The notes under the pieces were generated by a model, which was not told the DNA's origin, did no database searches, and saw nothing but the letters and a program-made list of their open reading frames with translations. A stretch of 62,123 nucleotides of DNA, the filler included, from Globobulimina sp. (lineage: Eukaryota): assembly GCA_003354225.1 (NCBI GenBank). It is 13 parts of 13 records of this genome, joined end to end, with 100 filler letters (N's around TTAATTAATTAA, not from the genome) between each part and the next. Parts side by side here need not be neighbours in the genome. Positions count along the whole stretch, not along the records: positions 9,589 to 14,279 come from PIVH01000997.1; 12 more parts are not named here. One strand, given 5' to 3'. Shown one piece after another: positions 1 to 62,123 of the stretch; within the stretch, counting starts at the first letter, position 1, and each line of letters starts with the position of its first letter. The position numbers and the translations under genes are program-made.

Positions 1-119
1 CATATATAAATTCATTCAACAAAAATAATTCTACAATTATCCATATATCCAATATCATACACATCAAAGAGATGATGATAAATGAGCAATCGTACAATTG
101 TGTGAGGACATGTATCAGT
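1..119. repeat. 119-bp exact terminal direct repeat of contig 1 (copy A)
   Basis: 1-119 (catatataaattcattc...ggacatgtatcagt) is identical to 4576-4694. Confidence 0.95.
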
Positions 120-169
120 CTGTTACTGTATGACTTATTTATCAGAATGTTATCTTCCTCAACGTTCAT
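1..169 (-). CDS. N-terminal piece of the XK-like membrane protein; continues through the terminal repeat into 4694->2819
   Basis: ATG at 169 gives MNVEEDNILINKSYSNRLIHVLTQLYDCSFIIISLMCMILDIW, which matches the start of the 2819..4672 ORF in frame. Confidence 0.85.
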   Translation of the reverse strand, partial: MNVEEDNILINKSYSNRLIHVLTQLYDCSFIIISLMCMILDIWIIVELFLLNEFIY

Positions 170-459
170 GTTAGTGTAAATAAATCTTTTGCTTCAGGTT
201 GAGAGAAAAAATCCGACGTACCATTATTTACTACCAAACGTATGATGATTGTGATCAAACCACAATCACAGTCAACAGAAACAAGAATATTGTCAACAGA
301 AACAAATAAAATCGCGAGTATAGAATATAAATATATTGTAGAAAAATATAAATCATATCAAAAAAACAATCAACATTCAATCTTTTTAATTTGGATACAA
401 AAAAAAAATAGAAAGACAATAAATATCCCTTATCCTTATAAATACAAAGACAGCAAAAA

Positions 460-1554
460 CTAAACAACTGTCTCGTGATTTTGTATTGATTCATTCATAT
501 TTTTCATATTTTCCATCATTACTGATTTTGACCAAATAGAGACACATTTTAAATGCAAACAATTGCAATATTTGGTATATGCTTGTTTTGAAAATGGAAA
601 TGTTAATATTATATAAAGGGTAGAAACCATTGAATCGATACAACCCAAAGTAAAATGTACCATATATGCTGTGTAATAAAATTGAAATGAGCCAGTTTCC
701 ATTGCATAGCTAATTGCTGCACTGTGAATAATTTGTGATGCAGTGAATATTTGAGTTGATAAAACAGTCATAAATGTCAACAGAAAATATTTAATCATTA
801 CGTTAAATAATTTGGCAGAGTGACGACTTCTGAATCCTGTATTGTTTGTATTTTGATTTTCGTTTTGCGTTTTTGTATCAACCACCATGGTAATTTTATA
901 TATCTTGCTACAAAAAAGATAAATAATGAAAATATTTAATATCCAGTCGATGGAAAACTTTATCCAGACAGCAGGTCCATATACAAAATTAAATGTTTTC
1001 CAATCAAAACAGCCCAAAACTTGGAATAACCAAATGATTGATATTAACTGTTGAGAGACTATGAAACAAATAAGAATTATGTAAAATATCCATTGTGTGC
1101 ACTTTGTTAATTTATGTTCTGTTTCCTTGAAAGTTCTTCGTAATCTAAATATATAGAAACAAAGAATATGTCGGGAAAACAAAAGAATAATAATGTTGCT
1201 TAACCGTTCAAAGAACAATAAATACGTAAAGCAATATCCAAATGCCCACAATGAATTATATATTCCCCAAAGATCCTCTGTAAATTTGGTGATTCTGCCA
1301 TTTGGTAACTTGACAAAAATAATGTATAAATGATTTGCTATTTGTGACAAAAGAAAAAAGGACAAGCTTGCAATACTGAGCAATTTAATGTTTCTATGGA
1401 TGATGATATTTTGTTTCCTTTTCGTTAAATACAACCGATAAATGGTATAACATAAAGCAACCAGTACCATGAAGCAGCACATAAAACCAAATGATAAAAT
1501 TGCGACCCATACCTCAACATCAAAACGCTGGTGAAACTTCAGATCATCTGACAT
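460..1554 (-). CDS. Multi-pass (about 7TM, GPCR-like) membrane protein, one intron
   Basis: About seven hydrophobic segments and a C-terminal YxxYCxCLHxxC motif after the last helix. ATG at 1554 (MSDDLKF). In-frame 60-nt GT-AG intron at 1145-1204; removal gives FERLRRTF. Confidence 0.65.
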   Translation of the reverse strand: MSDDLKFHQRFDVEVWVAILSFGFMCCFMVLVALCYTIYRLYLTKRKQNIIIHRNIKLLSIASLSFFLLSQIANHLYIIFVKLPNGRITKFTEDLWGIYNSLWAFGYCFTYLLFFERLSNIIILLFSRHILCFYIFRLRRTFKETEHKLTKCTQWIFYIILICFIVSQQLISIIWLFQVLGCFDWKTFNFVYGPAVWIKFSIDWILNIFIIYLFCSKIYKITMVVDTKTQNENQNTNNTGFRSRHSAKLFNVMIKYFLLTFMTVLSTQIFTASQIIHSAAISYAMETGSFQFYYTAYMVHFTLGCIDSMVSTLYIILTFPFSKQAYTKYCNCLHLKCVSIWSKSVMMENMKNMNESIQNHETVV

Positions 1555-1678
1555 TATGCGGAGAAAATGTGTTTTTGGCAAACTTTCACTGCCTGACAAG
1601 AAAATGCGTTTTGGGGAAGCTTTGCTGCCGCATAATTATTAGGTCCGCAATATATTACATTAAATATCACTATCAATT

Positions 1679-2788
1679 TTAAAATTGAATATTATGTGAC
1701 CCTAATTTATGAAATGGATCATTTAGTTTCTTACTACCAATTAATCGCTGGCAAATTTCATCCACATGAGAATGGCCAAAAACTCCCATCACTTTATTTC
1801 CATAGCAATTGTTTATAGTATTTGCAAAAATATCATTCCGTTTTTCATAAATCCAATGCCAATGCGGTTTGTTAATCATTAACGTACTGTTATAATATTC
1901 GTGCAATAGATTTTTGTGAATCTCTGGTAACAACGAGGGACAAAATAATTGTCCAATTATATGCAGTGTAATACCGCTCGATCTGTCGACTGCATCTTTT
2001 GATTGCATTGTATCCAAATACCTTGCGATGCGAGACATTATTCTGCATTGTGCAATATTCCAATCTGATAAAACAATATGAGTCGCAATGTTTTTATTTG
2101 CACAATTTACAGCAACACCGACATCCAAATATTTATCAAACCGGAAACTTTCTTTTTTCCTCATTGCTGTCACATATCTGTCAATTCGAACTGCATCGGA
2201 TTCTAACAATAATTTGTTTGGCTGCCAGTTTTTAATAATTTTTCCAAGTTGTCGCGATAATGGGAAACTTAAATGATTTGAATGAAATAGCAATAAATCA
2301 CTGTTTAATGGCTCGTTGCGCAAATAAGTGATATATTGTTTATATTTTTTAAATGTATTTCTTTGTGTAATGTTGTGCTTATCCAATAATTCTTGATTGC
2401 TACATTCCATCCAATCGCCACATTTTAGAGAATTCGTGTTAGAATTTGCATAATCCAGACATGTCGAAATATAATCTGAACCACCAAAGAACTCTAATGT
2501 GCTGGGTGTTAAATGCCAGCTATTCTCAGATATAGCAACATAAAGTTGTTCCATATTAAATGAAGCTAATTTAGTTTGTTTCGGGTGATTTAATAATATG
2601 GAAGCGCCATTAAATTCATTTTTGAGTGTTTGTAGGTCTGCCATGTATTTATCTGCTTCTTCTAAGGATATATCTTCAAAATCAATTGATTTGCAATGTG
2701 GTAAATATATTTTAGTCCAATTTGTAACGTTTATTTTGAATTGCTTGAATAATAATGGTAACCAATTGCAAAAAGTTAGCAAGAACAT
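1679..2788 (-). CDS. TraB/PrgY/TIKI-family (TRABD-like) domain protein
   Basis: Ordered motifs resemble the TraB family: FHSNHLS (GTAHxS), QPNKLLLESDAVR (PDxVxVELxxxR), IVLSDWNI (VVLGDRxI), YEKRNDIFA (ERDxxMA), VMGVFGHSHVDEI (VVAVVGAGHxxGI). Confidence 0.7.
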   Translation of the reverse strand: MFLLTFCNWLPLLFKQFKINVTNWTKIYLPHCKSIDFEDISLEEADKYMADLQTLKNEFNGASILLNHPKQTKLASFNMEQLYVAISENSWHLTPSTLEFFGGSDYISTCLDYANSNTNSLKCGDWMECSNQELLDKHNITQRNTFKKYKQYITYLRNEPLNSDLLLFHSNHLSFPLSRQLGKIIKNWQPNKLLLESDAVRIDRYVTAMRKKESFRFDKYLDVGVAVNCANKNIATHIVLSDWNIAQCRIMSRIARYLDTMQSKDAVDRSSGITLHIIGQLFCPSLLPEIHKNLLHEYYNSTLMINKPHWHWIYEKRNDIFANTINNCYGNKVMGVFGHSHVDEICQRLIGSKKLNDPFHKLGSHNIQF

Positions 2789-2818
2789 GTATGCAACTCA
2801 AAATAAGTAAGAGATTGT

Positions 2819-4694
2819 CTAATCAACAAACAATGAGCCATATTGATAACTAACACCAGATGGATGAATTATTTTGTTGCTAACACCATTCCGTTTTCGT
2901 TTTTCTTGATAAGATTGAGCAATAATCATTGTTGTGGTATACTTGAAAATAAGATATCCAACATCGGGACCAAATTTATGGATTAAAGCAGCTTTTACTG
3001 CAGGGAGCCATTCAATTTCTTTATAGTTTGCTCGCATTCTTTTCATAAATTGATGAGGTGTCACCGAGGCAACATCTATTTTGTTAACGCCACAGCCAAC
3101 ATGCCATAAAATATATTGTTGTCGATAAAGAAAATATAATGATACAAATACCATACATTGCAATACTAAATACATAGTCAATAATATTAATTGAAATGAT
3201 GATACTGTACATGTACACAGACCATCAAATGTTACGATAATAACCAAAAATATCCATCCATATAAAAAAGTAATAATTTTACCAACGCACCATAAAGGAA
3301 CAAAGAAAAACAAAAAAAAAGTGCCAATGACGAGTTGCATGCAATGCATTGCGGCATAGCATCTATCTCCGCTCTGCATTTCCAATTTTATTTGCAATTT
3401 ATAGTCACTTAATCGGATTATGTATTTTTGCCAACACTGTTTTATTAGATTTGATTTGTTTGTTTCTGAAACAAATGTACGCAAATCGGCATATTCAACA
3501 TCATGTAATTTCCCTTCTTCCTTCAACGTATTTAATGCATTAATTGACTGTCGCATAATATATTGATTATTATCTGATGATAACTCATAAATTGCATAAT
3601 TCACACAAATTAATCGTATCATTTCTTCATCTTTTTTTTCTGTGATAAAATCTAATAATGATTCAACTGAACATACAATGCTCTGTTTTATTGCTAAAGA
3701 ATGCTTACTGTCCTCGCTATCATTATACTTAAATCTCGATAGCAACATATATTCAACAAATATTGCAAGAACAACACACGTGCAAAATTGTGCGAAAATA
3801 TATCCAATGATCGCCATGAATAATATAACAAAAAATGCGCAACATATTGATAAGACTGGATTGTCGGTAGTTTCATTTATTTGATTGATTATATTAAATT
3901 TATCGATATCTTGGCTGAAAGCTAAAAAAAAAAAAATAATAATGGATATGAGAGTTATTGGCACAGTAAATATAAAATAATTAAACATCCATATTTCAGC
4001 AAAGATGTTGAGATAATTATTCTGTTGATTACCGAGTCTGAACAATGAATCATTATTTGAAAAAACATAAAATATAATTAATAATATTCCAAACATGTCG
4101 GTAACGACACAAAACCAAACAAATATAACTGTGGTAAATGTGCTATGTAAATGTGCTGCTAATTTAATGAATAACGCCAATGATAAAGCACTCATTGATA
4201 TTAGCACTGAAATCTTGAGTATCATTCCTATATTTGATGGTTGCAATTGGTTTTGATGATGAATTATAAATGCAATATGAATGATTAATTGTGACCCGGT
4301 TTGACTAGAATGTTGTAAAAAATGCCCAGCATGATACTCTCGTCGGTCATCTAACCACTTCCATTGAGGATACTTATCTTCGTCTTCATCTTTCAAATGT
4401 TTTCGAATTTTGTGTAAAATAAAATGGCCGCTTGGAATTAAATATGTAAAACATATTCCAACCAAACAAAATGCAGCTATATAACATTCATAGTGTAACT
4501 CATCATAATGTATACTAACTTCTGCACAGAGCATAATGAGATGTGATAAGCCAACAAATATTGCAGATACCATTCCATATATAAATTCATTCAACAAAAA
4601 TAATTCTACAATTATCCATATATCCAATATCATACACATCAAAGAGATGATGATAAATGAGCAATCGTACAATTGTGTGAGGACATGTATCAGT
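2819..4694 (-). CDS. XK-related-like multi-pass membrane protein; 5' end lies at 120-169 across the circular junction
   Basis: Many TM segments. Clear paralogue of 24294..26213 (C-terminus WLPAVKAALIHKFGPDVGYLIFKY vs WFPKVKVIIMNKFGRDVGPIIMNY; FQLILLTMYLVLQ vs FQLVMLLIYIGLQ). Confidence 0.7.
4576..4694. repeat. 119-bp exact terminal direct repeat of contig 1 (copy B)
   Basis: Identical to 1-119. Confidence 0.95.
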
Positions 4695-4794
4695 NNNNNN
4701 NNNNNNNNNNNNNNNNNNNNNNNNNNNNNNNNNNNNNNTTAATTAATTAANNNNNNNNNNNNNNNNNNNNNNNNNNNNNNNNNNNNNNNNNNNN
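4695..4794. other. Artificial contig linker (first of 12)
   Basis: 44 N + TTAATTAATTAA (stops in all six frames) + 44 N. Repeats at 9489-9588, 14280-14379, 19070-19169, 23858-23957, 28646-28745, 33433-33532, 38218-38317, 43003-43102, 47786-47885, 52566-52665 and 57345-57444. Confidence 0.98.
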
Positions 4795-4841
4795 TCAAGT
4801 AACCTTAAAAATGATGTTGTTTTTTCCAAAACTCTATACAG

Positions 4842-7800
4842 GGTCTAATCAAATACATCGGTGAGAAAGAATTCAGTGCTGGCAAACCAATGCTCGGCAT
4901 CGAATTAGACGACGAGGACCCCACTGCACAAGACGGCAGTGTTGGGAGCAAGACCTATTTCAACACGCCAATGGGCAAAGGCATCTTCGTCCGGCGTGCC
5001 AGTGTGGTGGCCGTAGGCAACAAAGAGCTCGCCGCCTTCATCAAAGAAGTGCAAGAAAACAAAAGCAAAGACAACAGGCAGTCGGATGACGACCAAGATG
5101 ACGACGAAAGCGATAAAGTGTCTGATTTAGAGCAAGAAGACGATAATCGCGTGATGGAGGTGGGCGATTACGTTGAATTAGGATCGGGCATCACGGGCAT
5201 TATCAAATTTATCGGTGCCACTGACTTCGCCAAGGACGAATGCATCGGCTTAGAAATGAACACTTGGGACAGCGAAGGCGGCGACGGCACGCGTAACGGC
5301 AAGAGATACTTTCGCAGCAAACCCGGCCACGCGACGTGGACGCGGAGGAATAAGATCGCGCGGTATTTGAAAGTACCCGCACACTTAAAAAATGTCGACA
5401 TTCAGCAGTTGTTGAAAGAGCGTACCGTGGACGGCAAACGCATTGATTTGGTGGAGCGGTTCGCGCAAATCGAGGCGAAGCAGAGCAAGAAGGATCTGAT
5501 GATGTCGATGGGCGCCATCGGCATCCCGACGCAGACGCAATTTGATAACGCCAAGGTTGGTGACAGAGTGGAATTGGACCGTGGCAAAATGGGCACCATT
5601 CGCTACATTGGCCAGGTCAAATTCAATTCGTCTGAGGAACTGCTGGGGATTGAGCTGGACCGCTTTGATGCGCAAGCGCATGACGGCCGGGGCTACTTTG
5701 AGACAAAGAAGGGCCACGGCCACGCTATCTTTAAGACGAAGGACGCGATCAAGCGGCTGATACCTATGGACAATGTCAGTACGCCGGTGATCAGCGAAGG
5801 GGGCAGCGAAGGGTTTGGGTTTATTGCGGCGAATAATATTCAGATTGACGATCGGGTGCGGTTACAAAATGGAAGGACGGGTGTGATTCGATGGAAGGGT
5901 CTGTTCGATAGCAAAGATATTGGATATACCGAGGCTGAGGATGGTGAGAGTAAAGAGGCTGAACAAGAAACAAAATCTAGTGAACCGAGGGAACATTTTG
6001 GCATTGAATTGGATATTAGCGATTCGAGCGGGAATAATGGATATTACAAAGAGACGAAATATTTCAATTGCGCTCCGAATCGAGGCATATTTGTGCCGTT
6101 TGAGGAGATTATGGAGAATCTGGGCAGTACACAGACGGAATGGCTGCACCATAAATACACGATTTTGCAGGATCAGCATGTGATTTTGAAGATAAATATG
6201 CGCATTCAGACGGTTATCGGGGGCTGTGGTATTATTCGCTATTTGGGGAATCCCGGGTTTGTGGATGATTTGATGTACGGACTGGAACTGGATCAGTGGT
6301 CTCCCAACGCGACCAATGGCTTTGTCAACGGAGAGGAGTTTTTCTTATGCGAGCAGGGCAAAGGCTTTTTTGTGGGGAGAGAGTCGATCATAAAGTGTCT
6401 GACTGCAGACGATATGGAGGTGATTGAGCCCGCTGCCATGGACTTGCCGCAATTGAAGAAAATGCCTCGAATGCATGATAAGATTAAGTTAGTTGATGGC
6501 CAGATTGGTGTGATTTGTTTCATTGGAATGTTGGAGTTCAGCTCGGAGACTTATATTGGCATAAAATTGGATCAATGGTCGCCTAATGGCAACGATGGCA
6601 GTGCTGCGGGCAAAAAGTACTTTAAATGCGAACCTGGCCATGGATATTTTGTGAAATTGATCGATTGTGCTGCCAATTTAGGCAGTATTATTTCGACTGC
6701 ATTCAAGAACAAAGCACGCGATGAGCAGAAAAAAACAGGGAATTTGCTCAAAGTTGGGGATAAGATCAAGTTGCAAGATGGCGGCGTGGGCATAGTGAAA
6801 TATATTGGCAGCACACACTTCAACGAAGAGGATATGGTCGGTATTGAATTGGATTCGTGGTCGGCCAATGGACATAATGGCAAAGTGAAAGGACGGACAT
6901 ATTTCAAAGCTACGCCAGGCTGCGGCACATTCGCTCGAAGAGGCTCTATCATGCAACGGATCCCAATGAATTTAGGTATTGATTCTGCGGCGTTGGTGCC
7001 GTTACCCGATGCCGGGGACAAAGTGAAACTAAAAAACGGCGATATTGGCGTGGTGCAATGGATTGAGGACACTGCGTCGAAGCCTGATGAACAGAAACAA
7101 ATTCAGATCCAGTTACTGGAGCAAGATGGAGGCAGTGTGCTGTCGAGTGTGAGTGCCATTACTTTGATGGATGTGGAGGAGAATTTAGGTCGACAGACCA
7201 CAGTGGACGACCAAGGCGTGACTGAGGCGGATATTTGTGTCGGTGTACATGTGCGTTTAACGCGGGGCAAGACGGGCCATATCCGGTATATTGGCGCAGT
7301 GGGCAATGTGGATGAACTGATTGGCATTGAATTGGATTCGTGGAGTCATAATGGCCATGATGGAAAGGGACATTTTAAATGTCAAATTGGAAGGGGTTAC
7401 TTTACGAAGCGGACCAATATCATCGGCATTATAGCACTGACCGAGAAGTCGACGCAGGAACAGTTGCAGCTGAAACGCCATCGGAATATACGCAAACTGC
7501 GGAAGAAGTTGCGCAAGATTTTGATGTTGGAGCAGAAGGCTAAAAATGGATTGAAATTATCAGATGAACAGCAACAGCAGTTGGTGAATAAAGGCGAATA
7601 TCAACGGCAATTACAAGAGTTGCAACAAGCGTTTGCTAGGAATACGCCTGCGATTCAGATTGATGATATCGTGAAACATGACATTGTGAGCATACAAAAG
7701 ATACCCGAGGTAGCCATGTACGACACGATTATCTTAGATACGGGCGAACGCGGTCGGGTGGTGTTTATCGGTGATGTGCACTTTGATGACCATGAAATGT

Positions 7801-9488
7801 TAGGCATTGTACTGGATAAATGGTCGCCTAACGCGCACAATGGAAGTATTGATGGGAAATCGTATTTTGTGGCGCCTGATGGTCGTGGATTGTTAGTGCC
7901 CAGCTCTGCAGTACATGACGTTGTAGATGGCACCAATGTGAATAGAGCAGACAGCGTCGATGATGATGAAAAACATGTAGCTTCTCTCGGCGGTGAAGGC
8001 AATGACACGTTATCCAAGTTAAAAGTAGGTGATTCTGTGCAATTAGGTGCGAAAAAGGGCACTGTGAAGTATGTGGGCACTACAGACTTCAGCAAAGATG
8101 AGCCAGTGCTGGGCATCGAATTGGACGATTGGTCCGCCAATGCCAATGATGGCAGCATCGCCGGTAAGAAATATTTCGACGCTTCGCCTGGAAAAGGCTA
8201 TTTTATGCGGAAGCAATCGTATATGACCTTGGCAGACATGCTGAATGCCTCAGAGTTTACGGATAATCCCGACAATGAAATATACCGTCGGGACAGTGTG
8301 GTTATTCACGATGTATCGCATATATTGCCCATCGAGTATGACCTCGGCGATAAGGTTAGGTTAGAAAGTGGCGATTGTGGCGTGATCAAATTCATCGGCA
8401 AGACTTCCTTTTGCGTGGATAAGCTCATTGGAGTGGAGCTGGATAAATGGAGTCCCAATGGACACAATGGTTCGTATAAAGACACGCCGTATTTTGATGC
8501 CGTGGATGGGCGCGGCTTCTTTGTTCGACACGACTTGATTGTCAGTAAAGTGGACCCAAATAACCCAATGCCTTTAAGTACACTATACAATAAATCCATA
8601 ATCCGGCCGCCGAATACACGCATTGGTGACCGCATACGATTGAAAAATGGCTTAGTTGGCGTGGTACGCTTCCAAGGGAAGGTTGACTTCTCTCAGGACG
8701 TGTACTTAGGATTGGAGCTGGAAGGCAAGCATTATAACGGCAACGACGGCCAAGCGCATGCTCGGAGATATTTCAGTGTGCGTAAGAAACGCGGCTACTT
8801 TGCAAGGAAGACTGAGATCGCACGCATTTTGACCTCGTCCGGTGCGAAATCCCTAAAACAGATGAAAAAAGTCAAGTCGTTGACTGATTTCCCCAAATTA
8901 GGGGATAAGGTCAAGACTGCAAAGGGTAAAACCGGCATTGTGCAGTATGTCGGCTCCACGAACTTCGCGAAGGGTATCTTGATTGGCTTGGTGCTGGACC
9001 AATGGTGGCCGAATGGACATGATGGCAGCGTCAAGAAACAGAGATATTTCCGTTGCGCGACGGGTCGTGGCTACTTTACGCGGTTATCGCATTTAATTGA
9101 AAACTATGGACCAGCCACAAACGACAATGAAGATGATGTCATTCGCGATTATAACGAAGAACAAACGCACAGCAATCTCAACCGTAACCGCAGTATACCG
9201 GATCACGGCGAGGGTGAAGGCAGCGATATGCCTAAGTTTAAAGTCGGTGATCGGGTCAAATTACAGCACGGCAAGACCGGCGTAGTGCGTTTTATCGGCC
9301 GGCCTGATTTCGCTGAGGACGAAGTAGTGGGCATTGAGTTGGATACATGGAGCGCCAATGCGGGCGATGGCAGTGTTCGCGGAGAGCACGTATTTCAAAC
9401 CAGTGCCGGTCGCGGCTACTTTACACGGCGCAAATCCGTGGCCAATATCATCCAATCCAGGATCACTGAGGGTGCGTATGCACGGTTA
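4842..9488 (+). CDS. Giant multi-CAP-Gly domain protein (partial at both ends)
   Basis: At least 14 units of GDxVxL..G..G.(I/V)x(Y/F)(I/V)G...F.....G(I/L)ELDxW..N(G/A)x(D/N)G...G..YF.....G.F. The exon starts after the acceptor ctatacag at 4841 (GLIKYIGEKEF) and runs off the contig end. Confidence 0.92.
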
Positions 9489-9639
9489 NNNNNNNNNNNN
9501 NNNNNNNNNNNNNNNNNNNNNNNNNNNNNNNNTTAATTAATTAANNNNNNNNNNNNNNNNNNNNNNNNNNNNNNNNNNNNNNNNNNNNGAGGGCAAGAAA
9601 AAAGGCGCTTTGTGCGCAACAAACCGCTGATTTACATAC

Positions 9640-10935
9640 TTTGTCATGCTGCTGATCAGCTGCATTGACCGCCGACTTGCTTTTCTTCGCCTTTTGAGGC
9701 GCCACGAACGAAACGCTGTGCTTCGTCTTCTTCTTCGGCGTCTTCGTCGCCTTCTTATTCCTCTTCGAGGTTCTTAGCGGTGACGCCTCATCACCCGCTT
9801 TCCTCCGATACCCCCGCGATTTGCTACGGGATCGATCCTTCCGTCGGTCCTTCAAATCCTTCTCCCTCGCCAATACTCGCTCTTTTGCTGCAGTCACATC
9901 CTTGAGGAACGACTGCGTTTTCATCCAAAGGCCGCCGGACAACTCTTCAAATTCCGTCCGATCGAAGGCCATATTATAATAACTGCAGAAGGTGCCGACC
10001 GCGGTGTCCATCAATAGTCGCAACCGCGTGGCAGAAGCCCGTCGCGGCACTTTCTTCAAATATTTCTCAACGTTATGCACCGCCGTGTTATAGGCGCGCA
10101 TCTTCGCCATGTCCCGTTTGGGAATCTCGACCTTCGTCGCGCTGTCATCAAATAACGCGTTCAACGCGGCGGCGGCATCCGCATCGACTGTGCCATTCGT
10201 ATTGGCCACTTTACTGAGGCGCGCATCGTCCAAATCCATGTCATCATCGTCCTCGGCCTCAACCTTCTCACTCTCGGCGCTGTCGACTGTGGTCGCGGTG
10301 ACTGATTTGCGGCGGGAACTGCTCCGCAACCGCTGGTTAATAGGTTTGTCATCGTCAGAGCCGCTGTCGTCGTCCGCGTCGTTTCCGTTGCCGGCCATGT
10401 CATCATCGTCGTCCCCGTCCTCGTTACCATCCTCGCTCATCGTTTCGACGGCTTTTGCAGCATACAACGGAGGCAGGACATACGCTTCATCGGTCCATGG
10501 CGCTGTGTGTGCTTTGTCACTGACACAGCTGGGGCAAAATATATGCGTCGCATGTCGGTCATCGGTGCCTCTTTTGGGACACTCATAATACGCCGGGATC
10601 ATACGACGACGCCCGGACGCTCCACCTTTCCTAATATCGCACGTATTGTGCTTACAAACGATGCAATGCGCATCAACAACAAATCCAGGATCGGTGATCA
10701 TGGCCAACGCCATCTCCTGCTCGACGCCGCTATGACATACTTTATCGAACAATGCCGGCTTCACGATTCTGACCGGATAACCTTTACCACGCGGCGCCAA
10801 ATTCCATTGGCCATATAGCGATCCCATCTCTTTCTTCGTCACCAATTCGCGTAGCTTCGCGGCATCGGTGGCTGTCTTCGAAGTCATCGCTTTGATCGAT
10901 GAACTAATTCTTTTCAAATGAATATATTTCTTCCT
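9640..10935 (-). CDS. Orphan GC-rich exon: Cys/His cluster, acidic linker, K/R-rich basic tail (probably nuclear)
   Basis: Open about 430 codons. Contains HCIVCKHNTC...YECPK...HIFCPSC, a D/E-rich tract and RRKDRSRSKSR/KKKTK tracts. Candidate acceptor (taacag) ends at 10936; donor gtatgt at 9639. Confidence 0.55.
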
Positions 10936-11074
10936 CTGTTACGTCTTTATGGTTAAGAGGGAAAGGAGAAAGTTTTTCGAAGTCTGATAAAATCAGCTAG
11001 CAGAAAAACCTTCTTCGCCTTGCCGCAATAACCTTGTAAATCTGCAAGTGTTCGATTGACTGCAAAAATAACAG

Positions 11075-12664
11075 AATTAACATCATCCAAATACACCACA
11101 CAAATATCAGATTTTCCATTTAATGAATCTGGAATTAAGCTTAATACCTTTCCATCACATTGGAATTATCATGAATATTTAGAAGAATATGCAAAACAAA
11201 AAGGTTTATTACAATACATTATGTTCAATCACAAAGTTATTTCATGCTCATACAACCAGTGCAAAGGGGGGGGGGGGATATTGGACAGTGCAAAAAGATA
11301 AAAATTTAGTTATCAATTCATTGAAAGTTGGTATTTGTTCTGGATTACATTCATCACCAAATCCCATTCCATCAAAATACCAATCATTTAAAGGAACATT
11401 CTTAAGTTCAAATGACATTAAAAGAATTAATCCAGAAATTGTAAAAAATAAACATTTATTGGTTGTTGGTGGTGGTGAAACTTCATCAGATTTAATATTG
11501 CATCATTTACCATTCACAAAAACAATGATTTGGTCCATTCGGAATGGACAATTTTTTTGCAACAAAAGAGTTGATTCTGAAACATTTACCTTTGGTATGA
11601 TTCAAAGTGAGTCAGTAGCGGATTTATTGGCAGTGATGCTGTTTTCTCCATCTGGTGCAGTAAATTGCAAATATACATTCAATTTAAATCCTTTTCAATA
11701 TCAATCCCATGGAATTAAAGAATGGAGAAATAATGAATTACATGATGATAATTGGAGTGCATGGAATAAAAATGCTCAAATCCTTAAATATGTTCATAAT
11801 GGAACAATCATCGCAAAGAATGATATTGATTGTATTGATGGAAAAACAGTCACATTCGCTGATGGCTCAGTTATTGATAATATTGATGTTATATTTTTTT
11901 GTGGTGGTTTTTCTCCAAATTTAGATTATTTGAAGATTGATGAATCATTAAAACAACCAGAAAATGTGTATGAATATGTATTTCCGATTTGTGAAGAATT
12001 ACAATCATCCATTGCATTCATTGGTTTAGTTCGACCGAATTTTGGTAGTATGCCTGGTTTAATTGATATTAATAGCAGATGGGTTGCAAGAATTTGGGCT
12101 CAAAAGTTATCACTCCCAAAATATGATATTATGCGTATTGAACACAGTAAAATTTTTAAAGCAAATATGATTGCATTTGGTAATGGCCAATTTAATAAAA
12201 CAGGTTATCTCGTAAATTGGTTTGTATATTGGTGGAGAATTTGCGAAAAACTTCAATTCAGTCAAGTAATGAAAACTCGTTTGAGTGCCTTATCAAAAAT
12301 GAAGTTACTTTGTAAACCAATACAAACCAGTATGTTACAAATATTTGATATTGATGATGATGCAACAATGGATGATCAACAAAAAAAACAAAAAATCAAA
12401 GAGGTGATAGATAATGATGTGGTATGGCAAAATCCTTTGTTTTGGATTTTATTTCCAATTTTACTGTTATTTCCGGATTCATTATATGAGTATTTGTATT
12501 CAAAGAAATATTATTTTCAACAAATTTCATTTTTTTATGGTTTATTTGATTGGATGTCAAAAACAAGAGTATATCAATATGTATTTCCTGAAATGCAAAT
12601 TGTATTAACACAAAATAATTCGATCAAACAAGTTATTGAATGGCATGATGCCAGAGTTGAATGA
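11075..12664 (+). pseudogene. Flavin-containing monooxygenase (FMO family), frameshifted at a G12 run and missing the N-terminal FAD-binding motif as assembled
   Basis: Frame 1: LTSSKYTTQISDFPF...FPSH..YHEYLEEYA..GLLQYIMFNHKV. After G12 (11266-11277), +1 frame: ICSGLHSSP, FKGTFLSSNDIK (degenerate FMO fingerprint), LLVVGGGETSSD (NADPH site), IDVIFFCGGF, IAFIGLVRP. The frameshift may be a homopolymer error. Confidence 0.75.
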
Positions 12665-12998
12665 GTTATTACTTATTAGCAAATTGGTTTGTACTTTTTT
12701 TTGATGAATGGTCTGAGTTTCCTTAACGTAATCCAAGAAGATTATGACTAAATGTGTGTGTATTGTTGCCTAAGTACTCTTCAATATATTCAAAATATGC
12801 ATTTTCGTTTGTTCTCATACTGAAGAAAACCAATTTATTTCTGCTAACAATACAAAAAGTGCTTAAATCATTACAATATAACACTTGATAGAAAGACATT
12901 TTAGCGTACAAATAGAATAAAGGTTGCTGTTGTGTCATATTACAAACGTTTTTTCCGATACAGTGTGTCAATTAATATTGAATATAATTATATTCATT

Positions 12999-14189
12999 TT
13001 ATTTACTGATTTGCATTGCATATCGTTTCGTCCATTCCCTTGCTGTTTGATCATGTAAATCTTTATTTGTAATCAAAAGTGTGGCAATATCGGGAACCAA
13101 TGGATCCTCTAAAAAAATCAAACAAGCATATTTGTATTGCAATTGATGCATATTATTTTGTCAAATACCTGGATTTGGTACTTGCAATAAAGCAGAAACA
13201 CTCAATAATATTTTCTCCACTGTCAATGCCGGCGAATAAGTATCTTTTAAAATATCTAAACAAATGGCACCATTTTTAGTGTTAATATTGCAATGATATA
13301 TTTTCGTTTTGAAGACAACTTTTGGTGGTTCAAAGGGATAATGTTCTCCAAAATCAATATTTAAATAAAATCTGTACCCAAAGTATGGCGTATTTTGTGG
13401 TCCATCAATAGTAGCAAACCAATGCAATAAATCATGACTGGAAACAGGACACGCTCCAATTCCTGGCGGTGGACTTAATAACAACGATTGGATTTCTTTA
13501 GCCAATCTTTTATAGCCCGGAGGTTTCTTTTCATCCTTTTTCTTCTTTTTCTGCTGTTTCTGTGCAGTATTTGAATGATTTGATGTTATAAATTCTAACA
13601 TTGGCACATCTTTTGCGTCATAGTCACCATTCGTAGTGTCACTAATATGGATCGTCTCTTCCTGCGTTGGATCATACGCTTCTTCTTCCGTCAAACAAGT
13701 GGCACGTTTTAAGTCCCATTTATTCATTGAACATATCCATTTCCCTTCAAACTCGCCCTCTGGCACTGAGGTTGGGATACGTCTCCATTTCAAGCATTTA
13801 TCGCATTGCACCCATCGCATCTCCACTGTTGCAATTGTGCTTTTATTCGGATTGATATTTTCATTTGCTTTATTACCGTTGCTTAAATTGTTTGTTTGCA
13901 ATTTCTTTTCATTGCTATCTTCATTACTTTTTTTGCAATGTTTACAATAATATGTGATCTCAGTGCTAGTCTCGTCATTTTGTAACAGATTAATCATATC
14001 TTGCTTAAATCCGGCACATTTAAAATGTGTCCAGTAAATGCATGGCTTATCATGCGAAAGGCCATCACATCCTATTGCCTCGGTGGTTGGTAATGTTGTG
14101 TCTTGACAACATGCCCATTTATACTCATTTCCATTATTATCAACATATGTTGTATCTGTATCAGGTTCTTTACTTACACTGGATGTCAT
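12999..14189 (-). CDS. PHD finger + zf-CW + ubiquitin-conjugating (UBE2D/E-type E2) fusion protein, 376 aa
   Basis: PHD: CCQD...AIGCDG..PCIYWTHFKC...YYCKHC. CW: WVQCDKCLKWR...WICSMN.W....C. UBC: RLAKEI...YPFEPPKVVFKTKIYHCNIN..GAICLDILK. A 60-nt intron at 13109-13168 yields PNPEDPLVPDIA...TAREWTKRYAMQISK*. Confidence 0.92.
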
Positions 14190-14396
14190 ATTTGTATATA
14201 AATGTTACTGAAAGAATTTTTAAAGAAAGTTTTAATATTAATTTTCGATTCGAATAAAAATGCATTTATTATTTCCTTTNNNNNNNNNNNNNNNNNNNNN
14301 NNNNNNNNNNNNNNNNNNNNNNNTTAATTAATTAANNNNNNNNNNNNNNNNNNNNNNNNNNNNNNNNNNNNNNNNNNNNTCATTAAATATATACAG

Positions 14397-15350
14397 TACA
14401 ACGAAAAGAAAACGAAATTTGTCAAGAAAATTGAAGGTAAATTAGATGGAATAAACCAAGCAATCGAGACAATGGAATTTAAGCTGGATGTAATGGCTAA
14501 ATATTACGATGAAATGGTTCGAGATCATGACAAATTCCTAGCATTTTGTTTAAAACAGGGTGATAAATATGGTGAGGAAATGGGAGAAATTAAGATTTTT
14601 TTGGAGCAAATAGGAGTTGAAATAAAAGGGAAAAAACGTGGTTTATATGAGGGTCAATCGGACGATGTAGAAAGAAAAATATTTTCCGAGGAATATGATG
14701 TTTATACAGTCCACCGAACAACGCAGGAAATAGATAATTCAGAGAGCAAAGATAAAAATGCTAGAATAGGAACATGGGTTGGAATGGGAGTCGGAGCTGT
14801 GACGGGAGGGCTCATTGCCGGCCCAGTCGGTGTCGTTATCGGTGGCTCTTTCGGTGGAGCTTTTGGAGGCTGCATTATTGGGGGTATTCTAGATAAGTTT
14901 GCAGGAAATAATGTTGATCGGTTTGAAACAAAAACGACCGTTTCTAAAAGCACAGCATCTGTGACATTGTCAAATGCAGATTATTATGATGGCGATAAGC
15001 AAAATGCAGCATTGCAACAAATCATAGCTGCGCTGGAACCGGAGATTAAAAAATGTAGAGAGAAGCTAAGCAAAGCTGTGGAAAATACAAAACAGCAAAA
15101 GATTGAAGCACAGGATTTTAAGAGCAATATATCTGGAATGCATGAGAAAATAAAGGTGTTTAAGAATGAAATCAAGGAAATTAAAAAATCGTTAAAAACA
15201 GCAAAGATTGATGATCAATTTCAGAAAAATATGGATTCGAAATGTTTAGATTTATTCGAAAAAGTTAATAAAATGGTATTGGATTTAAAATATTCATCGA
15301 ACTTGAAATCAAAATGGAAAGACCATGATGATACCAAGCAACATAAATGA
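14397..15350 (+). CDS. Coiled-coil protein with a central glycine-zipper hydrophobic segment (5' partial)
   Basis: GTWVGMGVGAVTGGLIAGPVGVVIGGSFGGAFGGCIIGG flanked by K/E-rich heptads. In-frame acceptor atatacag at 14396. Confidence 0.7.
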   Translation, partial: YNEKKTKFVKKIEGKLDGINQAIETMEFKLDVMAKYYDEMVRDHDKFLAFCLKQGDKYGEEMGEIKIFLEQIGVEIKGKKRGLYEGQSDDVERKIFSEEYDVYTVHRTTQEIDNSESKDKNARIGTWVGMGVGAVTGGLIAGPVGVVIGGSFGGAFGGCIIGGILDKFAGNNVDRFETKTTVSKSTASVTLSNADYYDGDKQNAALQQIIAALEPEIKKCREKLSKAVENTKQQKIEAQDFKSNISGMHEKIKVFKNEIKEIKKSLKTAKIDDQFQKNMDSKCLDLFEKVNKMVLDLKYSSNLKSKWKDHDDTKQHK

Positions 15351-15766
15351 ATTTCTTTTTTTGTTTGGTTTTAATATAAACTCTAAAAATAAGAGAGTTT
15401 CTTTGCGTGTCATTTTCTGTTTTTGTGTATCCTCAAATTTTTTTTTTGTTATTGGTGAAGTTTACAGCTAGATATAAGGCTTGCTTCTATCCATATTAAA
15501 TTATTATCTATTAATTAATGCCATTGGATCGCAATCGAAATTACTAGAAAGTTTTCTCACACTTTCGGAGAGGAATTGATTATTTAACAGTGGACGAGTA
15601 TAAGTCATGTGTTGCCACATTCTTACAGCAATGTGTCCTTTCGTTTAATAGAGGAAGCAACAGGATATGCCTTTGTGTATGAGAAAGATATTATTTCTGA
15701 TTGTCACTTTATATGGTCTTATGGGAAAAACTATAAATTATTTATATTTAAAACATATATACAATA

Positions 15767-18539
15767 TTATACATATACAGCAGCAGCAATTACTATTAAC
15801 ATCAAATTATGGATATAGAGAAAATCAGCATTATCTGCATTACCATAATCATCAACAGAGCCAACACAATCCTGTATTTCATAATATTTCTGTTGATTAC
15901 AGTCCGTCCACGTATCCTCAAATTCATTTGTTTCTATCAATGAGGAATCTTCACAGTCATCATTTTCATAAATTTTTTGTGTAATAACATCATCTTCAGA
16001 ACATGTAAGATATTGATAATTATTATTCGTATCCTCAACGTCAACATCAATTACATCATATTGAGGATAGCATGCATTTAATACAAATTGTGAAACCTCA
16101 TAATTATCTGCATTTGATGCACAGTTTGAGTCTGTATTATATGCTTCAACTTGAACAAAATCACAATATGTATCATATCCACATTGCCAATATATTCCAT
16201 CCGTTCCTTGGCCGGTTATCCACGAGAAACGTTGCGAGGGGGTTTCCAATGAAGAATTCGTATCTTCTTTACATTGTACTCCTGGATAATAATACATGAT
16301 TAAATCACCATTATCACATTCACTCGATTGCGATGATTGAGTTTCAGAATAAAACGATTGGCAAACTCCAACAGGATATCTTGGGAAATTTTCCGTTGTT
16401 GACCACCAATTACATTCATAAACAGTAATTGGAGATGGAGTGGGACGGTTTGTTGGTCTCTTCGTAGGAATAGTCGGCGGCGTCTGACTCTTCGTTGGGA
16501 ATGGAGATGGTGAAACTGTTGGATATGTGGCAGGATGAACAGATGGACTGTCTGTTGTATTCCAGGTTGGATTTCTTGTTGGATTTCTTGTTGGATTACC
16601 GGTTGGATTCCCGGCTGGATTTCTTGTTGGATTTCTTGTTGGAGTCCGGGTTGGATTATCTGTCGGATTTCGTGTTGGATTCCCGGTTGGATTTCGTGTT
16701 GGATTTCTTGTTGGAGTCCGGGTCGGATATAGTGTTGGATTCCGGGTTGGATTTTTTGTTGGAGAGCCACTTGGTGTATTTGTTGGATCAGTTGGACTGT
16801 TGGATGGAGTTTGTGTTGGATTGCCAGTTGGTATTGCTGTTGGAGGTAATGTGCATGGAAAATATGGTGTACATTCATTGCTTGTTCCATTAATATAACA
16901 ATATCCACACTCAAAGTTAACCCGGAATTGATTACAACTGGCAGCAGTACAGCTATATTATATATATTTTATTAATATACTTACTTACTTACTTATATAT
17001 ATATATATATATATTAATATACCTTATATTCCATTCAGGCAAAGACCAGACATCTGAGGCATTCTTATAACTGCTGAATAATATGGGTCTATCACAATAA
17101 TTGTCACCCGATCCACAATTTATTTTTAAATCAGTTTGATAGCCAACATGGACTTCATCGTAAAATGAGAAACAATTAAAACCTATATCGTTTTCATGAC
17201 AGCTAAAGATTATTTTTTTTGTATCCTGTAAATAATAATAATTTGATGGATTTATACCAGCAATACTGCCAAACCATGATTCTCCTCTAAAATAAAATAA
17301 ATCCGATGGACCATATACTATCAAATCGAAAAATCTATCATTTGCACCCCAACGACGTACAATATATAATTCATCGGATAATGTTGCATTTAATGTAATT
17401 TTATCCACTGTTTTATGATGAGGTGGATATACTGTAACTTGTTTATGGTAAAAATTAAATTTTCGGTTCAATCCCATTGGCCAAAATTTTGACGTACTGC
17501 TTTCTGTTACAAACTATATATTTTTCCACGTCACATATTATATTTGGTCATATATAAATTAGAAACACTTAACATTTGGTAAAATTACCCATAATATACC
17601 ATTAAAACCATTTTGATCAATAATATCAATGTCAATATCATATACAGATTTGGAATATACTAAATCCTGATAATCAAAATAAGTGTATAATGTGGATACA
17701 TTTTCTGACGGATATGAATATGTACTAAGTCCGCCACAGATACTATCTGTAGCACAACTCCACACTGTACAGACTTCACTAAAATCATAATGACATAATA
17801 TATCAGCACCGCTGCTCGGGGTGTCCACCATATTAATTTGTCTACAACCTTTGACCGCAAATAAATATGATCTATCTTCCATCGGTCCATATATATTAAG
17901 GGCATTATATTCCATATTATTATACGGCGCAAATACTCGAATGACACCGCAGGAATATGTAGTTGATGAATCACAATATAAATTAAGTTGATATATAGTT
18001 AATGCATAAATATATTGTCCATAACATCCATATTTTCCAGAACAATGATGTTCTACTATTCCAAATGACGAATTGATATTCTCTGTTTGCAATGTCTTCA
18101 ATGTCGTGGTTTCATTGATATTGTTCATATTATATTTATTTTTATAATATACCGAGTCGTAATGGAAATATCCATTTTGGGAATTTTCAAATTCACTGAA
18201 ATAATAACCATCGGGATAAACACTAATAAACGCATATCCGAATAAAAACGAGCAACCGAAATCATCTGCATTTGTGAAATGCATATCTAATGATATAGCA
18301 TCGGATAAAATTACTGATTCTCTACAAGAATTGCGGCCGGTACACCATAAACTTACACTTGAATTCTCTTCAAATCGAAATTCTTTTCCATTGCAAGATG
18401 GATAGGTATTACAAGTAATATCACATGTGGCACCGGAGGGACATACTATGCGTTGTTCAGTTGGATTTGTCATTTGTATCGTTTGACTAAATGCACAAAT
18501 AATAACAGATGATACAATAGTAAATAAAAGCGAGTCCAT
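15767..18539 (-). CDS. Secreted Cys-rich surface protein with PTRN/PTxx mucin-like stalk and a GPI-like hydrophobic C-terminus; 3 exons
   Basis: Signal peptide MDSLLFTIVSSVIICAFS. Introns 17514-17573 and 16953-17022 join three ORF pieces in frame. The stalk reads PTKNPTRNPTLYPTRTPTRNPTRN; the protein ends NLMLIVIAAAVYV*. Confidence 0.8.
16565..16765 (-). repeat. 12-bp coding tandem repeat (CCAACAAGAAAT-type; Pro-Thr-Arg-Asn)
   Basis: Degenerate 12-mer units gttggatttctt / gttggattcccg are visible on the + strand. Confidence 0.85.
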
Positions 18540-18731
18540 GTTGACTGTAAAGCAAGTTAGTCGTGAAAACCTTATTATACATGCATTCCATGCAGAAACT
18601 GCTCTCTTTTATTTGACCATTAATTTTAAACCAGAAAAATCGCATTAAAAAATAATAATAAAAAAGAAATACTATGTAATGATTGTTTGAAAAAAAAATA
18701 ATAAAGAAAAAATAAGCCACACAAATTAAAT

Positions 18732-19069
18732 TTATAGTTGCAATGAATTCCATATTATATCAATAACCTTCTGATTTGCATTCTGACCAAAAATAGCGCC
18801 TAAGTCTTGTTTATTTTTGGCTACTTTTCTTAATTCACATCTCCTCAAAATACCATTCATGTGTAAAACGGATTTATATCCAACCAATTCATCAGTTTGT
18901 TGGAAACAATTGTCAAACATTGTTTGTTGTTTTGTAAATTCCTCCACTTCTTTTAAAATTAATTGCCTATGAATTCGTTTTTCAATTCCAAGTTCTTTTT
19001 CTAATGTTTTTTCATCACAATATTGTATCATTTTTGTATTCGCGTAACCAGCATCCCTAACATTTGCGA
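18732..19069 (-). CDS. C-terminal fragment with a SAM-like domain (5' truncated)
   Basis: DEKTLEKELGIEKRIHRQLILKEV resembles the SAM signature LxxLGIxxxGHRxxIL. Confidence 0.5.
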
Positions 19070-19355
19070 NNNNNNNNNNNNNNNNNNNNNNNNNNNNNNN
19101 NNNNNNNNNNNNNTTAATTAATTAANNNNNNNNNNNNNNNNNNNNNNNNNNNNNNNNNNNNNNNNNNNNTTAATTGTTCTATTATTATATTAGTTTATTA
19201 TCTTATCTTATTACCCTTGCTCCCAAATCTTATAACACTCAACACTTGTATGGATTTTCTCTGATCCATTTTTCAATTAAACAACTCAACACAACTATAG
19301 CAAACCGGTTTTCTTCTGGAATATCGTTGAAAAAAACCTTGAAGTACTTGCAAAA

Positions 19356-20231
19356 ATGCCTGGCATTCAACGAATAAAAAGAATGGGAAGTGGTTTGGGA
19401 TTAAATGATGCTCCGGAATGGAATTCATCACAACATATCAAATCTGGTTACCGCAAAGGCGGTAATTATTGGGATTGTTTTTTCTCATTATTTTGGTTAC
19501 ATAACGAAACAATCAATATATGGACTATGATCATTGGGGTGGTTGTTAGTTCAATATGCGTTTCTTACATATTTTGTTATCATCCAATCCCAACACCAAC
19601 AGATTATATCATCTTTATTTTGTATTGTATTCATGGACTGATTCATGTTCCTTTTAGTGTCGCAAATCATTTATTTGGATGTATGGATCGTAAAACATTC
19701 TTTTATTGGAGAAAGATGGATATTTCATTCATATTTATTTCCGCGTCAATTCTATGTTTTGTATTATCATTTTATGTGTTTCCGGTCGAATTGACCATAC
19801 TTTGGACCATATTCAGTGTGTATATCGCTTATATATTTATTGCGGAGTTGAACAAAAATAACAGTCTGGGAATGTTTGATCGACAGAGAGCGTCTCAATG
19901 CGTTGGTTATGCAGTATTAATTTACATTGTTCCCATTGGATTTCAAGCAATTTTAGAATTTTTGAATGGTGAGTCATTAATTTCATTGTATTTGCTTCTT
20001 TTTATTGTGAGTGGTTTGGGTGTCGGTGGCTATTGCTATGCAACAGAATTCCCTGAGAGATTAAGTGATGTCGGAAGATTTGATTTATTTTTGCATGGGC
20101 ATAATATAATGCATTTTGGTGTGATGATGGCGCATTGGAGCGAACTTATATTTGTATTTTATATGTTTCAAAGGCAATATGGAGTCGCTGAGCTAAGAAT
20201 ACCTATCATTAGTGACACAAATGTGCTTTAA
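19356..20231 (+). CDS. PAQR / AdipoR / haemolysin-III family heptahelical protein
   Basis: IKSGYR...FSLFWLHNETINIWT, SVANHLF, RKMDISFI, FPERL..GRFDL..HGHNIMH. Confidence 0.9.
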   Translation: MPGIQRIKRMGSGLGLNDAPEWNSSQHIKSGYRKGGNYWDCFFSLFWLHNETINIWTMIIGVVVSSICVSYIFCYHPIPTPTDYIIFILYCIHGLIHVPFSVANHLFGCMDRKTFFYWRKMDISFIFISASILCFVLSFYVFPVELTILWTIFSVYIAYIFIAELNKNNSLGMFDRQRASQCVGYAVLIYIVPIGFQAILEFLNGESLISLYLLLFIVSGLGVGGYCYATEFPERLSDVGRFDLFLHGHNIMHFGVMMAHWSELIFVFYMFQRQYGVAELRIPIISDTNVL

Positions 20232-20326
20232 AATTTGGCCTTATATGAACATCGTATATTTTCTTTTAATTCTATAGCTACTTAAAAACTTTAATTAAGA
20301 AATCAAAAACCTGACTGAATCAGATC

Positions 20327-22556
20327 ATGCTTTCTACCAATTCCAAAAGAACGTTTTTTAGGCACATATTTATAATACTCATATCCGCCAATACTGTATT
20401 ATCAGCAGAGTGCACCGCGAGTGTGCTTTATGATTTTATTTATTGTTTATCACCAGATTCACAATGCGCGCAATGTATGCCATGTTACAATGGCGGTTTA
20501 TTATACATACCAACTGGACAACATTACGCTGCAGAATGCGCCAACAATCACTGTGCAGAATGCATCGAAACCTGTTCAACAGACTTTAAAAAACATGCAT
20601 ATATCAGCGACAACAGCGTGCTTTCCAGTTTTATCTCCACAATGAACGCAAGCACCATATCCAACATCAGCCAGTCAACCAAATACGAATTCGACTGCAC
20701 TGCTTATCCCAACCACGTTATATTTATTAAATATGCATTTTTTGCAGCAAATGACAATCCAGCTGTCAACAAACTAATTTGTACATTGGATTTCTCTCAA
20801 AACATAGCCGCAGCGTGCAACCAACGCACATCGTGTATATTTTATTTACATTCGTTACTCCCTTCCAACTGCATCTCATCCACTACATTCATGGCAGAAA
20901 TTGGAGCTTTTTGTGTGTCAACAACGCCAAGTTACATGTCATCTGACTGCAGCTCAGCAGACCATGAATATGTGCCACTTGCTTATATCATAATAATTGC
21001 AGTATTAGCAACCTTGCTGTTTGTGACCATTTTAAGTATCATATTATGTCAAATAAAACATGTGGTGTTTGAATATAAATTAAACCTGAATTCAGCTTCA
21101 GATATAAGTCGAGTCACAGTCACAAACACGAATGAGGTGTTTGAGCAACGCCAAACGAGACCGAAATTCCATCAAAGAGGTGTGAACAAATTGGATATCA
21201 ATAAGTCAGTGACCATGCATCCATATGCCAGCGATAAAAATGATATGAATACGTCAGTCACCAATGTCTTGGCTGGAATCAATAACACAGTACGTAGCCC
21301 AATGAAGATGCACCTGGGTAATTTTGAGAGCGTTCATATGCCACTGCCACTCGTTCAGAATGACAGCATTGTGGTGCCACCGGTCACTCGATATAGACCG
21401 AAATCAGTCGATGACAATATATCGAGGGAGGTGTTGGAGTTGGAGTTGGATTTTGACAATGACATCACATACATGCTAATGAACCCGAACGACGACAATG
21501 AGTTCGCAGATTATACCGGGAATGATCAGAAGATGGGAAATGAAACCAATAAAGAAAAGGATATGAATAGTAATAAAATACGATGTATTGCGCAAAGGGA
21601 ATATTTCTTGGGTATGAATATTGTGTTTCTGTGTTGTGGTAAATTGGTTTTTGTCATGTTTGAGTGCGTAATTATTAATATATAGATGTTGAGATTGGCC
21701 GTGGTTCATCGTCCAAAGTGTATAAAGTGCGATGGATAAATGGCATATTTGCGGCAAAAAGGTTCATTAATTCATTCGATATTGACTCCAAAAAATCGCA
21801 AGAATATATCACGACGTATGCGCAAAAAGTGGCAGATTCGCCGCACGAAAATGTTATTCAAATATTAGCATTTGCGGACAATCCATTTACGATCATTACA
21901 GAATATATAAATTATGGGCCAGTCACGAAATATGTGCAAAGCAAAAGAGTGTCCATATTGGACAGAATTGAAATTGCGTTGCAAGCAGCAAAAGGTACAT
22001 TATATATATACGTTATACATTTATTTGTTTGCTTTATAAAACACAACAAAAAGGAATGGAACATTTACATAAATTGGGAATAATTCATAGTGAGATCATG
22101 TGTAATAACTTATTGATGGAATTTATAGGGAATAAAAAAACATTTATTGTGGCGGATATACGCGTAGTTGTAACGGATTATGCATTGCAGCAAATGCTAA
22201 CTGATGACGGTTTGGAGACATATCGATCGTCATTGGGGCCCCTCAAATATATGGCGCCCGAATTGATTGACAACCATAATAATAATACAACGCTTGAATC
22301 AGATATCTATGCGTTTGGCATTACGATTTGGGAGATTTTGACTGGTAATGAGCCTTATCCTGACACAAAAGCGGTTGATGCAGCTATTCAAGTTTTAATT
22401 AAAAAAAGGAGACCGCAGCAATATGCATTTATACCTGAACCAATACAGAATTTAATGGTGAAATGTTGGAACACGGATATCAGTCAAAGACCAAATGCGA
22501 ATCAAGTTGTTAATGAATTGGAGAAATATATTCAAGATCAAAAAGGGAAATCATAA
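20327..22556 (+). CDS. Single-pass receptor with a Cys-rich, SUEL/Gal-lectin-like ectodomain and a TKL-type (pseudo)kinase domain; 3 exons
   Basis: Signal peptide; FDC....IFIKYAFF...C...IAAACNQRTSC; TM LAYIIIIAVLATLLFVTILSIIL. Introns 21612-21685 and 21995-22053. Kinase motifs IGRGSSSKVY, FAAK, HSEIMCNNLL, TDYAL, PLKYMAPE, SDIYAFGITIWE, CW...RP. Confidence 0.85.
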
Positions 22557-22700
22557 TAATTGCTATCTTTGCTTTTTTTGTGTTTGTGAATAACGATATT
22601 TATACGTAGCTGATTATTTTTTGGTTTGTTTTTGTGAATAATTATAGTAGTAACTACAAACGAGTTGGTTGGTTGTTTGGAGCATCTGAATTTATACCAA

Positions 22701-22906
22701 TTAACTTTTTTGGCTTAGTTTCGTTTCATTTCATTTCAACGATTGGCAAGGTTAGCTAGAGTGGTTTTCAACTTTGAATACTAGGTCATCGAATACTAGG
22801 TCAACTTCGAATACTAGGTTGAAAACCACTCTTAGGCACTCTAGCTACCCCAACAACTTTGCTAACGTTGAAATGACACGAAACGAAACTAAGCCAAAAA
22901 AGTTAA
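22701..22906. mobile_element. MITE-like nested inverted-repeat element
   Basis: Outer 41-bp IR at 22701-22741/22866-22906 (2 mismatches). Inner perfect 15-bp IR agagtggttttcaac 22758-22772 / gttgaaaaccactct 22818-22832, enclosing three gaatactaggt units. Confidence 0.7.
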
Positions 22907-23148
22907 ATGTAACCCACTCATAATTTAATATTTTCGAATTTATAAAGTTTTCGAATTTCTTGAATCTAAAGTATTTCAATTTGTTGAATGGCTCAAAGGT
23001 GAAATACATAAATAATCGCTGACGTCCATAGAATATCTTCAAAACTTTAAGAAATCAATTTTCAATTCAAACCGTAATTTTAAAAACAAGAAATCAAGAA
23101 AATATATAAAAACTAAATACATATAACAAAAATATCTTTGTTTACAAT

Positions 23149-23857
23149 TTAAGTGGTTTTAAAATGATCATATTCATCAAATGAATTGTACGGAGCTGCA
23201 ACATTTTCTTCAGTGGCAGCTGTTGGAGAAACCGGACTTGAAGCAAATGAATCTTCAACGTTTGATATTTTTGTTAAGTTTAATAATGGTTTCTTATCAT
23301 CACCGGCAGCCACGAGCCTTCCACTTTCAATCATTCCTTGATCGTAATCCACACCAAAATGTAATATCGGAATGGAAAGAATATAAAAAAATATGATGTA
23401 AATCATAGCATATCTCATTGTAGAGATATTTGAAACTATTGTCGCCAAAAGAGGGCCAATCCAACTGCTCCCTTTGTCAGTCACTGCGTATAAACCAAAG
23501 AACTGCGATTCCTGTCCGATTGGTATCAAATGGGCATACAACGAGGATGAAGTTGCGAATAAAGAGCCCGTCTGCGTTCCGACAATCACACCGGCGATGA
23601 CATACATTTCCCAGAGATGGATCAAACCGACCGGAGACCCTGGGAATAAACTCAAAACCACCCATACCGGCAACAATGCATTGACGCATAAATGGAAGAC
23701 AACCAAACTTTTATTTGCTATGTTCCATTTTTTACTCGCCCAAATAAAAAAAAGTGCACCGAATATGGATAAAATACTAATTTCAAATAAAAGTACTGTT
23801 ATTTGAAGGGATGTCATCCCCAACTCAACTTGCGCGAATAACACACCAGTCGCCACC
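23149..23857 (-). CDS. ATG22: ATG22/UMF1-family MFS transporter, C-terminal half (5' truncated)
   Basis: SLYAHLIPIGQESQFFGLYAVTDKGSSWIGP matches the Atg22 family motif; multiple TM helices. Confidence 0.8.
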
Positions 23858-23957
23858 NNNNNNNNNNNNNNNNNNNNNNNNNNNNNNNNNNNNNNNNNNN
23901 NTTAATTAATTAANNNNNNNNNNNNNNNNNNNNNNNNNNNNNNNNNNNNNNNNNNNN

Positions 23958-24235
23958 TTATATTTATCTTTGTAAATACTTGAATCAATGATCGTAAAAT
24001 ATTGAGCATTTGTTTCTTTGTTTGAGATATTAAAATGAATGAATGATGATTCATATTCGGTGATAACAATATCATATTCAAAAAACATATCATCAGATAC
24101 GTTAAATTTTTTACATATTGAATAACTTTTGAAACTGTTGTTTGATTCTTCTTGTGCTTTTAAGACATGTTGACCAAATAATAATATGATACAAAGGTTG
24201 AATAATACTGCATTCAACAAAAATGAACTTGCCAT
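23958..24235 (-). CDS. N-terminal fragment of a secreted protein (3' truncated)
   Basis: MASSFLLNAVLFNLCIILLFGQHVLKA signal-like segment; open to the contig edge. Confidence 0.45.
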
Positions 24236-24293
24236 GTTTTTTATTAAGCTCAAATATTTGAGGACAATTTTCTACTTTAGAATAGACCGTTGC

Positions 24294-26213
24294 ATGGCAT
24301 CCAAAAAAGCGGGAGAAAGATGTTGCAATGTTAGTTATGACATACTGACCATCGTGATCTCAATTCTTGATGTTACAACAGATATTATCGTGTTAATTGA
24401 TTTTTATCAAAAGGAAAGAATGATATTTTTTGCCATTTCATTAAGTATTTTAATATTGGCTCAATGTTCATATTCAATGGCTTTTGCATTCAGATTTGAT
24501 ACAATCGATCAATGGAATTTACCAATGGCGTGTTGTACTTTTTTATGTTGTCTGCCTTTTGGTACATTGGTTGCTTTTGTAATGTATTTTGCTGAAAATG
24601 CGAACTCCTCCGTTGCCAATGTCATTCAAGGTATTGGTCTAAGAAGCAATGATCCGTTCTATACAAATGCCAAAGACAATAAAATGATGAAATGGATCAG
24701 ATCCAAATTGAATAAACATTTAGGATTCATATTAGAGGCCGTTGTCGAAGCTTTCCCGCAATCGTATGCTATTTAATTTGTTGTAGTTCCTCTGATATAT
24801 ACTTTAAATGTTTGCATTTCCTCATAGTTTATTACAGATAATCGCAATCGTTTATTTTCAAGAAGCAAATTATGTTTCCATTATCTCCATTTTGTTATCA
24901 ATGTTTTCTGTGACATCCAAATCTTTAATTTTATCGCAAGGAATCGAAAAATATACCTTTATTTGGACCTGGCTCTGTCTCGTCACTGATTTCTTTGGCA
25001 TTTTTTTTACGCTCACATGGGTTTTTTATAGGTATGGCATATATAATTATACTGCAAGTAGTTGATATTAAACGCATTCATGCCACATAGCAATGATATG
25101 ATTGGTGGAGATTTTCTTGGATACTTCAGCATCTTTGGTAAAATTTGGATTTATAAGTTTATAATCTCAACTTTATCCATTGTAGCCGCTGGATGCCTTT
25201 TATTTTGGTGCTTTGGATATTGGGTTATGGGCCTTTTGTTTTGTTGTGATTCCAATCATGAATCTCGTTGTTCGCATCGATTCGGCGAAGGGTGTTTATG
25301 GTTCGTCTTAGCTCCGTTAGCTTGCGTTCTCATGTCATTCGCAGCCAGCCTTGCTTGCGAAGTATTTTGTTTCAGTATTTTGGCATTTGCCATTTATAAG
25401 TTTTCAACCAAACGGTTTACAGATTATCGAAGCGAAGATGTGTATAAAATTATCCATTATTGGCTTCGTTTTATAGCAAATGGAAAAGATAAAAAATTGA
25501 GAATTTTGGCAATAAATCGTGGACTCAATGAATTTAAGTCGAATAATTGCAAAACTTTATCTTTATTTATTGATAATACACTGGAAAAAGAACAATATGA
25601 AGGACTGGAAAAGATTAGCTACAGTGATATGAGAAAGAACTGTTCCAATCCTATGTATGCTGCATTTTTTGCAGATCAATGGGAGAATATTACGGATGAA
25701 TGGATTCAGCGAAAAGGAAAAGTATGTGGGAGTCATGGTGATTGTGCGGACTGTTTTTTTGAAGTAATACATTTTACTCTTTACACAAGTATTGCATTCA
25801 TATTTGCGCCCATTTTGCTGATATCTAAAGTGGTTCAGATATTTTATCCATGGTTTATTATTGCGTATTTATTCGCAAATGATTTGTTGTTTAGCGGCAA
25901 AATTGATACATTTCAACTGGTTATGTTATTGATTTATATTGGATTACAATTAGTGCTGTTGTTTGTGGGTATTTATGTGTTTAAAATACATTTTTGGTTA
26001 AGACATATAATGCCAGGAAACGGGAAAATATATTTCAGCAACAATGCATATTCTTTGGATGTCGAAACATCGAGCAACATAACAGAACAATGGTATGAAA
26101 GTGTGTGCTGGTTTCCCAAAGTTAAAGTCATTATTATGAATAAATTTGGAAGAGACGTTGGGCCCATTATAATGAACTATTGCAGGAGTTTTGAATTGCA
26201 TGAGATAGTGTGA
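24294..26213 (+). CDS. XK-related multi-pass membrane protein; 3 exons
   Basis: LDVTTDIIVLIDFY and LEAVVEAFPQSLLQ resemble XK-family motifs (DxxTD; ExxPQxxLQ). Introns 24764-24827 and 25032-25090 join the ORFs in frame. Confidence 0.8.
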
Positions 26214-26444
26214 TAGTGTGATAGTCTCACCTTTTAAATTTTAATTTTGTGATCGTAGTTCTCTTCATTTACACATGCGGGGTAGGTAAATATAGATGGA
26301 TGCATGGACATTTTCCAGATTATCTGATTTCAAGTTTTCTGTGAAGTGAGCTAGTCAACATCATTAATTACGTAATCAAATTAAAATTAAATTAAATTAA
26401 AGTGGCTTATAAATCAATTAAACACAGAGAAAAAATTAGTAAAA

Positions 26445-27496
26445 CTAGGTATTAGAAAAAAAAAGTATAAAAAAAAAGATAGAGTCAAAAAATAATGTAA
26501 AAATTGTAACGCCATAAACTGAAGGCAATGAATCATGATCAACAAATCTTTGTTTTTTTGAATAAATATTTTTATTATTTTTATAACACCAAAATAATGT
26601 AACATTAATTACCATAAATACTATAAATACTGCGGATATATTTGGCAATACACACATATAACCATTATCCGCCTCTGTTTCTTCTTTATTATTATCTCCG
26701 CCATTTAAAGCATTCAATTTGAATTCTGAGGCATGTTTTGATTGTTTTCTGTATATATGCATACAATAATATTTTGTATAAAAACAAAGCAACACAAACT
26801 AAACTTAAAATCACTGCTGTCACTGGACTCACTACTTACACTACTTACACTGCTATAGCTTGCCTTACTGGACTGGCTTACCGGACTTTCCTCACTGGAC
26901 TGGCTTACCGGACTTGACTGGCTTGCCTCACTTGACTGGCTTGCATCACTTGACTGGCTTGCCTTACTTGACGGTATTTGTGTTTGTGTTGGTATTTGTG
27001 TTGGTATTGGTAACTGTGTTGGTGTTGGTAACTGTGTTGGTGGTGGTAATTGCGTTGGTGGTGGTGTTTGTGTTGATGTTTGTGTTGGTGTTGTTGTTGG
27101 CATTAATTCAACACAAATTCCATATTGTGTCCATACGCATATATCATAGACTCCATTACCAATATAAATACAATCTGTTTCATTCAAACACAATGTACAG
27201 TTTGAGGAACAATCATTCTTTAAACGACATAAATTGTTATGCGTTAAATACACGCATAAATTGTCTTCGGTGCACATGTCTCGTGCTTCTAAACCATCAC
27301 ATAATGAACAATCTGGACCACATAATTCAACCACACATTTTGATTCGTCATAATTATATGTACATCGGTTTACTGTGTCACTGTTACATGTCATTGCTCC
27401 ATCATGACAGATTGAACAATCACTACCACACTGTTGACTAAAAATGAATTCAATTTGCAATGCAAATACAAGCAATATTGACATTACAAATTTCAT
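26445..27496 (-). CDS. Secreted/single-pass Cys-rich protein with PTQ and SSEASQ low-complexity stalk
   Basis: Signal MKFVMSILLVFALQIEFIFS; three C..DC..C...C units; PPPTQL and SQSSEA repeats. Probable intron 26749-26804, then a TM segment ISAVFIVFMVINVTLFWCY. Confidence 0.65.
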
Positions 27497-28330
27497 TTTG
27501 ACTCAATTTGATATCACTATGAAGGAAATAAAAATAATTAATATAGTCTGTTGGACATGACTACAATCACAGTGTTTTGTAATTTTTAAGTGAGTTTTAA
27601 ATGGTTTTTTTAGCACTACTATTGTACTCTGGCCTACAAGTGTGGTAATTCCTATAACTCCGAAAAAATGCAGTTGTGCATTAACATACTCATATTCCGG
27701 AGGTGAAATGTATTTTGAGAAACCTTCGGAGTACGTCGTTAAGCCCGGCCATCAACATTCTACAAATAATGTTAGCAGCGTTCGTATTTTTATAATTTTC
27801 TAATCAATAATTATAAAATGATATTGGAATGAAACATGTTTATCAATATCTATTTACCCTGTATTTGTTAGCAACATCACCAAAAATAAAGAGATATATA
27901 CCGATCAAGTGATATAACTCATATTGATGACTAATTTTTAATATGAAATAAAACATTTTTCATTCGATCCAATCGATTAATCAAATTATAAAAATACAAA
28001 CTCTCTGATCTTTCCTTTATTAATTCCTGTGCTGTGTATATAATATTTAAAACACCGACAACAGCCACATCCAAATGATCCAATGTTTGCATATTAATTT
28101 GTCATTCGTTCACAAGGTTGTTTCAAATAACATACTTGTTGAATCCCACAGGCACTTCAAACTATAAAACTATGCATTTTATAATTAAACAATATAAGTA
28201 TATAACATTTTATTTATTAGCGAAAGAAAAAAACAATTTAACAATAGAAGAGGGGGAAGACAAAAAGTTGGAAAAAAACAACAAAAACAAAAACACAAAA
28301 ACAAATGTAAATAATCCTAATATGCAGATG

Positions 28331-28645
28331 CTATGCAACAACCATATTCTTGTTTAATTTTATTATTCCACCTAAACTGAGTGGTGGTAAACTTTTTGAG
28401 CTTACCACATCTTTATTTTTAATATGATCACATTTTATGTGGGATTGCACATCATTTTTATTTGCAAATTTCATGGTACATTGACAACATTGATAACTAC
28501 CATCTGGCATTAACATACCAGCACCAAATGCATCGACATGTTTTTTTAAATCACTTTGATTTTTAAATTGACACAAACAAAAATTACAGGTATTATTTTC
28601 ATTTGTAATCATGTGGTGATTATAATGCCTCATATATGCAGAGAC
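28331..28645 (-). CDS. C2H2 zinc-finger protein, C-terminal fragment
   Basis: CNFCLCQFKNQSDLKKH and YQCCQCTMKFANKNDVQSHIKCDH. Confidence 0.7.
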   Translation of the reverse strand, partial: VSAYMRHYNHHMITNENNTCNFCLCQFKNQSDLKKHVDAFGAGMLMPDGSYQCCQCTMKFANKNDVQSHIKCDHIKNKDVVSSKSLPPLSLGGIIKLNKNMVVA

Positions 28646-28745
28646 NNNNNNNNNNNNNNNNNNNNNNNNNNNNNNNNNNNNNNNNNNNNTTAATTAATTA
28701 ANNNNNNNNNNNNNNNNNNNNNNNNNNNNNNNNNNNNNNNNNNNN

Positions 28746-31700
28746 ACATATCATATCAGAGATGTTTTGAATTTAAAACATAATGGTAAAATTATCGCGG
28801 CTTTCTCGGAAGATTTATTGCCCCCAAATAAGAAACCAGAATGGAATAAAGAAGCAGCAGTTAGCACTGTTAACATATTAAATATCAATGACATATATTA
28901 TTATGCAATGGATTGGACGGCTCTCCCTCCTTCGCCTCAGAATGAAGCAAATGATAATAAACCATACAAACCCGCTGTCCCTCCATCGCCACCAAATACC
29001 TTTACCAGAGGCGATGTAAAATTACCTGCCATTATCGAACAAAACAAAGACTCCCTTCGCATCTCTCAATATCCGCAACCTAAACGTATACCAAACCGAC
29101 GACATTTTAAAAATAGGAATATCCCAAAAAAGAAGCAAACCAAACCGCAACCAAGTAATAATGAAGAAATTCTCGCCGACCAAATAAGAAATATTAAACG
29201 TACCAATGCCTATATCCAATATATCATTAAAAATCAAAAAATATGGGACCGAAGATATGATAAAATAAATTTAGAAGAAGCGGCGACCCATTTACGTGAA
29301 TATAGAGAAGTATGGCAATTAGAAAACGACTGCAAAATTAGCAATGTCCGGGTAACGACCAATTCGCTAAATGTATATACCCCGGTCTATAAATTCCAGA
29401 ATCTACTCAGTGGAAAGGATCCCGATTTTGATCAAGCAATAAAAATAATATACAAAAATGCAAGAATTGGCCATCCAATCCATAGTTTGGTTATATATGA
29501 ATTAATTCCATCGGTTAATTATATAAATGATAAACGAATGTTGCATTTGGAACCAATTAGCGGCTCCAAAACAGAGTCAATTTTAATGAAATTAAATTGG
29601 AATGTCGCTTACCCGAAATTTGAATATAATGACATTGAGATTTATTATATCAAAAAAAGCTTAAATTGGCGACCAGTCAATATGTGTTTATTTAATATTC
29701 CATTAAGAATCCTACACAACAACTCATTGCAACGTATATTAAACAGCAAAGCCAAAGCTGCGATTAATTCGACGTGCATTCTGTATACAATTATTAATGT
29801 AATGGCCAATAATTACGATGTCACGAAAGTTGATTATAAACCGCTATTATACGCATTAATAAAACCATATGAGATCAAAGTAGAAAGATTAAAAGAGGCA
29901 AAATCTGAATTAAACGAAGCCAAACAAGCACCTTCTCCAATGAATGAAGACTCGAATGATGACTCAGATAATTTAAGTGATGACTCAGTAAATGCGGATT
30001 TATGGTATGATGAGATTTTAAATGAAGCAAATGCGCAGTATGTGAATATAACAAAATTGATTGAAAAATACGCAATTTCGGAGATTGACATAATTAATAC
30101 AAATATTATCAAAAATCGAAGATGGTGCAAAAATACTTTGCGTCATATGAGCAATGAGACGGGCAGTGATTTGGCGATACCATGGTGGATAAATATGGAT
30201 AGTTGGGGCAGAATGATTAATTTTATCGCAGCAGAAAATTGTATACAAAGTGTGGGGAAACCATTCAAAATGGATTTAGAATTTGAAGGAAAAAAGATAT
30301 TTGCAACTCCCATTACGATATCTGGGATAAATCCGAAATTAATAATTGGCGATGAATCATTAGGTTTACCTGCGATGATTTTCAGATTTGGCACAATTCG
30401 GAAATATGCGATCTTATTAAGAAGTAATTTGTATTTCGATTATCTCGCAACTGCAAAATCTTGTAACTGCGGAAAAAAATTTACGGACCACGACAAATGC
30501 CCAGAATTGGCCAATTATATTAAAAAACAGACGAATAAAATCAAACAAAAATGCAAATCCGGCAGAATCTCTCAGAAACAAATGCATCGCAATATCGCTA
30601 AAATTGTCCAAATTAAATGTATTAAATGTGGCCATTTTGGTCATTTTATCAATGAATGTGAGGACGATGACGATGAGATAATTTGTATTTGCTGCTATCA
30701 ATCCAATCATATTCGGACTTTAAATATGTCCATTTGCAGTGATACGGCCAATTTAGTAAATTTATTCACAAATTTGGATACCATTAATGTGAACTGTAAA
30801 GATATTGAATTTAAAAAAATCGATCATTATAAATTAGTAAATTGTATAATTAATAGAGATTTTATAATATCGGATCTATATAAAAGCATTGTCCCCACCA
30901 CAACCAACCAAAAAATTGTATTAAAAAGCAATGCAAATCCAGTAAATAATGAAAATAAACAAGCAAATTATTGTGATGCGGCCCAACCAAATAATGACAT
31001 TTCAGATCCTTTGAATAAAAATCAAGCATCGATGCAAACAGATGAATTAATATCAAATGGCACCGTACAAACAGCAGATGAACAATTATTAAATCTTGGA
31101 TTGGTTGACGAAGATTTTGGTGATGAGTCGCTTTCAGATATTGAATATACGGAGAAAAAAGACATTGAATTCAATCCGGAAAGTCCGGAAATTTTGAATA
31201 ATCCGTACATCGATCCATCCCTTTTAACCATGCCAAATATTAAAAATCCTTTCAAAAATTTCAAATTTACCAACAATTTCCAACATTCATCCAACAATTT
31301 ACAACCAAATGTCTCTGCATCCCAACCATTGCCCGATACCTCAATGTATACATTCAATGATGAGCCAATTCCAAATAAGAAAGTACAGAAAAAGAAAAAT
31401 CGCAAACCCCAACCACCAAAAGATTTACATCGCGTTGAGGTCCCTCCGAATATGCCGAAATTCGTAAAATATCGTAGTGCGAATGCAGAATCTTTCCGTG
31501 TCAATATGATGAATAATAAATTATCAAAATCAAACAATCAAAACAGTTCAGCCAATCAATTACCATTTAAAAATCAAAGAAATCCAAACAAAATGATACA
31601 AGCACAACGAAGACAAAAGAAAGAATTAACAACCAACCAAGTTTTAATTAATTTTGTATATAAATATAATTATAAAAATTCTTTTTTATCTAATTTCCTT

Positions 31701-32045
31701 TTAATTTCTTTATTAATTATTCTTAGTATTCCTCTTTTATTAAACCATGCCATTAAAATTGTGATTGATGATACCGAAGACAGAGACCATTTTATTACAA
31801 CGGATTCGCACTTTGAAATTTTATTTCATTGCATTCCAATAATTGTAACAAAATACTCTACTTTATTTTATATTATCTTTTTTCTTTTTATGTTAGCCAA
31901 AAACGCCCAAATAAGTCATTTAATAATTCAATTACAATACAGTCAAAATATTGGTGTGTCTGCAAAATCTGAACTAAACACTAGAAATAAAACAAAATTA
32001 CCCCCTAAAACGCCCAAAATAAAATTGAATTATGGTAAAGTATAA
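28746..32045 (+). CDS. LINE ORF1 (gag-like, zinc knuckles), open from the contig start
   Basis: CIKCGHFGHFINEC (CX2CX4HX4C), CICCYQSNHIRTLNMSIC, and an upstream variant SCNCGKKFTDHDKC. First ATG at 28908. Confidence 0.8.
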   Translation, partial: TYHIRDVLNLKHNGKIIAAFSEDLLPPNKKPEWNKEAAVSTVNILNINDIYYYAMDWTALPPSPQNEANDNKPYKPAVPPSPPNTFTRGDVKLPAIIEQNKDSLRISQYPQPKRIPNRRHFKNRNIPKKKQTKPQPSNNEEILADQIRNIKRTNAYIQYIIKNQKIWDRRYDKINLEEAATHLREYREVWQLENDCKISNVRVTTNSLNVYTPVYKFQNLLSGKDPDFDQAIKIIYKNARIGHPIHSLVIYELIPSVNYINDKRMLHLEPISGSKTESILMKLNWNVAYPKFEYNDIEIYYIKKSLNWRPVNMCLFNIPLRILHNNSLQRILNSKAKAAINSTCILYTIINVMANNYDVTKVDYKPLLYALIKPYEIKVERLKEAKSELNEAKQAPSPMNEDSNDDSDNLSDDSVNADLWYDEILNEANAQYVNITKLIEKYAISEIDIINTNIIKNRRWCKNTLRHMSNETGSDLAIPWWINMDSWGRMINFIAAENCIQSVGKPFKMDLEFEGKKIFATPITISGINPKLIIGDESLGLPAMIFRFGTIRKYAILLRSNLYFDYLATAKSCNCGKKFTDHDKCPELANYIKKQTNKIKQKCKSGRISQKQMHRNIAKIVQIKCIKCGHFGHFINECEDDDDEIICICCYQSNHIRTLNMSICSDTANLVNLFTNLDTINVNCKDIEFKKIDHYKLVNCIINRDFIISDLYKSIVPTTTNQKIVLKSNANPVNNENKQANYCDAAQPNNDISDPLNKNQASMQTDELISNGTVQTADEQLLNLGLVDEDFGDESLSDIEYTEKKDIEFNPESPEILNNPYIDPSLLTMPNIKNPFKNFKFTNNFQHSSNNLQPNVSASQPLPDTSMYTFNDEPIPNKKVQKKKNRKPQPPKDLHRVEVPPNMPKFVKYRSANAESFRVNMMNNKLSKSNNQNSSANQLPFKNQRNPNKMIQAQRRQKKELTTNQVLINFVYKYNYKNSFLSNFLLISLLIILSIPLLLNHAIKIVIDDTEDRDHFITTDSHFEILFHCIPIIVTKYSTLFYIIFFLFMLAKNAQISHLIIQLQYSQNIGVSAKSELNTRNKTKLPPKTPKIKLNYGKV

Positions 32046-33432
32046 TATACTGCAATACAATGTAAATGGATTGATTAATCCATCAAAAATGTCGCAAGAA
32101 GCAAAATGCTATAAAATCTATCAAATAATGAAATCAAAACAAATTGACTTCCTCCTATTACAGGAATGGAGTGCAACGCTCAGATTTGCTATAACTCCGA
32201 GTGAGTCATCCTATATAGATAAGAATAACAAAGTCCATTCAGTCGCTTTTCCAATACAATTATTCCCCAAATACAAAGTCCATTACACTGGAACAGAAAC
32301 TGCAATTTTATACAGAGACACCTTATCTGTAACTCCATTATCAACCCCTCCTAACTATGACCGCCTAAATCGTACCCAAAACTGCCATATAACAAGTGTT
32401 ATTTTACATTGTGGGGACCAAGATATCGGAGTACATTCTTTATATAATTGCCCTAGAAATCCGAATATTGATCAATTATTTAATTATCCATTAACTGTTG
32501 AAAAGAATTTCATTGCGGGCGATTTCAATATAAAAAATGTAATTTGGGGCAGTAATAATTCAACTCAAGAATCAGATAATTTTGTAGATGGCTTGAATTT
32601 CCTCAAAATGCAAATTCTAAATATAACGAATCCATCATATACTCACATCCATAAATCCTGCCAAACCAAATCCTGTATTGATTTGACATTAATATCTGAT
32701 AATTTGAAACATAATAAATGGAATATACTCCATGCGATGTATAACCCCGATTGCTCTGACCACGTTCCCATTGCCTCAACTTTTGAAATTGAAAACGTTT
32801 TTGGCTTTAGTGAATCAAGAAAAACTTGGAACCTTTCAAATCAACAAAAATGGAATAAATATTCAGAAACGCTTACAAATAATATTGAAAATACAACTTT
32901 TGATCAAGATCCAAATATATACACAGAACAACTCACATTTCTTATCCTATATACAGCAGAACAATCTATTGGATATAAATATTATTACCGTGGACATAAA
33001 CCATGGTGGAATAATAAAATCAAAAAACTAAAGAAACGATGTAAACGATTAAGACGACGCATCCAGAGACTAAAAAAGAAAGCAAAACGTAATTTCACGG
33101 ATTTCCATATATTTGCCAAATATAAACGATTAAAACCGATACTAAATGACCTACAATCCAAGAAATTGAAAGCAATCCAATGTGCAAAATCGAAATATAA
33201 TGACCGCATTAATAAATACATTCAAACGTGCAAAGACTATGGACGCCGATTTTGGCGAACTATCTCGAATAATAAATCAAATGCTATAAATACAAATAAT
33301 ATCCCCCCATTACAATATAAAAATAAATCGAATATAATTGACCCATTCCAACAGGCAAAGGTATTACAAGAGGCCATGACAAGAACTCCAAGGCCCAAAT
33401 CTAACAATAACCATAAAAAATGGCATGAATAT
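32032..33432 (+). CDS. LINE ORF2 N-terminus: AP endonuclease + linker (3' truncated)
   Basis: LQYNVNGL, LLLQE, SLYNCP, IAGDFN...WG, YT...SCIDLTL, SDHVPI; linker motifs WNL, KPWWN, FWRTI. Confidence 0.92.
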
Positions 33433-33532
33433 NNNNNNNNNNNNNNNNNNNNNNNNNNNNNNNNNNNNNNNNNNNNTTAATTAATTAANNNNNNNNNNNN
33501 NNNNNNNNNNNNNNNNNNNNNNNNNNNNNNNN

Positions 33533-35477
33533 TACTGGGATACGATTATCTGCTGGACAAGAAACGCAAATATCACAGACCTTTAATTTTAACAATGTAC
33601 TATTATGGTCAATAAAATCACCGACATTGCATGTGGCTGTTAGCTCCGTGATTGATGAGTCGACCAATACAATAATTGATACAAACTCGGAGACTTTTGG
33701 ATTTAGGAGAGCTGTTTTTGATGTTAATGCAGGATTATTTTTGAACGGGGAGTATGTGAAAATGACTGGGTTTTGCAATCATCAGGATTTTGCTGGATGT
33801 GGTGTTGCGATGGTATGCCATATGTTACATGGTTTGTTTTTTATTTTTGAATACATTATACAGCCGGATCGAGTGAATAGATTTCGTGTAAATTATTTAC
33901 AATCCATTGGTACAAATTCCTGGAGGATGTCACATGTTTAGTTATATATATTTTGTTTGATACAGTAATAAATATAAATTTGTATATATATTTGAAAAGA
34001 ATCCGCCCAATCCGGAGCTACTTGATTTTACGGATGAATATGGCATGTTGGTGTGGGATGAAAATAGAAATTTTGCCAATAATCAGCAATATTTACAAGA
34101 TCAGCAAGATATGATTAACAGAGATAAAAATCATCCATCTATTGTGATATGGTCATTGTGTAACGAAGGTATACGACATATATTTGTTCTACAACATTAT
34201 AAAATATTCAATTAAACTTTAGCTGGTTGCATGCAGGGATCATCAGAGGGTGCCGCAGTGGGAAGATTGTTTGAAACGGTAATTCGTAGAATTGATAATG
34301 TCAATACCAGACCAATCAGTGCAGCAATGAGCGGAAATTGGGGTGATCCGCTCAGCACTGTATTAGGTATGTATAAAATTATGAAATCCTATACAAAAAC
34401 TACAAATATATAACAACTCTGTATAGATATTCAAGGCATTAATTATTACCCAAATCAATATGATCCATACCACAAAGCGCATCCAACCCAACCAATAATA
34501 TCATCAGAATCGTGTTCGTGTACAACTGATCGCGGCGAGTATGCATCCTCCAGTACAACCGGCCATGTTTCTGCCTACACGACGTGTGTTTGGACTTGCT
34601 GGCAACCGGTAGCTCAGAGACAATTTGTTATTGGCTCCTTTGACTGGACAGGCTTCGATTATAAAGGAGGTATAATCTATAATTGTATGTACTGATTATT
34701 CATGGAAACAAATAACAAATCACATGCACAGAACCCTCACCGTACGGTTGGCCTGATGTCAATTCTCATTTTGGTGTGATTGATCTTGCCGGCTTTCCAA
34801 AGGATGACTCATTTTATTATAAAGCATGGTGGCTTCAGGGAAACGAGACTGTCATTCATATATTGCCAAATGATTGGAATACGTGGAGTGTCGGACAAAA
34901 GGTAAATATTTGGATATATTCGAATGCGCATTATATAGATGTACAGTTAAATGGCAATTCTGTAAGTAATGGAATGCAAACTGTTAACACGCAAAGTGCC
35001 TTGGAAATTAATGGTGTGACATTTGCGAGTGGCACTTTAATGGCTTTTGGATATGATGCGAATAGAAATGTGATTGGAAATGCCTCCATATCAACAACAG
35101 GGAGTGCTTATGCTATTGAGTTGATTGGCGAATATCCAACAAGTAATACTATAATAAGTGATGGAGCTGATGTGTCATTGATTGAAGCACGAATTGTTGA
35201 TAATGCTGGAAGGAGAGTGCCTGATGCAAGTAATTTGATTCGTTTTGCAGTTTCTGGCAATGGTGTAATATATGGGGTTGGCAATGGTGACCCAGCCTGT
35301 CATGAACCGGATAAAGGTAGTTCAAGATCTGCATATCATGGCAGAGCTCGTGTCATTGTCCAATCGGTGCTTGATAGGGCAGGACAAATCACAGTAACTG
35401 CAACCTCCAATGGATTGAGGTCCGCAAATCTTACAATTTCGTCTGTTGCGCCAACATACAAAATGAAATATGTATAA
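33533..35477 (+). CDS. Glycoside hydrolase family 2 (beta-galactosidase-like), 5' truncated, 5 introns
   Basis: FGFR, FLNGEYVKMTGFCNHQD, WRMSHNP, RDKNHPSIVIWSLCNE (acid/base), IISSES (nucleophile), WTGFDYKGEP, VGNGDP. Introns 33813-33863, 33936-33999, 34169-34222, 34367-34426, 34670-34731. Confidence 0.92.
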
Positions 35478-35548
35478 TATTATAGTTTAATTGAATTCTG
35501 GGTGCAGTCAAATAGAGTCAAAGTTTTTAACTTTAAACTACAGTAACA

Positions 35549-36823
35549 ATGAATGATGACAACAAAGACTCCGACGACTCACCGTCTGACAAACCTAAAT
35601 CCAAACGCAAAATTGAAAAAATACGTGCACAAAACATACACGCACGTCAGAAAACAATGTACGACATATCACCCAAACAGCAAAAAGAAATGGCCCAAGA
35701 TATGTTTGCTCAAATGAAACAACTCAAAGCCGACAACGAAGCAATGGGATACCATGGCTATAGCACTGATTACTTACAGCGGCATCACTCAGTCCACTCC
35801 ATAACCTCTGCCGGCAGCCTCGACACCGAAACTGAAACCGACATCGATACGCCACTCGCTCATCCAACGTCAAAATATCACCACATCCCTGCCTTAACCG
35901 TCCAATCCAGCAATGATGCCACCGACAACCCTTTCAAACAAATGCTTGCCACCATGCAACCTCACACTGCCCATAGCCATAAATCCAGCGTAATCTTATC
36001 AGAAACGCAAGGCTTAAAACACAAACTGGAAATCATCTCCAGTTCCATTAATAAAATACGGCAAGATTTGCATAACAATGAGTATAAAAACAATGACCAG
36101 CAGCAATTGAATCAGTTAATAATGTCGTTCCAGAACCAATTGACCCACATTCAGGACCAGATAGAAGACGCAGAGAACGACATTGAGTCTCATATCGATG
36201 TCAAGTTTATCAAATATATGGAAGACATTAAATTGAACAAACAGAAGATAAAAAACATGAAAAAAGAGAAGAAAGATAAGGAGAAACAGCAGCAAATGAA
36301 TAAGGAAAAGGAGCAGCAGCGGATTATAGAGATACAACGGCTGCAAATTGAAAAGTTGATAGCCCAATCTCAAGGACTTGATGCCTCGCCGCAGCCGCAG
36401 CCGTTGCCGTTGCCTGCGCAGAATGTGAACCGTAGGAATAAATTGCGACCGCGGAGGCAAAGCCTGCATAGTATTGCCACTGTGCCCGTGCCATTGCATG
36501 AGGAGGAGTTTGTGTATGGCGATGAGTCTGAGGATGTTTATTCTTTCGATGAAATGGAGTATCTGAACCCAAATGTGTTTATTCCCGGTGGCGGCAGACC
36601 GGTGAATCAGAGCCCTATGGAAGGTACGTATCAGTCACAGGGATATGTGCAGCAGCAAAGTCGTGGAGCTACTTTGTTGAGCGATAATGCGATTAAAATT
36701 GTTGGCGGAGTGGTGATTGTATTGGCTGGCTTGTATGTCATTGGCAGGTATTTGAGTAACCGGTCGCAGAGGAATATGGCGCCGGGGCCGGGAGTGAGGA
36801 GAGCGAGAATGAAATATAGTTAA
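35549..36823 (+). CDS. Coiled-coil protein with a C-terminal membrane anchor, function unknown
   Basis: 424-aa ORF; central heptads; TM IVGGVVIVLAGLYVIG followed by a basic tail. Confidence 0.7.
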   Translation: MNDDNKDSDDSPSDKPKSKRKIEKIRAQNIHARQKTMYDISPKQQKEMAQDMFAQMKQLKADNEAMGYHGYSTDYLQRHHSVHSITSAGSLDTETETDIDTPLAHPTSKYHHIPALTVQSSNDATDNPFKQMLATMQPHTAHSHKSSVILSETQGLKHKLEIISSSINKIRQDLHNNEYKNNDQQQLNQLIMSFQNQLTHIQDQIEDAENDIESHIDVKFIKYMEDIKLNKQKIKNMKKEKKDKEKQQQMNKEKEQQRIIEIQRLQIEKLIAQSQGLDASPQPQPLPLPAQNVNRRNKLRPRRQSLHSIATVPVPLHEEEFVYGDESEDVYSFDEMEYLNPNVFIPGGGRPVNQSPMEGTYQSQGYVQQQSRGATLLSDNAIKIVGGVVIVLAGLYVIGRYLSNRSQRNMAPGPGVRRARMKYS

Positions 36824-37201
36824 TGGACTGTTACATTACTAGTGTTTATGCGAGTAGTATTTATATATATTTTTTATTTCTTTTTTCGGTGTGGTTTTTG
36901 TGTATTGCATTGGTAACTTGTTATCTGATTTGAAGTGTTTTAAATTTAAAATTCTGTTAAATTCATTTCAAGTTTAATTTTCGAAGATGTGTATGAGAGT
37001 GCTATCTGAATATGTAATTATAAAAACAGAACTATCTCCTTGCGCATATATCTGGTGGGTATCTTTTGCATGTATGGCCAAAATACTTCCAATTTATATA
37101 TTAAATTGAAATATACACAATCAAAAAATCACACAAGCACAACATACACGCAAATCAAAATCACAAGCACAACATGCACATATAAAAATTGAAAGAAATA
37201 T

Positions 37202-38124
37202 TCATATATTTTCTGCTATCGTTGTTGTTGTTATTACACCAAATGCTATAGTTTTCTCCGTGTTTATTCGTATATCATCCTGTCGCATTTCAATAGCTTT
37301 GTTATATTTCCAAATTGTAATAAATATAAATATTAATAATGATAGTATCATAAAAGCAAATACAAGAACTCCACCATATGTGCCAATATTTATCAATGTA
37401 AAAAATAGTAATGCACCGCAAAACGATCCAACATGAGTAGAACGTCCAATTATCTCCATAATCTCACTCAACATTTTCTGCGCAGTTTCAGAGTTCATTG
37501 ACTCTGCTTTCTGTATATATTAAATAAAAACGACAGCTGCAGTATAACGAATACAACAACAAAAATAGAAAAACATACCGTCATAAACGACTGTTTGACA
37601 AAACAATATATGCACGTTTTACATATATCCAACAAACATTCAGAGAACACAGATACAATAACAATCACCACAGAAAATAATATTTTTGATGATTTGTTAT
37701 CACCATTTTGCAAACCAAATGGAAATGGACTCTGAGATGAAATTAAAAGTATATATATTGCACCAATAAACCATCCAAAACTGGATAATAAAATAAATTG
37801 TTTTGTAACTAATATTTTGATGAAATAACCAGGTAATAAACAAGCAATTGGTGGCAAAATATTTGACATTGTATACGAATAAATGTATATATGATCACCA
37901 TATGGCAATAATGCATATGATAATAATGCAGGAATCATTCCATTTTGTACGAAATTTAAGACTGTCATTATTATTATGTATGGCCAATATGTATACAAAT
38001 CCATACCAAAGTTATCTGGTTTATTTTCTGTAGTTTTTTGTGTTTTATCTGTGTCATTTTGTTTTTGGTTACTATCAAAATAGCCATTTTTTAGATATTT
38101 ATTTAATATAAAATATGCAATATG
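37202..38124 (-). CDS. SLC52/GPR172 riboflavin-transporter-like protein, C-terminal half only
   Basis: NFVQNGMIPALLSYALLPYG (cf. NGVLPSVQSYSCLPYG), SQSPFP, THVGSFCGALLFF (cf. TQVGSxxGA). Intron 37511-37578. In-frame TGA just upstream. Confidence 0.7.
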
Positions 38125-38380
38125 TCATATTTCCAAGCCTGTGTCGGAGATCTGGTTATTTTGAGTTTGATTGTTTGTTAATTAAATGTGAAGTGGAAAA
38201 CTTACTGTGTTTGAAACNNNNNNNNNNNNNNNNNNNNNNNNNNNNNNNNNNNNNNNNNNNNTTAATTAATTAANNNNNNNNNNNNNNNNNNNNNNNNNNN
38301 NNNNNNNNNNNNNNNNNTAAATATTACATGCATTACTTGAAACAACGGCTTTTGTACAGTGCAAGGATATAACAGTGCCT

Positions 38381-39982
38381 ATGAGCATGGCATTTTCTTT
38401 CCCAACAGTCATTCTCATGATCATAGTATTCAATATTTGCTCATGCCGTGACGAAATATCAGAATTGCAAGTTAAACCGGATGGAACTGTAACGGTAACC
38501 TCACAACATCCAGAATTAGCAATAACAGAAACATTCGAAGTGGTATTTGAAAACAAGTCAGGATACGATTGTATGTTATATTGGCTCAATGTAAGAACAA
38601 GTGAGCATGTACAACAAGCTGAGATGCTGTTTCCTTCATTTAGTACTATTAATACATTCCCAGGACACGTGTTCCTTTTTACATTGAAATCAAATCCATC
38701 CGAAGTGCTATATAGAACAACTATGTCGCCCTACATTAATGTTGTTACATTATTGCCTAAAGAGAGAATGAAGGATATGGACGAAAGTGCTAAACATGCA
38801 TTCTTTCGAAATTATTATTTGCAAACTGGAATGCATTGGAAAAATTACTATCCCAGAGATCCATTAATATATTCATTCCCAAATTATATACAACATATCG
38901 GAGATATTATTACTCGGTATTCGAATCATACAAAATATCATCGAATGACAGCTGATATTGATATAGAAACTGTATTAATATCCAATAATGACACATTCAG
39001 AGTATATAATTGCATTTATATTCTATGATCATCATCGTTTTCCACTTTCTGATTGTAGGTAACATATAAATGCAATTACACCAAAAGGAACAATTAAAGC
39101 AACATAAAGCATCCACACAATGCGATAATTATAATACACTCCAATTATCAGAGATTGATCATCATGAATTTGAGCAACAGGACCACTATGTATTGACATA
39201 TAATCACTCGGAGTTTTATAGAGAGAAAACAGATACAATTGGTTACAAACTGGAGGTCTTATGTACCAAACCGATAGCTATTCGGATATTTGATTTTCTG
39301 AGTGATAGTGAGTGTGACCATATAATCGGTTTAGGTCTACATTCGTCAATGCTGAGATCAACCGTTGGAGAAACACAGTTAACCAATTTAGCACGGACAA
39401 GTTCGCAAGTTTGGGTAAAGCGCGACCTGTCAGGCATTGTAAATAATGTTATAAATAGGATTGGTGATATGGTAGATATTGATGGTTCTGTATTACATTC
39501 AAATTTAAGTTCAGAGGATTTGCAGTTAGTGCATTATAATGAAGGTGAATATTATAAACAGCATTATGACTATGGAACTGATTCAGAGAATAATCGATAT
39601 ATCACAGTTCTTATGTATTTGAATAATGTCGAGTTTGGTGGTAATACATCATTTCCCGAGGCTCACAGCGAGTGTCTGGACCACAACGGTTACTTTGGAG
39701 TGCATCCAGTCAAAGGGAGTGTGTTTTTCTTTTATAATATGTTGGAGGATGCGAATGTTGATACTTTTTCTTTGCATGAGGCAGAACCGCCACTTAATGG
39801 CAGTCATAAATGGATGACTAATTTGGTATGTTTGTGTTTATGTATTGACCAGATGTGAAATATTATATATTTATTTGGAATGTGTGATGTTTGTGTTTTC
39901 TCAGTGGATCTGGGATCCCTATTTTCATCACCAATTCAGTGGATATGGCAATCCGGAGGAGATATTGTCTGCGCAAGTTTGA
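38381..39982 (+). CDS. Secretory-pathway prolyl 4-hydroxylase (2OG-Fe(II)) with an N-terminal VHL-beta-like domain
   Basis: Signal peptide; VVFENKSG...LYWLN...INTFPGHVFLF; DFLSDSECDHII, RTSSQVW, EDLQLVHY..GEYYKQHYD, TVLMYLN.VE.GGNTSFP, SLHEAEP, KWMTNLW. Last intron 39826-39904. The first intron (donor 39002) has an uncertain acceptor, possibly 39087. Confidence 0.85.
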
Positions 39983-40059
39983 GCAACATTTACTTTAAAC
40001 ACTCTGTTTTTTTGTTTTTTTTTATTAATATTCTTGAAGTTTCTGCTCAATGTCGTCTT

Positions 40060-43002
40060 ATGAACAAACTAAACAATGTAACGGCTACCAAATTATTGAA
40101 AAGTCTTTATTCAAAATCAGATAAGAATTATTCTGTGGATTCAGACCAAATTATATTTAATGCTTTGAAAATATACAATAACATTTATCAACCAAAAAAT
40201 CATTTTGTGGTCAATACATTTCTCAAAGTATTATTACATGCGAATAAAACAGAAAAAGTACTTCTAATTTGGAATGATATTGAGAACATACATAATATTT
40301 CATATTCATTGTTATTAAAATGTTGCATGAAAATGGAAATGAAGCAGTTTGATCTAAATAAATGCATTCAAACATTGAAATGGATTAAAAACAGTGATAT
40401 CGCATTCAACAAGTTCGAATTAACAGATTATTCAATCAGTTGCACAAAACTTATCTACAAATGCCAAAACATTCAACAATTAAAGAGCGTGCATGCTTTA
40501 ATTGATGCCACATATTGTGATGTCTTCATTAAATCTGCATTGATCAACAGCTATGGAAAATTGCCAAATAATATTGAATCTGTATTAAATGTCTTTGATT
40601 CCATTTGTGAGTCTGATAAAGATGCAGTTATTATTGGCGGAATGATGAAAGCTTTAATTAATAATAATTTGAACGAAAAAGCCATTGCATTGTATGATAA
40701 TTATACGGAATTAACCAATGATATGGCCCATATGTTGGCGGTTAGGGCTTGTATAAAGACTCAAAATTTGCAAAAAGGAAAAAGAATTCATCAAAGTATA
40801 TCGCACCAAAGCCATACAATCCAAATGTCAAATACATTGATTGATTTCTATGGCACATCTGGCGATATTAATGATGCAGTGAATGTTTTTAATTTAATTG
40901 AGAACAGCAAAAAGGACATAGTTTCTGTCAGTACGTTGATGAAAGCATATATGAATTATAACGACAATGTAAATGCATTAATACTGTATGACACATATCC
41001 TATATTAAGCAATGATGTTTGTCATGGTATGGCCATCAAAGCATGTACAAAGTTAAAGGATTATGAACGAGGAAAGCAAATACATTCCAATTTGCAAAAT
41101 ACAGGGAAACCACATAGCATTCAATTAGCAAACGCATTGATTGATTTTTATGGCAATTTTGGTGTTATTGAGTGTGCGCAGAGTTTGTTTAATTCAATCG
41201 ATGAGAATGAAAAAGATTCAATAACTTTGAATACAATGATGACCGCATTAAATTCGGCACATTTGGGCAACCAAGCATTGCTTTTGTATGATACATATAA
41301 AAGATTAAATGATAATACTTCAAAGATGTTGGCAATCAAAGCGTGTATAAATAGTGAAAATGTTGAAAAAGGTTTGCAAATAATCAGTGGAATTGATTAC
41401 TTGCAATTGAATAATGATGACTTGGAATTACAAAGTATTTTAATTGATTTTTATGGCCGGATACAGGATATTAGCAAAGCATGGCAGCTCTTTAATTCTC
41501 TGACTCATAACCCGACCAATGGAGCCTTACAAAATATTGTGGCTATCAATGCAATGTTGAAAGCATTAATCAATACAGGAAATAGCTTAGAAGCGCTACA
41601 GATGTACAATAAATACGAGATGATACCAGATCAATTAGATGAGGTTTCGCATCTGACAGCCATTAAAGCCTGCATTAATGAGAATAATTTCGAGAAAGGA
41701 GACGCTATTTACAAAAAAATTGAGCAGTTGAGTCAAAAAAATATATTCCTTCAAACTGCGTTCATTGATTTCTATGGCTATTTTGGCGACATTTGGAAAT
41801 CAGAAGAAGTATTTTATTCAATCAATAGGGAGCATATGAATGTTGTATGCATCAATGCACTGTTAAAAGCTTATGAGAAAAATAATCAATCTGTGAAATT
41901 ACTCGAGTTGTATGATGCTAATAAGTTATTACAGGATGATATATCGAATTTGCTAGCGTTGAAAGCATGCATTAATGAAAATAATTTTGAGAAAGGTGAA
42001 TTAATTCACACTGACATAAAAAACAAAAATGTTGCTGTAAGTGTAGAACTAGAAAATATATTAATTGAATTTTATGGTCATTTTGGTTATATTTCTGATG
42101 CAATAAATGTATTTAATTTGATTGCTGAGAGCAAAAAAGATATAATAAGTATTAATACAATGATGACAGTGTATTTAGAGAATGACCAACCTGATGATGT
42201 TTTGTTACTTTCTGATAATTGCAAATTAATAAAGGATGATATAACATACCTACTGGCGCTCAAATCGTGTATTAAGTCAATTCAATTTGATAAAGGAAAG
42301 GAAATCCATTCACAGATACCATGGACAGAGGATATGTATTCAATTACTCTGAAAAATACCTTAATTGATTTTTACGGGCATTTTTTCGATATTGATACTG
42401 CATTAAATATATATAGTAATATAAAAGATAATCAACGGACCATTGTAACTGTTGGAGCTATGTTGGAATCATATTGTAATTGTAAGATGAATATGGAATG
42501 CATTGAGATGTTCCACAGCATTGAAAATATAAATAACTTGAGACCAAATAATATATGCTATGCGATTGTATTTAAAGCCTGTACACAATCGACAGCATTT
42601 CATGTTGGAGTTGAAATACATAACAAATTAAAAAACGATGTTGATAATAATTGGATGCTCAATGATCCATTTATTCAAACCAATTTAATTGATATGTATG
42701 CAAAATGTGGATCATTAATCACTTCAGAAATAATGTTCAATGAAATAAAAAATAAAAATGAAGGCATTTTGGATATTTCTGTCTGGAGAGCAATGATTAA
42801 AGCTTACGCGCGAAATGGTGATATTATGAATGCCAAAAACATTTTTAATGAAATGAAGAATTCGAATGATGTTATTCCAGATAAAAAAACATACACTTTA
42901 TTATTAAATGCATGTAACCATTGTGGAGCAATTGATGATGCAATAAATGTTTGGCAAAATGAAATAAATGACGAAAATATCAAATATGATTCATATATAA
43001 TC
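40060..43002 (+). CDS. PLS-class-like pentatricopeptide repeat (PPR) protein, 3' truncated
   Basis: Eight ~100-aa triplet units marked by LIDFYG-like motifs, ending LIDMYAKCG...WRAMIKAYARNG...PDKKTYTLLLNACNHCG. Confidence 0.9.
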
Positions 43003-43608
43003 NNNNNNNNNNNNNNNNNNNNNNNNNNNNNNNNNNNNNNNNNNNNTTAATTAATTAANNNNNNNNNNNNNNNNNNNNNNNNNNNNNNNNNNNNNNNNNN
43101 NNAATTTCTTTCGCTAAAAACATTTGATAATAATTCATTGTAAAAACAAAAATATACAGAATCAAAGCAAGCTGCAGAAAGAGGAAGAATACAAACGGAA
43201 AGCAAAAATATTCCCGCAGTTTAATGAAATATTTTTTTTTTTCTTTATAATTTTAATTCAATATACATTGAGACCTCTTTATGATTATTAATATTTGACC
43301 TCTTTATGATTATTACATCACATACACACTATCAACCTGACACTTTTCCTCATATTTTTTGACGGTAAATTAATATTGTTGACGTTGAAGAACATAGTGG
43401 TTCTAAATCCACACTATTTGGTCTGCACCAATCAGATCGCATTATGAAGCGCAGTAATAAAAGTGCGTTTGTTCGGTGCGACCGGCCATCAACGCTACGA
43501 TGATTGACATTTTGTGAACACGCAAAAACTGTTGAACCATGCTAGTTACTTTAAACGATCACTACCATCTCAAACCCAGCCAAATCATCGCCAACTAAAT
43601 CATACAGA

Positions 43609-46600
43609 ATGAATGAAAAATGGTTAAAAATGCCAGTCGATTACAATTCATTATCATTCACAGATTTTAAAGGATTAATCAAAAAACAACGCCAATTGTC
43701 TCGATCCCCAAATGACCCCAACTCACTTAGTGACAACACATTACTTTCCAAATTCAAACAGTTAGTGGGCACAAAGCAACAGCAATATACCAATATGCAG
43801 AGACTATCCACACTCTACGAAAACGAGAAGAAACCCGCCAACACAGAGCCCGATGATCATGACCTGGACCATTCATTTGACACTGAATCCATGGTGTCAT
43901 CAAAAATGGAAAATAACAAACCGTCACAAGACTACATTCGCAGGTTTTGGATGAGCGACAAAAATTCGAGCCAATGTAGTGAGTGCGGTGTCACTTTCCA
44001 TACATTCAGACGCAAACATCACTGCAGGTAAACCATATATATCTATATATCTCTTCGTGTTATCTCTGACATTGCAGATTATGCGGGCGCGTATTTTGCC
44101 AAACCTGCTGTTCGGAACGCATCAATATAAATAAATTCAAAAAGCTGAAAAATCAGTACATGACAAAGCCAAACAATGACGAAGAGAAGCAAGAGATATC
44201 CGGCTTGATGCGAGTGTGCGTTTGCTGTGGCCCCAAATTCAAACACAAAACAAACGATCCATTGTTAGGCATTGCAGTCACTTACAACTACCCAAACAAT
44301 GCCAATATGAACGAGTATGAGGATGAGTGCGTAAACAACATTTACGACATACACATTAAGTATGTCATAAAACAGCTATGTCGCATGGAAAAGTTAAGCG
44401 AAGCCTGGGAGCAATTAATATATGTCTTTTCTAAGCGAGCCAACGACACAGTTTTCCATTCGAGCATGCACCACATCAAAATGAATGAGTTCATTGACAT
44501 TCGACATTACATAAAAGTGAAACGCATCCAAGGTGGCGCTATCTCTGACTGTATGTTTGTGGATGGCGTGATATTTCGCCAGAATGTCGCTCATCGAAAG
44601 ATGAGGGCAGATATCATGAATCCCAACATTTTGCTCTTGGACCAAGCCATTGAATATCATCGAATGTATAGCAAGCTCCATTCATTTGACATTTTGCTGA
44701 AACAGAACCAAGAATATATGCGAATGATCGTGAATAAAATAGTAGATTTAGGGCCAGATATTGTGATTGACAGCAACCAATGTTCGAGGTTGGCGATCAA
44801 GGAAATGTTGCTGGAGAATATAACTTTAATCTGCAATGTGAAATATTCCACGCTGAAGCGGATAGCGCATGCTATACAAGCTCCCATTATCGGAAGCATC
44901 GACCATTTGAATCAGCTGGAAAGCAGATACGCGTTGGGGCACTGTGGCAGGTTTTACATCAAATATTATAATTGCGACCCGAATGGTAGCCAGGGTCGAA
45001 GGACACCGTTGCTATTTTTTGACAAATGTACCGCAAATCGACATTCTAGCATATTGCTGCGAGGCGACGAGAAGAGCATTTTAGCCAAAGTTAAGAATGT
45101 CATTCGGTTGGCAATGCACACATTGTACCACCTAAAGTTAGAGAAATCGTTTCTGAATAACTTGCATTTAACAATGAATACTGTCAATGCTTATAAACAA
45201 ATACAAACTGACAATGAGCCGCATTTATTCCTGTCAACCTCGCCATTTATTAGCCATTCAGGCTGGAGACGACAAGATGTCATATCTGCATTGAAGAGAT
45301 TTGAAGCAAACAAAGATTTGAAACATCCACATTTGCAGCAGTATCCATATAATCATCATGGTTTCTGTGACAATGTGAATGAAGTGGCAACGATATGGGA
45401 CCCATTCTTACCCAATACAGACAATGTATGGCTGTGTCAAACCTTATTAGTGAATCATTGTCGTGTCGTCAATCAGCAACAATGTTTCCCTCCAAAATTG
45501 AAATTAATTGATTTTTATACTGATTTGGATGTTTCGTTGGGACATTATTTGCATCGCTTATTTCGTTGTGAAGCCTGTCCCAATGCACGCTGTAAAGAGC
45601 TATTAGCTTCGCATTTATTGACATATTCACACTTTAACAAAACCGTTACAGTGCGATTCAAGCCGTTAATGTATGAAATGGACGAGCCCGTCGACTATAA
45701 CACAATCAATCAAATTGTAATGTGGACGCAATGCCAAAAATGCAAAATGACACAATCTCAGAAAAGAATCATGGATCATGGCGCATTTTACCTGTCGTTT
45801 GGTAAGTTTTTAGAGATGGAATTTTATAGCAATCCGCGTGCAATGTCCATAAACTCGTCGTGCAAACATGGTATATTTGATGAAGATGTTGTACAATGCT
45901 TTGGTTTTAACGATATGGAAATACAAATTTCATCCCTGACCTGCGAGCCATTCAATATATTGACATCGTCGCATATTAAAACAAATTGGTCCCTGCAATT
46001 TAAATATTACATCAACGAGCTGGCAATTTTAGAATTAGTGAGCAAATATGCATTTGCTGCATTTCTGGCGAAAATTGACGAATTGATTGGTTTGATGAAC
46101 TATGACATCATAACCAAAGATTTACGCAAACTGCGGCAAGAAATCAACGATGAATGCGAGACAATGCACAAACAATTTATTGAGCACAGAGACTGCTTCG
46201 AGCAGCATTTTCAAACTAATAGCAATCCAAAAACTATTTCCTTTCTCAACAAAAAACGATATCATTTATATCGTATATCCTGTGAATGGAATGAAGTGTT
46301 GGATGGTTTGCGTGGATTATTTGCGCCATTGAACGAAGCAAATGTGGATAATACTAATCGATGGATGAAGAAATTCAAAGCTCCATGGAAAGGATTAACC
46401 GCAACCATCAAAGAAAGGAAACTCACCATCAATATACCCGTATCGCCACATGTACAAAATAGGACAAATACCGGTGATGAGAATGACGAATTATTAGAGG
46501 CTGCGTTGCAAGAAATTGATGATAAAATTGCCAATGTGCATGTTGCAGCTGCTTCAAGTAAAACATGTACACCTTCGATTAAGACAGACTCAGAGAGTCC

Positions 46601-47785
46601 TCCTTCGATGAGCAATATAAATGCATTGGCATTGAATTTTCACAATTTGAGAGAAAGAAATTCCAATTTTGGAGAGATGGTGAAAGGAATATCACCGCGG
46701 GTACAAAATGTTTCATTTATGGTGGATTTCAATGCCATGTTTGCCGAACACGTAGCACAAAACAAATCGGATCAGAAACTGACTGCGTTGAAAATACCAC
46801 CACCAGCACCAAAAACAGATGTTTTTGAAGAGAAAAAGTATGAAAGATATGAGGAGATATCACCATCGATATCCATATCCATGGCAGACGGAGGAGTCGT
46901 AAGTCCGCCTCATGCATATCGTTCGTTTGCATTTACGACAAAGCATGATAAAAATCGTAAAATGAGCATGCCCAGAATGGAGAGAATGATTTCTGCAAAT
47001 TCTTACTTATCAATGTCGCCACGGACAGCGATGCCGATACCAAATGGAGTGCATAATGTATCGAATTCGAATGATGTCTATATATCAAACAACAAAATAT
47101 CAATGACATTATTTCCGAGCTCGAGTGCTGATGATAAGACTGTGCATATCCCTGATATTTCAAGTATACGTATTCCAAATCCAACATTGAATGATGTGGA
47201 TATGCTGCGACTGCGGCAGGAAAGCTTATTTCTGGTGGCCGCGTGCACTGAGAATAGTACAGACATCGGCAGTAACCCAAAATATGCACATTTAAACCTC
47301 GCAAAATGTTTTAATAACCAAGTTATTCCGATATATATTGATGAACCATCGGCAATCATCGCATATACATTATCCTCATTGGAATATCATTGCTTTATTA
47401 ATAATATCCCCACAGAAAAGGTGAGAGCGTGTCGCGAAAGATGCGATCCGTCGGTCAATGAGCTGGAAAAAATGGTGCAGCAAAGACTGCAGAAACGGAG
47501 AGAAAAAATCAAAATTGAAATGTTGCAGCATTTACAGTCCGTTGATTCCATTGATTCCAATTCAGCGCTATCCGTGGATGAGACGTTAGATTTAAATGAT
47601 TTATTACACCATATACCAAAACTAAAACATATGTCAAAAATGAAATATTTGAATGAAAAAAAAGAATATGAGTTACAATTAAAAAAGCATGGCATGAAAG
47701 CATTCAATTTCAAATCATCCAAATCCTCAAAAAATGACAATAATTTGCAGCTGGATATGCATGATCATGACATTGATGATATTGA
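43609..47785 (+). CDS. FAB1: PIKfyve/Fab1 phosphatidylinositol-3-phosphate 5-kinase (kinase domain beyond the contig end)
   Basis: FYVE (WMSD...C..C...F..FRRKHHCRLCGRVFC, intron 44028-44077), CCT-like domain (YIKVKRIQGG...VDGVIF..NVAHRKM), Cys-rich region (DFY..LDVSLGHYL, LSFGKFLE), IPIYIDEPSAIIAYTLSS. Confidence 0.93.
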
Positions 47786-47885
47786 NNNNNNNNNNNNNNN
47801 NNNNNNNNNNNNNNNNNNNNNNNNNNNNNTTAATTAATTAANNNNNNNNNNNNNNNNNNNNNNNNNNNNNNNNNNNNNNNNNNNN

Positions 47886-48650
47886 GGTGGAGTTGCCACT
47901 AGATCTGGCGGTTATGCTAATTCATTTAAATGGGAGCAGAAATATGATGCGTTTCCTATGTTAAATTCAATCCGAAACATTGCAAATAGCTCACATTGTG
48001 TTACCTTTACACAAATAGCAGGTAAATATTATTGTTGTCAGTTCCATATATATTCAAAACCACTGACAAGTGCAGTGATAAAGCTGTTAGGTTGTAATCC
48101 TCGGAGAAAAACATTTGATTTGAAATATTTGCCATCATTGATTCGTGGAATTGTTGATGGTGATGGATGTTGGGCAATAAATCAATACAATGGCGGACAA
48201 ATGTGGTTGCAAATAACATCCGCCAATCAAATATTTTTAGAATGTATCAAGAGTATGATCAACAAGTATTGTCTCCACACAGTTGAAAATAGAGGAACAG
48301 TATCACGTCGTCGAAATTCTGGTTCACATATAAATTATTGTTATGATTTAAAATATTTTAATAGTATGGAATTGAAAACAATCGGTGAATGGTTGTATGA
48401 ACCTGAACATATTAATAATGGTATGTATTTACACAAAAAATATTCAAGATTTTTGTTGTTGCAGCGATTGTTTAAGCATCGGGGATATATGAAACCAGCT
48501 GATAGAGAACCAATAATGCAGCAATTTATGCGAAATGAAGCTGAAGAAGAACTTCAAACATTACGTTCACTGATATTGATGAGTAAAAATAAAATTATGA
48601 CACCTGAGCATTTCAGATTCGCCCCTTCATTTCATAAAGCTGTTGCATAG
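47886..48650 (+). CDS. LAGLIDADG (DOD) homing-endonuclease-like protein, 5' truncated
   Basis: LGCNPRRKT...LPSLIRGIVDGDGC...LQITSANQIFLECIK...YDLKY...IGEWLY...YLHKKY. The frame is open from the contig start (GGVATRSGG...). Confidence 0.8.
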   Translation, partial: GGVATRSGGYANSFKWEQKYDAFPMLNSIRNIANSSHCVTFTQIAGKYYCCQFHIYSKPLTSAVIKLLGCNPRRKTFDLKYLPSLIRGIVDGDGCWAINQYNGGQMWLQITSANQIFLECIKSMINKYCLHTVENRGTVSRRRNSGSHINYCYDLKYFNSMELKTIGEWLYEPEHINNGMYLHKKYSRFLLLQRLFKHRGYMKPADREPIMQQFMRNEAEEELQTLRSLILMSKNKIMTPEHFRFAPSFHKAVA

Positions 48651-48872
48651 ACAACACTGAATAACATTTAGTTATTATTATGTGGATTGTCGCTATAATA
48701 ATTATAACGGAGTGTTTTTAGAGTTATCGGAGTGTTTTTGGAGTTTCAAAGGGTTTTAACAGTTTTGTCGTCCTTAGTTGATATAAAGCGAAAATGTCAA
48801 AATAATAATCATCAGACATAGCTAGCCATCATTATTATACAAGTTAAAATAAAAATTAATTATAAAAACAAA

Positions 48873-50177
48873 TTACATTCTATCACATATAATTTTTGTA
48901 TTCCCACATCCTAATGATATTTGGCTTATTTTTGCACCATTTGTAACTTGCGAAACTTCTCCATTTATACAAAATGGCCGCGACACTCTATTCATATTAT
49001 CATAGGTACAGCATTGATTAAAATGATTATCACCAAACATAAAATATCTATCATCAAATGTCTTTACTACAGAATGATTAGATCCACATTGAATTTTCTT
49101 AATTTTTATATTATTCTCTGCAAAATATCTTATCTGTTGAGGACATAATACATTTCCTTCCAAATTATCGTCACCACATTGTCCAAATGTATTTTCCCCC
49201 CAACTCCAAACATCGTAATTTTCATCAATAACCAAATTATGATACCACCCACATTCAACCTCAATTATTTTTATATGCTGCTCGCTAAAAAAAGTCATTT
49301 CCTGCACATCATTCCTATCTTTTTGTGGATCTTTTAACTTTTTCTCAAATCCGAGCCCCAATTGGCCAAAATCGTTACGTCCACAACAAAATAAATTGCC
49401 GTCAAAATCCAAAAACAAACTATGATCTAAACCCGTTCTTATTTCCTTAATTTGCCTCCCATCAAAAAACTCAATTTTCTGCCATTGTTTCATATCTTTT
49501 TCATGTCCATTTGCACCAAAAATGCATTTCCCCACAGAATAAACTTGATTGGTATCGCAATAAATTGTCACTAAATTAAGAATCTCTTTTGGTATTTCAG
49601 CAGTGAATAATTGATTATATTTTGCACAAAAAAAAGACAAAATATGATAATCCATACATTTTTTGTTCGAACACAAAGCTAAATTATAACCATAGGCACT
49701 GCGAATATCAATGCATTTTGAACCTAAATCAGTGATTTTTGTCGGCGAAGTTATATCTAAATTGATGCGCTTATCCTCACCATGTAAACCTAATTGATTT
49801 CGTCGGTTTGGCCCTTGTGAATATACGATATTTCTATCTGTGGTCCAAAATGTATTATAGCCGTTTGGTGAGGTTTTGATTGATTTAATTTTAATATTAT
49901 TTTGCATGAAATACTCAATGATTTGTAGTTTGCGAATTATATATTCATTGTTGCCAACACCGCACTGTCCGCTTAGGTTATAACCCGCAGCGAAATAGCT
50001 TTGACTGCGCCAATCGCCAAAGATTGTAAAAAATCTGCCAGAATGGATGGAGGTTATATATTTGTCTTGATTGTAGTTATGAAAGCGCACCAATTCCATC
50101 ACGTCATTGGTAGTTTTCAGACCTAATTGACCATAGCCACTCTCCCCAATCACCAATATAATGTTATTGTCATCCAT
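48873..50177 (-). CDS. RCC1-repeat (beta-propeller) protein
   Basis: Repeated G.N..GQ(L/C)G and (I/V).CG..H motifs. ATG at 50177. Confidence 0.9.
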   Translation of the reverse strand: MDDNNIILVIGESGYGQLGLKTTNDVMELVRFHNYNQDKYITSIHSGRFFTIFGDWRSQSYFAAGYNLSGQCGVGNNEYIIRKLQIIEYFMQNNIKIKSIKTSPNGYNTFWTTDRNIVYSQGPNRRNQLGLHGEDKRINLDITSPTKITDLGSKCIDIRSAYGYNLALCSNKKCMDYHILSFFCAKYNQLFTAEIPKEILNLVTIYCDTNQVYSVGKCIFGANGHEKDMKQWQKIEFFDGRQIKEIRTGLDHSLFLDFDGNLFCCGRNDFGQLGLGFEKKLKDPQKDRNDVQEMTFFSEQHIKIIEVECGWYHNLVIDENYDVWSWGENTFGQCGDDNLEGNVLCPQQIRYFAENNIKIKKIQCGSNHSVVKTFDDRYFMFGDNHFNQCCTYDNMNRVSRPFCINGEVSQVTNGAKISQISLGCGNTKIICDRM

Positions 50178-50554
50178 TGTTTCAATTGGTTTGTCGTAGC
50201 CTTGCACTCAAAAAATTCCTCACAAGGAGACGATGCTGAGGACTGGAGGCAGTGACTGGGACTAAAAAACTTATTTGACGGTTAAATAATAGTATTTTAA
50301 AGGAAACTAGTAATAATATTATGATGATGAAATTTTGCTAGAAACTAAATCGGCAATGAATATTAATACAAACACACCAAAACGAAAACGTTGTCACTTG
50401 TGTTCTGACAGTACGTAAACTACGGATTTAAAAGGACTTTTGCTATTTTTCCGTTTTTGTTCATTTAAACTTGGCTGAACTTCTGTAAACACCACTTATA
50501 TAATTATGAAGATTATAATCAAACTAAAACCACGCCACATTCTTTCGTTCAATG

Positions 50555-51384
50555 TCATTTGTCATACCACTGATAATTACAATCTGTACATTTTGATTCA
50601 AACTCTTTTGGTTTCATAGAATGATAATAATATATAATACATTGATTTATTAATTCAGGGATATTATAATAACTGTTATAATCATGAAGGGACAGAAGTT
50701 TTTTTTCAACATTTCTACAAAAGCCAAAAACGGTAAATCTGACACTCATATCTAATGATTTCATTTTTTTCAAATCAAATGGCATTTGCTTGATTTCACG
50801 GTCATACGTTATAGAATTCACCAACGTTTCAGCCAATGTTTGAGAAACAGATTCGGGCAAATTCTTCTTTAATAGAAACGTAACGTGATAAATGCGAGCT
50901 TGCTTCAACTCGTGATTTGAAATAGCACTGTTTAATATTTGTAGCAACATTATCTCATTATTGGCGACAACACTGTTCAATATTGTGTCCAAATAATCAC
51001 TTGGTATTATATGCAAATTGACAAAATCCTTTACAATGTCCGCGCACGCATTGGATACTTGTGCTGTTTCTCGAGCAGTGCGTGCTTGATACGCCGGACT
51101 GGCGACTGGATTAAACTTAGTGTATAGTTATGCATTTACATCATGGATGAAATTTATTTGCTGAGTGTTGGAAAAGATACCTGAAAGTTGTTATGGTTAT
51201 TTATTATATTATTCATATTGAAATTATTATGTCTGAAGCGACAGCTATTTCCATAGCGACAATTGTTGTAAAAATGGCATAATGAGACTGAGTTTGGATA
51301 TGAATGACTATATCGGCAATTTTTACCATATCTACATCCTATCATCGAGCCGTAAAATTTACAATTTTCTTGAATGTTGCTCAT
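50555..51384 (-). CDS. Tandem CCCH zinc-finger protein, 2 exons
   Basis: CKFYGSMIGCRYGKNCRYSH and CHFYNNCRYGNSCRFRH. Intron 51116-51180 joins in frame to the 50555 ORF. Confidence 0.8.
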
Positions 51385-51450
51385 GTTATCGTGTCGGTAA
51401 AAAAAAAAGCTTTAGTTTTTAAACAAAATTTAAACACATTTGACAGTGTT

Positions 51451-52460
51451 TCATTTTCTACAACATTTATGCATTGATTTGTCAGTATGGATATCATCCA
51501 ATATTTCGAAAAATTGTGCCGTTAAATCGGAATTGAAAAACTGATGTTTTCCATTCAATTCATTTATTTGCATTTTGATTAAATTAATCTCTTTTTCTCG
51601 TTCTGCCCAATAACGACCAGCTGGCCATCGACGTATTTTATCCACATCATACAATTTAGTTTTTATGCCATCCAATTCACGAAAAGACGATTGATTAACA
51701 TATGAATAATATTTACTTTCTTTAATAACATCGAGATAAAAACTAACAAAAACACGCAATGCAAACGCAGCAATTTTATGCAACATATTCCAAGTGGCGA
51801 TTTGTTGCAATTTCTTAATTCCCTGCCATTCAAAAACAAATTTATTCATTATAGTTTTTCTGGCATCGAATGAATGTAAATAATATGCAGAATATGGAGA
51901 ATATTTCATTTTGTGATCTAAATGTTTTGTTTCTGACAAAATATCCAAACTATCCCTCATTTCCGCGACTAAGCCAAAATCAATCAGTACACAATGATTA
52001 TTATCTATATTCAGTAAAACATTATGTATCAATTCATCCGAATAAAATATTAATTCTCCTCTCAACACATCCAATGCATTTTTAATGTCCTCATAACAAT
52101 TCAAGACAAATATTAATAACTTATTCCTATCCTTCGTCCATTCTAATTCTTGCAATTGTTGATGTTCTATTTTATGGATTGTTGTTTCCCTCAGTTTTTG
52201 TAATCTGTTTGCATGATATTCCAACAAATCAAACATTGTAATACTATTATTTATTAATTGTAGAAAAATAAAACAATGCGTTTCTGTTTCATAAAAATTG
52301 GATAACTTCTCATGTAAATGTAAAATATATGGATTTGATCCAATATGTTGCAATGTAATCCATTCTCTTTTTAAATGATAACAGAAATCCTTTGCATAGG
52401 AATGTTTTAATGCAAATTGAGAGGAATTTATATTTACAGAATAAACGGCGCCTTGACCAC
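51451..52460 (-). CDS. Atypical protein kinase-like protein (5' structure uncertain)
   Basis: GGQGAVY, FALK, KREW, YSDELIHNVLL, LIDFGL. Candidate acceptor gcctag ends at 52461. Confidence 0.7.
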
Positions 52461-52665
52461 CTAGGCGTTGTCATTAGCACATTTAATGTTTTTTGGTAAA
52501 CATCATGAGTTGTAATTCATATTGTTGGTTTTTATCAATATTCTCATATTTTACGATATCATTGCNNNNNNNNNNNNNNNNNNNNNNNNNNNNNNNNNNN
52601 NNNNNNNNNTTAATTAATTAANNNNNNNNNNNNNNNNNNNNNNNNNNNNNNNNNNNNNNNNNNNN

Positions 52666-53008
52666 AAATAAATTATTATTATCCATAGAAAATGTGATAA
52701 ATAAACCAGGAGCACCAGTCAATGCTTTTAAAGTATTGAGTCACCACGATGCTACTCGTAGTCATATTGGACGATATTTTAATTTTGATAGAAAAACAAT
52801 GGATAATATCTTAGGTCGATGCAATTGGCATGACGGGAGATTTAATGTTTTAAATTCAAGAACAGGAATAACCACAAAAGTGGTTATCTGGAGAATGAAA
52901 AATGACGGAGTTAATGTTGTTGGTGATGGTTCCGGCAGAACAGAACCGTGGGGCGATGGTTATCCGCATGAGTATAAAACAGGCGATATGCTGTCTATGT
53001 GGTGGTGA
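52666..53008 (+). CDS. Unknown protein, C-terminal fragment
   Basis: Open frame from near the contig start with globular-looking composition; no family recognised. Confidence 0.4.
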
Positions 53009-53263
53009 AATAAGAATGAAATTAACTAAAATAATATGCTTGAAATATTATAAATATACTTGCTTTGAGCAATGTATCCTTGTTAGTATGATGTGTATTA
53101 AGTTATAGCAAACCATTTCTGTATAAAAAGTATAATTGAATAAAATGTATACAATTTATATCGTTGACCTCTATGTTGTCGTTGACAAAATGATATGTAT
53201 GATATACACCTTTTTTTTTAGGCTTTAACATTTTTAAAAAAAATCCACAATCCAATTCTAACA

Positions 53264-54815
53264 ATGTCTATCAACTCCCAGGAGTCTAATGGCCACAATT
53301 CCAACACATCAATTACAACCACTACAAACAGTATGAGCGTAGATAATGATACATCAAAAGACTGCCAATTAATGAAACATATCATTGAGTTAAGAACACA
53401 CCAATTATAGATCCAGAGCGCAAGGATTAATGCAAAAAAAAACAAATACAATCAGACATTTACGATCAAAAGGCTTGGACCACATCGCCAATGAATTACA
53501 AAATGAGACCGAATCCAAAACCACAAACAAACAAAACGACAAAAATGGACATTTAAACCGAAAAAGACCATTTTCTGAAATGAATGGAGAATCGGAATCC
53601 TCCTCATCCTCATCCTCATACTTATCCCTTTTATACGAAAACAAAGCAACCACAAACAACAAAAACAGCACTAATTTTGTCTCTGACGAACAAGTGATGT
53701 CCGCACAAGATTTCTCCTTCCAATCCTTCGGCGAATACTCGCAATTATTTGTACACAGCAACAAATCCGAAATTTCGTGTATCTCCTTCAGTGCAAATGG
53801 CGCATTCAATTGTATCGGCAGTGTGGATGGCAATATTCGCATATTTGATGTAAATAAATTGCACCAATCCCGCAATTTCAACTCCTTAATCAAAAAATAT
53901 GACAGCAACTCATATTCCGACATCCATAGACCGCTGATCTGCACCTTATGCGACACCGAAGCTACCATCAATGAAATCGATTTTTACCCACAGCTATCCA
54001 CCACACAACAACTAGTTTCGTGCAACACAGCCGGCGAGATATCCATTTATGAATTTAGCACACAAAGTCGTCGCAAATCGTCCATTCATACCATCCGGGA
54101 ATGCTTTAATGTTTTAACTGTGCAGTACCACCCTTGCGGCAATTATTTATTATGTGCGGGCGAGTCGTGTTATGTTCGTTTGTATGATATACAACAAGGA
54201 CAGGGATATATTGCTGGTAAGAGTGACAACGGCGATTATAATATAAACCAAATCCGGTATTCGCGGCCCGGTGGCAATATATTTGCGTCGTGCAGTGACA
54301 AAGGAGATATCCGGTTATATGATGGCCGGTCTTTGTGTGTGGTGAATACGCTGCATAATGCACACAAAAGCAAAGCGATTACATCCATTCGATTTAGCGC
54401 AGACAATAAGTATTTGCTGTCGTGCGGTGGGGACAATGTGGTGAGATTATGTGATTTGCGCGTTGGCAAAGAATGTATGAATTTTAAGGGTGGCGGGGAT
54501 GGACAAGCCTGTTTTACATATAATGACGAACATATTTTGTCATATTCCGCAGCTGCAAATCGGATATTTGTGTATGACACGAACAGTGGACATCGGATAA
54601 GCAAATTTAAAGAACATGTGAGTGGGAACAATGAGAATGGCATTTCGTACTTGGCGACTTCGCCGAGGGAGCCGGCGTTTATGTGTGCGTCTTCCAATGA
54701 TAATAAAAATAGATTTTATGCCACGATAAAACAAATGGTTGCAATTGATACTAAGTCATCGGCTCAAAATATATTGCAAAAATATGTTACCGATGCTGAT
54801 GATGAGCAGAAATAA
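53264..54815 (+). CDS. CSTF1: Cleavage stimulation factor 50-kDa subunit (WD40)
   Basis: Intron 53389-53455 yields LMKHIIEHLRSKGLDHIANEL (N-terminal dimerisation-like helix). YSQLFVHSNK...GSVDGNIRIFD and HRPLICTLCD....INEIDFYP parallel CstF-50. Confidence 0.75.
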
Positions 54816-54904
54816 CAAATAACAGAGTGATTATTTATTGTTTTAATTTATGTTAATATTTGCTTTTCACAGATTTAAATAAGTTTTTCTCTAAGCTCTA
54901 AATC

Positions 54905-57344
54905 ATGGGTGTTTCCTCGTCTTTGAATGAAGTCGATCCGGACATGTTGGATTTACGTTTAGTAGCTGAGACCCAATGGACCAAAGATAATGGACAGAAA
55001 ACCTGTATGATGAGTAATTGTAGCAATGATTTTACATTAACAATGAGAAAGCATCATTGTCGATATTGTGGACGTGTTGTATGTGAGGAATGTTCAAAGA
55101 GGAGATTTGAATCGCATAGAATTTGTGATGAATGTTGTGCCGGCTGGAAACACGAAGAAAATAAAAAAGGTAACCAATTGTCACAAAACAATACCACATA
55201 TCCACAATCATATAATGTATCCTATGGTGGCAGTGATGTACGCCAGTTATCAGTGGCTACATTATCAGAGCAATTAGAGTTAAATTTATCATTACGGAAC
55301 ATTCCTAAAATGGATTTGCTGTCGCCGTCCGATCCATTTATTATCATCAAAATGAAAGATGAAGTTCAAAATAAATGGAATACGGTCAGTAAGACTGACA
55401 TAATTTGGGATAATCCAAATCCTGATTTCAGTAACGATATTCGCATAAATTATATGTTTGAAAAAATACAAACAATACGGCTTGATATCTGGGACGCAAA
55501 TAACAAACAAACAAAAGACTTATCAAAGTAATTTAATATATTTTACATTTGTTTTTTTTATTTTTATATATTTTTATATTTATTATATACAGACATGATT
55601 ATATTGGATTTGTTGAGTTTGTTGTTGGTGATTTAGTGACATCAAATGGTCAGAAATTAGTGATTGTGCTCAAAAATAAAAATGGTAGAAAATTAAAAAA
55701 AGTGAATGGTTTGGACCCGATTGCAATTGTACGATCACAAGAAGTGGATGAGAATTATGATGAAATTGAGTTTGAATTTGCTGCAAAGAGCTTGCCTAAA
55801 ATGGATTGGTTTGGTAGCATTGATCCGTTTTTTCAAATATACCGACAAACAAATAACAATGAATGGGCATCCGTGTATAAATCAGAGCATCATACAAATA
55901 CTTACAAACCAAATTGGAAACGATTTACTGTAGAAACGCGGAGGCTGTGTCATGGCGATATGCATAGACCCATTTTAATACGGTGTTGGGACTGGAATAG
56001 GGACGCAAAACCAGACTATGCCTGTTTAGTAATCCTATATATATGTACTAGTACTGTATATATAATATATTTGTTTGTGACTGATACTCCAACTCAGGTG
56101 AAATAAAGACAACATTGTCAGAATTAATAGATAAGAAATCGATCAATTGGCAACAATGGGATGCGCGAAAAAAGAAATATGATTCTAAAAGTTGTGGTCA
56201 ATTATTGATTGGATATGCAAATATAATTAAAAAATATTCATTTACAAGTTTCCTAACTGGCGGATTGGAGCTTCAGTTCATGGTTGCTATAGATTTTACG
56301 GGTTCCAATGGCGATCCACGAAACGAAACATCATTGCATTATATGGGTCCACCGCATTACCAATCACGATATATGAAAGTCATAAAATCCGTAGGCCGCG
56401 TTTTGGAACCATATGGTACGAAAATACAAATAATTTGGTGACGTTTTGTCAAATAAAAGGCATTTAAAGCGTCTGCTACTTTTATTCGACAAAATGTCTT
56501 GGAATTATTTGTCTAATACATTGCGTCTGTGTTGTTTATGTATGCTTAGATGCAGATGGTCAGATAGCAGCATATGGTTTTGGTGCCAACTTAAACCCGT
56601 CCGGCAAGCAAGTGAGTCATTGTTTTAATTTAACATTATCCCCACATGAAGAGGAAGTTGCTGGTATTGATGGAGTAATTGAAGCATACAAAAGTTGTTT
56701 AAATAAAGTGCAATTATATGGCCCCACCTATTTCAGTGAGATATTGGGCAATGCTGCAGCTCAGTCAATGGACATTTGTCGACAAGATGCGCAGTCATAC
56801 AATATATTATTGATCATAACGGACGGTGTTATCAATGATATGCAAAAATCAGTTGATGCCATTGTGGATGCCACGAGATTACCATTGTCGATCATTATTG
56901 TGGGTGTAGGGGATGCGGATTTTAGTAATATGGATACTTTAGACGCTGATGATGAGCCATTGCGACATAGTCGTTCTCGTAAATATATGCAAAGGGACAT
57001 TGTACAGTTTGTACCGTTTAATGAATTTAAAGACCGCCATATGAGTGTGATTGCAAAGGAGACGTTGGAGGAGGTACCAAGGCAAGTGACCTCATTTATG
57101 AGTATGCATAATATACAACCAAATCAACCAAGAAATAATAAACAACCAACTATGGATAATAATATATATTCTGCGTTAGATATGAAACAGAAACAGGAGG
57201 AAATGAAACAAGTGGGCGCTGCGCAATATTCTGAGGGTGCTAATATTTCTGCACAACAACCTTCTGCGCCGTCTGCGCCTTTTGCATATAATCCAAACAA
57301 TAATGTACCAGCAAACCCGTATTATCAAACTGCGGTGACGAATA
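54905..57344 (+). CDS. FYVE-domain copine (FYVE-C2A-C2B-VWA), 3' end at the contig edge
   Basis: MGVSSS; RKHHCRYCGRVVC; MDLLSPSDPF; MDWFGSIDPF; VAIDFTGSNGDP...SLHY; AYGFGA; LYGPTYF; LLIITDG; LPLSIIIVGVG; RDIVQFVPF. Introns 55528-55592, 56024-56097, 56416-56549. Confidence 0.92.
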
Positions 57345-57882
57345 NNNNNNNNNNNNNNNNNNNNNNNNNNNNNNNNNNNNNNNNNNNNTTAATTAATTAA
57401 NNNNNNNNNNNNNNNNNNNNNNNNNNNNNNNNNNNNNNNNNNNNGTTAAACATGGTGTTCAACATGCATGCATATTAGATTTGGTGCAGCCAGCTCTTAG
57501 ACGACATGTTGAACATGTTACTCAAATGTTCAACCCACAATTTTAAAACCCCTGAGAAAGTGTCCACACTCTTTTTAAAATATATGGAAAATTTGCGAAG
57601 ATGTATACATATGACAGCTGTTTACCTGTTTTATTATTTATTCTTTACTATAATTCTCGCTCCTCTTTAAAGATACAATGCAATTGAAATGAGAATTGCA
57701 AATTCTAATTGAAATGGAATGTATTCGAATATCGCTAGTTTGCTACTCGTCACACCCTCCAATTGTAATGTTCTCTATAGTTTTCTAGTTGTTAGGAAGT
57801 GGTTAGGAAGTGGAAGAAGTTTTTAAGTTAATAATCAAGAAACATTCAAAAAAAACATTTTAACAATGGGCCCTAAAGCCAG

Positions 57883-59834
57883 TCAGTTACATAATGTATT
57901 ACATTCTGTTAAAGTATCACCCTCCATTCCAATCCCTTGTTCATTTAAATGGGCATTTTCTTCATTTTGCCGAGTCGCTTCCACACTTTCCTCTCCTTCC
58001 ACTGTTTCCAATTCCACTCCTTCCAATTCCACAGCATTTAACGGTTTTGCATTTCGTCTTTTATTCACGTAAAGAAATACACAAATTGTTCCAAGAAATG
58101 CACACACTGCGACTGCAATGATTGTGATTGTTTTTGTATTCACTTTGTTAAAAACAATAATATGAATCACTGCGAATTAAAAGCTTAGAATCCGGCAAAA
58201 CGTTTTTGTTTACATCTTACTCATTTAATTCGCAGTGACTCATAGATGTACATTATAAATACCTCTTTGCTTTGTTGTAACATTGAATGGTGGATTTGCA
58301 GTTGCATTTGGCCATGGATTTGTTGTCGGATTTTCAGCCCATCCATTTTCATGGCCACATCCTGTATCTTGATCACATTCAACAAAACATGTTCCATAAC
58401 AATATAAATAAACATTCAAACACGCTTTAGATGCATCGCATGATACGGTACAATGATCAGTTTCATTGCAAGTTATTGATACCCACCAACCAGAATAATA
58501 ACCAGTGAAATATACAGTAATATTCATTCCTGAGCTTGTAATACTTGCACCAGAGCATGAATAGGAACCAGTACAATAAATATGTGACATTTTTGTTATT
58601 GTTGTCTGAGCACATGAGTAAGACCCATAGCAATATGCAGTTCCTCCGTTTCCCGCAATAGATCCTCCCCAACATGCACGTTCAGCAGAACATTCAACCA
58701 TTAAATCGGTACTATTTGATATTATTTCTGTAGTATCACATGAATACGCTCCACTGCATACAACAGACGCTCCATTGCTATCATATGATATTAAAGAATC
58801 AGAACATGCATAGGCTGCTCTGCAACATATTGGTCCAACATTTGTTGTGTAAATAAGATCTGTTCCATAATAATGTTCTTGGAAATTATCAAATGTTTTA
58901 TCAGTCATTTGTTTTGAACATTGGTCTTCATTCGTTGCTGTTATTTGTGTCGAGTTCCAAAATAAAATTTCTTTTGCATTCTGTGGCAATCTAATTTATA
59001 TATTTATTTGTTTTGGTTTTAATTAAAAATAACTTAACATACTAATTCAAGACTTGTGTTTGGCGACAATGCATAATCAAACTCAGGGAGAAAATTGCAC
59101 TGTGCATTGTCATCGCATATTAACGAAAGCCCACCACATCCATTCCGAGCACAATGTGTATTACAAGTACTTCCTGCTTCGCATATTAATGAAAGTCCGC
59201 CATATCCGGCTGCTGCAACAGAATGTGTGGTCTCGCAGGTACTGTTTGCACCGCATACTACAGAAAGTCCACCACATCCATTATAATAGCAATGTACATT
59301 AAAAGTACTTCCTGCTTTGCAATGAATAATGGATTGATATCCTGCGTAATATCCATAAAAATGTGCATTGGAAATACTAGTTATAATATTTATTGTTGTT
59401 GCAAATAATGATAATGCTCCATATGCATATAAAACAGCTTTTTGATTCGAAATTAAAATTGTTGAATGTGCGCATGATTTGTCACCAGAACAATAAACAC
59501 TCCCTTTCATCCCGGTTGATATATTTGTATTCATTAATGAGTTTGCTCCGTTTCCATAGATATAATCTGATGCCTTAATGGATGCGCTATTCGAGCATGA
59601 AGATGTTCCCCCACACGAAAGCTTATACGCATCAATTTTTGGGGTTTGTTTGCAGGACAATGCACCATAACAATCACGATAATATGTGGAAGATGATGGT
59701 GATTGGAATAAACTCTTATAGCCAGATGCATAGACCGTACCATTGATGATATCTGTTGTACATTGCGACTCCATGTGGCAAGTGGTGCTATAAGAACAGC
59801 AAATAAAGGCAGATAAGAAACAAAGCGAGATCAT
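57883..59834 (-). CDS. Cys-rich (C.G..SC repeat) type I membrane surface protein, 3 exons
   Basis: Signal MISLCFLSAFICCSYS; repeated YCxGxYSC. Probable introns 58981-59042 and 58170-58262. TM IIAVAVCAFLGTICVFLYV followed by NKRR. Confidence 0.75.
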
Positions 59835-60039
59835 GGTTATATTTATTCTAAAGATTTTTAGATTTTTAACACCATCTTCCTGGTGATCCTTCCAAATTAA
59901 TCTACAGTGAAAGTTGCATTAAATTATACTTTAATACAAATTTGCAAGATGAAGAGGCAACCAAAAGGATCCTTATTGCAACCTGCTTTGTCAACAAATT
60001 CCGTTTTTTCTGAATCTTATAATTCGACTGCTTATTAAC

Positions 60040-62123
60040 AACATATATATAGGTGGGCGCGGGTCGATAGACCCAGAGACAAGAAGCAGGGATGCAAGAA
60101 CCACGGAGGCAAGAGGCTTATTTGTTATGTGTGATTTTTTTGGACCTAGAGGTTTTTGAGTAACTCAGAAGTGATTTGAAATGAACCAAGTTATCATATT
60201 TTTTTTTTTGCCATGAAATTCTTTTGCTGACTAATCACAATATTTTTTGTTTTCCTGAATTTTCGTAAAAAAAAATCAGAATTTTCTGGAAATTTCTTAA
60301 AAAAGTTCAACCTAGGTGGGTCGGGACCCTTAAACCCTTGAGAAGAAGGTAAGGCAGCGGGGCCGCACAACAATCAGATCTCATATCTCGGTTCTCATAT
60401 CTCGGATCTTATATCTCGGATCTCATATCTCTGATCTCATATCTAGGAACTCATTCCTTAAGTAAATCTCTTTAGGAATTTTTTCACCAAAAAATTTTAA
60501 ATTTGGACAGTATGTACGTGTATGTACGTGGCTAAAAACATGAAAAAATCTATAGTACACTAAATGTAGGAACAATACTTAGATAATTTCTCGGATACCT
60601 AAAAGTAAAAGTTAAATTTTGAATTAAATAATTAAATAATTTAATTAACTTCGTATATCTTCTCAAGGGGATAATTCCTATACTATGTTCCTGAAAAACG
60701 TTTCTGAAAATGTTCTAAAAACGTTTCTGAAAATGTTTCTCTGATTTCATGTGCAAAACGTTTCTATAATTATTGGATTCTTATACAAATCATTAAATAA
60801 ATTCATGTATGACAATTTTCTAGCACCACTACTCATAAAAAAATAGTAATTGATGAACGTTTATCTTTTTGAAGGAAATGCAATTGGAAAAATGTGGAGT
60901 AGTGAATTAGAAAATATTAAAAACCCTTTTTCCATTAGTTTGCTACTAACAATGCGTAGTTTATTACAGTAGTATTACCGATAAGATGTACGTATATGAT
61001 CCAATAATATATATATATTGTCTTCGATCATATATTAAATAAATGGTGCACATGTAAAGTGATAATATTGATAATATATAAATTATTTTTGAGATTTAAA
61101 CAAAACGAAAAAAATTACAACAAGAAAAAACTTTTCACTCATTGAGCATTCAACTTTATAGGTATGAAAGCAGCCAATATTTGCTGCAATGCATTTGAAA
61201 CAAACTGTCATGTTTTGTTTTTATGTGGAAATGAAACATTTGGGACCGATACCCCCAAGAATTTTGATAATTATTTGCTAATTTTACGGCTTTAATTGCA
61301 TAATTATGAAACAGTAAATTAGGCTTTAATGTATGGCATGTCATAGAAGGATAGTTTTTAGACAATAGTAGCATACTTTTAGTCTGCACTTTATGGATCA
61401 CACTCATATTTGGGTCGATAGACCCTTATTCGATGTTAGTTTCAATTTTCATCAAAATTGTATGTAGTACTAATTTCAAATTTGATGAAAAAAAATTTAG
61501 TAGGTAGGTACTACTTTTTGTTTTGTTTTCGTCGTTGTACCATATGTTTTGTTTTCGTCGTTTTACCATTAAATATTTTTTCTAATTTTTTTTTCAATTT
61601 GTTTTTCCGGAACACTTTCAGAAACGTTTTTCAAGAACATTTTCAGAAACATTTTTGTAACATTTCCAAGAATTTTCAGAAACATTGTACACGAATTTCA
61701 GAAACGAATTTTGTGCATGCAAGAGACAGAATTTTCCAGAAATTTCTTAAACAATTTCTTGAGAATTTTCTGAATTTTTTAATTCCTATAAAAATTCTTA
61801 AGTAAATTCCTTTAAAGAAAAAAAAATAAATTTCCGGAAATTTCTTCAGATTTTTTTTTTCATTAATTTTTTTTTGATGAATAATCAAAATATTGAAAAA
61901 AAATTTGTTGGATCATGGTGATTTGAGATGAACCACGATATCATTTTGAAGTAATTCAGTGAAAAATTTGAATACATGTGTTTACTAAAAAACAATGTCA
62001 AACAACTTTAAAAATAAAGGAAAAAAAAATTAAAAGAAACAACTAGCACACAAACGTTTACTCAAATAAACAATGAAGAAAAAAATACAAGCAAACAAAT
62101 GCGTTATTATTCCCAGAACAAAG
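60040..62123. repeat. Non-coding repeat-rich region, probable DNA-transposon remnants
   Basis: gggtcgatagaccc at about 60061 and 61411; 14-bp tandem atctcatatctcgg at about 60378-60445; inverted ttctgaaaa/ttttcagaa arrays at about 60688-60740 and 61610-61690; 12-bp IR at 60335-60346/60658-60669. Confidence 0.6.

What the first reader, a model, noticed from the sequence alone, without database searches (positions are those of the whole stretch)
4842..9488. Poly-CAP-Gly protein: at least 14 CAP-Gly domains in one 4.6-kb exon, open at both ends
Seen: 14 clear CAP-Gly units, one degenerate unit (about 7010-7190) and the probable start of another at the contig end. The units are diverged at DNA level, so this is not an assembly stutter. 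None has the canonical GKNDG; variants include NGHDG, NGNDG, NGHNG, NAHNG and NANDG, usually preceded by LDxW. Known: characterised CAP-Gly proteins (p150glued, CLIP-170, TBCB/E, CYLD) carry 1-3 domains, and GKNDG binds C-terminal EEY/F tails of alpha-tubulin and EB proteins. Inference: a multivalent microtubule cross-linker or scaffold with altered tail specificity. If the host is a foraminiferan, it is a candidate component of the reticulopodial microtubule system with its divergent tubulins and helical filaments.
Basis: partly seen in the sequence, partly recalled or inferred. Interest (0 to 1): 0.82.

Follow-up and report, generated by a model that had tools for sequence, protein, structure and literature searches.

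The report
Foraminiferal giant multi-CAP-Gly protein
This stretch is one long exon of a foraminiferan gene that strings together 14 intact copies, plus one conserved half-copy, of a small domain that normally grips the tails of microtubule proteins; it belongs to a family so far named only in foraminifera, with the largest such arrays found and a rebuilt binding pocket, and no paper describing it was found.

Summary
The window is 13 short contigs joined by N spacers. The finding's contig (4795-9488) is one open frame from a splice acceptor at 4841/4842 to the contig end. Each of 14 units alone passes Pfam's CAP_GLY threshold (34.5-65.6 bits). A fifteenth unit (7011-7211) keeps only the N-terminal strands. 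No unit has GKNDG.

The units share 46% DNA identity on average, so this is not an assembly stutter.

The gene is the colinear orthologue of Reticulomyxa filosa RFI_31450 (35% identity; 20 Pfam units, 24 with a family profile). A Nonionella stella transcript is 50% identical. Every named close relative is a foraminiferan. Among 1.84 billion representative proteins, only four reach 10 or more units.

The fold is CAP-Gly (pLDDT 94; TM 0.88 to CLIP-170). Two of the five residues that bind EEY/F tails are replaced in all full units: the core Trp and the Lys of GKNDG. A new Trp sits in a loop that is one residue longer.

Function is inferred, not shown. The best reading is a multivalent tubulin or microtubule binder with non-canonical specificity. 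No paper describing the family was found. It is a new variant of a known kind.

The parts
4795..4841 (+). 3' end of an intron: in-frame TGA at 4812-4814, a pyrimidine run, and acceptor AG at 4840-4841
   Evidence: Sequence read. In all 4 laid runs the contigs match only from 4838 onward. Before that point they carry other letters that continue the CAP-Gly reading frame (tables 7 and 8).
4842..9488 (+). One uninterrupted coding exon (1549 codons), cut off by the contig end
   Evidence: Run contigs cover it with no joint, apart from short cross-matches to paralogues. Of the 40 differences listed between runs, 34 fall at codon position 3 and 36 are synonymous.
4842..4997 (+). U01, CAP-Gly unit lacking its first 12 profile positions, which lie on the upstream exon
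   Evidence: Pfam 50.3 bits, profile positions 13-64. The loose ends supply the missing N-terminal strand.
5160..5348 (+). U02, CAP-Gly unit (motif EGGDG)
   Evidence: Pfam 48.1 bits.
5556..5735 (+). U03, short CAP-Gly unit (QAHDG; four residues shorter after the motif)
   Evidence: Pfam 43.9 bits.
5844..6098 (+). U04, CAP-Gly unit split by an acidic insert of about 30 residues
   Evidence: Pfam 51.1 bits across residues 4-91. The family profile matches it in two pieces.
6192..6380 (+). U05, CAP-Gly unit (NATNG)
   Evidence: Pfam 40.8 bits.
6471..6659 (+). U06, CAP-Gly unit (NGNDG)
   Evidence: Pfam 62.7 bits.
6753..6941 (+). U07, CAP-Gly unit (NGHNG), basic
   Evidence: Pfam 63.1 bits; net charge +2.
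7011..7211 (+). U08, divergent half-unit that keeps only the N-terminal strands and is conserved as such in orthologues
   Evidence: No Pfam CAP_GLY hit. Family profile 19 bits over 25 residues. 31-40% identical to its positional counterparts in three relatives, with invariant residues.
7239..7412 (+). U09, short CAP-Gly unit (NGHDG), basic, among the best conserved
   Evidence: Pfam 34.5 bits. 62-65% identity to positional counterparts; net charge of +4 or +5 in all four proteins.
7413..7715 (+). Conserved basic linker (net charge +8); two long helices are predicted at 7452-7640
   Evidence: No Pfam family. 31-43% identity to counterparts, with 23 invariant residues. AF2 predicts helices at residues 871-901 and 908-933 with pLDDT about 78-80, in a model of low overall confidence.
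7716..7901 (+). U10, CAP-Gly unit (NAHNG), acidic, among the best conserved
   Evidence: Pfam 46.7 bits. 59-66% identity to counterparts; net charge -5 to -10 in all four proteins.
8025..8213 (+). U11, CAP-Gly unit (NANDG)
   Evidence: Pfam 63.0 bits.
8343..8531 (+). U12, CAP-Gly unit (NGHNG)
   Evidence: Pfam 53.9 bits.
8622..8810 (+). U13, CAP-Gly unit (NGNDG; no Trp before the motif), strongly basic
   Evidence: Pfam 54.6 bits; net charge +8.
8898..9086 (+). U14, CAP-Gly unit (NGHDG), strongly basic; this is the unit that was modelled
   Evidence: Pfam 65.6 bits. AF2 pLDDT 94.3. Foldseek TM 0.88 and rmsd 1.4 A to CLIP-170 CAP-Gly 1.
9243..9431 (+). U15, CAP-Gly unit (NAGDG)
   Evidence: Pfam 57.9 bits.
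9432..9488 (+). Lead-in to a conserved non-CAP-Gly module that lies beyond the contig end
   Evidence: Orthologues P0003, P0004, P0006 and P0198 continue from the same residues into a shared module. Contigs of runs X6 and X7 continue past 9487 in the same way.

Best explanation
WHAT IT IS (shown). The stretch is one exon of a foraminiferan nuclear gene. It is the orthologue of Reticulomyxa filosa RFI_31450, a giant protein built from a long chain of CAP-Gly domains. The exon encodes 14 intact CAP-Gly domains, one conserved half-domain, and one conserved basic two-helix linker. The full protein is longer at both ends. Orthologues continue with a small unnamed module, more CAP-Gly units and a second helical linker.

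HOW THE DOMAINS DIFFER (shown). The CAP-Gly fold is kept, but the peptide groove is rebuilt. The core Trp and the Lys of GKNDG are gone. The motif loop is one residue longer and carries a new Trp (the LDxW pattern).

HOW IT LIKELY WORKS (inferred). The chain is a multivalent binder of tubulin or microtubules. Individual units grip a C-terminal tail or an acidic surface patch through a non-canonical groove. Each contact is weak, and the sum over many units gives tight binding along or between polymers. The basic helical linker adds electrostatic contact. Because each unit keeps its own identity and charge across species, the units are probably not interchangeable. Some may bind partners other than tubulin.
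For: DOMAIN IDENTITY. 14 of 15 units pass the Pfam CAP_GLY threshold on their own. The model of U14 has pLDDT 94.3. The 45 best PDB fold matches are all CAP-Gly entries, and the top one is CLIP-170 CAP-Gly 1 at TM 0.88.

ORTHOLOGY. A single colinear BLASTP alignment to RFI_31450 covers the whole query at 35% identity. It includes the half-unit, the two short units and the basic linker. Units U10-U15 match N. stella units 3-8 one to one, scoring 232-276 against 144-189 for the second-best unit. Identity to positional counterparts is 31-66%, against a mean of 35% between units of the same chain.

LIVE, EXPRESSED-LOOKING GENE. 36 of the 40 differences listed between runs are synonymous, and the two 3-base indels are in frame. 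Contigs of 4 runs from 3 studies replace the 43 bases upstream of 4838 with in-frame sequence for the missing N-terminal strand of U01. That is what a spliced transcript would show.

GROOVE. At the positions of p150Glued F52, W57, K68, N69 and R90, the 13 full units show F 92%, W 0%, K 0%, H 46% or N 23%, and R 61%. In 43 metazoan units the values are F 100%, W 100%, K at that column 65% (27% more one column away), N 97% and R 51%. Trp at the new loop position occurs in 76% of window units and 0% of metazoan units. Over 573 units the core Trp and the loop Trp almost never occur together: 9 have both, 265 have only the loop Trp, and 173 have only the core Trp.

BACKGROUND FROM PAPERS. CAP-Gly domains bind EEY/F tails of alpha-tubulin, EB proteins and CLIPs. 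Asn-to-His in the motif is tolerated (PMC3806363, passages; bioRxiv 10.1101/2022.08.09.503328, passages). Retaria have divergent alpha2 and beta2 tubulins with changed surfaces, which the authors propose as MAP-binding sites (PMC5455982, passages).
Against: No binding of any kind was tested.

The Lys of GKNDG is lost in every full unit of the window, and PMC3806363 singles out mutation of that Lys or of the Asn to alanine; the passage shown broke off before stating the effect, which from recall is loss of tail binding. So canonical tail binding may be gone rather than retuned.

Only 4 of 15 units (U07, U09, U13, U14) are basic. Six are acidic, with net charge from -1 (U01) to -7 (U08), which suits acidic tubulin tails poorly.

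Other CAP-Gly domains that lack the motif bind non-tubulin ligands, for example CYLD CAP-Gly 3 with ubiquitin (PDB 7owc and 7owd; PMC8511506, abstract start only).

The library type of the laid runs is not on record, so expression and splicing are inferred. The C-terminal tails of foraminiferal tubulins and EB proteins could not be examined here.
Confidence: 0.55

Rival explanations
1. The protein is a scaffold for ligands other than tubulin. After losing the tail-binding Lys and the core Trp, the rebuilt CAP-Gly units act as general peptide-binding or ubiquitin-binding modules, as in CYLD. The chain would then assemble signalling, motor or actin-linked complexes rather than bind microtubules directly.
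For: Two of the five EEY/F-binding residues are absent from all 13 full units. Most units are neutral or acidic. Each unit keeps its own sequence and charge across species, which fits many different partners. CYLD CAP-Gly 3 bound to ubiquitin is among the fold matches, at TM 0.82-0.84. Foraminiferal relatives combine this CAP-Gly type with EF-hands and RPEL repeats, or with a myosin head. RPEL as an actin-binding motif is recalled, not tested here.
Against: F52 and R90 equivalents, the Tyr-Phe pair and all fold glycines are kept. So a groove suited to a C-terminal aromatic residue may still exist. The closest sequence and fold matches are tail-binding CLIP-170, CLIP-115 and p150Glued, at 38-45% identity, not CYLD at 22-25%. 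His at motif position 3 is tolerated for tail binding (PMC3806363).
Confidence: 0.25
2. The protein is a tubulin store or template. Each unit would hold one tubulin dimer, or one alpha2/beta2 dimer. The chain would line up a row of dimers and so help the fast switch between helical filaments or paracrystals and microtubules that is peculiar to foraminifera.
For: So far the family is named only in foraminifera. These organisms have divergent tubulin paralogues and helical filaments (PMC5455982; PMC4990898, passages). The unit count is very high: 15 in this partial exon and up to 24 in RFI_31450. Unit starts are spaced 76-159 residues apart. From general knowledge, that could span the 8-nm dimer repeat. 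TBCB and TBCE use CAP-Gly domains to handle unpolymerised alpha-tubulin (PMC3806363; TBC-DE-tubulin cryo-EM entries 9m1l and 9m1m appear).
Against: This is purely inferential. No stoichiometry, binding or localisation data exist. The heterogeneous unit charges do not suggest 15 equivalent dimer sites. The multi-unit AF2 model had low confidence (pTM 0.34), so no fixed geometry can be claimed.
Confidence: 0.12
3. The array is an artefact or a dead gene: an assembly stutter, a contaminant, or a decaying repeat.
For: The contig is short and its GC content (0.48) is above that of most neighbouring contigs in the window (0.30-0.38). One unit is degenerate.
Against: Units share only 46% DNA identity on average, and no tandem repeat is detected. 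The 1549 codons contain no stop. 36 of 40 listed run differences are synonymous. Near-identical sequence occurs in runs from 3 studies. The colinear orthologues include the 'degenerate' unit. GC3 of other ORFs in the window ranges from 0.20 to 0.61, which brackets this exon's 0.55.
Confidence: 0.02

Closest known systems
Reticulomyxa filosa RFI_31450, with paralogues RFI_03278, RFI_06887 and RFI_05929 (database entries named 'hypothetical protein')
   Same: Colinear over the whole exon at 35% identity. It shares the half-unit, the two short units and the basic helical linker. It has the same LDxW...N(G/A)xDG loop and no GKNDG motif. It has 20 Pfam units, or 24 with the family profile.
   Different: It comes from a different, distantly related foraminiferan. 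The entry is itself partial and appears to contain unspliced inserts. No paper describing it was found. The R. filosa genome paper is not held in the library, so I could not check it.
CLIP-170 / CLIP-115 (CAP-Gly linker proteins, microtubule plus-end trackers)
   Same: These are the best sequence and fold matches for a single unit: 2cp3 at E 5e-11, and 2e3i at TM 0.88 and rmsd 1.4 A with 44% identity. The glycines, the Phe, the Tyr-Phe pair and the GxGxF strand are conserved.
   Different: CLIPs have two CAP-Gly units with canonical GKNDG and the core Trp, then a long coiled coil and zinc knuckles (for the motif; the rest is recalled). Here there are at least 15 units and no GKNDG. No CLIP1_ZNF family is found in the window protein or in P0003-P0008. 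The motif loop is one residue longer.
Dynactin p150Glued CAP-Gly
   Same: Same fold (1txq at TM 0.88). The F52 and R90 equivalents are mostly kept. A basic segment lies next to a CAP-Gly unit. The parallel with p150's basic region is recalled, not tested.
   Different: p150Glued has a single domain with W57, K68 and N69 intact (PMC3583065). Here the W57 and K68 equivalents are absent from every full unit.
CYLD (three CAP-Gly domains that bind ubiquitin and other non-tubulin ligands)
   Same: It has several CAP-Gly units in one chain, and its units depart from the tail-binding consensus. Its fold matches at TM 0.72-0.84.
   Different: Sequence identity is only 18-25%. CYLD has three units plus a deubiquitinase domain. 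No such domain is seen here.
Tubulin cofactors TBCB and TBCE
   Same: A CAP-Gly domain is used to handle alpha-tubulin. Natural variation in the GKNDG loop changes how the tail sits in the groove (PMC3806363). Fold matches are 4b6m, 1whg and 9m1l.
   Different: These have one CAP-Gly unit each, combined with ubiquitin-like or LRR domains. None of those domains is present here.

Membership tests
CAP-Gly domain (Pfam PF01302) | Sequence scores above the curated Pfam gathering threshold (26.5 bits) | tested here: met
   14 of 15 units pass on their own, at 34.5-65.6 bits. U08 does not. The whole exon scores 581 bits with 14 stretches.
CAP-Gly domain (Pfam PF01302) | Small beta-barrel CAP-Gly fold | tested here: met
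   Tested for one unit only (U14). AF2 gives pLDDT 94.3 and pTM 0.81. Foldseek ranks CAP-Gly entries in the first 45 places, best TM 0.88-0.89 and rmsd 1.3-1.4 A. The other units were not modelled one by one.
CAP-Gly domain (Pfam PF01302) | Conserved structural glycines and the aromatic core (Phe, Tyr-Phe, GxGxF) | tested here: met
   Profile columns 13, 19, 30 and 43 are Gly in 100% of the 13 full units, and column 58 in 92%. F23 is 92%, Y50 76%, F51 100% and F60 76%.
Canonical EEY/F-tail-binding CAP-Gly (CLIP-170 / p150Glued type) | GKNDG motif in the loop beside the groove | tested here: not met
   0 of 15 units match G[KR][NH]DG. The loop reads (P/A)-N-(G/A)-(H/N)-(D/N)-G and is one residue longer than in solved CLIP and p150 domains.
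Canonical EEY/F-tail-binding CAP-Gly (CLIP-170 / p150Glued type) | Five key contact residues: F52, W57, K68, N69 and R90 (p150Glued numbering; PMC3583065) | tested here: not met
   In the 13 full units the values are F 92%, W 0%, K 0%, N 23% (His 46%) and R 61%. Two of the five are systematically replaced.
Canonical EEY/F-tail-binding CAP-Gly (CLIP-170 / p150Glued type) | Measured binding to C-terminal EEY/F peptides or to tyrosinated microtubules | not testable with these tools
This needs ITC, NMR or co-sedimentation.
CLIP family of plus-end trackers | Two N-terminal CAP-Gly units, a long coiled coil, and C-terminal zinc knuckles with an ETF tail | tested here: not met
   There are at least 15 units. 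No CLIP1_ZNF (PF16641) or other CLIP family is found in the exon or in relatives P0003-P0008. The true C-terminus is not on the contig.
Orthologue group of R. filosa RFI_31450 (foraminiferal poly-CAP-Gly proteins) | Colinear unit-by-unit correspondence, including the non-CAP-Gly landmarks | tested here: met
   One BLASTP alignment covers 100% of the query. The 4-protein alignment has invariant residues in the half-unit and in the linker. Positional identity is 31-66%, against 35% between paralogous units. On unit cores alone, only 6 of 15 units pick their colinear R. filosa partner as best hit, while 6 of 6 do so for N. stella units 3-8.
Orthologue group of R. filosa RFI_31450 (foraminiferal poly-CAP-Gly proteins) | Loop Trp (LDxW) in place of the core Trp | tested here: met
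   The loop Trp is present in 10 of 13 full window units and the core Trp in 0 of 13. In 102 units from 11 proteins (the window's own, P0002, the unnamed ENA protein P0004, and nine named R. filosa or N. stella proteins), 68 have only the loop Trp, 6 have only the core Trp, 4 have both and 24 have neither.

The most novel reading that the evidence does not exclude
The chain is a tubulin ruler or reservoir specific to foraminifera. Each rebuilt CAP-Gly pocket would recognise the tail or surface of the lineage's divergent alpha2/beta2 tubulins, one dimer per unit. A single molecule would then hold a pre-aligned row of 20-30 dimers. It would drive or stabilise the very fast interconversion between helical filaments or paracrystals and microtubules that powers reticulopodia. 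The position-specific units and the basic helical linkers would set register and polarity.
Probability: 0.1. Interest if true: 0.88.

Novelty: new variant of a known kind. Interest (0 to 1): 0.63.

Why it matters
Foraminifera build and dismantle microtubules exceptionally fast and can convert them into helical filaments (PMC5455982, PMC4990898, passages). Both papers point to divergent tubulins as the cause. One of them explicitly asks for data on microtubule-associated proteins (PMC5455982). In my searches I found no molecularly identified foraminiferal MAP.

This gene family offers a concrete candidate that can be cloned. It uses the one domain class known to read tubulin tails. It is expanded to array sizes found in only four of 1.84 billion representative proteins. 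Every named member is a foraminiferan. Its binding pocket has been rebuilt in a consistent way.

The near-exclusive swap between a core Trp and a loop Trp also defines a structural subclass of CAP-Gly domains. That subclass could show how specificity for peptide C-termini evolves.

If the units do not bind tubulin at all, the family is still the largest known use of CAP-Gly as a general scaffold module.

Tried and rejected
- WHOLE-GENOME SEARCH. No genome is held for this window. I could not count CAP-Gly genes, find the upstream exon or find tubulin genes in the same organism.
- EARLIER FINDINGS OF THIS SCAN. There was nothing for this genome, and two unrelated hits by words.
- SEQUENCING RUNS. 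No RNA holder is listed. The four laid runs are contigs of unrecorded library type, so they cannot give expression level or strand. The joints 6903>8058, 8092>9330 and 9360>7774 rest on sides of 31-35 letters. I read them as cross-matches to paralogous CAP-Gly genes, not as splicing.
- SELF-ASSOCIATION OF THE BASIC HELICAL LINKER (residues 858-958, two copies). The job returned no verdict, with score 0.00. This is no evidence either way.
- AF2 MODEL OF U09-LINKER-U10 (4-row alignment). Mean pLDDT was 65 and pTM 0.34. I use only the helix prediction for the linker. No claim is made about how domains pack, and I ran no fold search on this model.
- UNIT-CORE BEST-HIT TEST AGAINST R. FILOSA. The result was ambiguous for 9 of 15 units. 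Orthology to R. filosa therefore rests on the full-length colinear alignment and its landmarks.
- ANTISENSE ORFS (128-180 aa). The four longest have no Pfam family. There are no Rfam matches on the contig.
- CAP-GLY ON THE OTHER CONTIGS. None of the other 12 contigs of the window encodes a CAP-Gly unit.
- LITERATURE. 'CAP-Gly' with 'Reticulomyxa' gave 0 papers. 'CAP-Gly' with 'foraminifera' gave 0. Phrases for multiple or tandem CAP-Gly domains gave 4 papers, 2 of them listed, and both concern CLIP or p150. The Filoreta cytoskeleton preprint does not mention CAP-Gly. The R. filosa genome paper is not held.
- PROTEIN ATLAS. The nearest cluster is 'CAP-Gly domain-containing protein', most commonly Foraminifera, at score 0.79. 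That is below the level that counts as more than a lead.

Full report
WHAT THE WINDOW IS. The 62,123-base window is not one locus. It is 13 contigs of 4679-4694 bp, ordered by length and joined by N44-TTAATTAATTAA-N44 spacers. The finding sits on the second contig, 4795-9488. The other contigs carry unrelated eukaryotic genes: PPR, a FYVE plus Cpn60_TCP1 protein, a flavin monooxygenase, WD40 and RCC1. None of them encodes a CAP-Gly unit. No whole genome is held for the window.

THE READING FRAME. The + frame has no stop from 4815 to the contig end. Just upstream lie an in-frame TGA (4812-4814), a pyrimidine run and ...tatacag|G at 4841/4842. That is a normal splice acceptor. I laid contigs of four public runs from three studies on the contig. 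All four match from 4838 onward. Before that point they carry 30 letters that, in the exon's frame, spell the missing first strand of a CAP-Gly domain (tables 7 and 8). Two of the runs also continue past 9487. The library type of these runs is not on record, so 'spliced transcript' is an inference. It is nevertheless the simplest reading.

No joint interrupts 4838-9488 apart from three short cross-matches of 31-35 letters, which I attribute to paralogues. Of the 40 differences listed between runs, 34 lie at codon position 3 and 36 are synonymous. The two 3-base indels are in frame. A further 297 differences were not shown. The frame is therefore under purifying selection. The four longest antisense ORFs match no Pfam family, and there is no Rfam match.

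COUNTING THE UNITS. Pfam CAP_GLY matches the 1549-residue translation with 14 stretches and 581 bits. A profile built from the units themselves delimits 15 units. Scanned one at a time, 14 of 15 pass Pfam's gathering score of 26.5, with 34.5-65.6 bits.
- U01 lacks its first 12 profile positions because of the splice site.
- U04 carries an acidic insert of about 30 residues.
- U03 and U09 are four residues shorter after the motif.
- U08 (7011-7211) does not score in Pfam and keeps only the N-terminal strands.

No unit has a GKNDG-type motif (0 of 15). The units are old copies. Over 105 pairs, mean identity is 35% for protein and 46% for DNA, with a maximum of 57%. Tandem Repeats Finder sees no array.

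One sub-claim fails. The last 19 residues are not the start of another CAP-Gly unit. In four relatives the same residues run into a shared non-CAP-Gly module.

RELATIVES. The best hit is R. filosa RFI_31450, a partial entry of 2604 aa. One colinear BLASTP alignment covers the whole query at 35% identity. The alignment pairs the half-unit with a half-unit, the short units with short units, and the basic linker with a basic linker.

Other relatives are colinear as well. A Nonionella stella transcript (P0006) is 50% identical over 47% of the query. An unnamed ENA protein (P0004) is 43% identical. An unnamed metatranscriptome protein (P0198) is 74% identical over the last 216 residues.

Window units U10-U15 pick N. 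stella units 3-8 one to one, scoring 232-276 against 144-189 for the runner-up. Against R. filosa, unit cores alone pick the colinear partner in only 6 of 15 cases. In a four-protein alignment, identity to positional counterparts is 31-66%. U09 and U10 reach 59-66% and keep their charges (+4/+5 and -5 to -10) in all four proteins. So the array, its half-unit and its linker predate the split of these foraminiferal lineages. Each unit has its own conserved identity.

HOW UNUSUAL THE ARCHITECTURE IS. I searched a profile of 12 window units against 1.84 billion representative proteins. It found 7418 proteins at E<=0.001. Among the 150 best, four have 10 or more matched stretches:
- RFI_31450, with 24
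- the ENA protein P0004, with 14
- RFI_03278, with 13
- RFI_05929, with 10

None of the rest exceeds 8. Pfam counts for the same proteins are 20, 13, 12 and 9. The window's 15 units in a partial exon would rank second.

Every named protein that scores above the metazoan CLIP3 and CLIP4 proteins is from R. filosa, N. stella or Bolivina argentea. Many others come from unnamed environmental records, so the family's true range is not known.

Foraminiferal relatives also combine this CAP-Gly type with EF-hands and RPEL repeats. An unnamed ENA protein combines it with a myosin head.

Full-text searches found no paper that pairs CAP-Gly with Reticulomyxa or foraminifera. I also found none on large CAP-Gly arrays. 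The R. filosa genome paper is not in the library, so I could not check it.

THE DOMAIN ITSELF. An AlphaFold2 model of U14, using the 12 window units as its alignment, has pLDDT 94.3 and pTM 0.81. The first 45 PDB fold matches are CAP-Gly entries. The best is CLIP-170 CAP-Gly 1, at TM 0.88, rmsd 1.4 A and 44% identity. Sequence search of solved structures agrees, and it shows that the motif loop is one residue longer than in CLIP-115, CLIP-170 and p150Glued.

PMC3583065 (passage) names F52, W57, K68, N69 and R90 of p150Glued as the residues that bind EEY/F tails. I aligned 622 units to one profile and compared those positions:

| p150Glued residue | 13 full window units | 43 metazoan units |
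|---|---|---|
| F52 | F 92% | F 100% |
| W57 | W 0% (Met, Leu, Val, Tyr or Cys instead) | W 100% |
| K68 | K 0% (Gly 53%, Ala 46%) | K 65% at that column (27% more one column away) |
| N69 | His 46%, Asn 23% | N 97% |
| R90 | R 61% | R 51% |

A Trp appears instead four residues before the motif. It is present in 76% of window units and 0% of metazoan units. Over 573 units from the window protein and its top-scoring relatives, the core Trp and the loop Trp almost exclude each other. Nine units have both, 265 have only the loop Trp, 173 have only the core Trp, and 126 have neither. The units are related to one another, so the nominal P value overstates the independence of these counts.

PMC3806363 (passages) states that Asn-to-His at motif position 3 is conservative. 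It also singles out mutation of the Lys or the Asn to alanine; the passage shown broke off before stating the effect, which from recall is loss of tail binding. The fold and half of the groove are thus kept. The part that clamps the terminal carboxylate and the aromatic ring has been rebuilt.

BETWEEN THE UNITS. Unit starts are 76-159 residues apart. Most linkers are short, and either acidic or mixed in charge. The 101-residue linker between U09 and U10 (7413-7715) differs. It has net charge +8, no Pfam family, 31-43% identity to its counterparts and 23 invariant residues. AlphaFold2 predicts two long helices there, at residues 871-901 and 908-933 with pLDDT about 78-80. The model as a whole is poor (mean pLDDT 65, pTM 0.34), so it says nothing reliable about domain packing. 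A test of self-association of this linker gave no verdict. Similar basic helical segments recur further along RFI_31450 and P0198. The protein therefore seems to be built from blocks of several CAP-Gly units separated by such helices.

HOW IT MOST LIKELY WORKS. This part is inference. CAP-Gly is a domain class known to read the C-terminal tails of alpha-tubulin, EB proteins and CLIPs. The nearest relatives of single units are tail-binding CLIP and p150 domains, not CYLD. Foraminifera have divergent alpha2 and beta2 tubulins with altered surfaces, and microtubules that convert to helical filaments (PMC5455982; PMC4990898).

The best-supported reading is a multivalent tubulin or microtubule binder. 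Its units would use a non-canonical groove, many weak contacts would add up, and the basic helices would add electrostatic grip. I put this at about 0.55.

Three results count against it:
- The Lys is lost in every full unit.
- Only 4 of 15 units are basic, and six are acidic.
- Position-specific conservation suggests that the units do different jobs.

Those same facts support the main rival, a scaffold for non-tubulin ligands in the manner of CYLD (about 0.25). A bolder variant is one tubulin dimer per unit, acting as a store or template for the switch between helical filaments and microtubules. It is not excluded, and I give it about 0.1. An artefact or a dead gene is effectively ruled out.

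VERDICT. The foraminiferan guess is supported, and so is the 'altered pocket' at sequence level. The microtubule cross-linker role is plausible but untested. The thing itself is a new member of a foraminiferal family that already sits in public databases as unnamed hypothetical proteins. Measured against described CAP-Gly proteins, it is a new variant of a known kind, both in the scale of the array and in the consistent rebuild of the groove.

Noticed in passing
window 1-62123 (spacers at 4695-4794, 9489-9588 and every ~4.79 kb after that): The window is 13 unrelated contigs of nearly equal length, joined by N44-TTAATTAATTAA-N44 spacers. Nothing on either side of a spacer is genomic context.
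   Followed up: yes
beyond window 9488; P0003 about residues 1700-1770, P0004 about 1195-1270, P0006 about 730-800, P0198 about 205-275: A conserved module of about 60 residues follows the exon in all four orthologues. Pfam reports no family for it at E<=0.001 in P0003, P0004 or P0006 (P0198 was not scanned). Its fold and role are unknown.
   Followed up: partly
units of P0002-P0019 and P0045-P0187 (profile columns 28 and 36): Core Trp and loop Trp are almost mutually exclusive across 573 CAP-Gly units: 9 have both, 265 have only the loop Trp, and 173 have only the core Trp. This defines two structural subclasses of the domain. The units are related, so the statistic is not an independent test.
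   Followed up: partly
P0019 (R. filosa RFI_31451), P0017 (Nonionella stella), P0022 (Bolivina argentea), P0041 (unnamed ENA): Other architectures use this CAP-Gly type: 3-6 units with EF-hands and an RPEL repeat, and a myosin head with 2 units. RFI_31451 lies on the same 12,090-bp contig as RFI_31450 and may be part of the same gene.
   Followed up: partly
P0006 (Nonionella stella), residues about 870-1971: The N. stella orthologue carries a C-terminal extension of about 1100 residues with no Pfam family at E<=0.001. RFI_31450 has nothing like it. It may be a real fusion or a chimeric transcript.
   Followed up: no
window 5844-6098, 6471-6700, 7011-7211, 8898-9120: A short ENLG-like motif (ENLGS, ANLGS, ENLGR, ENYGP) recurs just after several units and is invariant in the four-protein alignment. 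It may be a conserved C-terminal cap on a subset of units.
   Followed up: no
long ORFs on all contigs of the window: Third-position GC of long ORFs ranges from 0.20 to 0.61 across contigs. The cause may be strong expression-linked codon bias or a mixed assembly.
   Followed up: no
window 6865, 7823, 8055, 8093, 8887-8919 (loose ends): Run contigs that match only short pieces here continue as other CAP-Gly coding sequence. So the same organisms carry several paralogous CAP-Gly array genes.
   Followed up: no

Follow-up and report, generated by a model that had tools for sequence, protein, structure and literature searches.

The minus strand of the window, by which we mean the whole 62-kb stretch of DNA that was analysed, carries at 14189..12999 a foraminiferal gene of two exons and 376 codons, interrupted by one 60-nt GT..AG intron, whose product joins a PHD-type finger and a CW finger to a ubiquitin-conjugating (UBC) domain. 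This PHD-CW-UBC gene is single copy within the window, and the span delimited in the initial annotation, 12999-14189, proved to run exactly from its stop codon through its start codon. The ATG (14187-14189) lies in a stop-to-stop open reading frame, 13161..14204 on the minus strand, with 342 codons from the ATG in DNA of 36% G+C. An in-frame TAA is found five codons 5' of the ATG and, since no AG occurs between the two, an upstream coding exon cannot join in frame. With the intron removed, the coding sequence measures 1131 nt, that is, 376 codons and the stop. The features are as follows.

13169..14189, minus strand: exon 1, from the start ATG, codons 1-340 and the first base of codon 341; by ORF and Pfam it contains the PHD-type finger, the CW finger, the linker and UBC residues 226-340
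13935..14117, minus strand: divergent PHD-type C4HC3 finger, residues 25-85 (weak Pfam, PDB and language-model matches)
13644..13820, minus strand: zf-CW finger with a conserved acidic extension, residues 124-182 (Pfam, PDB, AlphaFold, Foldseek)
13590..13607, minus strand: VPMLEF motif of the linker, residues 195-200, common to the two closest E2 relatives
13524..13562, minus strand: Lys-rich tract, residues 210-222, with KKKKK at 214-218
13260..13295, minus strand: active-site segment from HCN to Cys310 (alignments)
13168..13109, minus strand: phase-1 intron, 60 nt, GT..AG, located 3' of the UBC PNP motif
12999..13108, minus strand: exon 2, the remainder of codon 341 and codons 342-376, encoding the last two UBC helices
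12999-13001, minus strand: stop codon, at the end of exon 2

Contigs from all four public runs searched (four studies) join position 13108 to position 13169 exactly and skip 13109-13168; in the contig alignments of 4/4 runs the ends of the skipped segment read CT..AC on the plus strand. The type of these runs is unrecorded, and the contigs are read as RNA because of this exact GT..AG skip, which is absent from the genomic window. Spliced contigs cover exon 1 over 13169-14176, and single contigs span PHD, CW and UBC together: contig X4 (1157 nt) extends over 12949-14171 without a substitution, its one gap being 6 nt long and in frame, and contig X1 (1234 nt) spans 12875-14155. The fusion gene is transcribed as one spliced mRNA carrying all three domains, so the case envisaged at the outset in which transcripts would split the domains does not hold. 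The 60-nt intron that had been predicted to complete the UBC domain is likewise borne out, by its GT..AG ends, by the contigs and by the E2 matches of exon 2: the 35 residues that this exon encodes matched 89 PDB entries, of which the best 10 of the 60 listed are UBE2E1/2/3 (E 1.7e-6 to 4.1e-6). The position of the intron is probably conserved, as suggested by two predicted proteins of the same foraminiferal clade, P0005 and P0128, whose homology ends directly after PNPG, at the intron position, as read-through would produce.

X1 represents a variant in which about 3% of the bases differ and the frame is kept. Its 31 listed coding differences from the gene comprise 23 synonymous and 8 nonsynonymous changes, giving a pN/pS of about 0.08 in a count that leaves out 5 of the 38 differing X1 letters, which were not itemised; by part, the ratio is 0.04 for PHD, 0.03 for CW and 0.08 for UBC. 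The three gaps of X1 in the coding sequence are all multiples of 3 (6, 6 and 12 nt), and the four in its 3' UTR are 1, 3, 2 and 23 nt long. Purifying selection acts on every domain of the fusion protein. These data bear directly on the idea of a locus that is chimeric through misassembly, is a pseudogene, or arose as a recent, neutral fusion devoid of function. That idea could draw on the make-up of the window (13 contigs of about 4.7 kb with artificial linkers between them), on a gene start only 90 bases from a contig end, and on the absence of an identical protein from the collections that were searched. However, the three domains lie within one uninterrupted exon, the same domain join recurs in independent spliced contigs from four studies, each domain is constrained with indels in frame, and a PHD+CW segment 62% identical to this one exists in Bolivina argentea. 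We thus regard a chimeric or functionless gene as very improbable, close to refuted.

The CW finger is the better defined of the two fingers. Pfam zf-CW (PF07496) matched residues 126-170 with an E value of 3.1e-15 and 56.4 bits, above the cut-off of 27.5. The zinc ligands are C129, C132, C153 and C165, and searches of the PDB returned the CW domains of ASHH2 (9.6e-10) and MORC3 (6.4e-8). W126, W135 and W151 align with W865, W874 and W891 of ASHH2; the first two of these form the ASHH2 pocket according to the excerpted text of PMC9043364, and W151 corresponds to the core tryptophan. Both cage tryptophans announced in the initial annotation are therefore in place. AlphaFold modelled this region with block-mean pLDDT of 80-90 over residues 121-170, and the best 25 listed Foldseek matches of the model are all CW domains, with the MORC3 CW-H3K4me3 complex (5svx) first (TM 0.73 on target, rmsd 2.4 A). 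The matches include the CW domains of MORC3, ASHH2, MORC2, ZCWPW1/2 and MORC4 at TM 0.62-0.77 on small targets, and the best E value is 2e-3, no match reaching 0.001. The H3 forms bound vary among CW domains, from H3K4me1 or me2/3 to unmodified H3 (excerpts of PMC9043364; structure-entry titles). As preferences differ in this way and the MORC2 CW is among the matches, the mark that would be read here cannot be named.

Foraminiferal proteins that combine zf-CW with ARID share 56-71% identity with the CW region and make up 8/8 matches of the CW search (examples are P0036 from Globobulimina turgida and P0270 from Nonionella stella). Across 14 sequences, 16 columns of the CW and its acidic extension (EEEAYD..EE.T) are invariant. 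In the CW-ARID proteins an ARID DNA-binding domain follows the CW; unlike the fusion protein they have no UBC, and none shows an upstream PHD. The CW module described here likely derives from theirs or is sister to it.

The N-terminal finger is more divergent. Its putative ligands are C27 C28 / C41 C50 / H55 C58 / C82 C85, all eight of which are kept in the Bolivina homologue P0127; these residues and W126 and W135 were every one found where the initial annotation had placed them. The description of the finger as an ING-like PHD fared less evenly. Residues 18-64 gave just three PDB matches, and these are indeed ING3, ING1 and ING4, at E values of 0.21-4.7 that are not significant. Both Pfam cut-offs were failed: PHD_Oberon matched residues 30-90 with E 2.4e-5 and 24.6 bits against a cut-off of 28.8 (the match of P0127 being equally weak and below cut-off), and the generic PHD profile (PF00628) gave E 0.31 and 11.5 bits against a cut-off of 24. 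The spacing is atypical, with C27 and C28 adjacent and a long C41-x8-C50 interval; in the ING1 alignment A26 occupies the usual first-Cys position of a PHD, and W25 and W53 stand where ING1 has the Tyr and the Trp of its cage. A single-sequence 110-aa PHD query against the PDB returned 10 matches at E 0.2-2.3, eight of them PHD fingers and two unrelated, none significant; the weak PDB matches of the finger include MLL1-PHD3, Pygo2 and ING1/3/4. With a two-sequence profile, 9 matches were obtained, 5 of them PHD, the best being carbonic anhydrase at E 0.087 and none significant. The AlphaFold model of residues 1-200, built on an alignment with just two informative rows, has pLDDT below 50 across 33-117. 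A language model places residues 15-95 next to PHD clusters (best score 0.90, 163/256 shared features), which we take as a lead only, and the ESM Atlas gave no usable match when queried with the whole exon-1 protein.

This divergence leaves some room for a protein whose fingers are not readers of chromatin. The C4HC3 finger could be an E3-like or E2-regulating module acting in cis, or an adaptor, the CW could recognise a partner other than a histone through an ARTK motif like that of H3, and the protein would be a kind of E2/E3 hybrid, or an E2 targeted in some other way, with substrates outside chromatin. Besides the failed PHD cut-offs and the atypical ligand spacing, such an arrangement could appeal to the RING variants that occur among C4HC3 fingers, to UBR7, a PHD protein with reported E3 activity, and to the MORC3 CW, crystallised with a viral NS1 peptide by the title of entry 6o5w. 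In contrast, the weak similarities of the finger are all to H3K4me-reading PHDs (MLL1 PHD3, Pygo2, ING1/3/4), W25 and W53 stand at cage positions, its language-model neighbours are PHD clusters, and the CW module comes from the CW-ARID family, an architecture of chromatin type. On balance we hold fingers of the non-reader kind to be unlikely.

The fingers precede a complete E2, with 225 residues N-terminal to the UBC core. Pfam UQ_con (PF00179) matched residues 228-340 of exon 1 (E 3e-36, 124.6 bits, cut-off 27; profile positions 1-113 of 140), and the remaining part of UQ_con is encoded by exon 2. Structures of UBE2D/E match the UBC at E 1e-37 to 1e-32. HCN occupies 299-301 and ICLD 309-312, so that the catalytic Cys is C310; most of the UBC domain with its active-site Cys thus resides in exon 1, as had been proposed. 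The active-site segment has one residue more than UbcH5 between HCN and Cys. In relatives C310 is nearly invariant, and both H299 and N301 are conserved. UbcH5 has C85 at the aligned position of C310 and N77 at that of N301, the residues by which active E2s differ from inactive UEV-type variants. Cys310, Asn301, D312, SPA at 319-321, F286 and K227/R228/K231 all align with UbcH5 residues.

We then placed the domain among E2s with a quick IQ-TREE of 83 unnamed rows, a short search with long branches, in which the fusion UBC groups with P0016 and P0017/18 (4-row clade, SH-aLRT 95, marked by VPMLEF), inside a 15-row foraminiferal clade (100) and, further out, a 38-row all-HCN clade (96). The latter holds the rows P0019 and P0164, which carry DPLV-GS, the human UBE2E signature, and the HPN/PE rows resembling UbcH5 fall outside it. 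The earlier assignment to the UBE2E type fits both this tree and the matches of exon 2 to UBE2E1-3; its use of HCN as a UBE2E hallmark does not stand, 17 HCN rows of the 83 lying outside the UBE2E-like clade. Exon 2 itself reads DPLVPDIAT where UBE2E1-3 read DPLVGSIAT, so that P346/D347 replace G167/S168.

UBE2E1/2/3 (UbcH6/8/9) have in common with the fusion protein the HCN, the C-terminal helices (the 10 best of 60 listed matches) and a basic N-terminal extension; they differ from it in that here the extension holds two zinc fingers, P346/D347 are present and the active-site loop is longer by one residue. Closer still are foraminiferal UBE2E-like E2s devoid of fingers, such as P0004 (Ammonia sp.) and P0017 (Nonionella stella), with 70-75% UBC identity. 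Like the fusion protein they contain a Lys-rich tract and HCN, and their active-site loop is likewise one residue longer; P0017 and P0016 also have a VPMLE(F/L) motif; with 190-246 residues and a short acidic/Lys-rich N-terminus, they are without PHD or CW. In the AlphaFold model of P0016 the UBC is mostly above pLDDT 90 and the VPMLEF region at about 50, and no ordered contact of that region with the UBC was seen. On these comparisons, the Lys-rich tract is inherited from the N-terminal extension of the foraminiferal UBE2E-like proteins. Its KKKKK run, noted from the start as NLS-like, is present at residues 214-218, and the tract looks like an NLS. The UBE2E extension is described in excerpts of PMC6254341 as an autoubiquitylation site that limits chain building, which by analogy suggests a role for the tract here.

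Taken together, these data make it rather probable that the gene encodes an intact, expressed foraminiferal class-III UBE2E-like E2 whose extension has acquired PHD-type and CW fingers and which is thereby tethered to chromatin. The fingers probably carry the E2 straight to marked chromatin. The Lys-rich tract would bring the fusion protein into the nucleus, where the CW, and probably also the PHD-type finger, would dock on the H3 N-terminal tail with methylated K4; the E1-charged UBC, on its linker of about 55 residues, would be kept beside marked nucleosomes and could pass ubiquitin to nearby lysines of histones, of chromatin proteins or of its own Lys-rich linker. Nuclear location, H3K4me binding, substrate and E3 need are all features that we infer for the fusion protein. 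As for the last, the surface that contacts E3s is kept, so transfer would most likely still depend on a RING E3.

The initial annotation had suggested that the enzyme might work without an E3. In such a scheme the fingers would bring E2~Ub to a nucleosome methylated at H3K4, and a histone lysine would receive the ubiquitin directly, with no E3 involved. Several facts speak in its favour: human UBE2E1 naturally monoubiquitylates SETDB1 E3-free, its UBC recognising KEGYES (excerpts of PMC10858943), and autoubiquitylates with or without an E3 (excerpts of PMC6254341); the fusion UBC falls in the UBE2E-like clade; and tethering raises local concentration, which is why structural biologists have fused UbcH5 to RING and histone parts (4r8p, 8uq8). 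The two residues at issue point the other way. According to the excerpted text of PMC10858943, G167/S168 of UBE2E1 enable the E3-free reaction, and UbcH5c, with P121/E122, is inactive until these are mutated to G/S; P346/D347, in the motif DPLVPDIAT, correspond to the UbcH5c state. Furthermore, the canonical E3-contact residues are conserved, which would be unexpected were E3s dispensable. They are the counterparts of the UbcH5 residues that contact RING and HECT E3s, and with these kept and G167/S168 replaced, the suggestion gains no support. A self-sufficient enzyme is in our estimate unlikely; quite unlikely, too, is the version in which PHD and CW in tandem read H3K4-methylated nucleosomes and the UBC, E3-free, attaches ubiquitin to a histone lysine of that nucleosome or of its neighbour. 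If true, such a read-and-write enzyme would couple the methyl mark directly to the ubiquitin mark in foraminifera.

Returning to the tethered, probably E3-dependent E2, we asked how widespread its architecture is. The complete three-domain protein was seen only in the window and in the run contigs, of which those in X1 and X2 include diverged copies. A second protein combining CW with UBC was absent from the matches listed in protein searches, from 80 metagenome loci and from the full-text literature searched, nor did we find a PHD/CW-UBC protein described in that literature, subscription-only papers being outside its scope; the earlier statement that no described PHD-CW-UBC protein was known agrees with these searches. 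The metagenome scan matched 588 stretches with 88 relatives, and the 80 of 88 that were examined match residues 223-341 only; residues 1-225 compared by tblastn with these 80 loci gave nothing below E 3.1. Pieces that resemble the fusion are foraminiferal only: the Bolivina argentea PHD+CW fragment P0127, whose sequence ends inside the CW, and a marine fragment with a PHD remnant and a UBC. The closest full-length relative, P0017 of Nonionella, is without fingers. UBA+UBC, ubiquitin+UBC and VWA+UBC architectures were among the protein-search matches listed. The fusion is a real, rare and lineage-restricted architecture.

Separate E3 ligases normally bring E2s to chromatin. Here, fingers of the type that read histone tails are built into the E2 itself, in a gene that is expressed and under purifying selection. 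To our knowledge the chromatin biology of foraminifera is almost unexplored, and the gene points to domain shuffling among their chromatin proteins, in which a UBE2E-like gene already present, with its intron, would have received a CW of the CW-ARID type. It also offers a compact test case of how far tethering alone directs ubiquitin transfer.

The individual parts have known counterparts in other settings. The CW of ASHH2/SDG8, MORC3 and ZCWPW1/2 shares the fold, the four Cys, the two pocket Trp and the core Trp (excerpts of PMC9043364). Its partner in those proteins is a SET methyltransferase, a GHKL ATPase or PWWP, never an E2. PHF7, a PHD protein with a RING E3 that is reported to pair with UBE2D/E, likewise couples recognition of histone tails to ubiquitin transfer; there the reader sits on the E3, whereas in the fusion protein reader-type fingers sit on the E2. 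UBE2K with its UBA, UBE2O and BIRC6 are, like the fusion protein, E2s with an accessory or targeting module of their own; the accessory modules that we know of in E2s recognise ubiquitin or substrates rather than marks on histones. The fusion gene is, finally, a natural counterpart of the hand-made fusions of UbcH5 to targeting modules used in structural and synthetic biology.

The PHD-CW-UBC gene lies on the minus strand, where 12999-14189 runs from its stop codon through its start codon. The stop-to-stop frame 13161..14204(-) comprises 347 codons and yields 342 residues when read from the ATG at 14187-14189. Since an in-frame TAA stands five codons 5' of this ATG with no AG in between, the coding region begins there. 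The exon-1 frame loses homology past ...VPNP, at a GT, and an AG 60 bases on restores it (DPLVPDIAT...) until the stop at 12999-13001; the spliced coding sequence is 1131 nt long (376 codons). A 60-nt intron completing the UBC domain, as proposed in the initial annotation, is borne out: the exon-2 frame after the AG supplies the end of the domain, and the 10 best of the 60 PDB sequences listed (89 matched) are UBE2E1-3. The window strings together 13 contigs, each about 4.7 kb long and separated from the next by linkers of 44 N + TTAATTAATTAA + 44 N, and the genuine genomic context of the gene is 9589-14279 only.

Linkers and open frames around the gene
4695-4794, 9489-9588, 14280-14379, then every ~4.79 kb: artificial linkers; genes flanking a linker are not neighbours
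11183-12664 (+): long ORF, FMO-like flavin monooxygenase (Pfam E 6.9e-25); sole neighbour on the gene's contig, convergent with it, no functional link apparent
14380-15350 (+): 340-codon open frame on the contig that follows, which is not linked to the gene's; hydrophobic stretch rich in Gly, coiled-coil-like tails rich in Lys/Glu

According to a sequencing-run index, eight runs contain the stretch. We examined four (X1, X2, X4 and X5), from four studies, whose run type is unrecorded.

Contigs of the four runs aligned to the window
X4: one 1157-nt contig, 12949 to 14171, no substitutions
X5: the span 12949 to 14171, in two overlapping contigs
X1: one 1234-nt contig, 12875 to 14155, 38 differing letters
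X2: a 770-nt contig, 16 differing letters

In all four runs a contig joins 13108 to 13169, leaving out exactly the 60-base stretch whose ends read CT..AC on the plus strand and GT..AG on the strand of the gene. As the genomic window retains this intron, mRNA is the best reading of the spliced contigs. The X4 and X1 contigs span the domains, and PHD, CW and UBC are thus carried by a single transcript. At least three sequence variants exist. The itemised X1 differences number 33, and 31 of them lie in coding sequence (23 of these synonymous, 8 nonsynonymous), giving a pN/pS against the window of 0.08 overall (Nei-Gojobori, five further X1 differences uncounted). By part, the ratio is 0.04 for PHD, 0.03 for CW and 0.08 for UBC, and 0.2-0.4, from very few counts, in two low-complexity linkers. 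Gaps measure 6, 6 and 12 nt within the coding sequence, and 1, 3, 2 and 23 nt in the 3' UTR. Spliced contigs from four studies, a pN/pS at this level and the in-frame coding gaps effectively rule out an artefact or a pseudogene.

From the X4 and X5 contigs 6 bases of a tandem GATACA duplication are absent at 14151-14156 (-), around codons 11-14, so that one Asp-Thr pair is lost; the protein thus varies in length close to its N-terminus without a change of frame. In X1, 12 bases are missing at 13908, within the low-complexity PHD-CW linker. A 173-nt X2 contig (record 3, depth 434) matches only 13171-13190 and 13282-13304, with 91 diverged bases between, and presumably represents a highly expressed paralogous E2 of that sample.

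All the residues named in the initial annotation were found in place. The zf-CW finger (residues 126-170, Pfam E 3.1e-15) can be aligned to the ASHH2 and MORC3 CW domains, with W126, W135 and W151 falling on ASHH2 W865, W874 and W891; PMC9043364 describes W865 and W874 as the two binding-pocket tryptophans and W891 as the core tryptophan, and reports CW subtypes preferring me1, me2/3 or me3 of H3K4. In the AlphaFold model this finger has a block-mean pLDDT of 80-90. The 25 best listed Foldseek matches are all CW domains, none reaching E 0.001, the top one being MORC3 CW with bound H3K4me3 (TM 0.73 on target, rmsd 2.4 A).

The PHD-type finger is the weak point of the domain assignment. In residues 30-90 Pfam finds only PHD_Oberon (E 2.4e-5, 24.6 bits, under the 28.8 cut-off), and the generic PHD profile scores E 0.31. 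Similarities of its N-terminal half to ING3/1/4 and of its C-terminal half to MLL1 PHD3 and Pygo2, together with its language-model neighbours, which are PHD clusters, are all sub-significant yet consistent. Aligned to ING1, W25 and W53 occupy the positions of the cage Tyr and Trp. The eight Cys/His ligands are kept in the Bolivina homologue, C27 and C28 are contiguous, and AlphaFold gave no usable model, the alignment holding only two informative sequences. For these reasons we call this region a probable, divergent PHD-type finger.

The UBC domain (UQ_con, residues 228-340, Pfam E 3e-36) can be aligned over its whole length to UbcH5/UBE2E structures (322 PDB sequences, E up to 0.01), keeping the catalytic C310, N301 of H-x-N, D312, S-P-A 319-321, F286 and the helix-1 basic residues. 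We built a quick tree of the window protein with 82 of 95 candidates, thirteen being removed by a crude single-domain filter. The protein groups with the metatranscriptome protein P0016 and the fingerless P0017/18 of Nonionella stella (SH-aLRT 95), inside a 15-row foraminiferal clade (100), itself inside a 38-row clade (96) that includes the rows with the UBE2E-type DPLV-GS signature. Every row of the latter has HCN, in agreement with the view that this motif typifies UBE2E, but so do 17 tree rows outside it, and HCN is therefore typical rather than diagnostic. A (D)VPMLE(F/L) motif at 13590-13607 (-), some 30 residues N-terminal to the UBC core, is kept in the two closest E2 relatives, P0016 and P0017, and absent from other foraminiferal UBE2E-like proteins; the AlphaFold model of P0016 gives no sign of its docking on the UBC and no ordered contact.

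A word-indexed search with the whole protein gave 192 matches. Among the 120 listed, the best informative ones are foraminiferal E2s of 190-246 residues (for example P0004, labelled Ammonia sp.), 68-75% identical in the UBC, with an acidic/Lys-rich N-terminus and without fingers, and five are zf-CW+ARID proteins matching the CW region alone (56-71% identity). Residues 1-200 retrieved eight near-length matches from 127 candidates, all zf-CW+ARID, and five shorter ones from 12 candidates: P0127 and four CW fragments, one also bearing ARID. Two fragments resemble the window protein. P0127 (Bolivina argentea, 184 aa) carries PHD+CW, 62% identical to residues 6-158, and terminates within CW. P0016 (244 aa, marine) begins within a PHD-like C-terminal half and lacks CW; DVPMLEFI, as in the window protein, comes next, then a tract rich in Lys and a complete UBC. 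HMMER, run exhaustively over 1.84 billion representatives, returned 16,450 matches; among the 150 listed, 20 hit in at least two stretches (16 checked by Pfam, 4 by eye), all tandem-UBC or multi-CW proteins, none combining CW or PHD with UBC. The 80 metagenome loci all match residues 223-341 only, adding nothing further. P0005 and P0128, predicted E2s of the foraminiferal clade, turn non-homologous right after PNPG, the site of the window's intron; a phase-1 intron position conserved across foraminiferal UBE2E-like genes is suggested. We infer from these comparisons, some of them with fragments, that a PHD-type finger was probably joined to the 5' end of a UBE2E-like gene that was already resident, bore the intron and belonged to the VPMLE group, and that in the lineage of the window gene and Bolivina this gene probably also took up a CW module from the family of CW-ARID proteins.

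PMC6254341 describes UBE2E proteins as class-III E2s whose autoubiquitylated N-terminal extensions restrain chain building, and a reported role in H2A-K119 ubiquitylation as disputed. The simplest and most likely reading is a chromatin-tethered E2, a wholly putative function, in which the UBE2E-type extension bears reader-type fingers: these would bind the H3 tail, and the charged UBC domain would next act on lysines nearby. Residues matching the UbcH5 positions that contact RING/HECT domains are kept (alignment). The E3-free reaction known for UBE2E1 requires G167/S168, and UbcH5c, with P121/E122 there, is inactive until changed to G/S (PMC10858943). These positions are P346/D347 in the window protein; because of this and of the kept E3-contact residues, the suggested independence from an E3 is not favoured. 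Slow direct ubiquitin transfer through tethering would still be conceivable, though improbable.

In line with the initial annotation, which knew of no described PHD-CW-UBC protein, no PHD/CW-UBC protein appeared among the listed matches of the whole-protein, residues 1-200 and HMMER searches, in the 80 metagenome loci or in the openly searchable full-text literature. The window carries a real, clean and unusual gene, which offers a directly testable model, putative in function, of reader-directed ubiquitylation, in hosts that are difficult organisms for laboratory work. E2s with accessory domains are already known, such as UBE2O and BIRC6, and UBA, ubiquitin and VWA fusions to E2 occur among the word-indexed search matches; an E2 with histone-reader-type fingers is new among these, and is seen, as far as these searches reach, in foraminifera only.
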